Source of the DNA: an uncultured Nitrososphaerota archaeon
GTDB taxonomy: Archaea > Thermoproteota > EX4484-205 > JAAOZO01
Length of the DNA: 64,000 nucleotides
NCBI GenBank assembly: GCA_964408285.1
Contig: CAYOYV010000001.1
Span: 64,001 to 128,000, forward strand
Direction of reading: 5' to 3'
Position numbers and translations under genes: made by a program. Position 1 is the stretch's first letter. Each line of letters starts with the position of its first letter. The notes under the pieces were generated by a model. The model made no database searches. It saw nothing but the letters and a program-made list of their open reading frames with translations, and was not told where the DNA came from. Below, piece after piece: positions 1 to 64,000 of the stretch.

Positions 1-1
1 T

Positions 2-193
2 GGCCTCACCAAAAACACAGTAGGCGTCATCGAGGACAAACGACAGGGAGATTCGCCTCTTGTCCAATTTTCGAATTTCAGAGTCTACGAGGACAGGGAA
101 ACCGGCGAGTTCGTCCTCACCATGGCAAGGATTCAGGAAAGGGGAAACGAACTCACGTCTCCTGCCTATGAATACAGGATCCAGATCCTCTGA
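2..193 (+). CDS. 3' end of a gene running in from the left edge; unknown, possibly sialidase/BNR-like hydrolase C-terminus
   Basis: Frame open from nt 2 to TGA at 191-193: GLTKNTVGVIEDKRQGDSPLVQFSNFRVYEDRETGEFVLTMARIQERGNELTSPAYEYRIQIL; not in ORF track because the start is outside the window. Confidence 0.5.
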   Translation, partial: GLTKNTVGVIEDKRQGDSPLVQFSNFRVYEDRETGEFVLTMARIQERGNELTSPAYEYRIQIL

Positions 194-231
194 GGCTGCT
201 TCACGATTGGCAACGCGCATGTCTCGCAGAT

Positions 232-519
232 GTGAAATCAGAAAGGTGGGCGGGTTCGACAAGGACGAAATCGCGGAGGAAGACAGTCTCAAGGATGCAA
301 GTGGCTCGGGAATCACATATCCAGGCCTCTGGCGTCACGCTGTACGTTCGCGCGGCGGGCAATCCGAAATCGGGCAACTTGCTTGTCGCCATCAGCAGCG
401 GGCCGGATGTTTCCAGCAGCTATATGCTCCACCTGAAGCAGTTCGCATGTCCGCAGTTTCGGGCGCGCGGAGGGGACAGAAAGGAAGTCAATGCTCTCGA
501 ACTTCACGACTCATTCTGA
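232..519 (+). pseudogene. N-terminal fragment of an alpha/beta hydrolase (proline iminopeptidase-like)
   Basis: GVTLYVRAAG...LLVAISSGPDVSSSYM resembles the HGGPG start of this family but is degenerate, lacks the nucleophile elbow and runs into the convergent gene. Confidence 0.35.
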
Positions 520-1892
520 TTGGTGAATTCAAAGGCGAAAAGCCTGCTGTTTATGAGCCTGAACTGAACACGGATTTCTTTGTCACGAAGAGAGGATAGT
601 CTTCGTCTCGTTTGTTGCTTATCTCCCCAGACAGCTTCCAGACGAAGACCGTCGCTCGTTATGGGTCGAAACTCGTCAAATCCCAGACCAGGAATCACAG
701 TCGAGCTGTCGGCGTCAAGGATCTGGACGCTCAGGCTACCGCTCGCGGCATCAGTGTTCAAAGTGAGGCGATCGGCCGGCGGTACTACCCTGAGAGGTAT
801 TGTCAATAAGATGCCCACCTCCTCTCCTTCCGCGACCCAAGCAACGTAGCGGTCAAGGGGCATCTTGACTATCCCGATCTGCCGCTCGGAGAAGCGGTTC
901 TTCTTGTGTCCTTGTTTGTAGCCGCCGTAGTATAGATAGACCTCATCGCCAACGATCACCTGTTCGTCGATCCAGGAATGGGCGCGATCCCAGGTCCTGG
1001 GTTCTGTGTTTCGGTCAAAGAATATTTCTCTGTCGCGCGTCCAGTGAATGCCATCACGGGTCCACGCCAGCACTGTGTATCCTATCCCATAGGCATCTGG
1101 GTCTATCAGGGGGGGTTCATCCGCCTTGATGTCGTCGCGAAGGACCTTTACCATCCCAATCTTCAGTGGGCCCCGGGTGAGATAGGCGGACATGCCATAG
1201 AACTGCGTTTCACCCTCATCGGTCTTGTCCGGGCGCAGCACGAACCATGGCTCAGTCCAATCTATCAGATCATGGCTGAAGCTCTGCATCGTTATCCGCC
1301 GATAGCCAGTCCACTCTCTGTCGGTCATGTAGACGGAAATCGTCGCCACGTAGCAGTTGCGCAGCGGATCCCAGGAGATGTTATTGATGTCGTGGTTGTG
1401 CCGCAACACCACTCGATCTACCAGGGGTCTGAATTTCAGACCGTCGGACGAGACAGCTATTCGTAGGCCGCCGCCGTACCACCAGCCATACTTGTAGCGC
1501 CGGGTTTGGTCCGGATAAGCAGGGCCTTCATCAATGACCTCAGAGCCGAACTGGATAGGGCCTGGGTCTTTCAACACGCGATGGGGGCGGATCCAGTGGA
1601 GCCCGTCCTCGGACTCCATGTATCCAATGTGCGACCCAACTACATCGTCACGGTCACCCCAAACGCCATACCAAATGCGGAACCGCCCCGTTTCAGCATC
1701 GCGCAGGACGGTGAAGAAAGGTTGGTAACAATGATCCTCATTGCCCGTGATAAGGGGGTTGGGGATGCGCAGGTCACGTTTCGGTTGGACCACCTTCCTT
1801 CTGGCGCTCTGAACTGACTCCAAGAGGAAAGCATCGATTAGCGGCTGTGGGCCAGTGCAGACGTAAGCAGTCTTGCCCCTTGCAGGCGTCAT
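504..1892 (-). CDS. five-bladed beta-propeller glycoside hydrolase-like protein (GH32/GH43/GH130-type fold)
   Basis: 462 aa; repeated propeller motifs ESEDGLHW, SSDGLKF, SHDLIDW, TRDGIHW, YLYYGG; C-terminal beta-sandwich. Confidence 0.65.
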   Translation of the reverse strand: MTPARGKTAYVCTGPQPLIDAFLLESVQSARRKVVQPKRDLRIPNPLITGNEDHCYQPFFTVLRDAETGRFRIWYGVWGDRDDVVGSHIGYMESEDGLHWIRPHRVLKDPGPIQFGSEVIDEGPAYPDQTRRYKYGWWYGGGLRIAVSSDGLKFRPLVDRVVLRHNHDINNISWDPLRNCYVATISVYMTDREWTGYRRITMQSFSHDLIDWTEPWFVLRPDKTDEGETQFYGMSAYLTRGPLKIGMVKVLRDDIKADEPPLIDPDAYGIGYTVLAWTRDGIHWTRDREIFFDRNTEPRTWDRAHSWIDEQVIVGDEVYLYYGGYKQGHKKNRFSERQIGIVKMPLDRYVAWVAEGEEVGILLTIPLRVVPPADRLTLNTDAASGSLSVQILDADSSTVIPGLGFDEFRPITSDGLRLEAVWGDKQQTRRRLSSLRDKEIRVQFRLINSRLFAFEFTNQNES

Positions 1893-2289
1893 TTCGCTTA
1901 GACCAGCACTGTCACTAACCTCCGCAGTTATTATCCACTCTTAGTCGAGATCTCAAAGTCATCGCGCACGCTCACTTCGCCGTGCCGCTGGAGTATTTCA
2001 AATATTCGTTTAGAGAAGGAGAAGGCGTGCCGGAGGGAATCCCATCCGTTCAGTGTTTCTCTTTGCCTCTCTCCTCCGATTCCTTCAGCTCGCTGTCATA
2101 TTGTTCTCTTGATCCCATCTAGATATTCTCGCCTATTCTGTCCTTCTTCCCGCGGTCTCCGGCTTCACTAGATAGCCAACCCTTTTCGGATCTGGACAAT
2201 GACTCGCGAGCCCGACGCGTTGGGATATCCTAAGCTACGAGTGCGTTGCCTTTCGGATCAATCACATCTTATATAGCGAACCTATAGCA

Positions 2290-2631
2290 TTGACCCTGAT
2301 GGAGCACGTCGAGTACTCTGACTTCAAGAAACTGAGAATGCAGGTGGGCAGCATAATCTCCGCTGAGAGAATGGCCAGAACTGAGAGGCTGTTCAGAATC
2401 GTTGTAGACGTTGGTCAGAAAACGATCCAGATCATCTCAAGCCTAGTCGGATATTACACTGCTGAAGAACTCGTCGGCAAGCAGATAGTGGTCCTAACGA
2501 ACCTCAAACCAATGGAATTCTCAGGTTCCATATCAGAAGGCATGCTATTATGTGCGGAGGATGATAAGGGGGGAATATGCGTGTTGTTGGCACCAGAGAG
2601 AAACGTGCCTGAGGGCACGATGATAACATGA
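2290..2631 (+). CDS. tRNA-binding OB-fold protein (Trbp111/CsaA/MetRS C-terminal domain family)
   Basis: DFKKLRMQVG, VDVG, ELVGKQIVVLTNLKP, SEGMLL motifs; ATG at 2299 is a likely start. Confidence 0.9.
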   Translation: MTLMEHVEYSDFKKLRMQVGSIISAERMARTERLFRIVVDVGQKTIQIISSLVGYYTAEELVGKQIVVLTNLKPMEFSGSISEGMLLCAEDDKGGICVLLAPERNVPEGTMIT

Positions 2632-2845
2632 ACATTGGCATGCTGGTGATGCGTGAACGACTACAAGACAACACAACACTCGAAGACTGACTACCGTTGT
2701 GAAGCGACTGGCCGTGGATGTGAAGAAGCCTCTTCTGCCGATGATCCAAAAAGTCGTTGAAATCCATTCATCTCATCAACGCGAATGGCCTCCGTTTGGC
2801 AGAAAACGGTTAAGTATTCCGGATCCGGATTCCTGAGAATTCCAA

Positions 2846-4471
2846 ATGAGCCTAGGAACAAAGCGGATTGAACGGAATCGGATAAGGGAATGGTCATTGT
2901 TGTCTTCCAAGAAGTATATAGACCCTTTCAACGAGATCGAGGTTTCGGCCGTATTCACCGATCCAGACGGCGAAGTGAAGATGATTCCTGCCTTCTGGAA
3001 GGGCGCAGGTTCCTGGGGCTTAAGGTATTCCTCTCCCAAAATTGGCGTCCACACGTTCCACACGGTTTGTTCGGATGAGTCAAATCAAGGCCTTCACGGT
3101 CTGCGTGGGAAGGCAGAGGTGATAGGGCACAGGGGGAAGAATCCCTTATTCAAACATGGACCTCTCAGGGTCAGCAAAGACGGAAAGTATCTCGAACATC
3201 TAGATGGGACACCATTCTTCTGGTTGGGGGACACATGGTGGATGGGGTTTGCGAAACGTTTCCGATGGCCAGATGACTTCAAGCTCCTGACGAAGGACAG
3301 GGTCAAGAAGGGATTCAGCATCATCCAGATCGTGGCTGGCCTCTATCCTGACATGCCTCCGTTTGATCCTAGGGGCGAGAACGAGGGTGGCTTCCCTTGG
3401 GACAAAGGCTATTCTCGGATAAATCAGAGATATTTCGATTTCGCCGATAGAAGGGTCGACTGGTTGGTGGAAAACGGTCTAGTCCCCTGCATTGTCGGCG
3501 CATGGGGATATTTCATGAAGTTCGCTGGGGAAGGAGTCATGAGAAGGCACTGGAGAAATCTCATAGCTCGGTACTTCGCGTACCCCGTTGTTTGGTGCAT
3601 AGCGGGTGAGGTAACAATGCCGTATTATCTCTGGGATGAAGCGAGCGATCTGGAGAAGCGTCGGCATTATTCTTCGGAAGTCAGAGCCGCTTGGACTCGA
3701 GTGACAAACTATGTGCGCCTGATCGATCCAAACAGAAACCCGATAACAATCCATCCAAGCGGCAGCCACTTCGGTCGTGACAACGTAGACGATCCTTCCG
3801 TCCTCGACATAGATATGCTTCACACCAGCCATAGCGACATTCAAGGCCTGCCTGTTACTGTTGATAGCGTCACAACAGCAGTAGCGAGATCACCACGTAT
3901 ACCTGTCGTAGTTGGTGAAGTGACATATGAGGGAATAATGGGTGCTAGTTGGGAGAACATCCAGAGACTGATGTTCTGGGTATGTATGTTGAGTGGGACA
4001 GCCGGCCACACGTACGGGGCAAATGGAATCTGGCAGGTGAATACAAGAAGGAAGCCATTCGGTCCTTCTCCACACGGCCGGTCTTGGGTAGATACTCCAT
4101 GGGAAGATGCATACAGACTGACGGGATCAACACAAGTCGGACTTGGGAAGAAGCTGTTGCAAAGATATCAGTGGTGGAGATTCGAGCCTCACCCAGAATG
4201 GGTGGAACCTCATTGGAGCACGCAGAATTATCAAGCCCCCTATGCTGCTGGCATTTCGGAGCAAGTCCGCGTCTTCTATATGCCGTCTCCATGGCAGACC
4301 ATAAAGGTCAAGGAAATGGAAAACGCCATTGAATACCGCGCGTTCTACTACGACCCCCGGACTGGGCACGAATACAAGGCAAGTATTGCGTCTGGCGATG
4401 CGAATCATGAATGGAGGCCACCTATCGGTCCAATGCTGCAAGACCTAGTCCTTGTTCTAGAAAGGAGTTGA
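2846..4471 (+). CDS. DUF5060-DUF4038 glycoside hydrolase (apiosidase/GH140-like)
   Basis: N-terminal DPF..VSAVFT.P.G..PAFW; DGTPFFWLGDTWW; W.IAGE; TIHP; GHTYGANGIWQ. Confidence 0.8.
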   Translation: MSLGTKRIERNRIREWSLLSSKKYIDPFNEIEVSAVFTDPDGEVKMIPAFWKGAGSWGLRYSSPKIGVHTFHTVCSDESNQGLHGLRGKAEVIGHRGKNPLFKHGPLRVSKDGKYLEHLDGTPFFWLGDTWWMGFAKRFRWPDDFKLLTKDRVKKGFSIIQIVAGLYPDMPPFDPRGENEGGFPWDKGYSRINQRYFDFADRRVDWLVENGLVPCIVGAWGYFMKFAGEGVMRRHWRNLIARYFAYPVVWCIAGEVTMPYYLWDEASDLEKRRHYSSEVRAAWTRVTNYVRLIDPNRNPITIHPSGSHFGRDNVDDPSVLDIDMLHTSHSDIQGLPVTVDSVTTAVARSPRIPVVVGEVTYEGIMGASWENIQRLMFWVCMLSGTAGHTYGANGIWQVNTRRKPFGPSPHGRSWVDTPWEDAYRLTGSTQVGLGKKLLQRYQWWRFEPHPEWVEPHWSTQNYQAPYAAGISEQVRVFYMPSPWQTIKVKEMENAIEYRAFYYDPRTGHEYKASIASGDANHEWRPPIGPMLQDLVLVLERS

Positions 4472-4634
4472 GAATTTCCCGGGACTCCGGACTCCTACAG
4501 CCAAGAACGAACCACGAACAGCATCTTCTAGAATTGAGAAGGTTGCGCATCGAGCTTCATGAAGCTGACAGTGGCTGTTAGGAGGTCATAACTTATTGCT
4601 CAAGCATAAATAATGAACGGTATGCAACTCCATC

Positions 4635-5705
4635 ATGGAGATACGTGAAAGAGTGCAATGCGTCCTGCGGGGAGAAATGCCAGATAGAATCCCGTGGCTG
4701 ATATACTCCGGGATTCTTCCAACTGGAAGCTTTGAGCGAGAGATGAGGGACATGGGGCTTGGACTCGTTGTTTGGGCCAATATATACAAAGCCTTCATGC
4801 CGAACGTTAGGATTGAGAACAGGACTGTCGGGGACTATCTATTCACGACCTATCGTACGCCAGTCGGTGAGCTCAGATCGAAGACAAGGATTGGAATGAG
4901 GTTCCAACGTCCAGGCGGCTCATGGACAATCGAGCATCCAGTGAAGAACACCAAAGACCTTGAGGCCCTTAGCTTCATGATCGAGGACACGGTCTATGAG
5001 CCAGATTACGAAAGCTATGATCAGATCACGGAGGACATCGGATCTGATGGCGTCGTCACAGTGTGGTCTGACTACACGCCCCTTATGAAAATCATCGTAA
5101 GGTACATGGGATATAGAACGTTCGCGATCATGTGCCACAGAAACAGGGATATGGTTGAGCGTCTGATTGAGAAGATAGATAAAAGTTATCAAAAAATGTT
5201 CAGAATAGTAGCCGAGTCTCCAGCTGAAATAGTGAGGCTAGGTGACAACATAGACTCAGTGCTCGTTTCTCCCGACCTCTTCGAGAGATATTGCCTTCCA
5301 TACTATAATTCGTATTCCGCAATTCTGAAGGCAAGAGGAAAAATCGTGATATCTCATATGGACGGTAGACTCAATGTGCTCAAGGACCTGATAGCGAGAG
5401 CAAGGCTCGATGTGATAGAGGCCTTCACCCCCCCGCCGATGGGTGATCTCCGGCCCAGTGTAGCCAAAAGAATCTGGAAGGACAAGGTCATCTGGATGAA
5501 TCTACCAGAGGAAGTCTTCTTCAGAAATTCGCAGGAGATAATGCAATACGTCTTGGAGTTGCTTGGGGAGATTGCTCCGGGAAAAGGATACATCCTTGGC
5601 ATAACGGAGGACAGCCATCCAGATCACTTCAAAAAAGGAATCAAGATTGTTACAGAAACAGTCAATGAGAAAGGAAATCTTCCAATAAGTACGCCTTTGG
5701 CTTGA
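4635..5705 (+). CDS. URO-D/MtaA-CmuA TIM-barrel family protein
   Basis: N-terminal RERV...PDRIP; TPVGEL; DNID...VSPDLFERYCLPYY; HMDG; IEAFTPPPMGD. Confidence 0.75.
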   Translation: MEIRERVQCVLRGEMPDRIPWLIYSGILPTGSFEREMRDMGLGLVVWANIYKAFMPNVRIENRTVGDYLFTTYRTPVGELRSKTRIGMRFQRPGGSWTIEHPVKNTKDLEALSFMIEDTVYEPDYESYDQITEDIGSDGVVTVWSDYTPLMKIIVRYMGYRTFAIMCHRNRDMVERLIEKIDKSYQKMFRIVAESPAEIVRLGDNIDSVLVSPDLFERYCLPYYNSYSAILKARGKIVISHMDGRLNVLKDLIARARLDVIEAFTPPPMGDLRPSVAKRIWKDKVIWMNLPEEVFFRNSQEIMQYVLELLGEIAPGKGYILGITEDSHPDHFKKGIKIVTETVNEKGNLPISTPLA

Positions 5706-5781
5706 TGCAAGGAAACGAGGCCATTATGGTTCGAAAGTCACTTGGTCTATGTCAATCCGGATGCTTTGGTTCATTTCTATT

Positions 5782-6777
5782 CTAGAATCTTGTTGGCTCC
5801 CCCGTCATCGCTGAGGCCTTGATGCTCTCTATTATTCTCATGGCCCAGAGTGCATCTTCAGCATCCGGCTTTGGCTTGCTGCCAGAGGTCACGCACTTGA
5901 CGAAATGATCTACCTCCCGTTCATATCCTCTATTGCTATATAGGGTCGCCCAGGACAGATTCTGCTCCCAGCCAATTGAATCATGCTCCAAATCTAGGTC
6001 TGGTTCATCCATCATTCCCCTGATGGGCACGTTTCTATACCAAGAGAATCTACCGTTGTCATTGACTGCTAGATGTTGGTCTCCGACAATGGCGACTCTT
6101 TCATTTGGGCTTCCCCAAGACTCAAGGCAGTTCAATGTTATGATCCCCGTCCCACCGGTCTCAAATTCCACAAGGATCTGATAACCGAATCCAGTCTTTC
6201 CCTTGGAGTTCTTGGCGATTAGGGACTTTGGATTTCCCATAAAGAACCTCATCAAATCTGCGTGATGGACTGCATGATGCAACAGGAACGACTCCTCGTT
6301 CGCATAAGGTTGAGCGGTATATCTTGCCTCATACTGGATTACGGATCCGAATTCTTGCCGTTGAGTTGTATTCTTCAGAAGCATGTTGGCCGTAGCGAAT
6401 CTCTTCATGAAGCCAACCATGTACGAAGTCCCAATTTCCCTACTAGTCCTAAGCAACTCTTCGCTCTGTTCGCTCGTCATCGAAGGAGGTTTCTCCGTGA
6501 ATACATGAAGTTCGTAATCCTGCATGGCGATTTTGCCGATTTCATAGTGCTGACTCGGTCCAATGACCACGAAAAGGGCTTCCAGGTCTTCATTTTCCAG
6601 CATCTTCCGATAATCCGTGTACCATTTTGGAGCACCAAAGTTTCTAGCGTTTCGTCTTGCAAGATCCTCTTTCAGATCACACACTGAAACCAGATCGACA
6701 TCTGTCATCCGGAATGCCGGATATATATTCAGACTCGCATGTTTTCCGCACCCAACAAATCCCGTTTTCAGCATCAT
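5782..6777 (-). CDS. Gfo/Idh/MocA family oxidoreductase
   Basis: GFVGCG Rossmann motif, HVFTEKP, GFMKRF, HHADL. Confidence 0.9.
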   Translation of the reverse strand: MMLKTGFVGCGKHASLNIYPAFRMTDVDLVSVCDLKEDLARRNARNFGAPKWYTDYRKMLENEDLEALFVVIGPSQHYEIGKIAMQDYELHVFTEKPPSMTSEQSEELLRTSREIGTSYMVGFMKRFATANMLLKNTTQRQEFGSVIQYEARYTAQPYANEESFLLHHAVHHADLMRFFMGNPKSLIAKNSKGKTGFGYQILVEFETGGTGIITLNCLESWGSPNERVAIVGDQHLAVNDNGRFSWYRNVPIRGMMDEPDLDLEHDSIGWEQNLSWATLYSNRGYEREVDHFVKCVTSGSKPKPDAEDALWAMRIIESIKASAMTGEPTRF

Positions 6778-6924
6778 TCGTCGTCAGGGGCCGTTGCACA
6801 TTAAAGCGTTTCTGTTCGTCTGTGGGGATTCGGTCGGGGGAGCATCAAGTATGGCGAGAATGATTTTTCTCTTACTGCGGAAATCCATATAAGTGGAAAA
6901 GGGCAGTGACCGAGTGCACATGCA

Positions 6925-7710
6925 ATGATTCCCCTTTCGTGCTCGACCTGCTGTTTCAGAGGCAGAGGGAAGGACGAGATTGAGGAAACGCTTCTATACG
7001 CACCAAAGGCCGGCTATCGATGCATTGCGCTTGGAGGACCTTTCACTTGGGAGCCTGGCCTAATCCAGTGGCTCGACAAGGATCTACTCAGACGAACGTT
7101 ATCAAGAAACCATGTGAAGCTTAGCGAGGTGTGGACACCTCCTATTCCTACAGAAAGCCCTGAGAAGGCCGAAGTCGGTGCGGAACAGATTGCTATTTCT
7201 GGTGAATTCGCGACACGGTTCGGATGCAGTATGCTTGTTCAGACCGGGGGAACCAGAACAGAAGGAGGAATCGAGAACACAATCTACGGATTGAAGTCAC
7301 TCATGGAGAAGATTGAGCACAAGCCGCTCAAAGTATGTCTTGAGCCTCATGTCAAGTCACAGATACTAGAGATAGAGGATTATGACCGGATCTTTGAGGA
7401 GATCAAAAGTGACAAACTAGGCATAACTGTAGACACTGGACACTTCCATACCGCGGGGATTGATTTCATATCATTGATTCGGAAATATCCGCATCTGATC
7501 TGGAACATCCACCTGAAGGATCATATTGGAGCACAATCAGTTCCAATAGGCAGCGGAGAGATCGACGTAGAAGGTTTGATTCGTGACCTACGGAGGATTG
7601 GCTACAAAGGCCTCTTTGTGATCGAGCTTGAAGTAATGGATCCAGAGAATGCGCCCACGTATGTGAATGAGGCATTCAGATACATGAGTCGAATTCTTGG
7701 AGATAGGTGA
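6925..7710 (+). CDS. sugar phosphate isomerase/epimerase (xylose isomerase-like TIM barrel)
   Basis: LEPH, DTGH, IHLKD, G.GEID, IELE metal-binding pattern. Confidence 0.85.
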   Translation: MIPLSCSTCCFRGRGKDEIEETLLYAPKAGYRCIALGGPFTWEPGLIQWLDKDLLRRTLSRNHVKLSEVWTPPIPTESPEKAEVGAEQIAISGEFATRFGCSMLVQTGGTRTEGGIENTIYGLKSLMEKIEHKPLKVCLEPHVKSQILEIEDYDRIFEEIKSDKLGITVDTGHFHTAGIDFISLIRKYPHLIWNIHLKDHIGAQSVPIGSGEIDVEGLIRDLRRIGYKGLFVIELEVMDPENAPTYVNEAFRYMSRILGDR

Positions 7711-7717
7711 ATTCAGA

Positions 7718-8530
7718 ATGCGAGCGAGACTGGGTTGCCAAACTTACACATGGGAAATGCTGGGCAACAAGTGGACAAGAGGCATCGATGACATCCTAAA
7801 CACGATTTCAGACCTTGGATTTGAGGGGATAGAGGTCTCAGTGAACATGATAGGGGCATATTACCATTCACCAATGGCCTTTCAGGATGCACTATCCCGA
7901 AGGTCTTTGGACCTTTCCGCCTTCGCCCTGAGCAGCCCATATGGATTCAGTGACCCCAAGTTCCGTGAGTTCGAACTGAAAGAGGTGCGAGCTGCTCTGC
8001 AATTTCTTACCTTTTTCCCCGGAGCGATTCTGTCACTAGGCGGTGCCACCTCAAACGAGCAAGATAGGACAAACAGATTGAGGTACGCATGCGATTTCTA
8101 TAACGCTTGTGCGAGACTCGGTTACGAAATGGGAATTGTGGTCGCAGTTCATCCGCATTCGCATCAAGGATCTCTCATAGAGACAGAAGAAGAATACGAG
8201 AATCTCATGAAGTGGACCGATTCAGACTGCCTCAAATGGAATCCTGATACGGGGCACATATCGCGTGGAGGACAGGATCTAGTTGATTGTCTCGGGAGAT
8301 ACAAGTCCCGCATTGCGCACATTCATGCGAAGGATGCTGACAGCCAAGGAAAATGGAGGCCATTAGGAAAAGGCGAGTGTGAATTGAGGGGCATGTTACA
8401 GGTCTTGAAGAATATCGGCTATTCTTCTTGGATCGTCATCGAAGACGAATCGCCTGAAGCAGGCCAAGACCCCAAACGAATCCTGGGGGAAGACCTGAGG
8501 GTGATGAGAGGGCTCGTTGAAATGGCATAG
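7718..8530 (+). CDS. sugar phosphate isomerase/epimerase (IolE-like TIM barrel)
   Basis: GFEGIE, HPH, PDTGH, HIHAKD, LGKG, IEDE; start taken at ATG 7718 after the upstream stop. Confidence 0.85.
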   Translation: MRARLGCQTYTWEMLGNKWTRGIDDILNTISDLGFEGIEVSVNMIGAYYHSPMAFQDALSRRSLDLSAFALSSPYGFSDPKFREFELKEVRAALQFLTFFPGAILSLGGATSNEQDRTNRLRYACDFYNACARLGYEMGIVVAVHPHSHQGSLIETEEEYENLMKWTDSDCLKWNPDTGHISRGGQDLVDCLGRYKSRIAHIHAKDADSQGKWRPLGKGECELRGMLQVLKNIGYSSWIVIEDESPEAGQDPKRILGEDLRVMRGLVEMA

Positions 8531-8614
8531 ATATTCATCAAAAGTGCGCACTTGGGCTTGGCCCAGCAACCGTTTGATGCAATAGAAGTGAAAGGACTCA
8601 ATCTCGGCATGCCC

Positions 8615-9660
8615 TCACTTCACGGGATGGATGCCACCGAGTTCTGTGATTACGGTTGGGTGGAGGTTCTTGTCGATAGAATACGATCTCTTGGCTTGAC
8701 GAAAATCGTTCTGGACAAGCACAATATCCCTCGTCCTATTCCCTTTGAGATGAAGAAACGTTCCGGTTCCCATCGAAGCTGCGCAGTTGCGGACCGTGGC
8801 GTTCTCAACCTGATCGAATACGATTGCTGGGTTTTTCCCGTCCGCCTTGACCTGCCGCGCGCGCTATTCCCCTGTCTGCCCCGGTCACCACACAATTGTC
8901 AATGGTCACGTTGCGGATGCAATTCATGTTTCGGTCAGAGAACTTTATGGCACTCGACGCCGAAGTGAGCCGGCAATTCGTGACGGTTATATTCTCACAT
9001 TGGAGCGCCGGACCGTACCAGTCCATGGAATAGAAGACGAGAGCGTCATCACCAGTCTCGATGGTGCAATTCGAAATCCTGAGATCCTTGCATCCATCAG
9101 GATCGATTCCATCGGCCCAGACCGCGTCCTTTACGCTCGTGTGGATGTAAACTCCATCGATGACTGTGCGCTGACAACCATATAGGTGCATTGTCCAAGA
9201 GGGCGAATCGAGTAAGGATAAGCCAGAGATTCTGACATCGTTCCAACGTGGCAGGAGGATGAGCTTGCCATATTGATCCGTTTTCGGGAATGAACGTCCG
9301 ATGGACTTACCTAGGGCTATCATGATCTCCCTATTCGGACGAATGAAATCATCCTCATGGTCATCGAGGCGCCATTCGTATTGCGCTTGACCATCAATCG
9401 TACCGCGACCCTCGATCGATATATTCTCAAGGCCATCCCCGAAGATCAGTGCATCTTGGTCAAATGCCTACCGCTTTTTTGCAGAATAGATGGTTGCCCC
9501 TGGCTCAATGTAGAGAGTCACGTGACTACGCAGATGAATCGTGCCGGTCGTGTATTGACCCGGTCGGAAGCGCACGACACCTCCCCCAGACTGAACGCAG
9601 GCTTCGAAGTTCTTCCGGAGATGTGGTTGGGCCGTTTCTTGCCTTCAGATAGCTCTCCCA
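8615..9660 (-). pseudogene. disrupted GH28/pectin-lyase-fold glycoside hydrolase
   Basis: ACVQSGGGVVRFRPGQYTTGTIHLRSHVTLYIEPGATI, then in-frame TAG at 9468-9470, then ENISIEGRGTIDG...ADGIDPDGC...GDDAL; after GADRGIA the middle is missing and the C-terminus (PAIVFDQVENATVRNC...HPVK stop 8615) is in another frame; the 5' end is also broken. Confidence 0.8.
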
Positions 9661-9781
9661 TTTCTTGTCGATATGAACGATTTGGAGAGTTGAAAGGTAT
9701 ATCCTTTCTTGATCTGAGTCAAGCGCCCGGCGCGCGATTTGAATTGTGTGGACTATTTCAGAAATTGATTCCCACGTCCTC

Positions 9782-10912
9782 TCATGGTCTGAAAAGCAGG
9801 TCGTGAACGCGGGGCATATACTCCTTCACCGGTATATGCTGAGGACACTTCTCCTCGCAACTTCCGCATGCTGCGCAGGCGCTTGCCCTTTGCTCTTTGG
9901 GCATCCATCTGCTATAGCTCTCTCTACTGACATCCGGCTTGTTATAGGCTATTGCGATGTTATAGAGTTCCAGATTCCGAGGTATATTGACTCCGTTCGG
10001 ACATGGCATGCAGTAACCACACTTAGTGCACTCTATCGGCCAGATTTCTCTGTATTTCTCGTGCACTTTGGCCACAAGACCGAGATCATCCTCTGACAGG
10101 GTACCAACGCCTGATTTCGATGCGCTTTCAATATTCTGTTCGACCTGTTCCATTGTGCTCATTCCGCTAAGTACGACAGAAACCTCCGGCTTGTTCCAGA
10201 GCCATTGAAGTGCCATGTTCACCGGATTCTTGCCTGCCCGATTCCATATTTCCTTCACGGGATCCGGCGGGTTCGTTAGCATCCCTCCGAGAAGGGGCTC
10301 CATGATCACAACCGCAAGTCCCTTCGCTGCCGCGTACTCGAGTCCCTTTGTGCCAGCTTGGACATCCTCGTTTTCGTAGTTGTACTGTATCTGGCAAAAC
10401 GTCCAGTCATGAGAATCTACGATTTTCTTGAACGCTTCGAATCGATCATGGAAGCTGAAGCCAACTCGTCGTAGCTTCCCTTCGGACATCTTCCGATCAA
10501 TCCAATCGAAGACATTTAGCTCCGATAGGCTAACCCATCTCTGTTCGTTGAGATCATGAAGAAGGTAGAAGTCCAGATAGTCAGTTCTCAGCCTTAAGAG
10601 TTGTTCTGCTAGGATTCTGTCCATATCGGCGCGTGATTTTACGACCCAGCTGGGGAGCTTGGTTGCCAATCTTGTCCTCGCCCGATATCCGTCCATCAGG
10701 GCCTTGCCGAGTATGATCTCCGAATTCCCTCCGTGATAGGTGTGGGCAGTGTCGATGTAGTTGACCCCGTGGTCGATGGCATACCTTATCATCTTGATTG
10801 CCTCGGGTTCGTTCACTTTGTTCCAATCATCTGCTATTCTAGGAAGACGCATGCATCCAAAACCCAGAGCAGAGACCTCCCAGTCTAGCTGTCCGAATTT
10901 TCGGTATTTCAT
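9782..10912 (-). CDS. aldo/keto reductase with C-terminal 4Fe-4S dicluster domain
   Basis: LGFGCMRLP, IDTA..YH, LATKLP, MEPL.GG; CTKCGYCMPCP and CAACGSCEEKCPQ. Confidence 0.92.
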   Translation of the reverse strand: MKYRKFGQLDWEVSALGFGCMRLPRIADDWNKVNEPEAIKMIRYAIDHGVNYIDTAHTYHGGNSEIILGKALMDGYRARTRLATKLPSWVVKSRADMDRILAEQLLRLRTDYLDFYLLHDLNEQRWVSLSELNVFDWIDRKMSEGKLRRVGFSFHDRFEAFKKIVDSHDWTFCQIQYNYENEDVQAGTKGLEYAAAKGLAVVIMEPLLGGMLTNPPDPVKEIWNRAGKNPVNMALQWLWNKPEVSVVLSGMSTMEQVEQNIESASKSGVGTLSEDDLGLVAKVHEKYREIWPIECTKCGYCMPCPNGVNIPRNLELYNIAIAYNKPDVSRESYSRWMPKEQRASACAACGSCEEKCPQHIPVKEYMPRVHDLLFRP

Positions 10913-11042
10913 ACTGCCTTCCGAGTGAATCCGGATGCTCCTTTATAAATAGAGCCCACTCTCGTCTTCGGGTCGAATCAGGTTTCTCGCTTCTCGAACT
11001 CGATGAGGAGGACTTAAAAGCAAACGGTGCCTGAATGAGGAA

Positions 11043-11870
11043 GTGAAAAACCCCATCTCTGTTTCCAGCGCCCCCATAGCAAAGCTGGGCGGCAAGAAGT
11101 ATTTCGATCTGGCTGGAACGATTGAGGTAATGAAGCGCATTCTCGCTGAATCAGTAGTGGACGGATTCGAGCTGCAGCTGGAACCGGAATGGGACAAGGA
11201 GAATCCTCCCCTGACGGATGGCCAATATGAGGAATGGACAAGGACGCGGAAATACGACGTCGATGATATAGTTGACCTTGTTCGGGAAGAAGGTCTCCCA
11301 ATCCTCTCGGTCCACGGCAGCAGAGACATCGGGAACTACCTATGTGCGACTCGAAGAAAGGACCGCGAAAGGGGGAAACGCCTGATTGGTAATACGGTAC
11401 ACATTGCCAAGAGCCTCGGTGCCAGTATCTGCGTGTTTCATCTTTGGGACACCTGGAGTTCTGCATTCGATGTCGACGGCCTGAGGGCTGCCTTTTCAAG
11501 GGAAATGGACCTATTCCCTGAAGTCAAGGGCTCGGTCGAGAATATACCGACTCATCTGGCAGGTCACACTCCATTCTCCCTGTCGAGGTCATTCGATTTC
11601 CTCACTCTTGATCTGAGATGGGCGAAGATGTACCGAGAGTTGGAAGCCTTTGAGTCGTTAGCTCGGAAGATAGTAAACATCCATCTGCACGCAGAACTAG
11701 GGCCAGGCGGCTGGGCGTTAGATGGTTCAGGTCAGGATTTCCATAGATATCTCGATGTGATCATTGAGAGGTGGCACTATTCAGGGCTTCTCACCGTTGA
11801 GCCCAGAGGAAGCATGGATCCTTCAGCTTTTCATCATTTCGTAGAGGCAATGCGTTCGATCAGAGTCTGA
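11043..11870 (+). CDS. xylose isomerase-like / AP endonuclease 2 TIM-barrel protein
   Basis: SVHG, VFHLW, VENIP, TLD, NIHLH, TVEP pattern. Confidence 0.65.
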   Translation: MKNPISVSSAPIAKLGGKKYFDLAGTIEVMKRILAESVVDGFELQLEPEWDKENPPLTDGQYEEWTRTRKYDVDDIVDLVREEGLPILSVHGSRDIGNYLCATRRKDRERGKRLIGNTVHIAKSLGASICVFHLWDTWSSAFDVDGLRAAFSREMDLFPEVKGSVENIPTHLAGHTPFSLSRSFDFLTLDLRWAKMYRELEAFESLARKIVNIHLHAELGPGGWALDGSGQDFHRYLDVIIERWHYSGLLTVEPRGSMDPSAFHHFVEAMRSIRV

Positions 11871-11945
11871 AATAGATTCATGGTCCATGAATGGACACTC
11901 ACCCCTCTTCTCGAGGTACTCCGTGCTTGCCGGGATGCCAAGTTG

Positions 11946-13241
11946 CTATTCGTATACTATCGATTCTACTACAAAGAATGGAAATACCGATGCCAGAGAT
12001 ATCATAAGCGATATCGCAAACAAGACTACGCTGGAGATGGATATGCCATTGGAGTCTCCTCTTGACATCCAGTTATCTTGTCTCCATGCGGTCAACCCAG
12101 CATAGATATTGAGGGGAAGCATGACGAATAGACTCAATATGGCTTGCACCGGAAGCCACAAGATTTCAAGCGGTTTCCCATGGTATATAGTCTGCAGTAA
12201 AGCAGTAACCATCGTTGCCCCTATTATGGCTATTATCAACGCTTGCCACCATGCCCAAGCCCACCAATAGAAGGGCAGTCTGAAGAAGAACCAATCAAGT
12301 ATGATGACAGCTGCCAAGACGTATGACCTAGTATAATATGTGAAGCACTTGTAACGGTATGTGAAGGATGGGGATACATTTTCATACAAGTCCTTTAGGA
12401 AGAACTTCGTCCCGCTGCGCCTCCACCTTATCTGTTGTTTGAGGAACTCAGAGAAGCTGTCAGGTGCCCTTGTCAGGATCTTGGCAGTGCTCTGGATCAC
12501 GGTCTTGAACCCCTTCTTAAGAGCCTGTCTGCTCAGGAATCTATCATCGCCGATCATTCCACGCACACCAAGCCATCGCTCGTTGAGGAATTCATCAGAA
12601 ACCGAGAGTAGGAATTCTCGCCGCCAAGCCGCGCACCTACCATCAACAACCACCAATCCCTCATTCAGCCCCATATCGTTTACTATCCTATTCGCCTCAA
12701 TGAGCCTTGACATGGCTGAGGAGATACCTGAGGAACTTGGTGTGGATGTGTGCCATGCAGATACTGCCACGATCTCGGGATCATCAAAGGGCTTAGTTAT
12801 TTCATCGAGGCAGGCCGGCTCGAGAATGACATCCGAATCTATGTTGACGACAATTTCATTCCGGGCTCTTCTGCATCCTTCGACGAGAGCTTGTCTCTTT
12901 CCTCTCCTAGTCTCGCTTCTATATAGCTCGGCGTATGTGCTGGCAATCGCAGCAAGCCTTCCGTCCTTTCCATCGAGACAGACGATTAGCTGGTCTGGAT
13001 TCTGATCAGCGATTGACTTCAGGCATTTCTCAAAAAGCTCATGGTTCTCAGCATAGACTGGAACGACCACTGTGACCTTCCTCTTCCTATCGGACTGATA
13101 GCTTCTGTACTTTCTGCTGTGATACTTGATGAGAACATGTGAGGTCAAGGTGAAGAACATGAAAAAGAAGAAGAGAAGGTGAATATTGTGATAGATGACT
13201 ATGCTCAGAAGCTGGAGGGTCTCAACTATCATATGCTTCAC
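11946..13241 (-). CDS. processive GT2 glycosyltransferase (hyaluronan synthase/NodC-like), multi-pass membrane protein
   Basis: VPVYAE, GKRQAL, IDSD (DxD), G.CAAWRR, GDDRFL, QQIRW (QxxRW); N- and C-terminal TM helices. Confidence 0.85.
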   Translation of the reverse strand: MKHMIVETLQLLSIVIYHNIHLLFFFFMFFTLTSHVLIKYHSRKYRSYQSDRKRKVTVVVPVYAENHELFEKCLKSIADQNPDQLIVCLDGKDGRLAAIASTYAELYRSETRRGKRQALVEGCRRARNEIVVNIDSDVILEPACLDEITKPFDDPEIVAVSAWHTSTPSSSGISSAMSRLIEANRIVNDMGLNEGLVVVDGRCAAWRREFLLSVSDEFLNERWLGVRGMIGDDRFLSRQALKKGFKTVIQSTAKILTRAPDSFSEFLKQQIRWRRSGTKFFLKDLYENVSPSFTYRYKCFTYYTRSYVLAAVIILDWFFFRLPFYWWAWAWWQALIIAIIGATMVTALLQTIYHGKPLEILWLPVQAILSLFVMLPLNIYAGLTAWRQDNWMSRGDSNGISISSVVLFAISLMISLASVFPFFVVESIVYE

Positions 13242-13573
13242 CCCTCGGACTTACGGTCAGGCGCTTCGGGCAGAAGAAAGATCGGGACTTCAGAAATGGT
13301 TTCTGGCTGATGGCCATGGCAAGTATTGTGATTTTAGTTTCTTAAGGCTTTTATGCCGGACAGGATAGCTTTTTAATGGACTTTGAAACGTAGCGCGATT
13401 CGGGGACCGCGTGCAAGCTTCTAAACCCGCCAAACCCCCGAATTCGCTCAGATAATGTAGGCATGTGCATCCTGCTCAGCGCGGGCATTCTAAGCAAACT
13501 CACCAAACTTGTACCCGACCCGGTCACCGATTGCTTGCATTCTCCGTGAGCGTTGACTACCGATTGCTTTGAT

Positions 13574-15478
13574 CTAGAAATGCAAGGGCTTTACAATAGA
13601 CCCCAAACAAACCCTTCTGTCGTCTATGATAGGCGCAGTCGCAGAAGTCTCAATATGGAAGGGATTGACGAGGGTTCTATCTATGTAGCTTCTGAATCTC
13701 TCGTTTTCCTCGCTGTCCCAGAATATCCAGATTCCAAGTCCCCTTTTTTCCACTGTGTCATCAGAGAGATTTAGTACGCAATCTATACGACTCCTGACTC
13801 TCAAGACCCATTGGCTGATTGAGCTCGCATTGTTGCAGCCGGTGACTATTGTCTGATGTTCGAAGGCTGACCCATATAGAGCCAGTGCTTCGTCCGAGTA
13901 TAACTCAGTCAGAATGGTCAGGTTCAGCTCATTGGCGAGATAAGCCATACCTGATTCGACTACCTTCTGCACAAAGGGTTGATCGATCCAGACTTGATAT
14001 TTGTGCCGCACTTCGTAAGGAAGGGATTCCCAAAAGGTCCGAATCTCGCTAGGACACGCCGGTCTCCCGCGCCAGCCATACCAGACGGCAATGCCCTTGG
14101 TTCTGGGCAGACGAGAAAGGAATCTCATGTCGCTAACCATCAGGTCGTATTTCATGGAACCCGGCGATAGATAGTCCCATTCTGGGCCATACTTGTCCTT
14201 CGGCAGTAGGATGTAAAGAATCTGAAGCCCCACCTCGCCTGCCAAAGAGTCCATCTCATTCATATTATGATAGAATAGTTCTGTATCCTCAATTGGAATC
14301 ATGATCATTATATATCCATATTTCTGCGCTATCAATCTTAGATCGCTCATGATATTGGATCTTGATTCGGAGACATTTGAATGCACATAGAAGTATATCC
14401 TACTTCCATAGGTTCGTTTCCAGTATGCGCTTGATGCACCCGAGGGCAGGATGTATACTATTCCAGAATCTTCAGAGTTGAAGCACCGTGAACCCTGCCT
14501 CAAGTCGATCCTGAGCCCGTAGATTCGATTAACCAGAAACTCAGCTATCATGGAAGCCCTGTCGATTGCCCCTAGCCTATCGCCGATTGCCCCGATCTTC
14601 ACGAAGGAACCTTCTCCCACCTTCAGAAGGCCAGGATCGACAACTGCAGTGCTCCCTATCCAAGAAAATCCGTAGACTTCATTTCCAAATCCTTCGATGG
14701 ATTCTGCGTCGAAGGGTCTGAGACTTATTACTGAGCGTGCGCTTGGCATGTATGTGATTCCCAGATCATTCATCTGGAGATCAATCGGCTGGTCTTGAGT
14801 GAGTGATTTCAGTGAAATCGTCACTCGTCTTCCAAATGGGATACTCTCGATTCCTGTTTTGTGGACACATGAACCGTTTCTGAAACCTATGAAGTAGAAT
14901 TCCCAATCCCCAGTCCATATCACTGTGCCTCCACGGTACAACCACGAGACTATTGGGGAAGACGGACTGCCATTCCAGATAGTATCGGGAGCTATGTCTT
15001 GAGAAAACACGAGGATAGATCTCCTTGGATCGCTGCTCAAGAGATTCTCCTTCAACTGGTCGGCGTCTAGCACGAGATACTCGACTCCCATGCTCCCCAA
15101 CACACGTTCCAGATATCTGACCAAGAAATCAGACGTATCCTTGCTGCACCAAGAGTTGGGATATCTCTGATCGTGATAGATAAGGGTCCTGATTTGCAAC
15201 GGATACCCCATTGCGTCATCGAGGGATTCAACCAGCCTTGGTGCGTAAACGTTGATTCTGTCCTCTGTGAGACCTCTGATGCCAGCCGTCTCGAATCCAG
15301 TTCGAAGGCGATTTTGATCCTCAGTACGAAGAACTGGATCTTGAATTCCGAAATCCTTCCCAGCACACGATGAGCTGGCATGGACACTATCCAACGCCTG
15401 TCGAAGGCTAATCGCACCCGCGAGAACAATGAAGACGAGCACCAGAGTAATGCCCTTGCCTTCTTGACGATGCGGCAT
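13574..15478 (-). CDS. secreted or membrane-anchored hypothetical protein (634 aa), possible glycan-active TIM-barrel C-terminal part
   Basis: N-terminal hydrophobic segment KGITLVLVFIVLAGAISL; middle GATase-like WLYRGGTVIWTGD segment; aromatic-rich alpha/beta C-terminal half. Confidence 0.55.
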   Translation of the reverse strand: MPHRQEGKGITLVLVFIVLAGAISLRQALDSVHASSSCAGKDFGIQDPVLRTEDQNRLRTGFETAGIRGLTEDRINVYAPRLVESLDDAMGYPLQIRTLIYHDQRYPNSWCSKDTSDFLVRYLERVLGSMGVEYLVLDADQLKENLLSSDPRRSILVFSQDIAPDTIWNGSPSSPIVSWLYRGGTVIWTGDWEFYFIGFRNGSCVHKTGIESIPFGRRVTISLKSLTQDQPIDLQMNDLGITYMPSARSVISLRPFDAESIEGFGNEVYGFSWIGSTAVVDPGLLKVGEGSFVKIGAIGDRLGAIDRASMIAEFLVNRIYGLRIDLRQGSRCFNSEDSGIVYILPSGASSAYWKRTYGSRIYFYVHSNVSESRSNIMSDLRLIAQKYGYIMIMIPIEDTELFYHNMNEMDSLAGEVGLQILYILLPKDKYGPEWDYLSPGSMKYDLMVSDMRFLSRLPRTKGIAVWYGWRGRPACPSEIRTFWESLPYEVRHKYQVWIDQPFVQKVVESGMAYLANELNLTILTELYSDEALALYGSAFEHQTIVTGCNNASSISQWVLRVRSRIDCVLNLSDDTVEKRGLGIWIFWDSEENERFRSYIDRTLVNPFHIETSATAPIIDDRRVCLGSIVKPLHF

Positions 15479-15841
15479 TCCTTGCCGCCGGGATCAAATG
15501 ATGATTTGCGACATATCGGTTTGTATGTAATCTTCGTTAACGACTGATGCATCTTCGATTTCCGATTCTACCTTTCTCGCCGACAAGAAGGCGATAGGAC
15601 GTGAATCGAGGTCGTCCCACATGGCCAGTTGAGCTATGGCAGTAGACCTCGGCGTCCATCGTAAATAGCGATCTGACAGTGAGAAGAACGCAATGCTCCA
15701 AGCTATGACAGTCTCAAGCTCAATGGCAAATCAAATGAGAGATACCATGGTGGACTTGCTGATGAGTCCCAACGTGGGCGGTGGTCTCCCATAGATCAAA
15801 TATGACGTAGTCCCCTACATCGCTGAAGCCCACAGCTTAAT

Positions 15842-16654
15842 ATGGCGCCGCCTTGTCTGCCATATTGCAGAATGACCATTGATCCTAATTTGAAGTCAAG
15901 CGACGGAATTGGAATATCGTATCGGGAAATGGGATCTGGAAGTCCAATTGTCTTCGTCCATGGCTGGGCGGCCACGATGAATTTTTGGGAACGTCAGATG
16001 AAACAGCTCTCAGAAAGATTCCGGACTATCGCATTGGATTTAAGAGGCCATGGGGACTCAGGAGGAAAACCTGGCATCGATTATTCGATTTCAAGAATGA
16101 GCGATGACATTCATGAACTGGTGGACGGCCTAGGATTGAAGGACTGTTTATTCGTCGGCCACAGCCTCGGGGCCGCGATAGTCGTCAAATTCGTCGCCAA
16201 ATATGGAATGACGTCTGGAATCGTCCTTACCGGGGCCTCCAGACAAATCCAGAGCGGACTCTCCGTCTTCTTTCTAGAACTCCTGATGAGATTCAGAGGT
16301 CTGGCTGAGAAGGTAGTCACTCCTAGGATGTTTGCCCCCAATGCACCAGGCGAGCTACTTGAATTCGTAAGGAGTGAATCGAAAAGATCATCAGCAGAAG
16401 TTCTTATGGCAGTGATGCGGCAGATTGCGGGGGCCGATTCTATAACCGATTTGAAGAAGATCGAGGTTCCAGCCATTGTCGTCGCCGGCGAATTCGACGG
16501 CATAATTGCACCTGAGGAGCAAAGGAGGGTCGCTGACATTCTGGACGCAAAATTCATCGTCATGAAGGGCGCAGGTCACAATCTCATGCTAGAGGAACCT
16601 GGTGCATTCAGTAAGCTGATAGAAGAGTTCGCACTAAGTTTATCTATTCGCTGA
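15842..16654 (+). CDS. alpha/beta fold hydrolase
   Basis: VFVHGW, DLRGHG.S, GHSLG nucleophile, GEFD, GAGH. Confidence 0.9.
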   Translation: MAPPCLPYCRMTIDPNLKSSDGIGISYREMGSGSPIVFVHGWAATMNFWERQMKQLSERFRTIALDLRGHGDSGGKPGIDYSISRMSDDIHELVDGLGLKDCLFVGHSLGAAIVVKFVAKYGMTSGIVLTGASRQIQSGLSVFFLELLMRFRGLAEKVVTPRMFAPNAPGELLEFVRSESKRSSAEVLMAVMRQIAGADSITDLKKIEVPAIVVAGEFDGIIAPEEQRRVADILDAKFIVMKGAGHNLMLEEPGAFSKLIEEFALSLSIR

Positions 16655-16678
16655 AGCATAAGAAATTCGGAATAGATA

Positions 16679-16858
16679 ATGGAGCCAGAGGATCATCAGA
16701 AGGGACCGATGAACGAAAAGGAGAAGAGCGTGACCAAAGATGAAGACAAAAGGATGGCAAGGATATTCCTTCTTGCCATTGGAGCGGCAGTGATCGTTCT
16801 TGTCATCGTCTTTGTTTTCGTTTTCGGTAAGATATCCGTGGGGCCAACTGGATATTGA
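16679..16858 (+). CDS. small single-pass membrane protein (59 aa), unknown
   Basis: MEPEDHQKGPMNEKEKSVTKDEDKRMARIFLLAIGAAVIVLVIVFVFVFGKISVGPTGY; charged N-terminus then one TM helix; below the ORF-track cutoff. Confidence 0.5.
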   Translation: MEPEDHQKGPMNEKEKSVTKDEDKRMARIFLLAIGAAVIVLVIVFVFVFGKISVGPTGY

Positions 16859-16946
16859 GGCTCGGTCGACGTTCTGGGCGAAGGGATGGCAAGCTAGATA
16901 GCTGATAAGAGATTTCCAGACGCGCGCCACGGACCTGAAATGGATC

Positions 16947-18026
16947 TTAACATAACCTTCCAGAGACTGGAAGCAATGCTGGGAAAGAGGCGTGGGGTTC
17001 AATCTGATACCAATAGGCGACGCTCGACCAATCATCGGCCCTGTCGTTTCCGTGTCCATGTTCACATGTCACGGCAATTCTCCTCTGAAATGGAATCGGA
17101 TCTTGGATGTGAAATCTGTAGACAGACCATTGATTGCTCTTTCCGGACAGACTTCCCCACTGCCCTTGGTACATGGCGCCGGGAAGCGAAACACCATGAT
17201 ATAGACCGTAGGCAGTATCGCGTACCGGGAATTCATATGAGAAGTTCATGAAATCCTCAGTACCAGTACCATGCAAGCTGGGAGGCCACTTAAGCGTTCC
17301 ATCGTCCTCGATTTCATCATCGACAAATATCATATCATCGCCTTCCCCAAACCAGCCTGGGGAAAGAGCTCGCACGCTCAAAACGCAACCAGCGTATTGA
17401 CCTCGTCCCTTTGCTTCCAAGATCCTGTAATTCCCCGCTGCGCTCGTGTTCTTGATCTCCGAACCATCTAGCGGTTTTGGCATGGCCTTTGTTGGATTCT
17501 CCCTTCTCCACGTGGCGTGAAAACGGCCAAGGTCCTCAGGAATTGAACCGTGTTCCTCGTAGTCGACGTAGAAGTAGTGAACGTATGGGTTCTCGCATTC
17601 ATTCTCCAGTTCAACCTTTGCTTCTTCCTGAAACGGCATGGGGAACCAACAGTTCCTAGCAGGGCGAGTCGGAGAGTCAGCTACATACATCGAAAGGGGG
17701 GCGGAAAAGAAACTACCCACTGCCCCGTGACCTACTCCGAAGAAATCCCCCAAGGGTACTTCCACGCTAGGATCACGTTCACCATCCCAATACATCCTTA
17801 GAAGCACCTTTCGATGGTAATATTCTGAGTCACAACCTCCTCCGAACCACATATGTCGGATGACGCCTGGGCCCTTGATTTGTGCAAAGCATTTCGCTTC
17901 TCCAGGATCAATGACCATGTAGTCTGCATTTCCTCCCGATCGATCATAGCTCGACATCCTCTTGGCTCTGCAATTGCGGAGTTTGGCCAGACTGCCCAAC
18001 GCTCCATAGCCATATGTAAGATCCAT
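16947..18026 (-). CDS. GH172 / DUF2961 glycoside hydrolase
   Basis: SSYDRSGGNAD, GPGVIRHMW, LRMYWDGE..PSVEVPLGDFFG, WFGEGDDMIFVD, GTGTED, YRFHIQDPIPF, SSVAYWYQ; start trimmed to ATG 18026. Confidence 0.92.
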   Translation of the reverse strand: MDLTYGYGALGSLAKLRNCRAKRMSSYDRSGGNADYMVIDPGEAKCFAQIKGPGVIRHMWFGGGCDSEYYHRKVLLRMYWDGERDPSVEVPLGDFFGVGHGAVGSFFSAPLSMYVADSPTRPARNCWFPMPFQEEAKVELENECENPYVHYFYVDYEEHGSIPEDLGRFHATWRRENPTKAMPKPLDGSEIKNTSAAGNYRILEAKGRGQYAGCVLSVRALSPGWFGEGDDMIFVDDEIEDDGTLKWPPSLHGTGTEDFMNFSYEFPVRDTAYGLYHGVSLPGAMYQGQWGSLSGKSNQWSVYRFHIQDPIPFQRRIAVTCEHGHGNDRADDWSSVAYWYQIEPHASFPALLPVSGRLC

Positions 18027-18321
18027 GAGTTGGCTTTTGATTATTACTCCAAGCCATAATAAAGTTTGCGAACTGCCATTCAAAGCAACGGATCAAGTAA
18101 ATGCGACCCTGAACTCTCGCGCTTGATGCACACGTTTTGCACAGCTCTGACCCACCTTGGTTGCCCTTCGTCCTGCTTTCCTTTCTCGGTAACGGATCAA
18201 TCTGAGACGAAGCGCCAGCACCACCGCGCGCACCAACTGCCGTGCTAGAGCTTATCAGGAAGTAGAATACCAATTGCTTATAGGCTTAGGAACGTAAGTC
18301 CAGCTTGGTCGGCAGAATTAG

Positions 18322-19413
18322 TTGAACAATCGAGAAAGAACCATGGCTGTCTTTGAAGGTAGGAAGACAGATCGTCTTCTATGGCAACCGAGGTTACATC
18401 ATTGGTATGGGGTCAACAAAGCAAGAGGCACTCTTCCACGCAGATACGTGGGTCGCGACATACTCGAAGTCTATGATGATCTCAAGGCCTCCCCGAGGGG
18501 ATATCACTTCTATGACCAGACTTTGAAGCTTCTGGAGGGAGAGAATGTCAAATTGGCGACGAAAGAAGATGAGAATTCTGTCCATACGAAGTATATGACC
18601 CCGATCGGCAACTTGACGCAAGTCGAGAAGAAGAACATATATGCAACAGGCAGAATGCGCATAGAGTACTTGCTCAAGGGCGTAGAGGATTTCAGAGTGC
18701 TTTTATATATAGTGAGGAATCAAAGGTTTGAATTCGATGAGGAATTATTCAAGGAGATAGAAGGCTTGCTCGATGACAGGTGCGAGCCCCTATTAAACAT
18801 ACCTTGGGGTTCCATAATGAGGCTGTTGATAGTATACATGGGATTCGAAAAGGGGACGGTGGCGATCTACAAGCATAGAGCCGAAGTTGAGGAATTGCTT
18901 CGCGTTTTCGATGAGAGTGACAGCGATCTCTTCGACCTAGTAGCGAAGATGCCATTCAGAATTGTGAACTTCCTGGACAACATCGACGAAGGGCTGATCT
19001 CCCCTACTCTCTTTACGAAGTACATGATGCCCTATTATAGGAGAAGAACAAAAGAGATCCACCAAGCTGGGAAATTCTGCACCTCTCACTGGGACGGAAA
19101 GGTAAAGGGCTTGTTGGCTTTCGCGAAGGATACAGGTCTAGACGGACTGGAATGCGTTCCGCCAAGTCCGCAGGGCAACGTCAGTGTCCAGGAACTGAGG
19201 GTTGGCTTGAAGAACATGATCCTTTGCGACGGGATACCAGCGACGCATTTCCTTCCTACTTCCTCCGATCTCGAACTAAAGCGATTCGTGAACACGCTGG
19301 TTGAGTCGTTTTCGCCGAGGTTGATCGTCGGGATATCGGACATGATGCCCCCCGATGGAGAGATAGAAAGGGCCAGGATGATTGGCAAAGTCCTCGAAGA
19401 TTACCGGATCTGA
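18322..19413 (+). CDS. URO-D/MtaA-CmuA TIM-barrel family protein
   Basis: N-terminal NRER; TPIGNL; DNID...ISPTLFTKYMMPYY; HWDG; LECVPPSPQG; paralog-like to 4635-5705. Confidence 0.75.
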   Translation: MNNRERTMAVFEGRKTDRLLWQPRLHHWYGVNKARGTLPRRYVGRDILEVYDDLKASPRGYHFYDQTLKLLEGENVKLATKEDENSVHTKYMTPIGNLTQVEKKNIYATGRMRIEYLLKGVEDFRVLLYIVRNQRFEFDEELFKEIEGLLDDRCEPLLNIPWGSIMRLLIVYMGFEKGTVAIYKHRAEVEELLRVFDESDSDLFDLVAKMPFRIVNFLDNIDEGLISPTLFTKYMMPYYRRRTKEIHQAGKFCTSHWDGKVKGLLAFAKDTGLDGLECVPPSPQGNVSVQELRVGLKNMILCDGIPATHFLPTSSDLELKRFVNTLVESFSPRLIVGISDMMPPDGEIERARMIGKVLEDYRI

Positions 19414-19478
19414 CCTGAGATCGCACGCCTCCCCGTGACAGCGTAGGACTTGATGAATAAATAGCTCAGAAAGACAAT

Positions 19479-21707
19479 ATGACCATGGATGGGAAAATGG
19501 AGCCAGTGCTCTTCCAAAGGGATTTGCCTGAGTGCGAATTCACGGAATTCGATGCCGAAGGTTTCTCGAGCAAGGTCACAGGGGTAATACATCGAGGCGG
19601 TAGAGCGATTGGAGGGGTTCCACTTGGTGGGCTAGGAACTGGTTACGTTGACCTCAATACGGATGGGAGACTCGGCAAATGCACCATATTCAATAATTGG
19701 CCAAGCCCTCGGGATCTCAATTGCCCATTCCTGGGATTAGTCTTGGATGGTCAACTGCGTGTTTTGGCGTTGAAGCCGCCGGAGCGGATCAAAGGATCGA
19801 TTGATATTGAATACTGGGGACACTACCCTGTTGCTGATCTGCAGTACAAAACTGATCTGCCAGTGGACATCGGCGTTCGTGCCTTCTCCCCCTTTGTGCT
19901 AGGGGATTCTGAAATTTCCAACACACCGGCATTAGTCATGAAGGTCAGTCTGATGAATAGCGGAGAACGGAACCTGTCTTGCCGCCTCGCATTTTGCTTT
20001 CCTGGTCCCGTCAGGAGAGACCAAGAGGTATTTTCGCGGATTCCACTGGATGTGAAGGTCGACGGTCTAACAGGTATCGAGCTGAAGCACGGAAGGGACT
20101 CAGGCTACTTCATAGGTCTCCTCAATCCTGAAGGAAGGATCGGACTCGGGCCGGCTCTGGGAATGGATGGGAGCCCTTGGGAGCAGCTGACTGATGGAGT
20201 CAAGACAGCGCCCTCAGATCACCCAGGTTCTACGATAACCAACGACTTCACACTGGCCCCTTTGGTTCAAAAGAGAAAGACATTCGTGTTGGCATGGTTC
20301 TACCCACACTTCCGCGACAGCGATGGAAAGCCGCATGAACTCAGATATCTCAAGCGCTTCAAGGATGCAGCGCAAGTAGCCGAATTCGTTGCCGCGAATA
20401 ACGAGGGTTTGCTTAAGAGAACTCTCGCTTGGCAGCAAGTCATCTATGGAGAGAACTATCCAATATGGCTAAAGGACGGTCTGGTCAATGGGCTTTACAG
20501 CCTTGCCAAGAACAGCCTTTGGGTGTATAGCGACAGGCCGGACGACTGGTGGGGACCAACTGGATTCTTCACTCACAGTGAGAGCTTCACTGGATGTGCA
20601 ATAACGGAGACCATCGTATGTCGCTTTCACGGGCATTTCCCTTGCTTGTTCTTCTTTCCTGAACTTGAGCTTTCCACGCTGAAGGGATTCGCCCACTACC
20701 AATTGAGAACCGGGGAGATTCCATTCTGTTTTGGCACACAGACTGGACTGACTCGTCCCTTCTACTACTGTCAGCATCCAATCAACTCCTCCCAATATGT
20801 CCAGATGGTCTATCGCTACTACCTCAGAACGGGCGACAAGGATTTCCTGCGAGACTTCTTCCCTTCAGTGAAGGAGGCAATTCAGTTCGCCAAGACTCTG
20901 GACAATGATGAGGACGGGCTGGTGAACGACCATCCTCACGCTCCTCCCGGTGAGAATTGGCCAGCGAACCAATTCTACGACATCTGGCCCTGGTTTGGCA
21001 CCTCAGCATATGTCTCAGGAATCTGGCTTGGCACTCTGAAGATCGCTCAAGCTATTGGGGAGGCGCTGGGCGATGCCGAATTCGTGACGGAATGCAGTTC
21101 CATATTCGAGAGAGGAAGGTCCGCATTCGAACAGAAGCTTTGGAACGGGAAATACTATAGGCTCTACAATGACCCGCTGAATAGACGCTTGTCAGAGGTC
21201 TGCTTGGCGAACCAGCTTATGGGAGAGTGGTGTAGCCGAATAGTGGCCTTGGGCCGCATCTTTCCACCTGAACATGTGGAAAGTGCACTTGACTCGATCG
21301 GATACCTGAACTTCAGGGGAACCGAGTCTGGAATCATCAACGGCTGCCTGCCCAATGGGACTCCTGACAACTCAGGGACAACGCATTCATCTGAGATCTT
21401 CGTAGGCGAAAGCTTCTGTGTGGCCATGACAATGCTTCACAATAATCGGAAGGAAATTGGTCTCGAAATCGCTCGCAGGATGTACGAGAGTATAGCTCTG
21501 AGGCATCGAACTCCTTGGAACCAATACTGCATCATAAGTGCTGCAAATGGCTCACCAGTCTGGGGGAGCGACTACTATAGCAACATGGTGATATGGGCAC
21601 TGCCAATGGCGATTGATGGTCAGGACATCAAGACCTCCTCCTCCGAGGGTTCTCTCATTGACAGGATCCTCAGGGCGACTAGGATCATGCGGCCCACGGC
21701 AAAGTGA
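19479..21707 (+). CDS. GH116 family glycoside hydrolase
   Basis: GGVPLGGLGTG, YWGHYPVADL, AFSPF, NTPA; (alpha/alpha)6 catalytic domain with D.D.DGL, QFYDIW, LWNGKYY, NQLMGEW. Confidence 0.88.
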   Translation: MTMDGKMEPVLFQRDLPECEFTEFDAEGFSSKVTGVIHRGGRAIGGVPLGGLGTGYVDLNTDGRLGKCTIFNNWPSPRDLNCPFLGLVLDGQLRVLALKPPERIKGSIDIEYWGHYPVADLQYKTDLPVDIGVRAFSPFVLGDSEISNTPALVMKVSLMNSGERNLSCRLAFCFPGPVRRDQEVFSRIPLDVKVDGLTGIELKHGRDSGYFIGLLNPEGRIGLGPALGMDGSPWEQLTDGVKTAPSDHPGSTITNDFTLAPLVQKRKTFVLAWFYPHFRDSDGKPHELRYLKRFKDAAQVAEFVAANNEGLLKRTLAWQQVIYGENYPIWLKDGLVNGLYSLAKNSLWVYSDRPDDWWGPTGFFTHSESFTGCAITETIVCRFHGHFPCLFFFPELELSTLKGFAHYQLRTGEIPFCFGTQTGLTRPFYYCQHPINSSQYVQMVYRYYLRTGDKDFLRDFFPSVKEAIQFAKTLDNDEDGLVNDHPHAPPGENWPANQFYDIWPWFGTSAYVSGIWLGTLKIAQAIGEALGDAEFVTECSSIFERGRSAFEQKLWNGKYYRLYNDPLNRRLSEVCLANQLMGEWCSRIVALGRIFPPEHVESALDSIGYLNFRGTESGIINGCLPNGTPDNSGTTHSSEIFVGESFCVAMTMLHNNRKEIGLEIARRMYESIALRHRTPWNQYCIISAANGSPVWGSDYYSNMVIWALPMAIDGQDIKTSSSEGSLIDRILRATRIMRPTAK

Positions 21708-22057
21708 TCTCTTCGAGAGGTCCCCAGCATTCCCTTGTAACTTGCATTTTCCACATGCAGGACTATCTATCATTTCTACTAAGCAGACTTCACCTGTGCA
21801 CAATTGGCGTTCTTGTTGATGATCCTTGAAATGACTGCTTCGGAGCTCTCCTATGGCAATGTGGCCCAAGGGCCATCAACATGTTATAGACTAGGGCTCA
21901 CGGTTTTTTTCTTTTGCAGCCCTTCAGGGACCGTCGATTCGGGCCAAAATGAAACAGAGGGAGATTCTTGGCCGAACTTTAGCAATTCAATTAGCACAGT
22001 TGGTGTTCTCCTTTAGAGTAATAGACTAATCTTCGCTGGTTCTCCTGAAGCTTTGAA

Positions 22058-22681
22058 ATGGTATTCGGATTCCTAAGAAAGAAGGAACAGAAACCTGTTG
22101 CCCCGATCACGAACCAGTATGACTACCGAGCAAAGATCCAAGAGATCTCGATAAAAATGAGGATTCTGTCGGAGAAACTAGAGCAAAACGAGGCCAGACT
22201 CCAGGAGAAAAGCAAAAGACTGTTCGATAAAGTAGTAAGGGCTGAGGCGCTGAAGGACAGAGAGAAGGCGGCAATATATGCAGATGAAATCGTGCAAGTA
22301 AGGAAAGTCGCGAAGACGGTTTGGATAGGTGTAGCTGCCCTCGAGAAGGTGACGATGAGACTCGACACTGTCAGATCGGCAATGGAGGTGAAGGACCTCC
22401 TCACTTCGCCTGAACTGGGTGTACTGAAGCCCCTATCTGAAACACTGAGAGGCGTGATGCCTGAAGTGTCACTCGAACTGGGCAAGCTCAACGAAGGCAT
22501 GGAGGAGATTGCCATGTCATTCGGAACCATGGGTGACCAAGCATACATCCCAGAGGAAAGCGACGAAGAAGTACAAGCCATACTCCGTCAAGCTTCAGAA
22601 GTGGCGAGCCAGAGAATGAAGAGCGCATTCCCAGACCTGCCCAATCCGATGAGTGAGAAGGAGAGCTCGTACAGATTCTGA
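22058..22681 (+). CDS. ESCRT-III / Snf7 family protein (CdvB paralog)
   Basis: Helical hairpin with LFDKVV.A, AAIYADEIVQVRK, LEKV.MRLDT, VMPEVSLEL, EVQAIL.QA and a FPDLP tail typical of crenarchaeal/thaumarchaeal CdvB proteins. Confidence 0.85.
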   Translation: MVFGFLRKKEQKPVAPITNQYDYRAKIQEISIKMRILSEKLEQNEARLQEKSKRLFDKVVRAEALKDREKAAIYADEIVQVRKVAKTVWIGVAALEKVTMRLDTVRSAMEVKDLLTSPELGVLKPLSETLRGVMPEVSLELGKLNEGMEEIAMSFGTMGDQAYIPEESDEEVQAILRQASEVASQRMKSAFPDLPNPMSEKESSYRF

Positions 22682-22847
22682 TCTGTCTTCACGCAGTTGA
22701 GAGACCTTCTGAGTGTGCCCAGGCACTCATCCTACGCGTTGCGATACTCCCTGATAGTGCGATAGCTCAGCTCTCGCATTATCCCATTGGCGCTTTCGTA
22801 ACCCGGCCGGGAAGGGATTGGTCCTGAACTTGGAACAGATGTCTCCT

Positions 22848-23282
22848 TCAGGGACAGAAGACACATTTGCCCTGCCTCTCTTGTTCCGAGATCCATTGCT
22901 CTAGTCCGACTTCCCTCATTCTTTTCGAGTTCTCTACTGTTCTCCTATGATGGGTAATGCCATCTTCCGCAAATTCCATCAATAATGAGCAAGGAAAATC
23001 AGCACATTCGAAGCAATGCTCGACATTCTTGCTCTTGGCGCATAGCATCATCCTGCAATCTGAGCTCCAGTGTCTCTCGAAGCGTCCCCTGCAACCATCG
23101 CATCTTACCTGCTCTGGGTTGATTTTTTCCTTCCGTTCGCTGAGGAACCAAGCAACAATCTCGTCTCTCATCTCTACGTTTCCGTGCCCTGCCTCGTATA
23201 TGTCGCATTTGGCGCAATTGAGACCGCAGTAGGAAATCAACCAGCCCTTCCGCCCTACATGATCCATGATCCTGTTCACCAT
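22848..23282 (-). CDS. DUF3795 cysteine-rich protein
   Basis: YCGLNCAKC, CDGCR, C.MMLCA, HCFECADFPC. Confidence 0.85.
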   Translation of the reverse strand: MVNRIMDHVGRKGWLISYCGLNCAKCDIYEAGHGNVEMRDEIVAWFLSERKEKINPEQVRCDGCRGRFERHWSSDCRMMLCAKSKNVEHCFECADFPCSLLMEFAEDGITHHRRTVENSKRMREVGLEQWISEQERQGKCVFCP

Positions 23283-23355
23283 CGTGCCTCTAGGATCTGA
23301 CGCCTTCTAGCAATTCGGGCGACCTGGTCCTTCAGTGCTCGTGGAACACGCGCGT

Positions 23356-23976
23356 TCATTCAATTGTAAGATGCCTTCTTCGCATATCAGTCTCAGTTTC
23401 CTCAAGCCGGCGCATGAGAATGGCAACAACGCAATCAAGGAAGGTTGAACATGCAATTTCGAAAATGGTTCCGAGTGGTGCCAATGGTTCGTGTTCGCCC
23501 TTTATCTGTCTCGAGAAGTAGTCCTTTTCCCGGGGTTCCTTTGTCCTGCCATGAACTATCATGAGCTCGTCCGCAACGTGGGCTAGTTCGGAGTCCGATC
23601 TTGATGTCACTGCAAGAACCTTGGCTCCCAGCCCTTTGGCTATTTCGGCCCCTGTCACAACAAGCTTCGTTGTCCCAGATCCGGAGATCGCTACTACAAG
23701 ATCTCCCTTTCCTATGGCAGGCGTTATTGTTTCTCCTTGTACATAGACATTGAATCCGAGATGGACCAGCCTTAGTGCAAAGGCTCTGGCAACTAACCCA
23801 CTTCTGCCAGCTCCAAGCATCAAGACTTTCTTGCCCTTGGCCTTGGTCATCAACAAGATGTCAATCAGTCTCTCAAGCTGTTCTGCCTGTATCTCAGAGA
23901 TCGATCTATCTACGCTCGAATCAATCTCCTTGTATGCCGCTCTGAAAATGTCCAAGATCAGATTCTTTTCTTCCAT
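23356..23976 (-). CDS. hxlB: 6-phospho-3-hexuloisomerase (PHI)
   Basis: GAGRSGLV..AFALRL.HLG, GETITP, ISGSG.T, APLGTIFE; overlaps hps stop. Confidence 0.92.
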   Translation of the reverse strand: MEEKNLILDIFRAAYKEIDSSVDRSISEIQAEQLERLIDILLMTKAKGKKVLMLGAGRSGLVARAFALRLVHLGFNVYVQGETITPAIGKGDLVVAISGSGTTKLVVTGAEIAKGLGAKVLAVTSRSDSELAHVADELMIVHGRTKEPREKDYFSRQIKGEHEPLAPLGTIFEIACSTFLDCVVAILMRRLEETETDMRRRHLTIE

Positions 23977-24626
23977 CCTCTCTTCACCGCCTGAAGCATT
24001 TCACTTGCTGCATCTCGAGCATTTATCGCGGAAGTGATGTAGGATCCAACTATCAGTATCTTTGCCCCTGCGTCCAAAAGACTTGCTGCCATCTGGGGCT
24101 TTATTCCCCCAGCGACTGCGACCGGGATACGGGCTCTGGAAGCAATCACTCCTATGATGTGCAGCTGGTTCGATGCGGACACAGCCTTCTGCCTTTGCTC
24201 ATCCAGGCCTGTATGCAAACATACGTAATCCGCGCCGAGCTCCTCAGACTTCTTGGCTGCCTCAATTGGATTCGGGTGGTTCAAGAGGTCAAGCATGATC
24301 TGGATTCTGTCTCTTCCGGCTCTGATCGCCTCGACGACAGTTGATTCAGAAGCAAGGCCGCAAATGGAAATTATGTCTGCCTTTGCATCAATGGCAAGCT
24401 CTACTTCAATCCTTCCGGCATCCATTGTCTTCATGTCAGCGACGATTTTGACGTCATGTCGAAGATTTCGTCTCAGTAATGAGATTGCATCGATTCCCCT
24501 AGATTTGATTAGAGGTGTCCCGGCCTCGATGAGACTTACGCCTGCCTTCTCAGCGGATACGGCAATGGCTATTGCCTTGTCGATGTTGGTAACATCAAGA
24601 GCAACTTGCACCAATGGAAATTGCAT
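23958..24626 (-). CDS. hxlA: 3-hexulose-6-phosphate synthase (HPS)
   Basis: VQVALD, IEAGTPLIK, ADMKTMDAG, HTGLDEQ, VAVAGGI; start trimmed to ATG 24626. Confidence 0.9.
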   Translation of the reverse strand: MQFPLVQVALDVTNIDKAIAIAVSAEKAGVSLIEAGTPLIKSRGIDAISLLRRNLRHDVKIVADMKTMDAGRIEVELAIDAKADIISICGLASESTVVEAIRAGRDRIQIMLDLLNHPNPIEAAKKSEELGADYVCLHTGLDEQRQKAVSASNQLHIIGVIASRARIPVAVAGGIKPQMAASLLDAGAKILIVGSYITSAINARDAASEMLQAVKRGWKKRI

Positions 24627-24727
24627 TCTTGACCCAGACAGCAGGTGATAGGATTCAGATTTAACTCTATAATACGGCCCGTTCCTTTCGGATAGGGATG
24701 CTGTAGGCCAGTCGGATTGGACAAAAT

Positions 24728-25534
24728 TCATTTTCCCTGTTCATGTCCCGTTTTGGTGTAAGCACTTGTAGCAAGTTGCGGGTTGTCGGTCGTCATGAAA
24801 TCGATCCCCGAATCCAAGCATTTGATCATCCCTTCCCTGTCATTCACTGGCCAAGCATTGGCAAGTACCCCCCTCCTGTGACAGACATCGACAATCCCCT
24901 CCCAAGCCAAGTCAGTCTTATGTATTGATGCAATATTGATCGGATTCCGTGACAGCGGATCCAGCGATTCATTGAGTAGCCCCTCCCTTTCCTTGGGTCC
25001 AAGATTGCCCCTCTCGTTGGCAGATCTTCCTTTTCTAGCCATCAGCTCGCTCACAGGGATAATGTCGGCTTGTATGGGTATCCTTGGCTCAAGGCTTTTG
25101 ATCCTCGAGGCGGCTTCGTAATTCCGCCCAATCAGAATCATTGAACTGTATATCATGTCCTTTCCAATGATGGCATTCGTCAAGTCCTTCTCGATTGCAC
25201 TGGCCTTGATCTCAGGGGCCACTGAGACTTTGCCCTTAGCTAAGTCCAACACCTCCTCAACAGTCGGTATCTGGACACCCCTGAATCTTGGGGAGAACCA
25301 AGATCCAGCGTCCATCTTCTTCAGTTGTTGCAGAGTGAACTGCGAAACTGGACCCCTCATGTCGGTTGTTCTGTCCAGCGTGGAGTCGTGAATCACTACT
25401 AGGACGCCATCCTTGGATCTATGCACATCGAACTCTATGAAATCAACACGGAGCTCGATTGCCTCACGGAATGATGGAATTGTGTTCTCCGGCGCGGAAG
25501 AGGAAGCGCCCCTATGACCTATTACAAAGACCAT
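24728..25534 (-). CDS. glycerophosphodiester phosphodiesterase family protein
   Basis: IGHRGAS..APENT, IEFDV..SKDG, HD.TLDRTT, EIK, TTDNP. Confidence 0.92.
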   Translation of the reverse strand: MVFVIGHRGASSSAPENTIPSFREAIELRVDFIEFDVHRSKDGVLVVIHDSTLDRTTDMRGPVSQFTLQQLKKMDAGSWFSPRFRGVQIPTVEEVLDLAKGKVSVAPEIKASAIEKDLTNAIIGKDMIYSSMILIGRNYEAASRIKSLEPRIPIQADIIPVSELMARKGRSANERGNLGPKEREGLLNESLDPLSRNPINIASIHKTDLAWEGIVDVCHRRGVLANAWPVNDREGMIKCLDSGIDFMTTDNPQLATSAYTKTGHEQGK

Positions 25535-25540
25535 GATAGT

Positions 25541-25915
25541 TCACTCTTTCATTTCCGATGGCGCCTCTAGGCGAGGCGTCACGATTCTCCGCAGTATCGT
25601 CTTCAGCTGGGGATCATTTCTACGGTAGACATCAGGAATATGAAGCACAATGACCTTCGCGCTTGCGGAAGGCTGCATCGATTGAACGCAATCGGCATGC
25701 TCCTGCTCCATCACGAATATCCTATCAGCCCAATCCACCATATCCTTGGTCAGGCGTCTTCTTGCAAGAATCGAAGTTCCTGCTGATTTGACTTCGAGCC
25801 CGGGCCTAGTCCTGAACATCTCTTCAGCCGTGGGGCTCCTATCGACATTCCCCGAGCAGACGAACAACACCTTCATTTTTCGTTTCGCCACACAATCGCC
25901 CTGATTGCTCATCAT
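25541..25915 (-). CDS. low-molecular-weight phosphotyrosine phosphatase-like protein
   Basis: VLFVCSGNVDRSPTAE (CX5R), SAGT, WAD.IFVME, IPD. Confidence 0.88.
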   Translation of the reverse strand: MMSNQGDCVAKRKMKVLFVCSGNVDRSPTAEEMFRTRPGLEVKSAGTSILARRRLTKDMVDWADRIFVMEQEHADCVQSMQPSASAKVIVLHIPDVYRRNDPQLKTILRRIVTPRLEAPSEMKE

Positions 25916-25985
25916 AAGTCTATTGCCAATGGCATTGCGCTGAGATAATCTTTAATCCTTTGTAGCTATCCGAAACAGTTCATTC

Positions 25986-26825
25986 ATGTCCAAACAGAAG
26001 TCGGTCTTCAAGATTAAGGGAAGGAATCGGATATCCAAATTCAGAAGAATAACGAAGGAGCTCGTGTCAGCAGTCTCTTCCCTCAAGGGAGTAATGGGAA
26101 TAATGATTTCAGGGGCTGCTGTCAGAGGTTTTGCTGACGAATTCTCAGATATGGACATAAATGTGATTCTTGAACGCAGAGATCCTGAGCTCAGCAGGAA
26201 AATCCGAGATCTGGCATCAGTAGCTCAGATTCGCTATCAAACCGATGTTGACATGGAGGTCTATTCTCTCCACCACTACAAACGCAAAAGATGGGGTGAG
26301 ACTGAAAGGTGGGATTGTGAGAATTCCAGGGTCGTCTACGATCCAACTCGTGCCATGAAAAGAATAGGAAGACACAAAATGAAATCGACAGATGATTTCT
26401 GGACTAGGCGTATAGTGACTTCGGCTGAATATCTGAGGTGGTATTGCAATCCTTCCCAAGTGGCAAAAGAGAGTCTGGCCGAGGTATGGATCAGCAGGGG
26501 CGATCTCATATCAGCGCACTATTGCCTGAACTACTCAATCGAGCTTCTGCTTAGGATCCTTTTTGCACTCAATAAAAAATATCTCCCTCCTCCGAAGTGG
26601 AGATTGTTTGATTCATACGGGCTGAGTTGGCTACCGAAAGACTATACGAGACTGGTTAGGGAGGCAATGAAGATAGGGGGCTACTCCCGGAAGGAAATCA
26701 GTCGAAGACGTGGGACCATCGCGAAGCTGTGGAAGAGGATTATGCCCCGGATGAGGGACTTGCTAGGCTTGGGAGAAGAGGGCATATCTCGTAGGTATGT
26801 CAGAGATGTACTCAAGCAGGAGTAG
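25986..26825 (+). CDS. nucleotidyltransferase (pol-beta fold) with DUF4037-like helical domain
   Basis: SG..VRG.ADEFSDMD motif; LFALNKKY.P..KW. Confidence 0.75.
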   Translation: MSKQKSVFKIKGRNRISKFRRITKELVSAVSSLKGVMGIMISGAAVRGFADEFSDMDINVILERRDPELSRKIRDLASVAQIRYQTDVDMEVYSLHHYKRKRWGETERWDCENSRVVYDPTRAMKRIGRHKMKSTDDFWTRRIVTSAEYLRWYCNPSQVAKESLAEVWISRGDLISAHYCLNYSIELLLRILFALNKKYLPPPKWRLFDSYGLSWLPKDYTRLVREAMKIGGYSRKEISRRRGTIAKLWKRIMPRMRDLLGLGEEGISRRYVRDVLKQE

Positions 26826-26843
26826 TGAGCCCGGGGGGAGATC

Positions 26844-27278
26844 ATGACAGCAGAAGTGAGATTCAGAGCCAAGTGGTATCATTTTATTCCGATATTAGGT
26901 TATTTCCTCTATCTGCCTCAATCAAGCATCGACTTCCCGGATTTGGTGGGAAGAACCAAACTCCTCATGATCATGGAGAACACAATGCTATATGTGTCGC
27001 TTGGAGCAGCATCCTACTTACTAGGCATATCACGATCCCATTGGCTCATCATCGTCAGTATCGTCGTAGTCATCGCAACCCCATTCGAATTTCTGTTGAT
27101 CAGGAAGTGGGGGAAGAGATTCAAGATTCTCGGTTGGCACAGAGTTCAGCCCTTCGTGGGGAGGAAGCTGCTTATGGCCATTCTGTTCGTGGGAATCCAT
27201 ACTTGGAGCTTCCTATGTCTCGGCCATATCGCGTCAGAAGACCTCGCTCAATTATTTCTGTTAAGTGCACGTGCTTGA
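26844..27278 (+). CDS. hypothetical membrane protein
   Basis: Three to four hydrophobic segments; co-oriented between two + strand genes. Confidence 0.5.
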   Translation: MTAEVRFRAKWYHFIPILGYFLYLPQSSIDFPDLVGRTKLLMIMENTMLYVSLGAASYLLGISRSHWLIIVSIVVVIATPFEFLLIRKWGKRFKILGWHRVQPFVGRKLLMAILFVGIHTWSFLCLGHIASEDLAQLFLLSARA

Positions 27279-27321
27279 AGATTAGTCAGCAACCGATAAA
27301 AGGGAAACTGACGGAAAAGTT

Positions 27322-28152
27322 GTGATGGGAAAAAGCAGCGTTGAGCGATTTTACGACATGCATGCAAAAAGCTATTCGAAAGGCCGCTTGTTCCCGACCG
27401 CATCCGTTACCGCAAGGACTGCCATGAGCTTTGCAGACGATATTACATGGCATTTCATTCTCAAGTATCTGCCACAAAGGAGGTCTGCCCTGATCTTGGA
27501 TGCAGGTGCCGGTGATGGGTATTGGACGGAGAAGCTCATCAAGAGAGGGTATTGGAACATCGTCCTCTATGACATCTCGCGCGGAATGCTTGAAGAAGCT
27601 GAAAAGAGGCTGAGCAAGCTTAGGGAAAAGCATCAGACTAGGTTGATAAAGGGTGACATCGCGAACATGCACCAACTCCAATCGAATGCCTTTGACTATG
27701 TGTTCTCTCAGTATGATGCCGTGTCATATTGCATGAGACCCGGGATTGCAGTAAGGGAGCTGGCAAGGGTGGCGAAAAGCAGGTCATACATCGTCGTCAG
27801 TCTCGACACAAAATTTAGAAGGGTCTCCGAATTGATTGAGGCAGGACAGATAGCGGCGGCCGAAAAGTTGCTGAGGACTAACGTTTCTGATGAATTCGGG
27901 CACCCACAATACAATCTCAGTTGGGAGGAGCTGTGTATTCACTTCGAAGCCGCTGGACTGAGGGTCGTTGAAACAGTCGGTGCCCCGGTATTCATGCATC
28001 AAATCAAAGAGAACTCCCTAGCAAGGTTAGAAAAGGACTTGAATACAAGAAGGAGGCTTCTGAGGATCGAGCTTCTCAACTGCACAAACAGATCACTTGT
28101 GAACTTTGCTGGGCATTTGCAGATGATTGGCAGGAAAATAGATAGGACTTAG
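27322..28152 (+). CDS. class I SAM-dependent methyltransferase
   Basis: ILDAGAGDG, DISRGML, GDI, FDYV, ELARVAK. Confidence 0.9.
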   Translation: MMGKSSVERFYDMHAKSYSKGRLFPTASVTARTAMSFADDITWHFILKYLPQRRSALILDAGAGDGYWTEKLIKRGYWNIVLYDISRGMLEEAEKRLSKLREKHQTRLIKGDIANMHQLQSNAFDYVFSQYDAVSYCMRPGIAVRELARVAKSRSYIVVSLDTKFRRVSELIEAGQIAAAEKLLRTNVSDEFGHPQYNLSWEELCIHFEAAGLRVVETVGAPVFMHQIKENSLARLEKDLNTRRRLLRIELLNCTNRSLVNFAGHLQMIGRKIDRT

Positions 28153-28173
28153 TGCACTTCGCAGTTGCGTATC

Positions 28174-28809
28174 CTACCAGTTCAGCTTTGCAAGGAATCC
28201 CAAGGCAATTAGAGCATGGCCGTTCATATTCGGGTGAACGCCATCTTCTGTTGTCCAAACGGAATTTGATGTCTTGGTGCTGGCTCGTCTGAACAACGAC
28301 TCGAGCTGAATCAGCAGAGTCTTGTGGCGTTTGGCCAGCTTTCGAATGACTTGATTGTAAGGAGCTATGTCATAGGCTCTGCGATATCTATCTTCATGTG
28401 CTACAAAGAATGTTTCGGATAGAATCAGGTGAGCGGACGTTTCTTCATGTGCTCTGTCAAGGATCTTTTCGTAGCATGCCTCGAATTCCTCCGCGGCAGT
28501 CTTGGAGTCCTTGTTGGCGCTGTAGTCGGACGCAACGTTATTGATGCCTATGGCTATTGAAATCCAATCAGGTCTTTCTTGGACGACATCCGGGGTCCAC
28601 CTAGCTACTAATCGTTGGACTGTCTCGCCGCTGATCCCCTTATTCAACCATTGGATGGACCTGTCAGGATACTTGGCAGTGACCAATGCTGATACCAACT
28701 GAACATATCCATTTCCAAGGGGTGCGAAATCAAGTTGTCTACCGCAATCAGTTATGCTGTCACCTATGAAAACTACCTTCTCTCGAGAACGTATCTCGAA
28801 TTCAGGCAA
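28174..28809 (-). CDS. SGNH/GDSL hydrolase
   Basis: FIGDSITD, NKGISG, IGINN, DGVHP. Confidence 0.92.
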   Translation of the reverse strand: MPEFEIRSREKVVFIGDSITDCGRQLDFAPLGNGYVQLVSALVTAKYPDRSIQWLNKGISGETVQRLVARWTPDVVQERPDWISIAIGINNVASDYSANKDSKTAAEEFEACYEKILDRAHEETSAHLILSETFFVAHEDRYRRAYDIAPYNQVIRKLAKRHKTLLIQLESLFRRASTKTSNSVWTTEDGVHPNMNGHALIALGFLAKLNW

Positions 28810-28873
28810 ACCAGTTCGCCCAGAGATGATATATCGCGCTTAAAAGTATCATGCAGATTGCCAATGATCGCAG

Positions 28874-29662
28874 CTAGGAGGGCTTTCTAAATGTGACAAT
28901 GTAGAAGGCTTTCAGGATGTCCCTCAGTTGAATCTCAACCATGTCTTTGGGGATTAGGTCAATGGGGGGCTTCATCATTTCCGATCTACCCCTGAAGTGC
29001 TCACCGAAGAAAGGCAGACCTGCATAGAACTTCTCAACCATTGCCATTTCATCTCCTATAAGGATCTTTGTACCTGGCTTGGCTACCCTTATCATCTCAC
29101 CTATGGCTTTCCCCTTGTCGCCAAAGAAGTTTATGCCACCGATATGAAATACAACATCGAAGACATCCTCTTTGAATGGAAGAGATTCCGCATTGCCTAG
29201 GAACAACTCGGCATCAATTTTCCATCTTCTCATATTCCCTTGGCACTTCTTGAGCATTCCCCATGAGATGTCAAGTCCGAAATACTTCGCATTCCTCGGA
29301 AGGAGCCCGACATTGAATCCTGTTCCTATTGAGACCTCGAGCACCTTCGCCTCATTGCTTATCTCAAGATCGGCCAAGACGTTCCTTCTCAGCCTTCCGC
29401 CCGTGAGGAACCCGTAGATCCTACTTCCGAGATCATAGAATCCGGCCGATCGATCGTATAAGTCCTGATACTGCTTGTTCAAGCCAGAGATCTCGGTGTA
29501 GTCGATGAACATTGGAATGCCATCTTGAATGGGGAACTTCCTTCCGGATTCAATTCCCACCAATGCCTCACTTGGGACGCCGTCCCGTCTCATTTCAGAT
29601 ATCAACTTTAGTGGTTCGAAGGTTCCCGGACAACAGAGAAGATTCACGGTATCTGGCTCCAA
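28874..29662 (-). CDS. class I SAM-dependent methyltransferase with N-terminal Trm112-like domain
   Basis: LLCCP...FPIQDGIP N-terminus; VLEVSIGTG, GLDIS.GML, AESLPF, EMIRVAKPG. Confidence 0.85.
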   Translation of the reverse strand: MEPDTVNLLCCPGTFEPLKLISEMRRDGVPSEALVGIESGRKFPIQDGIPMFIDYTEISGLNKQYQDLYDRSAGFYDLGSRIYGFLTGGRLRRNVLADLEISNEAKVLEVSIGTGFNVGLLPRNAKYFGLDISWGMLKKCQGNMRRWKIDAELFLGNAESLPFKEDVFDVVFHIGGINFFGDKGKAIGEMIRVAKPGTKILIGDEMAMVEKFYAGLPFFGEHFRGRSEMMKPPIDLIPKDMVEIQLRDILKAFYIVTFRKPS

Positions 29663-29908
29663 TTGGTTCGTCTTTTCAAAGGGCTGCCTTTGCTTATAGG
29701 GATTTTTTGAAATTGAGCCTCCAAAGCATGCGTTGGGAGCATTGGCACAGTCAAAGGGAATTGCTCTCTCATTCTTGCATGGAAAACAGTTCCGATGCTA
29801 TTAGATGTCGAAACGAAGATGTCTTCGGACATGGGATCGGCATGGATTCTGCTACAAAGCCATGACAAGACGCCCAAATTCAGCAGTCAGTGAAGGAATG
29901 GGATTACA

Positions 29909-31426
29909 TCACTTGAGCCTCAAGTCGAGGCTGCTGATAGAGTGTCTCGGCAACACTTTCGTGAACTTCTTCCCAGAAGCATCTATTGGTTGTCTTATCG
30001 GCTCCACTTCTTTCGGGCTTCCAAAATCGTTATGGGCTCGCACGTCATCAGCGGTTAGGATCGCCATCTCACCTCCATCGACTTCTTTGTTGCCAACAAG
30101 ATTCACCTCGACGTCAAGATCCCCTAGCAAGTCCTGATTCACGCAGGTTAGGATCAGCCTGTTTCCTTCCTGTCCGATCGAAGCTGAAACATCAAGCAAG
30201 TTCGGCTTCCTAATCACACTCGTTCCTTTGACGGAATTGGTGGATTGCTCAGGCATTTTCAGAGGAGGAGAATCGACAGTCACTTCAACAGCTGATTTCC
30301 CCATGTGGCCCCGATACAAGCTGTAGACATGATAGGTCGGCGTCAGGACGGTTTCTTCGCCCTTGGCAAGACACAGGCTTTGGAGGACGTTGATGGTCTG
30401 GGCAATGTTCGCCATCTTCACCTTTGTTGAATGCCTATTGAACATATTCAAGACTACGCCCGCCAATATGGCATCCCTCAGTGTGTTCTGCTGAAATAGC
30501 CCGCTCTCCAAATTCGCTTGGGGGTGCCAAACGCCCCATTCATCGACCGCAATCCCTACCTCCTTTTTTCCATGGCAGAAGTAGTCCACGATCCTTATTG
30601 TCTGTTGAAGTTTTTGTTCCAGGTATTGGGTATCACCAACCAGGTTTAGATACTGGTCCTCGGTGAATTCCACATCTGACCCATACCTTTTCTTGTCGCC
30701 AAAGTAATGATGGATGGAGAGATAATCGATAAGATGCAGTTGGTCTTTAAGACTCTCCATGAATCTGAGATTCCAGTCTCCAGCTGTGTGCCCACAGGCA
30801 ATCAATTTCACCGAAGGATCGAAGCGCTTTAGGAAAGTCGCAAACCTTCTGTACTCTGAGGCATAGTGTAGAGGATCGAATGAGCCGCCGCATGCATAGT
30901 TCTCGTTCCCAATCCCCCAATACCTGACGTTGTGCGGCTTCCGATATCCATTCTTGGCCCTTAGTCTTGCGTAGCTCGATTTGCCTTCGAAATTGCAGTA
31001 CTCAAGCCATGAGGAGGCCTCCTTGGGATTGCCAGATCCAACATTAAGACAAATATAGGGTTCCGCTCCCACAACTGAACAGAATCGCGCATACTCATCT
31101 GTGCCGAATTCATTTGTTTCCAATCCGCCCCACCATAGATTGATCCTGTTTGGCCTCTCTCCGCTAGGTCCGATTCCATCCTCCCAATGATAGAAGTCGG
31201 CGAAACAGCCTCCAGGCCATCTGACAACAGGAGCACATACGTTTCTCAGCGCTTCGACAACTTCCTTCCTGAATCCATACTTGTCGGCTGCCTTGTGTCG
31301 CTTACCCACCCAGATGCCAGGATAGATGCAACTCCCGAGATGCTCAATGAAATGCCCGTAGATGTTCGGATCAATGGTGGCCATGACTGAATCTAGTTTT
31401 ACAGCTATCCTGCATTTGCCTGCCAT
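29909..31426 (-). CDS. abfA: alpha-L-arabinofuranosidase, GH51
   Basis: IYGHFIEHLG.CIY.GIW, RWPGGCFAD.YHWEDGIG, WGIGNE, DEWG.W, MANIAQTINVLQ; start trimmed to ATG 31426. Confidence 0.93.
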   Translation of the reverse strand: MAGKCRIAVKLDSVMATIDPNIYGHFIEHLGSCIYPGIWVGKRHKAADKYGFRKEVVEALRNVCAPVVRWPGGCFADFYHWEDGIGPSGERPNRINLWWGGLETNEFGTDEYARFCSVVGAEPYICLNVGSGNPKEASSWLEYCNFEGKSSYARLRAKNGYRKPHNVRYWGIGNENYACGGSFDPLHYASEYRRFATFLKRFDPSVKLIACGHTAGDWNLRFMESLKDQLHLIDYLSIHHYFGDKKRYGSDVEFTEDQYLNLVGDTQYLEQKLQQTIRIVDYFCHGKKEVGIAVDEWGVWHPQANLESGLFQQNTLRDAILAGVVLNMFNRHSTKVKMANIAQTINVLQSLCLAKGEETVLTPTYHVYSLYRGHMGKSAVEVTVDSPPLKMPEQSTNSVKGTSVIRKPNLLDVSASIGQEGNRLILTCVNQDLLGDLDVEVNLVGNKEVDGGEMAILTADDVRAHNDFGSPKEVEPIRQPIDASGKKFTKVLPRHSISSLDLRLK

Positions 31427-31545
31427 GCTGTTCGAATACCAAGCTATTTTTTTAGCTTTGCCCGATGACATTAGATTCAGGCCAAGAGGTGCTTTCCCTC
31501 TGCGATAATGATATATCTCTTGGTGCCTCATTGGCTTCGCTGGAG

Positions 31546-32538
31546 ATGAGGCAAGTCATCTTTGGCCTAATAGGCTGCGGGGGAATAAGCAGAAGGCACA
31601 TCAAGGCGTATGGGAATCTAAAGAACAGGATCAAGGTTTCAGCAGTCTGCGACGCTGTTCCCGAGAGAGCCATCCACGCGATGCAGGCGCTGGGAGCCGA
31701 GACCTACTTCACCGAGTACGATAGGTTGCTTCGGCGCGATGACATCGAGGCCGTAGACATATGCCTTCCCCATGATCTACATAGCATCGTGGCTATTGCC
31801 GCTGCAGAAAGGGGGAAGCATGTGCTTTGCGAGAAGCCGATCGCCAGAACCTTGGATGAGGCGGATGCCATGATCAGAGCCGCTCAGAGGATGGGTGTAG
31901 TACTGATGATAGGAGAGAACTACAGGTTCCTTCCTGAAGTCGCAAGAGCAAAGGAGCTCATCAGCAATGGCGTCATCGGCGACATCTTCCTGGCCAAGGC
32001 AGATTGCGTAGGCTTTCCAGGCGATCTTGCCCCGAGCGGATGGAAGTTTGATGCTTCGAGGGTTGGTGGAGGCGTCGTAATAGACTCTGGTATCCATTAT
32101 GTTGACACAATGAGATGGCTTGTTGGCGAGGTCTCAAGCGTTACTGCGTTCTTGAACAGACTGATCAGGAAGGAAATATCAGGTGAAGACACAGGATGCT
32201 TGCTCTTCAAGCATGCCGGAGGAGCCATAAGCGTCCTCACACTGACGTGGGCAGCAAGAAGGCCAATGGACGAGCACCTGTTCAAGCTGTATGGCTCTAT
32301 GGGCACAATCGTCAACGCAGAAGCTGGCGTGCTAGTTCTAGCAGGGGACAAACCCGATGAGATCTCGAAGATAGAGGTAGAACCTAGGGACAGCTTCAGT
32401 GCAGAGATAGAACACATTGCGGATTGCATTGTCGAGGGAAGGCATCCTCTCGTGGATGGCCCAGAGGCCAGAAGGGATCTAGAGCTCGTACTTGCTGCTT
32501 ATACGTCAGCGAAGACTGGAGAAACCGTAAACGTTTGA
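31546..32538 (+). CDS. Gfo/Idh/MocA family oxidoreductase
   Basis: GLIGCGGI, GKHVLCEKP, GGG..ID.GIH..D; start trimmed to ATG 31546. Confidence 0.92.
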   Translation: MRQVIFGLIGCGGISRRHIKAYGNLKNRIKVSAVCDAVPERAIHAMQALGAETYFTEYDRLLRRDDIEAVDICLPHDLHSIVAIAAAERGKHVLCEKPIARTLDEADAMIRAAQRMGVVLMIGENYRFLPEVARAKELISNGVIGDIFLAKADCVGFPGDLAPSGWKFDASRVGGGVVIDSGIHYVDTMRWLVGEVSSVTAFLNRLIRKEISGEDTGCLLFKHAGGAISVLTLTWAARRPMDEHLFKLYGSMGTIVNAEAGVLVLAGDKPDEISKIEVEPRDSFSAEIEHIADCIVEGRHPLVDGPEARRDLELVLAAYTSAKTGETVNV

Positions 32539-32706
32539 AGCGCGGGGTGATTCAGGATTTCAGGGTAAAAGGAGTTTCTGGACCTTCCAGTTACATATGT
32601 CCTAGCCGCATCCACAGTCAGGCCTAGGCCAGCTAACAATCCTACATTGACTTTGGTAGGAGCGGGAAGATCCTGCCGATCTCGCACTCAAATCTGGTCT
32701 GGAGAC

Positions 32707-33698
32707 CTACAGAAACACTGCAGCCCTCGTACTTGAGGAAGCATATACTGCATAGGCCATCTCTACGGCCTGAGACCGTCGAATCCATCTCCCATTGGTC
32801 TTCTCCTTTCATCGATGGCTTCGACAAACTCTTTCAGTTCCAGCTTCCAGGACTCATCTTGCACATTACTGTAATCACAAATGGCGATTTCCCCACTCCT
32901 CGTCCCGTGAGTGGTCTTCTTACAGTTCCTGTTGTCGGTATAGGGATAACCTCTGTCTCCGTAAAGTTCAATTAGCATATATCCGAACCACTCAGTCCAT
33001 GAGGACTGCACAAAAGCGATTCTGCCATCAGCGGTCTTGAACAGACCGAATCCATTGTCCTCAACGTCTATTGGCCAATAAAGGGTCTCGGCATATCCCT
33101 CGTCCTCTCTTATCTCTCCCAGAAACCATCTAGCGAGGTCCAAGACATGAACACCATTGTCCAGAAATGTGCCGCCCCCGGCCCTCTCTCTGTTCCAGAA
33201 CCAAAAGCTCAGCATGCGTTCACCCCCTCCATGGCCGGTCCTTGCCCTCATGAACAATGCCTTGCCGATGGCTCCTGACTCGAAGAGCTCTCTTGTCTTC
33301 AGGACACTTCTCAAGTGCCTGTGATTGAATCCCGTCTTCAGAATCCTTCCAGTTATCCTTGAAGCCTCGACCATCTTTCGCGCTTCCTCCGGATTCCTAG
33401 CTAGAGGCTTCTCGCAGAGAAGGTGTTTCCCATTCTCCAGACAGCCCATCGAAATAGGTGCATGAAATTTGTTAGGGGTAGATACCACCACGCAATCCAG
33501 ATCTCTCCTGGAGGCGACTGATTCATAGTCAAGAGTGAATTCACACTCGAATTCAGCTGCCCTTCTCTTAGCCAGCTCTTCGACCACATCGCACACCACG
33601 ACAAGTTTGACACTAGGATTCGTCAAGGTCGTTTTCATCCCGACCGCACCGACGCCGCCACAGCCAATGACCCCGAATCTAAGCCCTTCTCCCATCAA
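32707..33698 (-). CDS. Gfo/Idh/MocA family oxidoreductase with a frameshift near the C-terminus
   Basis: GVIGCG, GKHLLCEKP, GFNHR, GGG.FLDNGVH; frame stops at 32763 (DGLRP*) but the usual tail AVEMAYAVYASS continues in another frame to 32707. Confidence 0.8.
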
Positions 33699-33787
33699 TC
33701 ACACCCTATCTATCGCGTGCAATGTCGGAACCTATCAGTCTATGCATACTCCTGGGAACATGCCTCATCTGTCAAGTGGATTTAGTC

Positions 33788-34816
33788 TTACTCGAGGGCC
33801 AGTCCACTAGGATAAACAGAACCAAGGAACTTGACATCATTGAACCATCTTCTCGCGGAGAAGGTTGCCTCCTCGAAGGAGACTGCGAGACTGAAAGATG
33901 CCCTACTGAATGATGCCATCTTGGAGAAGGTAGTCTCCCTGAATGATGATGAACCAGAGAATCGGGTTTCGCAGAATGAGATGGGATCGGAGAACGTTGC
34001 GCCTCTGAATGAGGTATTGCGAGCGAATCTCGCCCTGTTGAAGTATGTACCCCTAGAGAATGTCGCGTTCTCGAATGACGTGTCCCCCGAGAAAGTCGCT
34101 TGTCTGAAAGATGTGACTCCAGCAAATGTCGCTCGGCTGAACGAGGCGTCAAAGGCAAACATCGTGGTGTAGAATGACAAGTTGCCCATGAAAGTCGCCC
34201 TGTCGAACCATGAAAGGTCGCAGAATGTGGCTCTGTCAAAAGAGCCGCCATTAGAAAAAGTGGCAACATCGAAGGATGTTCCACCAGAGAATGTTGTGTC
34301 TTCAAAGCTTGCATGGCCAGAGAACACGAGTCTTCTGAACCATGCCCCTTCGCAGAAAGTTGCTCCATCGAATGACACATGACGGAGGAATCCCGCTCGG
34401 ATGAAATTCGCTGTTCCCTCGAAGACTGCGTATCCAAGATTGATTGTTTTCTTGAATTGGAATCCTTGCAGGGAGAATGACGGGCCGGGGAATATGAAGC
34501 CCCGCATGTTGATCTCGCCAACATCTGGATCTTCATTGGATCCGAACATCACGCGCATGACCTGTTCGCTGAATTCATTCGCTTCCAGTGGCCCCTTTCT
34601 CGGGAGATGGAAGATGCACCAACCATCTCTTCTCTCGTTGCGAGAGCAATCTGGGTATTTGCATTTCAAAGGATATCGCCTTTCCGCGTGAATTTCGGCT
34701 GGGCCACCTTCGGCATGGGACGATGCGCCGTGCCGTTTAACGTTTTCGGTTGAATTCTCTTCAGACCTTGCTGCACTTAAGTCCAGTCTAGGTGGTCCAG
34801 CGGCTAACTCCCGCAT
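33788..34816 (-). CDS. pentapeptide-repeat protein with N-terminal Cys/His motif
   Basis: CKYPDC...WCIFH followed by a long run of 11-residue F..ATF....SF units; start uncertain (track ORF overlaps the divergent GH32). Confidence 0.75.
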   Translation of the reverse strand: MRELAAGPPRLDLSAARSEENSTENVKRHGASSHAEGGPAEIHAERRYPLKCKYPDCSRNERRDGWCIFHLPRKGPLEANEFSEQVMRVMFGSNEDPDVGEINMRGFIFPGPSFSLQGFQFKKTINLGYAVFEGTANFIRAGFLRHVSFDGATFCEGAWFRRLVFSGHASFEDTTFSGGTSFDVATFSNGGSFDRATFCDLSWFDRATFMGNLSFYTTMFAFDASFSRATFAGVTSFRQATFSGDTSFENATFSRGTYFNRARFARNTSFRGATFSDPISFCETRFSGSSSFRETTFSKMASFSRASFSLAVSFEEATFSARRWFNDVKFLGSVYPSGLALE

Positions 34817-34843
34817 ATAAACTCCGCTCTCCAAGCCAAGAGC

Positions 34844-36289
34844 ATGGAAACCAGCGAAGGCGATTCCAGGAAGGCCTCTTGTGACGAACCTAGGACTCAG
34901 GAGAAACTGCGGGCTGATATGCAGCGTCCCGGATATCATTTCCTCCCTTTAGCCAACTGGATGAACGATCCTAACGGGACGATTTTCTGGAAGGGGAAGT
35001 ACCATGTGTTCTACCAGCACAATCCGGAGGGCCCATTCTGGGGGACGATGCACTGGGGCCATACTGTGAGCGAAGATCTCGTTCATTGGAAGAATCTGCC
35101 TTTGGCCCTGTCGCCTACATCGAGTGGCCCGGACAATGAAGGGTGCTGGAGCGGCTGCGCTGTCATAAACAAAGGCATTCCGACAATAGTCTACACAGGT
35201 GTCCGACCTGAGGTGCAATGTATTGCAACGAGCTCGGATGATATGGTGACTTGGCACAAATACAGTGGGAACCCTGTCCTCGGAGGACCTCCAGAGGGCT
35301 TGGAAGTCGACGGCTTTCGGGATCCCTGCGTTTGGAATGAGAATGACCGTTGGTGCATGATATTGGGTTCCGGCATGAGAGGGGTCAGAGGAGCTACCTT
35401 GCTCTACGAGTCAAGGGATCTAATCAACTGGAGATATATTCATCCTCTCTGCATTGGCGATGGAAACGTAACTGGCGATATGTGGGAATGCCCTGATTTC
35501 TTTCCATTAAATAAGAAGCACGTTCTTCTCGTGTCAACCCTCGGAAGAACACTGTATTTCATCGGCAGATATCATGACAACAATTTCACCACAGAGGCGC
35601 GGGGGACAACTGACATTGGGGACAGCTTCTATGCTGGTAGGACGTTGACCGATGGAATGGGTCGCCGAATCCTTTTCGGTTGGGTAAAAGAGGACAGAGA
35701 TCCCATTTCATGCAAGATCTCAGGCTGGGCAGGGCTGTTGTCTGTTCCCCGGATTCTATCGCTCTGCAATGGTAGCCGACTCCGCATAGAGCCGGCTACC
35801 GAACTGAAATCCCTCCGCGGAAGACACCAGAGATATGAGGACATCCGCCTGGCAGCTGGGTCATCCTTCCCGCTAGACGGTTTGGAAGGAGATGCCCTCG
35901 AAATCTCCGCTGAATTCTCTGCTGAGGACGCACAGCAATTTGGCCTGAAGCTGCGCTGCTCCCCAGATGATTCAGAGAAGACTTTCATTGCCTTTGACAA
36001 GGATACAAGATCCCTCCAACTTGACACGAGATTCTCTAGTCTCGATACGAATGTTGGCCACGGAATACATGGCGGAAGGATGGACCTGTTTGAAGGGAAC
36101 ACACTGACGATGCACATCTTCATTGATCGATCAGTGATCGAGGTCTTCGCAAATTCCATGACTTGCCTCACTGGCCGCATATATCCGTCAAGACCAGACA
36201 GTATCCATATGGGACTCTTCGCGCGCAATGGTAGATCTAGACTGATCTCCCTTGATGCATGGGAGATGAGAAAGGATGGGAGCTCTTGA
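34844..36289 (+). CDS. GH32 beta-fructofuranosidase / sucrose-6-phosphate hydrolase
   Basis: WMNDPNG, HWGH..S.DLVHW, WSG, FRDP, MWECPD, D.SVIEVF. Confidence 0.95.
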   Translation: METSEGDSRKASCDEPRTQEKLRADMQRPGYHFLPLANWMNDPNGTIFWKGKYHVFYQHNPEGPFWGTMHWGHTVSEDLVHWKNLPLALSPTSSGPDNEGCWSGCAVINKGIPTIVYTGVRPEVQCIATSSDDMVTWHKYSGNPVLGGPPEGLEVDGFRDPCVWNENDRWCMILGSGMRGVRGATLLYESRDLINWRYIHPLCIGDGNVTGDMWECPDFFPLNKKHVLLVSTLGRTLYFIGRYHDNNFTTEARGTTDIGDSFYAGRTLTDGMGRRILFGWVKEDRDPISCKISGWAGLLSVPRILSLCNGSRLRIEPATELKSLRGRHQRYEDIRLAAGSSFPLDGLEGDALEISAEFSAEDAQQFGLKLRCSPDDSEKTFIAFDKDTRSLQLDTRFSSLDTNVGHGIHGGRMDLFEGNTLTMHIFIDRSVIEVFANSMTCLTGRIYPSRPDSIHMGLFARNGRSRLISLDAWEMRKDGSS

Positions 36290-36402
36290 TGGGATTCCTT
36301 CTCAGATTCGCTTAGGGTTGTGGAGTGCATGTCCAGAACTGCCGCAAGCAGTTCGTACAGATGGCATCATCCTAAATTCGGCTTGGGACCATCGGCGTCA
36401 TC

Positions 36403-37422
36403 TCATCGCGTTGCGTTGGATAATCTGACTGGCCTTTTTGAGGTCATGGATTTATTTGCCGCAACGGTAACCTCGAGAGTTCTCAAGCCGTCTTCATACT
36501 GGCACATTATATGGGAAGGATCGTTTTTCCTGACGGCTTCGATGAAAGAGTTGTCCTCGACTTCAAATATGTTCTCCTCGCCCTTGATTTCCACTGGGTC
36601 AACACCTTTCCTTAATAGCCGCAGTGAGTGCTCCCATCCAGTGAATAGGGCGGTTGTGCTATTGGCGAATATGTTCAGACTCACTGCGCCTCCTCCACCG
36701 TTAGCAGAGCAAGATGCCCAAAGAGAAGCAACGGCTCCATTCCTGAACTTCATGCTGACAACGCTGGCATCCTCGATGCTGTATCCTTGCGGGATCGCCT
36801 TGTTCAATCCTTTTGCCGGGAAGGCGTGAACCTGAGAGACTTCTCCGGATATGAATCTCACTAGATCGACAGTATGTGTGACCTGTTCTAAGAATTGCCC
36901 CCCGCTCTTCTCCTTTCTGATCCACCAATTCCAGATGCCTCCCTTTTCGCCTGAAGGCGTTCCGCCTATCCAGCCTCCTGTCATCAATATTGGCTGATCC
37001 TGCTCAATGAGATCCCGCACTAGTTGGACGCCCTTTCTATATCGGTTCATATAACCTACGCTAGTTAGAATCTTCTTCTTCTTGATTGCTCTGGCTATCC
37101 TCTCTGCCTGCTCAAGGTGAAGGTCTATCGGCTTCTCGACGAAGAACGGAATCCCTCTCTTCGCGGCCTCCATTTCTGAACCATGAGCGTAGGGCGGAAG
37201 GCAGAAGAACACGGCATCGATCTCAAGAGTTCCGAACATCTGCTCCGCGTTACCGAATGTCTTTGCCGTGACACTATATTTCTTTGAAATCTCGTCCGCT
37301 CGTGCAAGATTGACATCGCAGAATCCGGCAAGCTCAACCTGTTCGTTCTTGACAAGCCCTTTCAGATGCGCTTCGGCTATTCCTCCACATCCGACAAAAG
37401 CTACCCTCGTCTTGTCTGCCAT
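36403..37422 (-). CDS. Gfo/Idh/MocA family oxidoreductase
   Basis: AFVGCGGI, FFVEKP, GYMNRY, SGGQFLEQVTHTVD. Confidence 0.92.
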   Translation of the reverse strand: MADKTRVAFVGCGGIAEAHLKGLVKNEQVELAGFCDVNLARADEISKKYSVTAKTFGNAEQMFGTLEIDAVFFCLPPYAHGSEMEAAKRGIPFFVEKPIDLHLEQAERIARAIKKKKILTSVGYMNRYRKGVQLVRDLIEQDQPILMTGGWIGGTPSGEKGGIWNWWIRKEKSGGQFLEQVTHTVDLVRFISGEVSQVHAFPAKGLNKAIPQGYSIEDASVVSMKFRNGAVASLWASCSANGGGGAVSLNIFANSTTALFTGWEHSLRLLRKGVDPVEIKGEENIFEVEDNSFIEAVRKNDPSHIMCQYEDGLRTLEVTVAANKSMTSKRPVRLSNATR

Positions 37423-37466
37423 ACGAAACCGGTGTGCCAGCGCTCATTTAAGACTTCAATGACGCT

Positions 37467-38498
37467 CTAGTCGTAACTGATTCCGAGCTTGATTGTCCTT
37501 CCTGGTTCCTCGGAGATCATTCTGTATCCTTCGACGACTTGATCGAATTTGACAATCGGATCGAGCATTTCCTGTGCGCTCAGCTGCCTCCGTCTGAACA
37601 ACTGCAGCACAGTCTGATAGATTCTTTCCCTGTTCCACCTGGGGTGCTCCCTATATGGCTCGCTTTCAACCCTGGCACCTGAGACCAGAGTTTGCCGGTT
37701 GAAGTGCCATTCTTCAGCTAGATCTAATCCTCGCGGCTCCCCGTGATACCATGAGACGGGCACAACTGTGCCTCCGTATCTTGTTGCTCTTATGGCTTGA
37801 TGTAGTGCTTGATAGTCGCCACTTGTGTCAATCGCGATGTCGACTCCCTCCCCGTTGGCCAATCTCCTTGTTTCAATGCCTACATCGCATATTCTTGGGT
37901 CAAGAACGGCGTCTGCTCCATGCTTCTTACCCAGACTTCTCCTTTTCTCTATTGGCTCGAATCCGATTACCAACATGGAACCGGAGAGCTTCGCGAGCTG
38001 AACTGCCATGAGACCAATCGCGCCCAGCCCGAAGACCGCTACATTGTCCCCGATTCTTGCGTTGCCCTCTCTCACGGCCATCAACGCAACCGTAGCGGGA
38101 TCTATGCAGACCAGCTCCTCATCAGTCATCTCTGCCGGAGCAATCTCAACTCGATCCTCGCTGATCAGGTGCGTCTCCCTTGCAGGAAGATAGCCATAGA
38201 CGCGTTCTCCGATTTTGATCTTTGTAACCTTCTCGCCAACTGCAGCTACAACCCCCACTGTCATATTTCCTACATGCATCGGAAAAGGGTTCGTTTCTTT
38301 CTCGACGAAGAGCCTCGACTTGGCATCATATGCCTTCCTCTGGAATGGCGAAATGCCTCCATAGAATGCAAGGGCAGTGCCATGCTTCTCGGCCGTTAGC
38401 CGGCTCCTCAGGAGAATCTCATTCGCTCTCAACGGGCGATCTTCGTAATTCCTCATTTCAAGATGATTCGGTGAAGTAGCTACGACCTCTCTCGGCAT
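37467..38498 (-). CDS. medium-chain dehydrogenase/reductase (zinc-binding ADH-like)
   Basis: GroES-like N-domain; VFGLGAIG Rossmann motif; DIAIDTSG; classical Zn-Cys motif not evident. Confidence 0.85.
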   Translation of the reverse strand: MPREVVATSPNHLEMRNYEDRPLRANEILLRSRLTAEKHGTALAFYGGISPFQRKAYDAKSRLFVEKETNPFPMHVGNMTVGVVAAVGEKVTKIKIGERVYGYLPARETHLISEDRVEIAPAEMTDEELVCIDPATVALMAVREGNARIGDNVAVFGLGAIGLMAVQLAKLSGSMLVIGFEPIEKRRSLGKKHGADAVLDPRICDVGIETRRLANGEGVDIAIDTSGDYQALHQAIRATRYGGTVVPVSWYHGEPRGLDLAEEWHFNRQTLVSGARVESEPYREHPRWNRERIYQTVLQLFRRRQLSAQEMLDPIVKFDQVVEGYRMISEEPGRTIKLGISYD

Positions 38499-38573
38499 GA
38501 AGCAGCGACTGCGCTTCGGGGATTTAAGCCTCTCGATTGTCTGCCGTGACGCTCATGAGAAGTAGCTCCTCGG

Positions 38574-39374
38574 CTATCTTTTTGACTCATTCGAGATACT
38601 GGCACATCCTGAGATGAAATCAGAGAACCCTATCGTATCTCCATAGTGCGTCTCGACGAACCTCGTTGCCCACCTTGTGGCAATCTTGTCCTCGCCCCAA
38701 TCTGGCATTTCTATTCCGAGAGTTCCTTCTCGCATGAGTAGGACACGATATCCTAACTCTGACATTGGAGCCATTGCTCCTGGAGCATTCAGCAGGCACA
38801 TGTCGGCTGCAAAGCCTGAATAGATGATGTTCACGATTCCTCTCTTTCTTAGGACGTGGTCCAATTGCATTGTGGAATATATTACTGGCTCTCCCATCAT
38901 AGGTGCCAGGTCCTTCGGAAAATCGAGATTATTCAGCGGGGACATCGTGGCATAATCCTTCCCATGATTTCTCTCAAGGATGCTCTCCCGGTAGCCCACA
39001 ATTGCGGGCTTGACGGAATGTGAAATCGGGACAGCTGTCTCACCCTCGAGTATGACGAGATTCTGCGGATATTTCTTGGCAATGGACTCTGTTTGGACAT
39101 GACAAACAAGAATTCTTGCCCTGCGAGCTGCGTCCAAGGCCGGGCGAATGAAGTCCCTCTCTATGCGGTGAGCCTCTTCATGGGTCTGCTTGAATCCCAT
39201 GTCGACCCAATACTCATCTTTCAGGGGATTCTCTGGGCAACCGACATTCCAGCAATGCACCGATGCGAAGGCCGTTCCGTCGGCGTCAAGTTGGAGGGCC
39301 TCTTCCTCATACCCGGGTTTCGCCATCGGGATTGTTCGATAATATCGTCCATTCAGCCTAAGGATTCTTGGCAT
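38574..39374 (-). CDS. isochorismatase-like cysteine hydrolase
   Basis: IIYSGFAADMC nucleophile region, ELGYRVLL.REGT. Confidence 0.65.
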   Translation of the reverse strand: MPRILRLNGRYYRTIPMAKPGYEEEALQLDADGTAFASVHCWNVGCPENPLKDEYWVDMGFKQTHEEAHRIERDFIRPALDAARRARILVCHVQTESIAKKYPQNLVILEGETAVPISHSVKPAIVGYRESILERNHGKDYATMSPLNNLDFPKDLAPMMGEPVIYSTMQLDHVLRKRGIVNIIYSGFAADMCLLNAPGAMAPMSELGYRVLLMREGTLGIEMPDWGEDKIATRWATRFVETHYGDTIGFSDFISGCASISNESKR

Positions 39375-39503
39375 CTGATCTCGTTTTTCGATTCAAGCAC
39401 ATCAGCCATTTAAGCGTTGGGATCCGATTCACATGGAACTAATCGCTGTTCTATATATGCCCGACTAGCTAATCTTATAAGAACGGCATCGATACCGAAA
39501 CCC

Positions 39504-40796
39504 ATGGATTCACTTGCCATCGAAGGAGCAGAACCAATCCGTGGTCCAAAGAATCCCTTGCCGGATCCATGGCCTCGTGAAGTGGGACCCAATGCCCTTA
39601 CCTATCTAGAAGAATGGGTGAGAAGCGGCAATACAGCTGATCTGCTCGGGAGATTCGATGAAGCATTCGCTCGGCTTAACGGCGCGAGGTACGCCATTTC
39701 AGTGGCGAATTGCACAGTCGCTTGCCACACTGCGATCTCAGCCGTTGGGGTTGGCCCAGGAGATGAGGTCATAGTCAGTCCAATCTCTGACTATGGTACC
39801 CTTTATGGCATCATAGCCCAACGTGCTATCCCGGTCTTTTCGGATGTGAATCCTTTGAACGGGAATGTGACAGCCGAGGATGTGAAGAGGAGGATAACCT
39901 CGAAGACGCGGGCCCTTATTCTCACTCATTGGGCTGGCATAACCATTGATATGGACCCTATCATGGAGATCTCAAGCTCGTACAACCTTCCGGTGATCGA
40001 AGACTGCTGCCAAGCGCCTTTGGCGAAATATAGGAATAGCAATGCAGGCACGATCGGCTCCTTGGGCTGCTTCAGCTTCGACAATGAGAAACATATCTCG
40101 TGCGGGACCGGTGGCGCCCTGATCACAGATGAGGAGGTCTACGCAAAGAGGGCATCCAATTTCGCTGAAGCCCGTGGTTCCTTCGTCGAAGATCCTCTCT
40201 ACGGGAGACGTCACAAGATACTAGGCTGCAATTATCGATTCGATGGGCTGCGGGCAGCAGAATGCCTTGCTCAGATAGAGATTCTGCCAGTTCAGGTTGC
40301 AAGGAGAAGATACCTCGGAGCCAAGCTCAACAAGTTGCTTTCCGAAATTGAGGGCATTAGGCCCTGCCCGATTCCAGCCGATGGAGATGCCGTCTACTGG
40401 ATCTTCCCATTCATCGTTGAGACAGAGGCTCTATGTGTCGATTTGGACACGTTTGCAGCTGCGCTGAATGCAGAAGGATTAGCAGCAAGCTCAGGCAGAT
40501 ACTACCTGATTCCAGATAGCCACGATCTACTGAATGATCTAAGACACACTTACTCCATTGGAGACAGGCCTGGCGGGAATCGAGACACTTACTTTGATAG
40601 GGAATATTCAGCGGGCATGACGCCAAAGGCAAAGTGGTATGTAGACCATATGCTCAGGTGGACTTTCACGGAAAAGTACAGCGATAGCGATGTGGAAGAT
40701 ATAGCGACGATAATATCGAAAGTGGCGAATCGTTATAGGAGAAAGACTCTTCATATCAGCCGGCCAAATCGAGGACTAATGAACCCAGAAATGTAG
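39504..40796 (+). CDS. DegT/DnrJ/EryC1/StrS PLP aminotransferase
   Basis: GVGPGDEVI, VIEDCCQA, GCFSFDNEKHISCG.GG (PLP lysine), G.NYR; start trimmed to ATG 39504. Confidence 0.9.
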   Translation: MDSLAIEGAEPIRGPKNPLPDPWPREVGPNALTYLEEWVRSGNTADLLGRFDEAFARLNGARYAISVANCTVACHTAISAVGVGPGDEVIVSPISDYGTLYGIIAQRAIPVFSDVNPLNGNVTAEDVKRRITSKTRALILTHWAGITIDMDPIMEISSSYNLPVIEDCCQAPLAKYRNSNAGTIGSLGCFSFDNEKHISCGTGGALITDEEVYAKRASNFAEARGSFVEDPLYGRRHKILGCNYRFDGLRAAECLAQIEILPVQVARRRYLGAKLNKLLSEIEGIRPCPIPADGDAVYWIFPFIVETEALCVDLDTFAAALNAEGLAASSGRYYLIPDSHDLLNDLRHTYSIGDRPGGNRDTYFDREYSAGMTPKAKWYVDHMLRWTFTEKYSDSDVEDIATIISKVANRYRRKTLHISRPNRGLMNPEM

Positions 40797-40797
40797 C

Positions 40798-41718
40798 TCA
40801 AGTCACAATGAACTTCAATGCATCCCTCAGCGTGCAGATCGCGACTTTTTCTGGCTTGCTGAATGCGGCCTCTAGCAATGCTGGAAGCATCGTATTGGCT
40901 CGATCATGAAGATAATGGCTGTAGGGATGCCAACACAAAGTCCATAGAAGGCGATTCTCGTATGCATGATCCAAACAGGCGAGGTTGACTTCAATCCATT
41001 TCTTGAGAGCATCAGGATGAGTCCAAGGACAACTCCAATCGTAAGGAACTGGACGATGACCCTTTTCCAACCTCCATGATCTATATGCGGCTGGGTCGAT
41101 CAGCTTATAGTCATCAAACCAGATCCTGTCCGTCCATCCCTGGAATGGAATCTCAACCAAGCCAGACGGATACACAAGAGGAAGATTCCGCGATGGTGTG
41201 CTCGAGAAGTAGCTCCAATCATTCCTGTGGATCAGTGAGGTATCGTATTCGCCGCTGACGAATCTATAGCTGTTCGCGAGTATCACGTTCTGATTCTCTA
41301 TGTCCAATGCACCATTGGGATATCCGCCCGGGCCCCTCAAGAGCTTTGACCCAATCCCAAGTCTTTCTCGGAAGAGCTCATTTGCCATCTTCAAGTCATG
41401 ATCAAGTTGAACCGAGGAGGTCTCTGCCAGATTGACGTGATTGTAGGTGTGACAATCGATGGCATGCCCTCTTGCCATGATCTCTCGTAGGTGTGAGACT
41501 ACCTCGTCGACTTCAAGACCATTCGCTATCTGAAAGAATTGGAGATGAACGCCATGCGCTTCCGCTGTGTCACACAGCATGTCCATGTAGTCCCTAAGAA
41601 AGGGCGGAGTCCTCCCATGGCATACACCATCCGGGGCATATCCTCCTGCTGTGTCGGTGTCATAGGTTATGGCGACAGCACATCTCACGTTGCTTGGCAG
41701 CTTCATCCTAGCCGGCAT
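40798..41718 (-). CDS. polysaccharide deacetylase (NodB/CE4-like)
   Basis: AITYDTD, GH.IDCHTYNH, LRGPGGY, LVEIP, WHP. Confidence 0.8.
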   Translation of the reverse strand: MPARMKLPSNVRCAVAITYDTDTAGGYAPDGVCHGRTPPFLRDYMDMLCDTAEAHGVHLQFFQIANGLEVDEVVSHLREIMARGHAIDCHTYNHVNLAETSSVQLDHDLKMANELFRERLGIGSKLLRGPGGYPNGALDIENQNVILANSYRFVSGEYDTSLIHRNDWSYFSSTPSRNLPLVYPSGLVEIPFQGWTDRIWFDDYKLIDPAAYRSWRLEKGHRPVPYDWSCPWTHPDALKKWIEVNLACLDHAYENRLLWTLCWHPYSHYLHDRANTMLPALLEAAFSKPEKVAICTLRDALKFIVT

Positions 41719-41902
41719 TGGAGCGACATGCTGAAACTGAGCACGATGATAACCCTTACTGTTTCACCGTTCGGGGTCTGTCTTCTCAATGATAGAGATA
41801 AGGGAGCGTGCGCGAGCTCCAGCTCAGATGAGTTGTCTGAGTGTATTTTGCCTGAAGAATCTTCTTAGAACATCGCGTGCGACGGAGGCCAATGACCAGA
41901 AA

Positions 41903-42421
41903 TCATGGCCCTTTGAGCAACTTCTCTTCGAACTCAACAAACTCCTTGTGCCTTTCTTCAATTGTATGAAGAGACTTCTGTATCCTCTGATGTTCCTTCT
42001 CCAGCTCCTCCGGTATTGGCAACTGAGCCTTCGCATAATAATCATAGATTGCTTCATGGAGGGCATCAACGGCAAGTAGGGAGCAATGTAGCTTTATTTG
42101 GGGTAGTGGCTTCCCCAATTTCTGCACCAGATCATCTTTGGTAATCGCTGCGGCTTCCTCTATCGTCCTGCCCTTGACCATGGTCGTCAGCATACTACTG
42201 TTGCTTATCGCCACAATGCAGCCAAATGTCTCGAACTTGATGTCCTTGATGACCTTCAGCCCTTTCTTGCTCAGACCGACATTGAGATACAACTTCATGA
42301 GATCGCCACATAGCAGATTGCCAGCCTTCCCAATGCCATTTGCTTTTCTTATTCTGCCTACATTCCTTGGATTTCTAAAATGATTGACTATCTCCTTGGA
42401 GTACATAGAAGGGGGTTGCAT
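41903..42421 (-). CDS. iscU: Fe-S cluster scaffold, IscU/NifU N-terminal family
   Basis: YS....HF.NPRNVG, GN..CGD, FETFGC, K.HCS.LA. Confidence 0.93.
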   Translation of the reverse strand: MQPPSMYSKEIVNHFRNPRNVGRIRKANGIGKAGNLLCGDLMKLYLNVGLSKKGLKVIKDIKFETFGCIVAISNSSMLTTMVKGRTIEEAAAITKDDLVQKLGKPLPQIKLHCSLLAVDALHEAIYDYYAKAQLPIPEELEKEHQRIQKSLHTIEERHKEFVEFEEKLLKGP

Positions 42422-42422
42422 C

Positions 42423-43592
42423 TTACCATCCCTCCTTGAACGGGGAAATGGACCTCAGCTTCCCTACTGCCTCAGGGAGCACCTTGAGCGCGAATTGCAC
42501 TTCTTCCATGGTTGACCATCTGCCCAGGCTAAGTCTCAGACTTCCGTGAGCTTGCTCATGCTTGAGTCCGATTGCCACGAGCACATGACTCGGTTCCAAA
42601 GACTCGGAAGAACATGCAGAACCTGTCGAAGCGGCCAGACCTCGCATGTCCAATTGTGCGACTAGGCTTTCTCCTTCGATGAAGGCAAACCAAAAATTCA
42701 CGTTGTTGGGCAGTCTGAGCTTCGAATGTCCATTAAGATGAGCTTCCTTGATGTCGCTGATACCTCGTATGAGTCTGTCCCTAAGCCTAGTCAATCTTTC
42801 TGCCTCTGCATTCATTTCCCTTTTGGCTATCTCAACTGCGGCCGCGAAACCGACTATTCCAGGGATGTTGACTGTTGAGGATCTCAATCCGAACTCGTGC
42901 CCTCCACCGTGCAACAGAGGCTCGATCTTGACGCCTTCCGAAATAAACAAGGCACCAACACCCTTGGGACCGTACATCTTATGAGCGCTAGCGGTGAGAA
43001 GGCCCACATTCATTCTCTCAACGTCAATGGGTATTTTACCATAGGTCTGAACGGCGTCCGTGTGGAAAAGGACATCTCTCTCGCCGCAGATCTTCCCGAT
43101 TTCCTGTATCGGTTCTATTGTCCCAATCTCATTGTTCGCATGCATGATCGAAACCAGAATAGTATCCTTCCTCATTGCCTCATCCAGATCAGCTGGGCTT
43201 ACCATTCCACACTTGTCAACTGGCAGATATGTGACATCGAAGCTCTGTTCCTGCAGCCAGTGCACTGAATTGAGTACGCAATGGTGTTCTATGGACGAGA
43301 CAATAATATGCTTTCCCCTGTTTCTTCTCGCAAGTGCTATTCCTTTGATTGCCTGGTTATTGGCCTCAGTTGCGCTCCCCGTGAATATGACCCTGCCAGA
43401 TCTCGCCTTCATCAGGTCCGCAAGTGTGAGTCTTGATTCCTCTAGGATCTTCCTGCTCTCTTGGCCCCATGAATGCAAGCTCATAGTATTTCCAAACTTC
43501 TTCGAAAAATAGGGCATCATTTCCCTGAGCACCCTTGGATCAACTGGAGTTGTTGCGGCGTAATCCATGTAGATTTTCCTCATGGGGAGCAC
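42423..43592 (-). CDS. iscS: cysteine desulfurase (IscS/NifS)
   Basis: YMDYAATTP, NNEIGTI, HTDAVQ, SAHKMYGPKG, STGSACSS. Confidence 0.95.
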   Translation of the reverse strand: MLPMRKIYMDYAATTPVDPRVLREMMPYFSKKFGNTMSLHSWGQESRKILEESRLTLADLMKARSGRVIFTGSATEANNQAIKGIALARRNRGKHIIVSSIEHHCVLNSVHWLQEQSFDVTYLPVDKCGMVSPADLDEAMRKDTILVSIMHANNEIGTIEPIQEIGKICGERDVLFHTDAVQTYGKIPIDVERMNVGLLTASAHKMYGPKGVGALFISEGVKIEPLLHGGGHEFGLRSSTVNIPGIVGFAAAVEIAKREMNAEAERLTRLRDRLIRGISDIKEAHLNGHSKLRLPNNVNFWFAFIEGESLVAQLDMRGLAASTGSACSSESLEPSHVLVAIGLKHEQAHGSLRLSLGRWSTMEEVQFALKVLPEAVGKLRSISPFKEGW

Positions 43593-43783
43593 CTCAGAGT
43601 CCAGGGAGTCTTTTCGATTTCGCTTTGGTCAACTGGTTTCTCAGGCCAGGACATATCAGGCAGAAACGACATCAGATCATTCAACTTACGGGCCGTTCAA
43701 CATATAACGCGGTTATATTTACGTTTTTCTCCCTCTGGAACTGAGGAAGTTGGCCCAAGACCGTTTCGATTCGTCTTTCATAC

Positions 43784-44764
43784 TCAGATGGGAGGCGGGA
43801 TCCTTCTTCTCTCCTCGGGTTTCTTCCGGATCCACTTCGCGAATTCCTTGCTGACAGGCATTTCGGAATAGAGGTCCCTTCTCCTCGCCTCCAGGAGAAT
43901 CGGCCCAAGGCCTTCATATTTGGCAGCGGAAAAGAGCTCATTTCCGGTTGTAAGTGCCACAGTGAATGCCCCCTCGATCTCGTCTCTCCACTTCTCGCTC
44001 CTCATGAGGTGGTGATCTATAACAGTTGTGTTGACGACAGCGACTACTTCCGTGATGCTCTGCACTGCTCGGTCCAATCTCTCCTTGCTCAGTGAAGAGG
44101 GAACCAGATAGCTAGGGGGCCCCCCTACGAAAAGCAAATCGGGCTTCTCGTTTACTATAAGATCAGTCGTGTCCTTCACCATGGGGCCTTGGACATCGGG
44201 GGCAAAGACGAATTTCTCATCTGAGTACGTTATAGACGGAATAAGGACAAAGCCCAAGTGCCCTTGTTCTTCACCGTGCGGCACTGGTCTCGAGAAAGCG
44301 ACCCGCGTGTCGCCGAACTGGAAAGTGGTGGAATCGGCTGCCTTGACTTCCTTTGCTTTTCCGTCTAGAAATCTCCAGAAATACCAAGCCCTCAGCTGCT
44401 GAGCGTAGTTTATGTTTTCCTTCGGATTTTTCGCCAGTATCGTCTTGTCTAGATATATCTCCTTCGCGACTTCCTTGCTGCTCCATGTCCATGTGAAATC
44501 GCTATTGAAGCCAGGAGAAAAGTGGTCAAAGTGGTAGTGAGTGGTCACTATGACATCGGCCCTATGACAATGCTGTCTCAATCTCTCCCTGGCCTGGGAC
44601 AAGGCTTTGTATTCAGAAGGATGCGGCAAGAGACTGAATCTCGGACCCAATGCAGCACCTGCATCAAGAACGATCTTGATGTCTGGGGTCTCAACATATG
44701 TGGCCATGCTTCTGACCCCAAATGACTCTGCTGCCAAGATCCTTACCCTTATCTTCCGGAGCAT
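43784..44764 (-). CDS. UPF0282-like metallo-beta-lactamase fold hydrolase
   Basis: ESFGVRSMAT.VET.D, THYHFDH, PHG, DVQGP, IDHHL.R. Confidence 0.85.
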   Translation of the reverse strand: MLRKIRVRILAAESFGVRSMATYVETPDIKIVLDAGAALGPRFSLLPHPSEYKALSQARERLRQHCHRADVIVTTHYHFDHFSPGFNSDFTWTWSSKEVAKEIYLDKTILAKNPKENINYAQQLRAWYFWRFLDGKAKEVKAADSTTFQFGDTRVAFSRPVPHGEEQGHLGFVLIPSITYSDEKFVFAPDVQGPMVKDTTDLIVNEKPDLLFVGGPPSYLVPSSLSKERLDRAVQSITEVVAVVNTTVIDHHLMRSEKWRDEIEGAFTVALTTGNELFSAAKYEGLGPILLEARRRDLYSEMPVSKEFAKWIRKKPEERRRIPPPI

Positions 44765-44905
44765 GAAGTCGAGGAACGACCTACCATGATTAAGGTTATT
44801 AATCTATTCGACCAAAAATCGACGGGGGCGATGATTTGTCTGGCCTTTGAGCAGCATATGCTCGGGATCTTGAGTTATGAGCTCCCCATCTAATGTGAGA
44901 AGGAA

Positions 44906-45829
44906 ATGAGCATGACTTCCGATGCGGTGGTTAAGGTAGTGGATCTCCAGATGTCAAGGGCCAGGGAGCTTCTGATACAGGGACTCTCCTTCGAGGTGTT
45001 GATAGGCGAGATATTCGGGATGGCTAGCCACCAGAGAGCACTGGTCAAGGCCATCATCCTAGCGCTGACAGGCTTCATAGCCCCACAGAAAGGCACTATA
45101 AGGTTTGCTGGATTATCCTCCCCTCAGACGGGAAGAAAGGAAGGAAGGATATCTTGGTACCTTTCGGACATGTCATTTCCACCAAAGATGACGGTCCAGG
45201 AGATTCTCTTCTTCTCCGGGTCCATGAGGGGAATGAATTCAAAGGCCAGCAAGGAGAAGGCCGAAGAGCTAACCGGTCTTTTTGGCCTGACGAACATGCT
45301 GAATCAGAGATGGGATTCAATCGGATCCTCGGCGAGACAGAGGGTATCGATTGTGACCTCACTGATGACCGACGCTTCCTACATTGTGATGGACTACATT
45401 CCACCCATAGAAGGTGAATTCGAGTCACTCGTGAGAAATTATCTGGTTGCCTCAACAGGTATCGGGAAGACAATCATCATATGCACCGATAGCCCAGAGG
45501 GATTCTGCGACAGGGTACTAGTAGTGCATGGTCCCAGCACATTCGAGATCGGCCCGCCGGACAGCCTGAAGGTTAGAGCTTTGGGATATGGGACTACTGA
45601 GATAGTTGTCCGCGGGCTCCAACTCCAAGCGGTTGAAGCAGCTCTTATGAGGGCCGATTGCAGTTGGCATTACGTTGGCGAAGACAGACTGGCGATATTG
45701 GCTCCTGGATCTCCAACTGAGACGAATTACGTGATGGCAGAGATATTCCGCAATGGCGGCAGCATCGAAGAGATAAAATCTCACTCGCCAAGTTTCAAAG
45801 ATATCCTAACGGCGAAGAAGGAGGATTGA
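44906..45829 (+). CDS. ABC-2-type transporter ATP-binding-like protein with degenerate catalytic motifs
   Basis: Scaffold LSFEV..GEIFG, LTG...P..G.I, TV.E.L.F, QRVSI, GKTIII, CDRVLV fits ABC NBDs, but Walker A/B, signature and H-loop are substituted. Confidence 0.7.
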   Translation: MSMTSDAVVKVVDLQMSRARELLIQGLSFEVLIGEIFGMASHQRALVKAIILALTGFIAPQKGTIRFAGLSSPQTGRKEGRISWYLSDMSFPPKMTVQEILFFSGSMRGMNSKASKEKAEELTGLFGLTNMLNQRWDSIGSSARQRVSIVTSLMTDASYIVMDYIPPIEGEFESLVRNYLVASTGIGKTIIICTDSPEGFCDRVLVVHGPSTFEIGPPDSLKVRALGYGTTEIVVRGLQLQAVEAALMRADCSWHYVGEDRLAILAPGSPTETNYVMAEIFRNGGSIEEIKSHSPSFKDILTAKKED

Positions 45830-45832
45830 CAG

Positions 45833-46606
45833 ATGAGCGATTTTGGAAGCCTGCTTTCGATTCTGTCCAAAAGCACGCTAAGGAATGCAGCTTATCTGCT
45901 GTTCAACGGGGCATTGATTGCACTGATCCTTTTTGGAGCCTATATCATGAGAGAGTCTCTCATCGCCGATGAGCCGCAGGGAGCTGAACCTTCGTGGGCA
46001 GGCTATCTGATAGCAGTGTCGAGAATGATGCTCATGCCTTCCTTGCTGGCAGCTTTAGCAATAATCGATTCAGTTTTCCTGAGTGAATCGCTCTTGAGAA
46101 GGAACTCGAATGTTGCCCTACTCCACTTCAGCACTCTGGAGCTTTCGTTGTCGTATTCAGTCTTCTGCCTCTTGATATGGGCAGCAAGGACGGCTCTACT
46201 TCTAGGAATAGGATATTCAATGGGTTCCGCAGACCAGGGAGCCGCTAGTTCGACGTTCGAATTGGTGGGTTTGATCTCTGTGTTGCTTTTGAATTGCGGG
46301 ATCGGGCTACCATTAGTTTCTATTCTGATTCCTCTTATGGGGGGAAGGCGTCTGGAGATCGCTGTTATAATACTCTTGTTGACATCCATTCCCATGTTCG
46401 TGCAGGAGGGACTCAAGGGTATTGCTATACGCATCCCGATACGAGAGGTGATCAAGCATATTGCTCCACTAGCTATTCTTCTGCTTCTTTCGTTCCTAGC
46501 CTCTATCGTCGTCCTCTCAATCTGGATCAGCCTCAGGAAATCGAGCGCTCTGCAAGGTTTTCTGACTACGGAGAAGGACATTGTGGGGAATCAGTCAAAG
46601 GCATGA
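45833..46606 (+). CDS. integral membrane protein, probable ABC-2-type permease
   Basis: About six TM segments; starts 3 nt after the ATPase-like gene. Confidence 0.55.
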   Translation: MSDFGSLLSILSKSTLRNAAYLLFNGALIALILFGAYIMRESLIADEPQGAEPSWAGYLIAVSRMMLMPSLLAALAIIDSVFLSESLLRRNSNVALLHFSTLELSLSYSVFCLLIWAARTALLLGIGYSMGSADQGAASSTFELVGLISVLLLNCGIGLPLVSILIPLMGGRRLEIAVIILLLTSIPMFVQEGLKGIAIRIPIREVIKHIAPLAILLLLSFLASIVVLSIWISLRKSSALQGFLTTEKDIVGNQSKA

Positions 46607-47592
46607 AAATTGTCAGAAGCCATGATGGCATAATCGCAGAGATGGGAAGGAGGACAATAGGCCTGGATTACCTAGGGCGCCGTCATCTAACGCAATACTT
46701 CGTTTCGCACGCACATTCCGATCACATATCACGAAGTCTGACAAACAAGGATGTCATCTGCTCATCCCCAACATCGATTTTCGCAAGCATGAGGGGGATT
46801 CAAATGAACCAAGTCGGTTCTTCCGAATTAAAGCTGATTCCAAATGGCCATATGCTTGGTTCCTCGGGCCTTCTAGTCGGGGATCAGCTTCTCTATTCCG
46901 GGGATTTCAATGACAGAGATAGGCCCTTCTCTCTACGCTTCAAGCCTCCCAAGGCGAAGGTGCTTCTCATGGAAGCCACGTATGGCAGACCCTTCTTCAG
47001 GTTTCCTAAGGAACACGATGTGGTCGCTGAGGCAAGAGATAAGATATACGATCTTCTCAATAGGGGAAAGAACGTCATTGTCCTTGGTTATGCGCTTGGG
47101 AAGTCCCAACATCTTCAACTCTTTCTTGACAAATGGTTCACCGGATACAAGACATATATATGGCCAATGATATCGAGATACAACGATATATATCGTCTGT
47201 TCGGTGCGAGGATCTCCGAGAAGACGGAGGCCTCTTCTGCGAGCATTCCGACCATGATGGAGAAGGGTGGATGGCTCCTGTACATGCCGTCATACGCTTC
47301 TCGAATAGCTGTTTATGACGAATTGAGAAAAAAAGGGGCATATTCGATCTCATTCACAGGTTGGGCGGCATATCATGGCTACGCCGAATCAGTGAACGTT
47401 GACTTGGCATTGCCCCTTAGCGATCATGCGGACTTCGAGGGTCTTGTAAGGATAGTCGAAGAAGTCAATCCTGAGCTTGTGCTCGTGACCCACGGATTCA
47501 CGAAGGATTTCACGTCCACACTTCGCAAGATAGGTGTTTCCTCAGGATCAGGGACATTACGAATGCACAAGCTTTCCAGGTATCTAGCCTGA
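46603..47592 (+). CDS. MBL-fold beta-CASP nuclease (RNA/DNA processing family)
   Basis: SHAHSDH, GHMLGS, YSGDF, EATYG.P, GYALGKSQ, LSDHADF, THG; start at ATGA overlap 46603. Confidence 0.85.
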   Translation: MKIVRSHDGIIAEMGRRTIGLDYLGRRHLTQYFVSHAHSDHISRSLTNKDVICSSPTSIFASMRGIQMNQVGSSELKLIPNGHMLGSSGLLVGDQLLYSGDFNDRDRPFSLRFKPPKAKVLLMEATYGRPFFRFPKEHDVVAEARDKIYDLLNRGKNVIVLGYALGKSQHLQLFLDKWFTGYKTYIWPMISRYNDIYRLFGARISEKTEASSASIPTMMEKGGWLLYMPSYASRIAVYDELRKKGAYSISFTGWAAYHGYAESVNVDLALPLSDHADFEGLVRIVEEVNPELVLVTHGFTKDFTSTLRKIGVSSGSGTLRMHKLSRYLA

Positions 47593-48939
47593 TCTTGATT
47601 CTTCGACAAGACTTTCAACGAATCTCATTATTCTGCCAAGACCGCGTTGCGATTCACTCTCCGCCCTTATGACAAGTGCTGGCTCTGTATTGGATGCCCT
47701 TATGGAAAACCACCCGTCCTCCAAAGAGGCCTTTACTCCGTCAAGCGTCTGCACCTCAGTGCCTTGGTTCTTCAGCTTGGCTTCGATCTTCCTGATCATG
47801 TCGAACTTCAGTTCGTCCGGCGCGGGTACCCTTATTTCAGGGGAGAGGCAAGTCTCCCTGAATTCCTTCATGAGCTCTTCTAGCGACTTCCTCTCAACAG
47901 TTAAGAGGTCGAGCATCCTGACGGCGCAATATATGCCGTCGTCGAATCCGTAGTATCTATCTTTGAAGTATATATGGCCCGATATCTCTCCACCGAGCGG
48001 ATAGTCACCATCTGCCATTTCATTGGCTATGTATGAATGTCCCACCTTCGTGAATTTAACTCTCCCGCCGTGAGATACAATGAACTCCTGGACTGCCTTA
48101 GAGATCCTTACGTCAGCTAGTATTGTGGCGCCTTTGTTCTCCCTCAATATGGGCAGACAGAAAAGCCCTATTATGAAATCAGCTGGGATCCATCTCCCGT
48201 TTTTGGCAACAAGACCAAAACGGTCAGCATCCACATCTAGCGCGATTCCGATGTCTGCCCCGTGCTGAATGACCTCTCCCTTCAGATCGGCCAAGGTCTC
48301 CTCCATAACGGGATTGACCATTCCGTTTGGATAAGCGCCGTTCGGTGTCTCGTGGATTATCTCAGCATTGAGGCCGAATCTCTCGACCATTCTCCGGAGG
48401 ATAGGGCCTGCAGTTCCGTTTCCGGTCTCGAAGACGACTCTGATGTCCTTGGACATTTTCATATCCCTGGTGATGTGCTGAAGATATTCTTCCCCGATGT
48501 CTTGCTCCTGCATTCTACCGATCGTTGCTGCCGGTCTTTCCGAAGAAAATTCAGTTACCCTTCTTTCTATGTCTGATATTCCGGTCTCCCTAGTAAGAGG
48601 CCTCGCCCCCTCACTCACAAGCTTCAGACCGTTGTATTGAGGAGGATTGTGAGATGCAGTAATCATTATTCCTCCAGGTGCCCTGTTACGGGCCACACCG
48701 AAATAGAGCAGAGGGGTCGGCACCATTCCGAGATTCACAGCTTCAATTCCTGCCGAGATGATGCCGGCAGAGGAACTGAGCAGAAGAGGCAGACTGTTTG
48801 GCCTATTGTCCATTCCCAAGAAGACAGGGCCCCGTCCCATTTTGTATTTCGAGAAGACGAAGGAGATCTTGTAGGCATCGATTGGATCCAGCGTCTGCCC
48901 ATATATCCCTCGTATATCGTACGCCCTGAAGATTGACAT
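47584..48939 (-). CDS. phosphomannomutase/phosphoglucomutase
   Basis: IFRAYDIRG, ITASHNP..YNG.K, D.DADR, GEISGH, DDGIY, RASNTEP. Confidence 0.95.
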   Translation of the reverse strand: MSIFRAYDIRGIYGQTLDPIDAYKISFVFSKYKMGRGPVFLGMDNRPNSLPLLLSSSAGIISAGIEAVNLGMVPTPLLYFGVARNRAPGGIMITASHNPPQYNGLKLVSEGARPLTRETGISDIERRVTEFSSERPAATIGRMQEQDIGEEYLQHITRDMKMSKDIRVVFETGNGTAGPILRRMVERFGLNAEIIHETPNGAYPNGMVNPVMEETLADLKGEVIQHGADIGIALDVDADRFGLVAKNGRWIPADFIIGLFCLPILRENKGATILADVRISKAVQEFIVSHGGRVKFTKVGHSYIANEMADGDYPLGGEISGHIYFKDRYYGFDDGIYCAVRMLDLLTVERKSLEELMKEFRETCLSPEIRVPAPDELKFDMIRKIEAKLKNQGTEVQTLDGVKASLEDGWFSIRASNTEPALVIRAESESQRGLGRIMRFVESLVEESRSG

Positions 48940-48962
48940 CAGGGAAAAGCCTCTGCGGTTCT

Positions 48963-49925
48963 CTAAAAAGGTTTCAATGGAATCAGGCCTGCTTCATTCG
49001 CCAATGCCGCGACGCCTCTTGGCAGATCTCCACTTAGCACGCGCATTTCCGTGACGATCCAGTCTATTGCCTTGTGGGGAGTAACATCAAATGAAGGATT
49101 CAGAACCTTCAGTCCAGTCTCGATGACGCGCGAATCTGATACGACCTCGTCTGCCCCCCTGAACTCTATCGGTATCTCCTTACCGCTGCCTGCCTTTGGG
49201 GCGATTTTGTATGTTTCAGCGGCAACTAAGAACCTCTTACTGAATTGTCTTGCAACGATGGCTGTCTGAAATGTTCCTATCTTGTTCGCTACGTCTCCAT
49301 TTAGAGCTATTGCATCCGCTCCAACAACGACCATGTCGACCTGATCCATGTAGTAGGCGCTTGCCGAATCTACTATGAGCCTGACGTCGCCCCCAAAGCC
49401 TGAGAGCTGTCTAGCCGTTATGAGGCCCTGATACAGAGGTCTTGTCTCCTTGACGTAGATTGTGGAGATGGCACCTGTCTCCACGGCCTTCTTGAGCAGG
49501 GAGATCACAACTGTGCTATGACAATGTGTCATCACAGATGTCCCTCTGGGAATAAGCTTCACCCCAATGTCGGCGACCATGGTTTTGGCTCGGTCCATTC
49601 TGTCAAGGAATTCACCGATCGCTCTTTCAACGACATTTCTCATCCGCTCCTTTTCTTCACCTTTCTCCCTGCTTTGAACAAGCGCATTGTCAACGAATGA
49701 GATGGCATTTGGCAATGCCACTGCGGTTGGACGAGTGTTCAAAAGCGTTTCTTCCGCACTTCTGATCTCTGCGAAGAAATCCTCGCTAGATCTAGATTGG
49801 ACACAGATCTCGTCAAGGGAATCGGCAAGAGCTCTTAGAGCAGAACTCGCTATCGGACCTGCTCCCCTGATCCTCATCTCCTCTATGTCCTTGGCGACCT
49901 TCAATATCCCATAAGGAACAGTCAT
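48963..49925 (-). CDS. ribose-1,5-bisphosphate isomerase (eIF2B-like family)
   Basis: IRGA, TRPTAV.L, THCHS, ETRP..QG, GADAI, NKIGT, NP.FDVTP. Confidence 0.85.
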   Translation of the reverse strand: MTVPYGILKVAKDIEEMRIRGAGPIASSALRALADSLDEICVQSRSSEDFFAEIRSAEETLLNTRPTAVALPNAISFVDNALVQSREKGEEKERMRNVVERAIGEFLDRMDRAKTMVADIGVKLIPRGTSVMTHCHSTVVISLLKKAVETGAISTIYVKETRPLYQGLITARQLSGFGGDVRLIVDSASAYYMDQVDMVVVGADAIALNGDVANKIGTFQTAIVARQFSKRFLVAAETYKIAPKAGSGKEIPIEFRGADEVVSDSRVIETGLKVLNPSFDVTPHKAIDWIVTEMRVLSGDLPRGVAALANEAGLIPLKPF

Positions 49926-50048
49926 GTAGTTCTCAGCTTCTTCCTCTCAATATCGATCCGATTCTATTAAAGTTTGGCAAAAGCTGTTAGAGGTGAAACC
50001 AAGCCGCTTATGCTGTCGATTTGCTTGAATCCTCGTTGACAATTCACG

Positions 50049-51215
50049 TCACCTACCGGAAGCTAACTGCTCGTAGATGTGCAGAGTGGCTTTGGCAATT
50101 GAACGCCACGAATACCTGACAGCAACATCTTCAAGAGCATTCTGCACCAAAGTCCTTCGCAACTGGTCCTCCACAAGAATCCTCTTTAGGCTAGAGGCCA
50201 ATTCCAATGAATCATTTGGTCTTACTTTCAGTCCATTCACTTCATGTCGTACTATTTCAGACAGTCCACCGACATCTGAGACCACAACTGGTGTACCGCT
50301 CACCATGCCCTCTAGCGTCACTATTCCAAAAGGTTCGAATAGCGAAGGCACGGACAGAACGTCTGCAATCTTGAAGGCCTTATGAAGCTCTTCATCAGTC
50401 ACGTATCCCCTGAAATACACCTTGTCGTATATGCCAAGGTCCCATGCCAGTTTCTTCATTTCATCAGCCGCGTATCCATCTCCGATAACCATCAATTTCA
50501 CCCTGGTGCCATCCTTCAATAGATTCGGAATTGCCCCGATCAATACCCCAAGTCCTTTCTCATGCACCAACCTACCGACAAATAGGATTATTCTTTCGTT
50601 GTCATCTGCGAAGGCCCTCCTGAATTCGATCGGCGCACTTCTCACTGGATTCTCGACAACACCGTTTGGTATTGTGGCTATCTTCTGGTCCGGTGTGTTG
50701 AAAAGCCAACGGACATGATCACGCATGTAGTTACTGCAAACAACTATCTTCGATGCCTCGTAGCTTCCCCATCCTTCACACTCATGTATTGTTCTGCTGA
50801 AATCGCTCGGGAGGCCGTTTCTTCTGCCATACTCAGTCGAATGTATTGAATAGACAAGAGGACTGCCGGAAAGGGATTTCATGCAAAAAGCACACGGAAG
50901 GATCATCCATTCATGGGCATGGATTACATCGAAATGCTCTCTTCCTGTCAGACGCGAACCGTATTCAAGTAGGCTGTGGTTCATGCTCATGGCCCACGAC
51001 AGGAAATCAGGAGAAGGGAAGTCATAGACATCCACTCTATGAATGACAAGGCCCTTTCTCAATGTCTGTCTTTCGGGCTTGCCAGGAAAAGAGCACGAAA
51101 GTACGTGAACTTCAACGCCAAGAGCAGCAAGCTCATCTGAGAGGTGTTGAACGTGCGTGGCCAAGCCACCGACCTTCTTGGGGGGATACTCCCAGCTAAT
51201 CATCAGAACCTTCAT
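50049..51215 (-). CDS. GT4 glycosyltransferase (glycogen-synthase-like)
   Basis: SWEYPP..VGGL, IHAHEW, IHSTE.GR, VGRL..EKG, EPFGIVTLE. Confidence 0.9.
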   Translation of the reverse strand: MKVLMISWEYPPKKVGGLATHVQHLSDELAALGVEVHVLSCSFPGKPERQTLRKGLVIHRVDVYDFPSPDFLSWAMSMNHSLLEYGSRLTGREHFDVIHAHEWMILPCAFCMKSLSGSPLVYSIHSTEYGRRNGLPSDFSRTIHECEGWGSYEASKIVVCSNYMRDHVRWLFNTPDQKIATIPNGVVENPVRSAPIEFRRAFADDNERIILFVGRLVHEKGLGVLIGAIPNLLKDGTRVKLMVIGDGYAADEMKKLAWDLGIYDKVYFRGYVTDEELHKAFKIADVLSVPSLFEPFGIVTLEGMVSGTPVVVSDVGGLSEIVRHEVNGLKVRPNDSLELASSLKRILVEDQLRRTLVQNALEDVAVRYSWRSIAKATLHIYEQLASGR

Positions 51216-51828
51216 CTTGTGTCCCCCTCACGAGCGATAAGGCCACCAGAGGCCAGTAATCAGCATCAAGATCAACCGCCAATGTTTTGGAGGGATCCAA
51301 TCGGTACTTCTCAATGAGATAATCGTAGGTTTCTTTGGATCCAGTTACAGTCAAGTCACTTTTTCGGAGGAATGTCTTCTCGAAATTCTCGATGGTAATG
51401 CTCAACGGATCTTTTCCCCAAGAAGTCCTGAACGGTTCCAGAGTCTGCATCACGCTAACCAGCGGGAGGTGGTGCACGGTCTTCAAGCTTATTGCAGAAA
51501 GAAGCGTCGACCATTCGAAAGAAAAGATCACGTCCACCAGCTCATTTGATACAATGAATTCTCCCTCTTTCACGAACTGAGTGCTGACAAATGTCTCGGT
51601 TGTCAGAATGGAGTAAAAGGTCCTGATTGGATTCCTAACCCTTGCGATCCGCAGGCCGTTTTCTACAAATGTCCCGACCAACATTTCATCATGTACCACA
51701 ACGCTAGTGAGCATCCCGAGGTCTCTGAGGATCCTCGCTAATCTATTTGCCCTTGACGCAGTTTTGCCTACAGCCTTAGGAGGGAACTCTGGAGTGACGA
51801 TGAGCGCTCCCCTAGGCATCTGCCTCAC
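51196..51828 (-). CDS. GT4 N-terminal-domain-only protein
   Basis: TPEFPP..VG, DVIFSFEW, LPLV..MQTLE mirror the N-domain of the downstream GT4; no C-terminal donor-binding domain. Confidence 0.65.
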   Translation of the reverse strand: MRQMPRGALIVTPEFPPKAVGKTASRANRLARILRDLGMLTSVVVHDEMLVGTFVENGLRIARVRNPIRTFYSILTTETFVSTQFVKEGEFIVSNELVDVIFSFEWSTLLSAISLKTVHHLPLVSVMQTLEPFRTSWGKDPLSITIENFEKTFLRKSDLTVTGSKETYDYLIEKYRLDPSKTLAVDLDADYWPLVALSLVRGTQDEGSDD

Positions 51829-52074
51829 CTATGTGTAGATCGAACACGCTGCGATTATGCCCAAGCCCGTTACGTGATATCTCTGCCGCTCATCTATCCT
51901 CAAGGCGACTACGTATTCTCTTTGCTCCAGCTTTCTCAGTATGTCATAGATATCTCGAACGTCCATGTTGAGCATTTTGGCGATTTCGTCATCGGTCAAA
52001 GCCTTCTCCTCGCTGACTACGCCCAGGTCGTGAAGTCGGGACAGAACGTGAAACTCCTTCGAAACCTTTTCCAT
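51829..52074 (-). CDS. small winged-helix protein
   Basis: 81 aa; ALTDDEIAKML...IYDILRKLEQREYV...YHVTGLG; abuts neighbours in the operon. Confidence 0.7.
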   Translation of the reverse strand: MEKVSKEFHVLSRLHDLGVVSEEKALTDDEIAKMLNMDVRDIYDILRKLEQREYVVALRIDERQRYHVTGLGIIAACSIYT

Positions 52075-52079
52075 GACTT

Positions 52080-53087
52080 CTAACTTACTTTGTCAATGTG
52101 CTCCTTATATAATTTAGCGGTCTCCTCTGGGGAGCTTGTTATTATGTATGCTCCGAAACCCAGCTCGTATCCTGCATGGATGTTCGATCTGGGCACGAAT
52201 TCGATGTGCCAACAAAATACCTCATTGTCCCTAGGAGGCAGATGGAAGTAGAAATTGTAGGGGACCTCTCCTAGGAATTGCTTCATTGCCGCGATCGTGA
52301 GCCTTAGGACTTTGCCAATATCAGATAAGCTGTCCTCCCACTCCGCTCCTGAGATGAGCGGAGCGATCCAGAATTCATATGGTGAAATGGGGGCATATGG
52401 CGTGAATACGGCAAGATGTTGATCAGAGAGTATCAGTCTATTACCGATACGGCTTTCTTCGATCACTCTTGACATCGCCTCTTCTCCGCTTTCACTTCTG
52501 GTTTTTTCAAATAGCCGGACTTCGCGAACAATGCTAGGTGGGATCTTCTCTGTTGCTATTACCTGAGTATGCGGATGCGGGATTGACGCACCGGCCTCTC
52601 TGCCTTGATTCTTGAAAATGCTAACGTATCTGATCCTATGATCTCGTTCCAAGTTCTCCTTAAGAATACGCAAGGCCATCAGATAGGCATTAGTCTCCAT
52701 ATCAGAGAAGGAGTCAATGTCCTCATTGTGATCGGGAGTGTCAACAGAGATCATGTGATATCCATATGCATTGATTGCTTGTCCAACGCCATCTTCCCTT
52801 GATTCTGTTGGGCTGAATGCAGGAAACATGTTCGGGAAAATCCTGACCTGCCAATCCCTGGAATCTCCTGCCGTTTCTCCGTAGAGAGTTTCGAAGTCGC
52901 CATTGCTAGCCAATCGCAAGACTATCCGAGCTGACGGCGTCATTTGCTCATTTCCACGGCAAAACGGACAAGGCCTTGTCTCTGCTTGAGGGGTTTCAGC
53001 ATACAGGACCGGACGGGAGGCCCTCCCTTTAGCAATGACACATGTCCTTTCTGAGAACCAATCGAATCTAATCTCTGGGTTGCCCAA
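52080..53087 (-). CDS. galT: galactose-1-phosphate uridylyltransferase-like (GalT/HIT superfamily)
   Basis: R..RP, CPFC.GNE, PN.FPA, FKN.G..AGASIPHPHTQ, WHIE..PR, AGYELG. Confidence 0.88.
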   Translation of the reverse strand: MGNPEIRFDWFSERTCVIAKGRASRPVLYAETPQAETRPCPFCRGNEQMTPSARIVLRLASNGDFETLYGETAGDSRDWQVRIFPNMFPAFSPTESREDGVGQAINAYGYHMISVDTPDHNEDIDSFSDMETNAYLMALRILKENLERDHRIRYVSIFKNQGREAGASIPHPHTQVIATEKIPPSIVREVRLFEKTRSESGEEAMSRVIEESRIGNRLILSDQHLAVFTPYAPISPYEFWIAPLISGAEWEDSLSDIGKVLRLTIAAMKQFLGEVPYNFYFHLPPRDNEVFCWHIEFVPRSNIHAGYELGFGAYIITSSPEETAKLYKEHIDKVS

Positions 53088-53151
53088 TGGCCTTCCAATC
53101 GTTCCAGTTCGTATTAAGTCTAACCATGGATCAGTAGCCTAAACGTTTTAT

Positions 53152-53742
53152 ATGCTTCTTGCCAGCCATCTCGAAGGGATGGCTCGGGATTTGCAGGAAG
53201 GCGAACTGAAGGCCCTTAATTCCATCAAAGCATCCCCAGGCATTGATATAGAAATGCTTCGCTCTTCTCTCGGTGTCACGAAGGGTTCACTATCGAAATA
53301 CATCTCAGTATTGGTAAGAAATGGGTTAGCACAATATACCGACAACATAAAGAGAAATATGGAGATAACCCGAAGAGGGAGATTCTACCTAGAGAAGGGA
53401 GATCCTCGCATAGCCTTCGGGTATCCGCAGGGATCCGCCGTTCCTGACTATGTTGCGTTCAGATTTGCATTGGGAGAGGGCATTCTGACGGGGGAGGTAG
53501 CCCACTCATATCAGGAATTCCTAGGCTTGGCAGGACGCATTGATTCGAGGTCCCTTGTGTTCCACCTCTATCGAGGTGATTTCGACGCGTGGTTCGAAGA
53601 GGTCTTCAGGGACAAGAGGATTGGCGGTAGAATCGCCAGACTGAAGATGATCCAGCAATCTCCCGACAAGATCAGGAGCAAGTTAGTGAGCATCCTTACC
53701 GAAAGGATAGGAGAGATATCAAAGCAGAAGGAAGAGCGATGA
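53152..53742 (+). CDS. winged-helix regulator fused to a DUF5752-like domain
   Basis: N-terminal LGVTKGSLSKYISVLVRNGL...ITRRG (MarR-like wHTH); C-terminal F.F...G..A.S..EF...SLVFHL.RGDF..W...F.D pattern. Confidence 0.7.
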   Translation: MLLASHLEGMARDLQEGELKALNSIKASPGIDIEMLRSSLGVTKGSLSKYISVLVRNGLAQYTDNIKRNMEITRRGRFYLEKGDPRIAFGYPQGSAVPDYVAFRFALGEGILTGEVAHSYQEFLGLAGRIDSRSLVFHLYRGDFDAWFEEVFRDKRIGGRIARLKMIQQSPDKIRSKLVSILTERIGEISKQKEER

Positions 53743-54632
53743 AGGACATAGGCTGGCTCGAAGTAAGGCTAAAGATCCCCGATGATTGGGAGCTCACTGC
53801 CGAATCAGGGGGGCTCAACGACGCGTACATGAGATTCAATTCAATAGAGAAGATCAAGATGGAGGTAAGATGGGAGCGTGTCAAGAAGAAAGGAGAGGCC
53901 TTGCCGTATACGGCGATCGAGAATTTCCTCAAGAGCGTAGTGAAATCCTCCAAGGAGAAGGCGGCTACGAAGGTAACAGAGAAGGGCAATGCAAAGGTTG
54001 CGGGCCATAGGGCGGCATACTATATTTGGAGCATGAAGGATGCTCGGTATGTCACAATGTCCTGGCTGTGTCAAGATGAGGGCAAGCTAATGCTTTTACA
54101 ATATGGCTTGGAAGAAGCGGAAGCCAAGGAGGAACTGTTCGAGGAAATCCTGAAGAATATCAGCTGTCACACAGACCTAGATTCCTACGAGTATGAGGTG
54201 CTCGGAGTTTCTTTCAAGGCGCCGAAAGGGTATCATCTGACGAAAAGGAAAATCATGCTGGGAAAGGTCTATCTCTTCTTCACGAAGGAAGGTTCGCAGC
54301 TTTATGTCTGCTGGTCTGGTCTGGCAAAAGAGCAGCTAAGAAACTACAAGGGCCTAGGCAACTTCTTCCTTTCGATGGAGGCTGGGGATGTAAGGACAAT
54401 GGGAAAGGGAATGTCCGAGCTTCTCAAAAAAGTGAAGACTAATGACATGTCAATCGAATTGGAATCTGTGTCGAAGGGGATGATACCCGTCATATCTAAG
54501 GAGAAGGTGAATTTCCTGAGAGTCTACCTTGATGAGAGCTCGAATAGGATATTCACGGTGGCTTTCTCCGTTCTAAGAAATGACGAGCAGATGGCGAGGA
54601 GCTTCGCAGAAAGCATTAAAGCCAAGTTGTAA
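53739..54632 (+). CDS. hypothetical protein, possibly duplicated PsbP/Mog1-like fold
   Basis: ATGA overlap with upstream gene; two related segments (WLEVRLKIPDDWEL / VLGVSFKAPKGYHL), each ending in an amphipathic helix. Confidence 0.55.
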   Translation: MKDIGWLEVRLKIPDDWELTAESGGLNDAYMRFNSIEKIKMEVRWERVKKKGEALPYTAIENFLKSVVKSSKEKAATKVTEKGNAKVAGHRAAYYIWSMKDARYVTMSWLCQDEGKLMLLQYGLEEAEAKEELFEEILKNISCHTDLDSYEYEVLGVSFKAPKGYHLTKRKIMLGKVYLFFTKEGSQLYVCWSGLAKEQLRNYKGLGNFFLSMEAGDVRTMGKGMSELLKKVKTNDMSIELESVSKGMIPVISKEKVNFLRVYLDESSNRIFTVAFSVLRNDEQMARSFAESIKAKL

Positions 54633-54650
54633 CAATCATAGGCTGGTGCA

Positions 54651-55190
54651 ATGTGGCCCTTCAAGAAAAAGAAGAAGGTGATATCACGGGATCGTTTCCT
54701 GCAATCGATACCCCTCAGGAATCCTGGATTGAGTTGGGAAGAGGAAAATGATGGGACGATAACACTAAAGATACCAAGGTCAAAAAAGGGCTTCCTGCGG
54801 ATATTATCTTGGCCTTCAGATCTGCCTGGCTACAAACAGGTGAAGCTCGATGAAATCGGAAGCAAGGTCTGGAAAAGGATCGATGGCAAGACTGACATGA
54901 AGGATTTCATGGAGTGGATGAACCAAGAGTTCAAAATGAATCCTCGGGAGGCGGAATTGTCCCTGGCCCTCTTTATGGAGAAATTGTCAGACAAGGCATT
55001 CATCCTTCTGCTAGTTCCCCCTCCGAAACCAGGCACCCAGGAAGCAAAAGAGGAGGCCTCCGAACTGAAGAAGCGGTTGAAGGAAATGGACAAGGACTTC
55101 AAGGATCAGAAACTGAACGAAGAGCAATACAATTCAATCAAGAAAGAGATACAGAAACGACTCGAGGCCATGGGCGAGTCAGAAGTGTAG
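54651..55190 (+). CDS. PqqD-family (RiPP recognition element-like) protein with coiled-coil tail
   Basis: P.RNP, VKLDEIGSKVWKRIDGK..., EAELSL..F...L.DK is the PqqD winged-helix pattern. Confidence 0.75.
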   Translation: MWPFKKKKKVISRDRFLQSIPLRNPGLSWEEENDGTITLKIPRSKKGFLRILSWPSDLPGYKQVKLDEIGSKVWKRIDGKTDMKDFMEWMNQEFKMNPREAELSLALFMEKLSDKAFILLLVPPPKPGTQEAKEEASELKKRLKEMDKDFKDQKLNEEQYNSIKKEIQKRLEAMGESEV

Positions 55191-55194
55191 GGTC

Positions 55195-56016
55195 CTAACT
55201 GGAGGCTCCCTGAAGCACTATTCCTTTGCCCCTCTCTATTCCGAAAGTGTACTCCTTTGGTTCCGTTGAAGTCCATCTCATTTTCCTTATGACCAAGGTT
55301 CGCTGGATCCTGTTCTCTTGTTTGGCTAACCCAAGGATTATGACGCCAGATGCAAGAAACTCCTCGACTCCAAATCTGCTCATGACGTTTTCTCCTGTGG
55401 GTATCTCGGACGTGATAACACTAGTGGCACCAACTCTATCCTCAAGCGTGAATATCAGGCTCCTTATGTATTCTCTTGTCCAAGTCACTTCGGTGGTCGT
55501 CATTGTCACAAGCGGCGCGACTGGATCTATGACCAACCTCTTTGCCCCTATCATCTTCGAGATCCTTGAGAGCTCAGCTACGATGCTGTTGACCAGTACG
55601 TCCATCTCCTTTCCCCACATCTTCGCGGTGAAGTATTGCTTGACGGGAAGTATCACTAATTTTCTCTCGTTTATGTATTGCTGAAGATCCCAACCAAATC
55701 TCCTTACATCAGAGATAAGGACCTCAGGCCTTTCATCTATGGTAACGTAGATACCTGGCTCCGAGTTCCTAGCTCCGTAAGTCAGGTATTGGAGAGAGAA
55801 AATCGTTTTCCCAGTGCCGGTCTCTCCCGCGACGAGGTACGTCTTGCCTTTTTCGAATCCGCCCTCGGTCAGCTTATCTATGTCAGGATTGCCCGTTGAG
55901 ACTCTCCTGAAGGCATTGAAACTTCTAGCCGGAGTGCCGCATTTCGGGCAAAACCTGTAATTTAGTGCAAGCAACTCGCCGCATATCTCGCACCTCGTAG
56001 TTCGCGGAATACTCAA
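55195..56016 (-). CDS. KaiC/RAD55-like RecA-superfamily ATPase with N-terminal zinc ribbon
   Basis: CEIC...FCPKCG; STG...D.L..GG; GETGTGKT; RLVIDP; RKMR. Confidence 0.9.
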   Translation of the reverse strand: MSIPRTTRCEICGELLALNYRFCPKCGTPARSFNAFRRVSTGNPDIDKLTEGGFEKGKTYLVAGETGTGKTIFSLQYLTYGARNSEPGIYVTIDERPEVLISDVRRFGWDLQQYINERKLVILPVKQYFTAKMWGKEMDVLVNSIVAELSRISKMIGAKRLVIDPVAPLVTMTTTEVTWTREYIRSLIFTLEDRVGATSVITSEIPTGENVMSRFGVEEFLASGVIILGLAKQENRIQRTLVIRKMRWTSTEPKEYTFGIERGKGIVLQGASS

Positions 56017-56181
56017 TATGTTCTAAACAAATAGAAAAAGCATCCTTATATTCTTAATTATGATCTGCCGGAAAACTCCCAATCGCCCTCAGATCGTTTG
56101 GACTCTCAACTATGGGGTTCCTATACCGTTCTGGATTTGCCTCAGCCATTTTGGATTAGGGCCGATGAAGGACTGGAACGC

Positions 56182-56784
56182 TTAGATCCCTGCCACGACC
56201 ATCCAGTCGCGAAGGCCTTCATGGACAAGACTCACCGCAAAAGCCGCAGTCACAAGATTCAATATTCTGGAGACAGTCGCGCTAGTTGCCTCACCCAGCT
56301 TCGTCATTATATAATCCTGACTGACGAGTATGAGATATGAGACTATCGAATTGGCCAAGATAACGATCAGGGCCGGAAGAGGGCCTCCCAGTCTTTCGGT
56401 GATAAGTATGGTTACCGAGATGCTTCCCGGGCCTGCCAGTAGGGGAGTGGCGAGGGGGAAGACTGCCAGCTCCCCTTGCCCATACGAGCTTTGGCTTTCT
56501 CCAGAGAGAAAATACCTGAGAGACAGCAGGAATAGGACAACTCCAGAAGTGACCTTGAAGTCTCCCATGCTTATGTTGAAGTAATTGAGGATAGATGTAC
56601 CAAAAATCGAGAACGCTATCAGAATCCCGGAGGCAAGAACCACAGATCTTCTAGTGATGTCCTTCCTTAGATTCCTGTCCATGTTCTTCAGCAGCGAATA
56701 GAATACTGGCACGTTCCCCATGGCATCGAGCACGACAAACAGCGTAAGGAAAGCTCTGATCCACTCTGAATCGACCATGATCAA
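56182..56784 (-). CDS. marC: MarC family membrane protein
   Basis: LF.V.D..GNVP.F, AVFPLATPLLAGPGSI. Confidence 0.9.
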   Translation of the reverse strand: MIMVDSEWIRAFLTLFVVLDAMGNVPVFYSLLKNMDRNLRKDITRRSVVLASGILIAFSIFGTSILNYFNISMGDFKVTSGVVLFLLSLRYFLSGESQSSYGQGELAVFPLATPLLAGPGSISVTILITERLGGPLPALIVILANSIVSYLILVSQDYIMTKLGEATSATVSRILNLVTAAFAVSLVHEGLRDWMVVAGI

Positions 56785-56789
56785 GCTTT

Positions 56790-57113
56790 TCAGGTGGAGC
56801 TTTTGAATCTAACTAGGGGTATTCGATACATCGCACCGCATTTTAGGCACCCGACCATTATTCTGCTTGGCTTTCCATGTCTCAACCTAATCCTCGCGGA
56901 TCTACCGGGGATCAACATCCGTTTGCACGCGTGGCAATAGAAGTATCTCTTGAAAATCGGGTATCCTCTTAGGTTATGCTTCTTCCATATTCTCATCGCA
57001 GCCTCAAGTGTCTTTTCACTCCATTCGATATCTACACTCGCCCATTGGAGAGCGAATTGCACCATAGCCCTGACTTGCTCCATAGCTCGTTCCTTCCTGC
57101 TTTGCTCTCTCAA
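56790..57113 (-). CDS. rnp4: ribonuclease P protein component 4 (Rpp21)
   Basis: KR.F.CHAC...LIPG..ARIRL....CLKCG...R.P zinc ribbon. Confidence 0.88.
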   Translation of the reverse strand: MREQSRKERAMEQVRAMVQFALQWASVDIEWSEKTLEAAMRIWKKHNLRGYPIFKRYFYCHACKRMLIPGRSARIRLRHGKPSRIMVGCLKCGAMYRIPLVRFKSST

Positions 57114-57124
57114 GGATGGTCATT

Positions 57125-57262
57125 CGAAGAGGGCGGCGTCGGTGTATGCGGCCTCCGCTGACCTCTCGGACATGTGCGGGATTTAACGTTAAGGCCTTGT
57201 GGACTCCTAGCGGAAGGGCCATCCCGACTCAGGAGCTTAACGTGGGCGGTTTCCTCTCGGAT
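57125..57262. other. GC-rich double-hairpin element, candidate ncRNA or islet boundary
   Basis: Stems AGAGG 57128-32/CCTCT 57162-66, CGGCG/CGCTG, ACGTTAAG 57186-93/CTTAACGT 57236-43, CTCCT/AGGAG; direct repeat CCTCTCGGA at 57162 and 57253. Confidence 0.35.
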
Positions 57263-58010
57263 TTTCTTCTTCCTCTATCACCGGTTTCCCATTCTGCAGC
57301 TCAAGCTTGCCATGTGGGGTGAAGAATTCGGCATTGTATTTCCGGACGAATTCGATGACCTCTTTGGTTTCCTTCTCATTTCTCTTCTGGTCCCCGTAGT
57401 TTGGAGGCCAGTACGGGAGGAATGTCCTCGATTTCGATTCCCTCTTCATGCTCGTCCTATCGTAAAGTCTCTTCCTTTCCTTGCTCTCAAGCCATCGAAG
57501 GAACCCCATGCTTGCTTCTGAAACTGCCCTTGCCCTTTTCTCGAGCTGCCTGATGGCCTCATCTTCGTTCATCTCCACGATGGAAAACTTGGAACTGAAA
57601 TGCATCCGCGAGTAGTCCACTTCTATCAAATTGGGGTCGTTAAGACACTTCAGGCTACTTTCCTCTGCGGATTTTTCTCCCATCTCAAAGTCCTTCATAA
57701 CCCCCGAGGCCAGTCTTGTTAGCATCCTCCTCGCCCCCAAGTTGTCCTTCCTCATAGTCAGGTTGCAGTCCTCCTGGTACATATGAATGTGGTAATGGAG
57801 ATCCGCTACTTTGGACATGCTGCCTGCGGGGGTGTCATTTCTTACTTCAAGAATTCCGTTCGGACTAAGAACAACATCTGGATCACCTTCTCTCAATCCT
57901 TCAGAAAGGCACAGATATACGCCTGGCGCTCTCTCTTCTGTCTCGTATGGATGGCTTGTGACGGTCTCCAACGTTCGTTTCACTTTGTCTCTAAGGTTCT
58001 GGGAGTACAT
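57237..58010 (-). CDS. hypothetical protein (candidate immunity/partner of upstream nuclease)
   Basis: 257 aa; its ATG directly follows the TGA of the upstream ORF; no recognisable family. Confidence 0.65.
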   Translation of the reverse strand: MYSQNLRDKVKRTLETVTSHPYETEERAPGVYLCLSEGLREGDPDVVLSPNGILEVRNDTPAGSMSKVADLHYHIHMYQEDCNLTMRKDNLGARRMLTRLASGVMKDFEMGEKSAEESSLKCLNDPNLIEVDYSRMHFSSKFSIVEMNEDEAIRQLEKRARAVSEASMGFLRWLESKERKRLYDRTSMKRESKSRTFLPYWPPNYGDQKRNEKETKEVIEFVRKYNAEFFTPHGKLELQNGKPVIEEEENPRGNRPR

Positions 58011-59273
58011 TCATTTTTCTCCTCCATGTTGTGATAATTCTATACCCTTCGATACAAGCTTGAACTGTCCAGACTCTCTGTCAATGTAAATGGATATTAT
58101 CAATCCTTTCTTAACGGCAGGGTCTCCTTTCGCTCTATATCTCCAATGGGGATCATTCCACGTGGCTATATGGGCCAACAACTGTTGTTTTGTCCTGTTG
58201 CTCTCCGGGTCTTGGCGCATATCCAGTTCAGACACTGTTGTTAACTTGACCTCACATCCAATGAACTCGTGATTAGAATATCCAGAAACGTCGAAGATGT
58301 CGAACCTCTTATCGCCCTGCCCAGGGATATTGTTTGAAGTCGTCGCGATACGTAAGGCTTTGAAATCACTTTTCCTGAGGACTTCCTCAGCTATCTTGCA
58401 TCCTGCCTTTCCTTTTTCGAAGCTGCTGAATCCCCTTGCTTCCTTGAATAGATCAGTTGAGACATAACCCTCACAAGAGTCCAGATTCCCTTTGGTTATT
58501 CTGACATTTTCGACGTATTCCAAAGCAATAGCGCGTTTGCGTTCGTGCGTACCTTTCTTGTATGTCAAAACAAGCTCTTTCAAGGGGTCATTGTAGTGAA
58601 TGGCGAGTATCTCACGTGCCTGTTCTGCGATTATTTCAGATTTCGCTATACCGTAGCCCTCGTACTCAATCTTCAGAACATGCTCATTCCCGAGGTAGTC
58701 TTTGATTAGTAGTTTGGCGTAGGCTACGGTTGCACCGCCCGGTTCCCAACCGAATTCAGTTATCTTGGCCTGAATCTCGCGGGAATCCACAACGATGCGA
58801 ATCCCACCCTCGGCTATTTTGAGCTTGAATGGCAGACCCGCCTTGTCGGCTGCTTCGAGGAATCCAATTGCATTGATCTTTCTCACACTCGCTTCGACTT
58901 TTTCTCCAGGTCCCCCAATCCATTCGGGAACTGAGTGCTTATGTCTCTCTTTGTCCGGGCCATACTCTCTGTATACCCTCTTACTATCAGCTCCTATTTC
59001 AAAGATACATTTCTTCTGGCCCAGGTATTTTTGCAAACTCTCCTTTGGAATCTCCGCGTACAGGTATCCATCGGAACCACGATATGCGATAATCCCTACT
59101 CTGATGCCGTAGGGATAATCGATCAATCTGTTGAGTTCCTCCCGGAGTTCTTCTGGACTAGCCCCTGCCAGGTTCAATTCACGAGCTGTCTTGTCAAATA
59201 TTCGAGCCAGTTCTTCGCGTCTTCTTTCCGCTCTTCTCTTTATGTTCAGAAGTTCGCCAAGTTGCCCCATCAA
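58011..59273 (-). CDS. hypothetical protein with putative C-terminal PD-(D/E)XK nuclease domain
   Basis: KGKAGCKIAEEVL helix, then FDIFD...IGCEVK...KQQL, the order expected for a restriction-endonuclease-fold active site. Confidence 0.6.
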   Translation of the reverse strand: MMGQLGELLNIKRRAERRREELARIFDKTARELNLAGASPEELREELNRLIDYPYGIRVGIIAYRGSDGYLYAEIPKESLQKYLGQKKCIFEIGADSKRVYREYGPDKERHKHSVPEWIGGPGEKVEASVRKINAIGFLEAADKAGLPFKLKIAEGGIRIVVDSREIQAKITEFGWEPGGATVAYAKLLIKDYLGNEHVLKIEYEGYGIAKSEIIAEQAREILAIHYNDPLKELVLTYKKGTHERKRAIALEYVENVRITKGNLDSCEGYVSTDLFKEARGFSSFEKGKAGCKIAEEVLRKSDFKALRIATTSNNIPGQGDKRFDIFDVSGYSNHEFIGCEVKLTTVSELDMRQDPESNRTKQQLLAHIATWNDPHWRYRAKGDPAVKKGLIISIYIDRESGQFKLVSKGIELSQHGGEK

Positions 59274-59302
59274 TCGTCGATACTCCTAAAGCCTTGATCG
59301 AG

Positions 59303-59410
59303 TGCGGCGTCCGGGAGTTTCGGGCAACAGACTGTCTTTCGGACCCGGGACTACTAGCTTTCGTCTTAGATTGGAAGGCTAGTGTCATAACCAGACTAGA
59401 CCAACGCCGC
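59303..59410 (-). tRNA. tRNA-Gly(UCC) with two introns (37/38 and 59/60)
   Basis: Acceptor GCGGCGT/ACGCCGC + A73; anticodon stem CTAGC/GCTAG with TCC at 59375-59373; T stem CCGGG/CCCGG; 12-nt insert 59371-59360 and 21-nt insert 59337-59317 in BHB-like geometry; 75 nt after removal. Confidence 0.85.
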
Positions 59411-59535
59411 ACGCTTCTACGTCGCTTCTGGCATTACATATGTCTTATGTTTCACCGTCTCTCGTTACCTTGTGGAATCCCGTTCTGGAGACATCCACAT
59501 GAAGAAATCCCACTTCTCTTCCACCGGGCGAGATC

Positions 59536-60201
59536 TCAGATCTTCAGGCCTGAGACGAAGAAATTCGCTCCTGACACGAAGATATCTCTCCAGATGAGGC
59601 CGCCAGAATCAAGCAGATACTGCCATTGTCCTAATTCACAGCGGTAGTAGAGCCTTTCGATTGTCTCTTCCCGCTTCCTCCAAGTCACCCAGATCATATC
59701 TCCTCTTTTTCTCGAAACCCTCGATCTCATGATCGCCACCGGAGCCCAAATGGAAGCGGTTATTTTCCCCAGGTTCTTTGAGCTTCTAATGATTTCAGAT
59801 ATTGCCTTGGCGTGATCCAAGCTGGAGAGGTGATGCAACGCAGCCATGCAAACGGACAGATCGAAGGCGCCTTCCCTGAAGGGCAGACTCGCTATGTCCG
59901 CCGCAACCAGATGTATCTTGTGCCTGATGTTTTGTGATTTGGCTTTGGTTCCGGCAAGTTCCAGCATTCTAAGGCTGAGGTCCAGACATACTAGCTCCTT
60001 GCTTATCTCATCGAGGATGGGTAGATTGGTTCCTGGTCCGGATCCGTAGTCGCATGAAATCGCATATGACCCAGCCGTCAATATCCTCTCCAATTCCGGG
60101 AAGGATTTCGACCTAAGTCTAGCGTAGTCACAGGAAAGGACATCATAGGCCTCCATAACGCTGATCCTGTCTGCCAACCGCCCTGATTCAGCTGACGGCA
60201 T
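59536..60201 (-). CDS. Trm9/ALKBH8-like class I SAM methyltransferase
   Basis: AYD.L..DY...R, DYGSGPG, LPF..GAFD..VCMAALHH, SIWA, V.W...ERLYY; start trimmed to avoid overlap with radA (60201, or 60177/60156). Confidence 0.65.
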   Translation of the reverse strand: MPSAESGRLADRISVMEAYDVLSCDYARLRSKSFPELERILTAGSYAISCDYGSGPGTNLPILDEISKELVCLDLSLRMLELAGTKAKSQNIRHKIHLVAADIASLPFREGAFDLSVCMAALHHLSSLDHAKAISEIIRSSKNLGKITASIWAPVAIMRSRVSRKRGDMIWVTWRKREETIERLYYRCELGQWQYLLDSGGLIWRDIFVSGANFFVSGLKI

Positions 60202-60205
60202 CCGC

Positions 60206-60218
60206 TTATAATTTATAT
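60206..60218. promoter_or_regulatory. candidate bidirectional TATA box between radA and the methyltransferase
   Basis: TTATAATTTATAT in the short divergent gap, about 26 nt before the radA ATG (leaderless geometry). Confidence 0.5.
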
Positions 60219-60244
60219 CCAAGCTGAATCCCTCATCCCCATAC

Positions 60245-61234
60245 ATGCCAGCCAAGAAAGGAGAGGAATCAGAGAAATCGAGATTCGAAAGCCTAGAAGA
60301 GATTCCAGGAGTCGGCCCGGCCACGGTAGCAAAGCTGAAGGAGATTGGATATTCCACAGTAGAATCCCTTGCCACAGCCTCTGTAATCGAGCTGGTGAAG
60401 GCAGGAATCTCGGATAAGGTTGCAGCGAGAATCATTTCTCAGGCGAGGCAAGGCATTCAGATAGACTTCACGACTGCTCTAGAAGTCCTCGAGAAAAGGA
60501 AGGAGATCAAGAGAATAACAACTGGTAGCAAGGCACTGGACGAGTTATTAGGAGGTGGGGTTGAGACGATGGCGATAACAGAATTCTTCGGAGAATACGG
60601 CACGGGTAAGTCCCAGATCTGTCACCAACTGTGCGTGAACGCTCAGCTCCCGCCCGAGAAGGGGGGACTTGATGGAAGCGTTCTCTACATCGATACGGAG
60701 AACACCTTCAGACCGGAAAGGATAATAACAATGGCATCGAATGTGGGGCTAAATCCAGAGCAAACTCTGAAGAGGATAATAGTGGCAGATGCATACAATT
60801 CTGATCATCAGATTCTTGTCCTGGAGAAGTCCGATGAGATCATAAAGAGGAATGATGTCAAGCTTGTCATAATCGATTCCTTGACAAGCCACTTCAGGAG
60901 CGAGTATCTTGGAAGGGAATCGCTTGTGACGAGGCAACAGAAGCTCAATGCTCACCTGCACAGACTGGAAAGGTTAGTGGTCGCATTCAATCTGGTAGCT
61001 GTGGTTTCAAACCAGGTGATGGCGAAACCAGACGAGTTCTTCGGACTAGGAGCATACCCAATCGGTGGCCACGTTCTGGGCCATAGGAGTCACAACAGAA
61101 TTTTCGTCAGAAAAGCGGCTGGAGGAAAAGGAAATAGAGTGGCCAGACTAGTGGTGAGCGTGGATAGGCCTGAAGGCGAAGCAATGTTCAGGATCGACGA
61201 AAAGGGAATATCTGATGCCGAGGAAGTAGAGTAA
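60245..61234 (+). CDS. radA: DNA repair and recombination protein RadA
   Basis: HhH N-domain PGVGPAT; F.TA; GEYGTGKSQ; YIDTENTFRPERI; IDSLTSHFRSEY.GR; RQQKL. Confidence 0.97.
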   Translation: MPAKKGEESEKSRFESLEEIPGVGPATVAKLKEIGYSTVESLATASVIELVKAGISDKVAARIISQARQGIQIDFTTALEVLEKRKEIKRITTGSKALDELLGGGVETMAITEFFGEYGTGKSQICHQLCVNAQLPPEKGGLDGSVLYIDTENTFRPERIITMASNVGLNPEQTLKRIIVADAYNSDHQILVLEKSDEIIKRNDVKLVIIDSLTSHFRSEYLGRESLVTRQQKLNAHLHRLERLVVAFNLVAVVSNQVMAKPDEFFGLGAYPIGGHVLGHRSHNRIFVRKAAGGKGNRVARLVVSVDRPEGEAMFRIDEKGISDAEEVE

Positions 61235-61247
61235 GGATATCAGCGAG

Positions 61248-62537
61248 CTAAGGAATCAATCTAGCTTTGTCCCTTGGATAGAGCACAACTTCCCTTATGT
61301 TCTGCAGGCCAGTTAGCGCCATCATGAACCTGTCGAAGCCTAATCCCCACCCAGCATGCGGCGGCATTCCGATCTCAAAGAATTTTAGGTGTTCCCTGAA
61401 GCCATCAGGATCTAGTCCGCATTCAATGATTCTCGACCTTAGTCTGCTCAGGTTCTCCTCGCGACTACCTCCGGAGCAAACTTCAAGTGTGTCACACATG
61501 AAATCGAATGAATCAGTAAGATCGCTTGCCTCCTTGACCTTTATGTAGAACGGTTTTGCCTTCTTCGGCCAATCTGTGATGAAATATAGTCCGCTGAGTC
61601 CTTCTATCTGTTTGAGATGTTCTGATGAGAGATCCTCTCCATATCTAGCGTGCATACCCCGGGCCACTATCCTGTCGAAGATCTCGTCATATCGATATCT
61701 CGGAAAAGGCAAACTGAGATTCCTCCACCCTTTTCCAACTGCTTTGTTGGTAGGTTCGTTGGCCAGAATGCTTTGGACAACACTCATCACCATCTTTTCG
61801 AGAAGATCCATCATGTCATTGTGATCGGCGAAAGCTGCTTCCAGATCCATGGAGACAAACTCGTTCAAATGCCTAGTCGTGTCAAAAGGTTCCGCCCTGA
61901 AGAATGTGGCTATTTCGAACACCCTTTCAAGGCCAATCGTCAATTGCTCTTTGTACAACTGCGGGCTCTGGGCCAGGAATGCCTTAGTATCAAAGTAGTC
62001 AAGCGAGAAGAGATTAGCGCCCCCCTCGGTCGCTTGGGCAATCAATTTAGGGGAGACGACTTCCACAAAGCCATTTCCAACTAGGAATTCTCTGATGTGT
62101 CTCAGCACATCTGAATAGAGTCTGAAGATTCTTCTGGTCTGAGGCCGCATGAGGTCAAGGGGTCTGAAGTCGAGCCTTACATCCAGCCCCGCCTCTATTT
62201 CACCCGTGACATCCAATGGCAATGGATGCCTTGCTTTGGTCAAAACTACCACTTCCGTTGGCGAGATCTCCAGACCACTCCTTGCTATGGAGCTCTTCCT
62301 GACCCTCCCCGATACCATGAAAACATCGTTTTGCCTCAGGGAGGAAAGGGTCTCGCCGAGTTCTTGCGATCCCTCGTCACTCTTCCAGGTAACTTGGACC
62401 TCGCCCGTCGAGTCAGCCAGAACAACGAATTTTATATGACCAAGGTCCCTGCTCTCTCTGACCCACCCGGCAATCTTGACCTCTTGCCCTTCTCCTGCTG
62501 ACGCCAAGTCCGAGGCTGCGTGTGACTTGTACTTCAT
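61248..62537 (-). CDS. aspS: aspartate--tRNA(Asp/Asn) ligase, archaeal type
   Basis: OB-fold AGWV...RDLG; ATEGGA.LF; LAQSPQLYK; FRAE; RHLNEF; GMPPHAGWGLG.DR. Confidence 0.95.
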   Translation of the reverse strand: MKYKSHAASDLASAGEGQEVKIAGWVRESRDLGHIKFVVLADSTGEVQVTWKSDEGSQELGETLSSLRQNDVFMVSGRVRKSSIARSGLEISPTEVVVLTKARHPLPLDVTGEIEAGLDVRLDFRPLDLMRPQTRRIFRLYSDVLRHIREFLVGNGFVEVVSPKLIAQATEGGANLFSLDYFDTKAFLAQSPQLYKEQLTIGLERVFEIATFFRAEPFDTTRHLNEFVSMDLEAAFADHNDMMDLLEKMVMSVVQSILANEPTNKAVGKGWRNLSLPFPRYRYDEIFDRIVARGMHARYGEDLSSEHLKQIEGLSGLYFITDWPKKAKPFYIKVKEASDLTDSFDFMCDTLEVCSGGSREENLSRLRSRIIECGLDPDGFREHLKFFEIGMPPHAGWGLGFDRFMMALTGLQNIREVVLYPRDKARLIP

Positions 62538-62545
62538 TCTCTTAG

Positions 62546-63040
62546 CTAGTCGCTCTGAAAGGATATATTAATCGTCCTCCCATACGCTAGACTGAGAACT
62601 TCAGAAGGCCCCTCTGGGTCTTGGCCAATCCGACCTGAAACCTTGATTGTGGTGACACTTGTCCCATCTGGCAACCACGATTGCCTTATCGATGCGATCT
62701 TGGCCGGATAGAAGAGCCTCTGTGTTAGACTCTGAAGCTGCTCTCCTTCCTCAAAGAAGAACGATTGCCTGGCGAGGGCATTTGTCAGCGCTTCTTGGAT
62801 GTCTTTCATATGTGGGGATATCCTCTGAACCGACCCTCTTGAGAGCTTGATCAACGTGACCTGTTTCCCTTCATATGATTTGAGAAATCTGGTCTCCTTC
62901 GATTCTGGGACCCAGTGAAGAAGTATCTTGCTTATCGCAAGATCGGTCTCAGACATTTCTCCATTGGATATCATCCGCCTGCACTGCTGGCATAGCACCC
63001 CTGTCCTAAGGCAGAAATCATGGAAGGGAGTCTTCATCAT
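62546..63040 (-). CDS. archaeal NusA-like KH-domain paralog with N-terminal metal-binding motif
   Basis: KTPFHDFC..TGVLC..C, G..SE.D, LFYPA.I, WLPDG; first ligand is His rather than Cys. Confidence 0.7.
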   Translation of the reverse strand: MMKTPFHDFCLRTGVLCQQCRRMISNGEMSETDLAISKILLHWVPESKETRFLKSYEGKQVTLIKLSRGSVQRISPHMKDIQEALTNALARQSFFFEEGEQLQSLTQRLFYPAKIASIRQSWLPDGTSVTTIKVSGRIGQDPEGPSEVLSLAYGRTINISFQSD

Positions 63041-63343
63041 CTCGGCGACTCAATCCCCGTTAATATCCCTTGTCGGTAGCAGAACTCGTCCGCGTGCGAC
63101 GTGATACCCAAACCTCCCTATCATCTCGCGCTCAGGATCAACCCACTCTGAGGTCCTATCGGAGCATTATATGAGACCACTCCATATTCCGCAGCTTTTG
63201 ACTTCTTTGGAGAAGGTTAAGGGAGAATGCTGATGTGAATCACTATCCGGCACTAGATGCTCAACCTCCAAAGCGAGGGGATATGTCTCGACAGGCCCAC
63301 TTCAACGATAGGTTTTTAAGTCAATCAGAGCGATTTCTCCAAA

Positions 63344-63514
63344 ATGCCAATAGCAGATCCAATTCTGATCCAATTGGCTCAGTCAAGGAGGCTGTTCTTC
63401 AAAATATGCAGGAAGTGTGGAGCCAAGAACAGCATAAGCGCAGAGAAATGCAGAAGGTGCCACAGCTACAATCTCAGGGCAAAGAAGAGAATGCTGAAGG
63501 CCAAGAAGAAGTAG
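63344..63514 (+). CDS. rpl40e: 50S ribosomal protein L40e
   Basis: MPIADPILIQLAQSRRLFFKICRKCGAKNSISAEKCRRCHSYNLRAKKRMLKAKKK; TTTTTAAG box at 63313-63320; missed by ORF track (56 aa). Confidence 0.95.
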   Translation: MPIADPILIQLAQSRRLFFKICRKCGAKNSISAEKCRRCHSYNLRAKKRMLKAKKK

Positions 63515-63725
63515 AATCAGCGCTCGACTGGTCATGATGGATCGCTATTGTTTCTGTTTTGAACACCAGTTGATCATGACAGGGCAGGCAGAACACAAAG
63601 CGGCTTGCGGGAAATACCCATTGACCTGTGAGCAAAAACCTTTAACGGCCGCGTTCATCCAACAACCCTGAGAGATTCGAGGTATTGGAAATAGTGGGAA
63701 GGGACCGCGCTCTGATCTCTCTTTA

Positions 63726-63797
63726 GGGCCGGTGGTCTAGTGGTATGACGCCGCCCTCACACGGCGGAATTCGTCGGTTCGAATCCGGCCCGGCCCA
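63726..63797 (+). tRNA. tRNA-Val(CAC), intronless, CCA not encoded
   Basis: GGGCCGG/CCGGCCC acceptor + A; CCGCC-CTCACAC-GGCGG anticodon arm; GTCGG-TTCGAAT-CCGGC T arm. Confidence 0.96.
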
Positions 63798-64000
63798 CTG
63801 AATCCACTGATCCACCTGTCAGCACGCGTTCGCTAGGCCGGGGGCAAATTCGGCTGATCCCGCTTGCTTAGTGTTGCCACTCAATTGCCCTGTGAAAGTC
63901 GTCTTCGTGAACCAATCCCCTCTGACTGGCCAAGGATTAGTCTATGGATATATTTGCAGCCGCTCTTTTGCCATACTGGAGCGAAGTCGGCCATCTTCAG

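Follow-up and report, generated by a model that had tools for sequence, protein, structure and literature searches.

Transfer RNA genes with multiple introns of the bulge–helix–bulge (BHB) type are well known, and Sugahara, Fujishima, Kanai and colleagues are said to have described such genes, with introns at non-canonical positions, in Thermoproteales and other TACK archaea. The genome that carries the tRNA-Gly(UCC) gene described here resembles the Thermoproteales type in having several short introns per gene, non-canonical intron sites, including sites in the T-loop, and relaxed BHB motifs. It encodes two paralogs of the splicing endonuclease, as in the heteromeric enzyme of broad specificity, and most of its tRNA genes are missed by standard finders. 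Unlike in the described systems, the lineage does not belong to Thermoproteales, and the predicted mature T-loop of the tRNA lacks U55.

A genomic C at a position of tRNA that is nearly always U has a counterpart in Methanopyrus kandleri, where CDAT8 edits C8 of tRNAs to U8. As in that system, several tRNAs of a single genome are concerned here. The two cases differ in that neither a deaminase domain nor a deaminase–THUMP fusion was found in our source genome, that four of 39 tRNAs are affected, that the same genome has a tRNA in which G55 is compensated by C18, and that the feature is known here from DNA. [quoted passage not shown] Both tRNA-Pyl and the tRNA described here are natural tRNAs with C55 and a non-canonical elbow, the demonstrated activity being that of tRNA-Pyl. 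However, tRNA-Pyl lacks G18, G19 and the T-Psi-C sequence altogether, whereas the tRNA-Gly(UCC) studied here is otherwise fully canonical. Pseudouridine 55 is called the most universally conserved tRNA modification in a passage of a 2021 review on T-loop modifications (PMC7912444), and in one study of a plant RNase P acting on a minimal substrate, the change of U55 to C55 was the mildest of the T-loop substitutions. A search of the full-text literature turned up no report of a C55 or G55 that occurs naturally in cytoplasmic tRNAs of archaea, nor one on the C55 genes of this phylum; C55 genes are present in many public genomes and may have been noted in databases or listed in supplements.

The tRNA-Gly(UCC) gene occupies positions 59303..59410 on the minus strand of the window, i.e., of the whole 64,000-nt stretch of DNA that was analysed. 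The 5' end of the acceptor stem at 59410 and the discriminator A73 at 59303 delimit a 108-nt pre-tRNA. The gene lies between two minus-strand open reading frames (58011-59273 and 59536-60435), of which the downstream one has a length of 420 aa and no Pfam match, and the upstream one encodes a 299-aa class I SAM-dependent methyltransferase (Methyltransf_11/25). The unspliced gene was missed by both ARAGORN and the Rfam tRNA model in scans of the whole window, and a permissive Rfam scan of 59200-59520 gave three weak non-tRNA matches and no tRNA match. The only tRNA that these programs found in the window is an ordinary intron-free tRNA-Val(CAC) with the T-loop T-T-C-G-A-A-T (63726-63798).

The removal by position of both introns (12 nt and 21 nt) yielded a 75-nt sequence that ARAGORN called as tRNA-Gly(tcc). 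When the 21-nt stretch alone was removed, the program reported the identical tRNA-Gly with a 12-nt intron in the anticodon loop, and when the 12-nt stretch alone or nothing was removed, no tRNA was called at this locus. Only with both introns out was the product called as an intron-free tRNA, which bears out the preliminary description of the locus as a tRNA-Gly(UCC) gene with introns at 37/38 and 59/60. Its reading of the minus strand was reproduced as well: the spliced tRNA has G1-C72, C2-G71, G3-C70 and A73, and its T-loop is T-C-C-G-A-A-T, with C55 at 59342. The cloverleaf has stems of 7, 4, 5 and 5 bp and a sensible anticodon, and all four stems are intact, the sole unpaired position being T13-T22 in the D-stem.

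All parts of the gene lie on the minus strand. Exon 1 (59372..59410) comprises the 5' strand of the acceptor stem, the D-arm with G18 and G19, the 5' strand of the anticodon stem, and the loop with the anticodon TCC up to A37. It is 82-95% identical to the 5' halves of Gly tRNA genes of order-level relatives (L002-L022; E values down to 4e-12). Intron 1 (12 nt, 59360..59371) interrupts the gene at 37/38 in a relaxed BHB motif whose central helix, CTTC/GACG, has three of four positions paired, i.e., the one mismatch described previously; its border may be moved by one A with no change in the product. Exon 2 (59338..59359) contains A38, the 3' strand of the anticodon stem, the variable region, the 5' strand of the T-stem, and T-loop positions 54-59 (TCCGAA). 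Intron 2 (21 nt, 59317..59337) interrupts the T-loop at 59/60. Here, too, three of four positions pair in the central helix, formed by TCCG of positions 54-57 and CGAA of the intron, and, as had been described, position 55 faces an intron A (59320..59320), giving a C·A mismatch. Exon 3 (59303..59316) consists of T60 and the 3' strands of the T-stem and the acceptor stem, followed by A73. Both introns thus lie in BHB or relaxed BHB motifs, flanked by the anticodon stem in the case of intron 1 and by the 5-bp T-stem in the case of intron 2. The unconstrained minimum free energy fold of the precursor (z = −1.86) showed the acceptor and anticodon stems and did not show the T-loop BHB. The border between exon 1 and intron 1 is marked independently by short, high-depth contigs of foreign organisms, which match 59371-59410 and part from the window sequence at 59371. 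The summed word depth in metagenome contigs rises from about 5-22 to 100-390 over 59365-59426 because 31-47-nt contigs of other organisms share the conserved Gly 5' exon; the rise therefore says nothing about copy number. The splicing-endonuclease paralogs of the genome (C4:48740-48997 and C8:13446-13700) are represented by two matches to PF01974 that exceed the cut-off, with 105.3 and 67.6 bits.

In the search for orthologs, 49 of 61 genomes (the source genome included) had a match at E <= 10, and the 30 loci listed comprise that of the source genome and those of 29 relatives. In the four same-family relatives with a match (G001, G002, G004 and G005), the gene has an intron at 37/38, whereas its other intron lies in the 3' strand of the acceptor stem instead of at 59/60, so that intron positions are not stable even among members of the family. 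The relatives' Gly genes listed have T at position 55 in 29 of 29 cases, and as T55 is the state of Gly(UCC) in every close relative, the change to C55 is young. The preliminary description had named two findings that would speak against editing when combined, T55 in all relatives and a second intact Gly(UCC) gene; the former was seen among the genes listed, whereas the latter was not found. Taken together, the features of the locus indicate that it is a real and probably working intron-bearing tRNA-Gly(UCC) gene.

The idea that the gene is a decaying or non-functional copy, with the true Gly(UCC) tRNA encoded elsewhere or left unassembled, draws on the uniqueness of C55 among the listed Gly genes of relatives, on the single mismatch in each of the two BHB central helices, and on the absence of 6.3% of marker genes from the assembly (46 contigs, 1.82 Mb, 93.7% complete), in the missing part of which a second copy could fall. 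However, no second Gly(UCC)-like gene was found in the 1.82 Mb, either by BLAST with the intron-free L002 ortholog or when TCC anticodon arms, both intron-bearing and intron-free, were scanned for. The only strong BLAST match to the 5' half was the locus described here, which was also the sole credible tRNA in the anticodon-arm scan. A tRNA with the UCC anticodon is needed to read GGA, and GGA is the commonest Gly codon of this genome (35.8% of the Gly codons in 524 long open reading frames). The stems, apart from T13-T22, and both BHB motifs are intact, and the region is preserved in contigs of other studies (see below). Moreover, U55 is also missing from four further, essential-looking tRNAs of the same genome (Lys-UUU, Glu-UUC, Asn-GUU and Gly-CCC), and five pseudogenes together are unlikely. 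We therefore consider decay, which had been one of the possibilities raised for this locus, to be very unlikely.

Position 55 corresponds to 59342..59342 on the minus strand (G on the plus strand). No difference from the window was seen at this position in the contigs of the three runs that cover it, all inspected as Logan contigs. Run X1, possibly the source run, gave one contig over the whole stretch compared, with a word depth of 22.3 and a single difference, at 59003. Record 8 of run X2 covers 59284-59800 at a depth of 5.4 and differs only at 59725, and record 13 of run X3 covers 59187-59800 at a depth of 5.3 and differs only at 59604 and 59725. A fourth run, X4, has no coverage of 59272-59364 and hence of 59342. 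The search for sequencing runs that contain the locus listed no RNA run. The window sequence from 59284 to 59724 is identical in contigs of two other studies. X2 and X3, both of which belong to other studies, represent other strains, given their difference from the window at 59725 (and that of X3 at 59604). C55 is therefore present in the DNA of at least two samples of other studies, whose strains depart from the window at other positions. An error of assembly or consensus, or a minor strain variant, might be invoked because single-base errors are possible in MAG consensus sequences and because contigs were inspected instead of raw reads; since rare variants are lost from such contigs, a T allele present in a minority could go unseen in them. 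But the agreement at 59342 between the independent re-assembly of the possible source run and two further studies makes the probability of such an error almost negligible, and the earlier suggestion of an assembly error can be set aside.

The mature T-loop depends on the register in which intron 2 is cut. A cut at 56/57 instead of 59/60 would give the T-loop T-C-C-A-A-C-T, which keeps T54, C56, R57 and A58, and the 4-nt central helix in this register, GGGT with intron GCCC, pairs at four of four positions as compared with three of four for 59/60. However, the 56/57 register has no flanking helix and consumes bases of the T-stem, whereas the 59/60 register is directly flanked by the 5-bp T-stem. 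Furthermore, of the 14 T-loop introns of the source genome, 11 pair best in the 59/60 register, the exceptions being Gly-UCC itself and the introns at C8:21595 (55/56) and C11:22732 (58/59). The use of the 56/57 register is thus unlikely, and C55 is kept in both registers. Alternative splicing that would restore T55 was considered and rejected, as no TTC string is present in or beside the T-loop intron and all the registers tried retain C55.

Standard finders performed poorly on the genome as a whole: Rfam matched 18 tRNAs, of which 17 exceeded the cut-off, and ARAGORN, when set to allow introns, gave 21, indicating that most tRNA genes of this genome are cryptic. Two of the ARAGORN calls, labelled as "SeC", were resolved by our intron solver as Arg-TCG and Met-CAT. 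We rebuilt tRNA genes by scanning for acceptor pairing and a T-arm with an optional insert in the loop, and by solving introns via BHB pairing and cloverleaf score, which gave an incomplete catalogue of 39 genes. Position 55 is T in 34 of them, C in four, and G in one. Besides Gly-UCC, with its two introns, C55 is found in Glu-UUC (C14:25383-25476; one intron), in Lys-UUU (C8:53944-54103; four introns), and in Asn-GUU (C14:20491-20619; two introns, the T-loop being intact), while Gly-CCC (C1:44770-44892; three introns) has G55 and C18. The genome-wide check for other C55 tRNAs, proposed in the preliminary description, was therefore positive. When spliced by position, all five non-U55 genes were accepted as tRNAs by ARAGORN, and the central helices of all their 12 introns have three or four of four positions paired. 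The introns of Lys-UUU lie in the D-stem, at 30/31, at the border of the variable region and the T-stem, and at 59/60, each with a 4/4 helix, and their removal shortens the gene from 160 to 74 nt. A Lys(CUU)-like gene (C4:36647-36800; L099) has a 66-nt insert in the T-loop right after T54 and T55, for which no splice register restoring C56 was found.

The orthologs of the other non-U55 genes also have mostly T55: 10 of 10 Asn loci of relatives, 23 of 25 Glu loci (of the other two, one has C55 and one was not read to the T-arm), three of three same-family Lys-UUU orthologs, and the single Gly-CCC ortholog found, that of G002. Thus, the five changes at position 55 are specific to this lineage. 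T-loop introns, mostly at 59/60, occur in 14 of the 39 rebuilt genes, i.e., in 13 besides Gly-UCC. They are present in four of five non-U55 genes and in 10 of 34 U55 genes (one-sided hypergeometric p ~0.047, calculated by hand), so that the association between the loss of U55 and a T-loop intron is marginal; the C55 tRNAs of another genome of the phylum, G026, have intact 7-nt T-loops.

The intron bases that face position 55 largely follow the base of the exon. In the 59/60 introns of Lys-UUU and Glu-UUC a G lies opposite C55, and the helix is paired at four of four positions. In the Glu gene of the same-family genome G002, T55 is opposite an intron A, so that both sides have changed in the source genome, and in the Lys gene of G002 an intron G is opposite T55, a wobble pair that has become a Watson–Crick pair in the source genome. 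In Gly-CCC, G55 faces T, whereas T55 faces G in G002. Gly-UCC is the only case among the C55 and G55 genes in which the intron still fits U55, having A in the opposite position. As a 3/4 helix is also found in two U55 tRNAs of the source genome (C8:21595 and C8:72), one mismatch in this helix is tolerated.

The partner of position 55 in the elbow, position 18, was likewise compared. The four C55 tRNAs of the source genome retain G18 and G19. By contrast, the D-loop of Gly-CCC (A-G-T-C-T-C-G-T-A) has C18 with G55, and its G002 ortholog has G18 with T55. A T-arm pattern with G55 was used to fetch 30 loci, of which 10 were clean 72-nt tRNAs, namely Ala-CGC from six genomes of family f5 and Cys-GCA from four genomes of family f13, and according to our own D-loop alignment all 10 have A at position 18. 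The G55 loci are L251-L258 in f5 and L260-L263 in f13, and the G55 pattern matched in 11 of 11 f13 genomes. In the G55 tRNAs examined, position 18 is never G. Two positions that pair structurally and are under selection behave in this way, unlike decaying genes or a site awaiting deamination.

C55 is also not confined to this genome. The T-arm pattern with C55, GGGTCCRANTCCC, matched in 110 of 301 genomes of the phylum that are at least 90% complete, about one third, and the matches are bound to clades, being found in 45 of 50 genomes of family f5, 16 of 20 of f15, six of 13 of f21, and none of the 10 of f4. A control with the reversed pattern gave, e.g., no matches in G026 as compared with four for GGGTCCRANTCCC. 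In G026, a complete 1.62-Mb genome of another family, four of 42 ARAGORN tRNAs have C55 (Lys-CUU, Lys-UUU, Glu-UUC and Thr-UGU), all of them with G18 and G19. In the complete genome G159 (f21), eight of 14 parsed tRNAs have it (five Leu and three Thr), a sample that is biased, as the loci were chosen by the pattern. In the order-level relative G012, none of 36 matches to the T-arm with acceptor pairing deviates from T54 T55. The C55 tRNAs of the other genomes are like those described here in that they have the T-loop T-C-C-R-A and keep G18 and G19, and Lys-UUU and Glu-UUC are C55 tRNAs in G026 too. They differ in that the changes described here are young, the same-family or same-order orthologs having T55, in that three of the four C55 genes here have a 59/60 intron, and in that none of the C55 tRNAs observed in G026 or G159 is Gly-UCC. 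By this distribution, C55 is a recurrent and stably inherited state of some tRNAs in the phylum, in which the premise of a near-unique C55 does not hold. By Cbf5, with 57-60% identity, the named records closest to the source genome are MAGs that bear the labels Thermoproteota, Thaumarchaeota or Nitrososphaera (sp.).

The preliminary description had proposed that C55 is edited to U in a process coupled to splicing. In its general form, this proposal assumes a post-transcriptional change of C55 to U55, which might precede splicing and let a U55-A pair complete the BHB helix, and that the U is then pseudouridylated. The intron A opposite position 55 of Gly-UCC is complementary to U and not to C, as editing before splicing predicts, C55 occurs in several tRNAs, as in the substrate set of an enzyme, and a precedent exists at position 8 of M. 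kandleri tRNAs, where a deaminase repairs a C that the genome encodes in place of an invariant U. Enzymes that could act on an edited U55 are available as well. Pus10 is encoded by a 438-aa open reading frame (371 bits) and has a match in 59 of 61 genomes of the set, and Cbf5 (346.5 bits) is encoded by a gene at C6:38820-39788 of the source genome (L076:1480-2480). As both are present, the lineage has not abandoned pseudouridine 55 in general, and the explanation that U55 was relaxed by the loss of pseudouridine-55 synthases was rejected, Pus10 being intact and Cbf5 present.

The cbf5 gene itself has an in-frame TGA within the catalytic G-T-L-D motif, and the removal of 15 nt (GTLD|P) restores G-T-L-D-P. 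This insert looks like a BHB-type mRNA intron, presumably of the kind described for cbf5 in Crenarchaeota, to which we liken it. In four same-family relatives the Cbf5 match spans profile positions 70-321 only, so that the gene may be split there or may have a longer interruption at this site.

In contrast to the pseudouridine synthases, no deaminase of the family searched for was found in the source genome. PF00383 (cytidine deaminase) had no match in the source genome at E <= 0.01, the genome being 93.7% complete and PF00383 omitting some deaminase folds, and no deaminase–THUMP fusion was found there, the sole THUMP proteins being ThiI and a 196-aa THUMP-only protein. PF00383 also had no match in G159 and G303, the two complete genomes richest in C55 T-arms, and one match over the cut-off in each of G026, G092 and G109, in open frames of about 175-205 aa. 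By these profile matches, the distribution of C55 does not follow that of a deaminase. Editing is further disfavoured by the G opposite C55 in the Lys-UUU and Glu-UUC introns, with the two-sided change of Glu as compared with G002, consistent with a C at this position at the time of helix formation. The G55 tRNAs with C18 or A18 show that a non-U55 base is tolerated via structural co-variation, in a form that deamination cannot yield, and the two other tRNAs of the genome with one mismatch in the T-loop intron helix show that a 3/4 helix needs no repair. As judged from these sequence comparisons, the editing of C55 to U55 appears quite unlikely. Little probability is also left for the action of an enzyme of no recognised family, which would either deaminate C55 to U, possibly before splicing, or modify it in a C55-specific way, and whose tRNA set would consist of Gly-UCC, Lys-UUU, Glu-UUC and Asn-GUU here and of Lys, Glu, Thr and Leu tRNAs in other families.

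C55 is a true feature of the DNA and is common to other tRNAs of the group, so that neither editing nor decay nor error is needed to account for it. We consider it likely, on the grounds of gene structure and comparison, that the locus is a working Gly(UCC) gene with a natural C55 variant of the elbow and that the C is retained in the mature tRNA. In the course of events that we propose, the 108-nt precursor would be transcribed from the gene, the tRNA-splicing endonuclease with its two paralogous subunits would cut at 37/38 and at 59/60, in both cases within a relaxed BHB motif, and the three exons would be joined by a ligase into the 75-nt tRNA. The T-loop would then depart from the canonical T54-U55-C56-R57-A58 at U55, where both the window and the contigs of the three runs have C. 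[quoted passage not shown] The intron A opposite C55 would be a tolerated, uncompensated mismatch left by a lineage-specific T-to-C change, and not a template or signal for editing.

Five of the 39 rebuilt tRNA genes of this genome lack U55, and tRNA-Gly(UCC) is one tip of a wider pattern. Taken singly, the gene is ordinary for its phylum; it is the phylum-wide loss of U55 in defined tRNAs, together with the co-variation of positions 18 and 55, that merits study. In practical terms, the annotation of MAGs of such archaea misses most of the tRNAs, and models that demand U55 penalise real genes. If the editing by an unrecognised enzyme were true, position 55 would be a second site of tRNA editing in archaea. 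More likely than the action of such an enzyme is that translation in these archaea proceeds partly on tRNAs that lack pseudouridine 55 and have re-paired 18:55 contacts (G:C, A:G and C:G). Should these tRNAs function in the form in which they are encoded, a defined subset of tRNAs must be passed over by Pus10 and Cbf5, and the elbow contact between G18 and pseudouridine 55 would be more evolvable than textbooks say.
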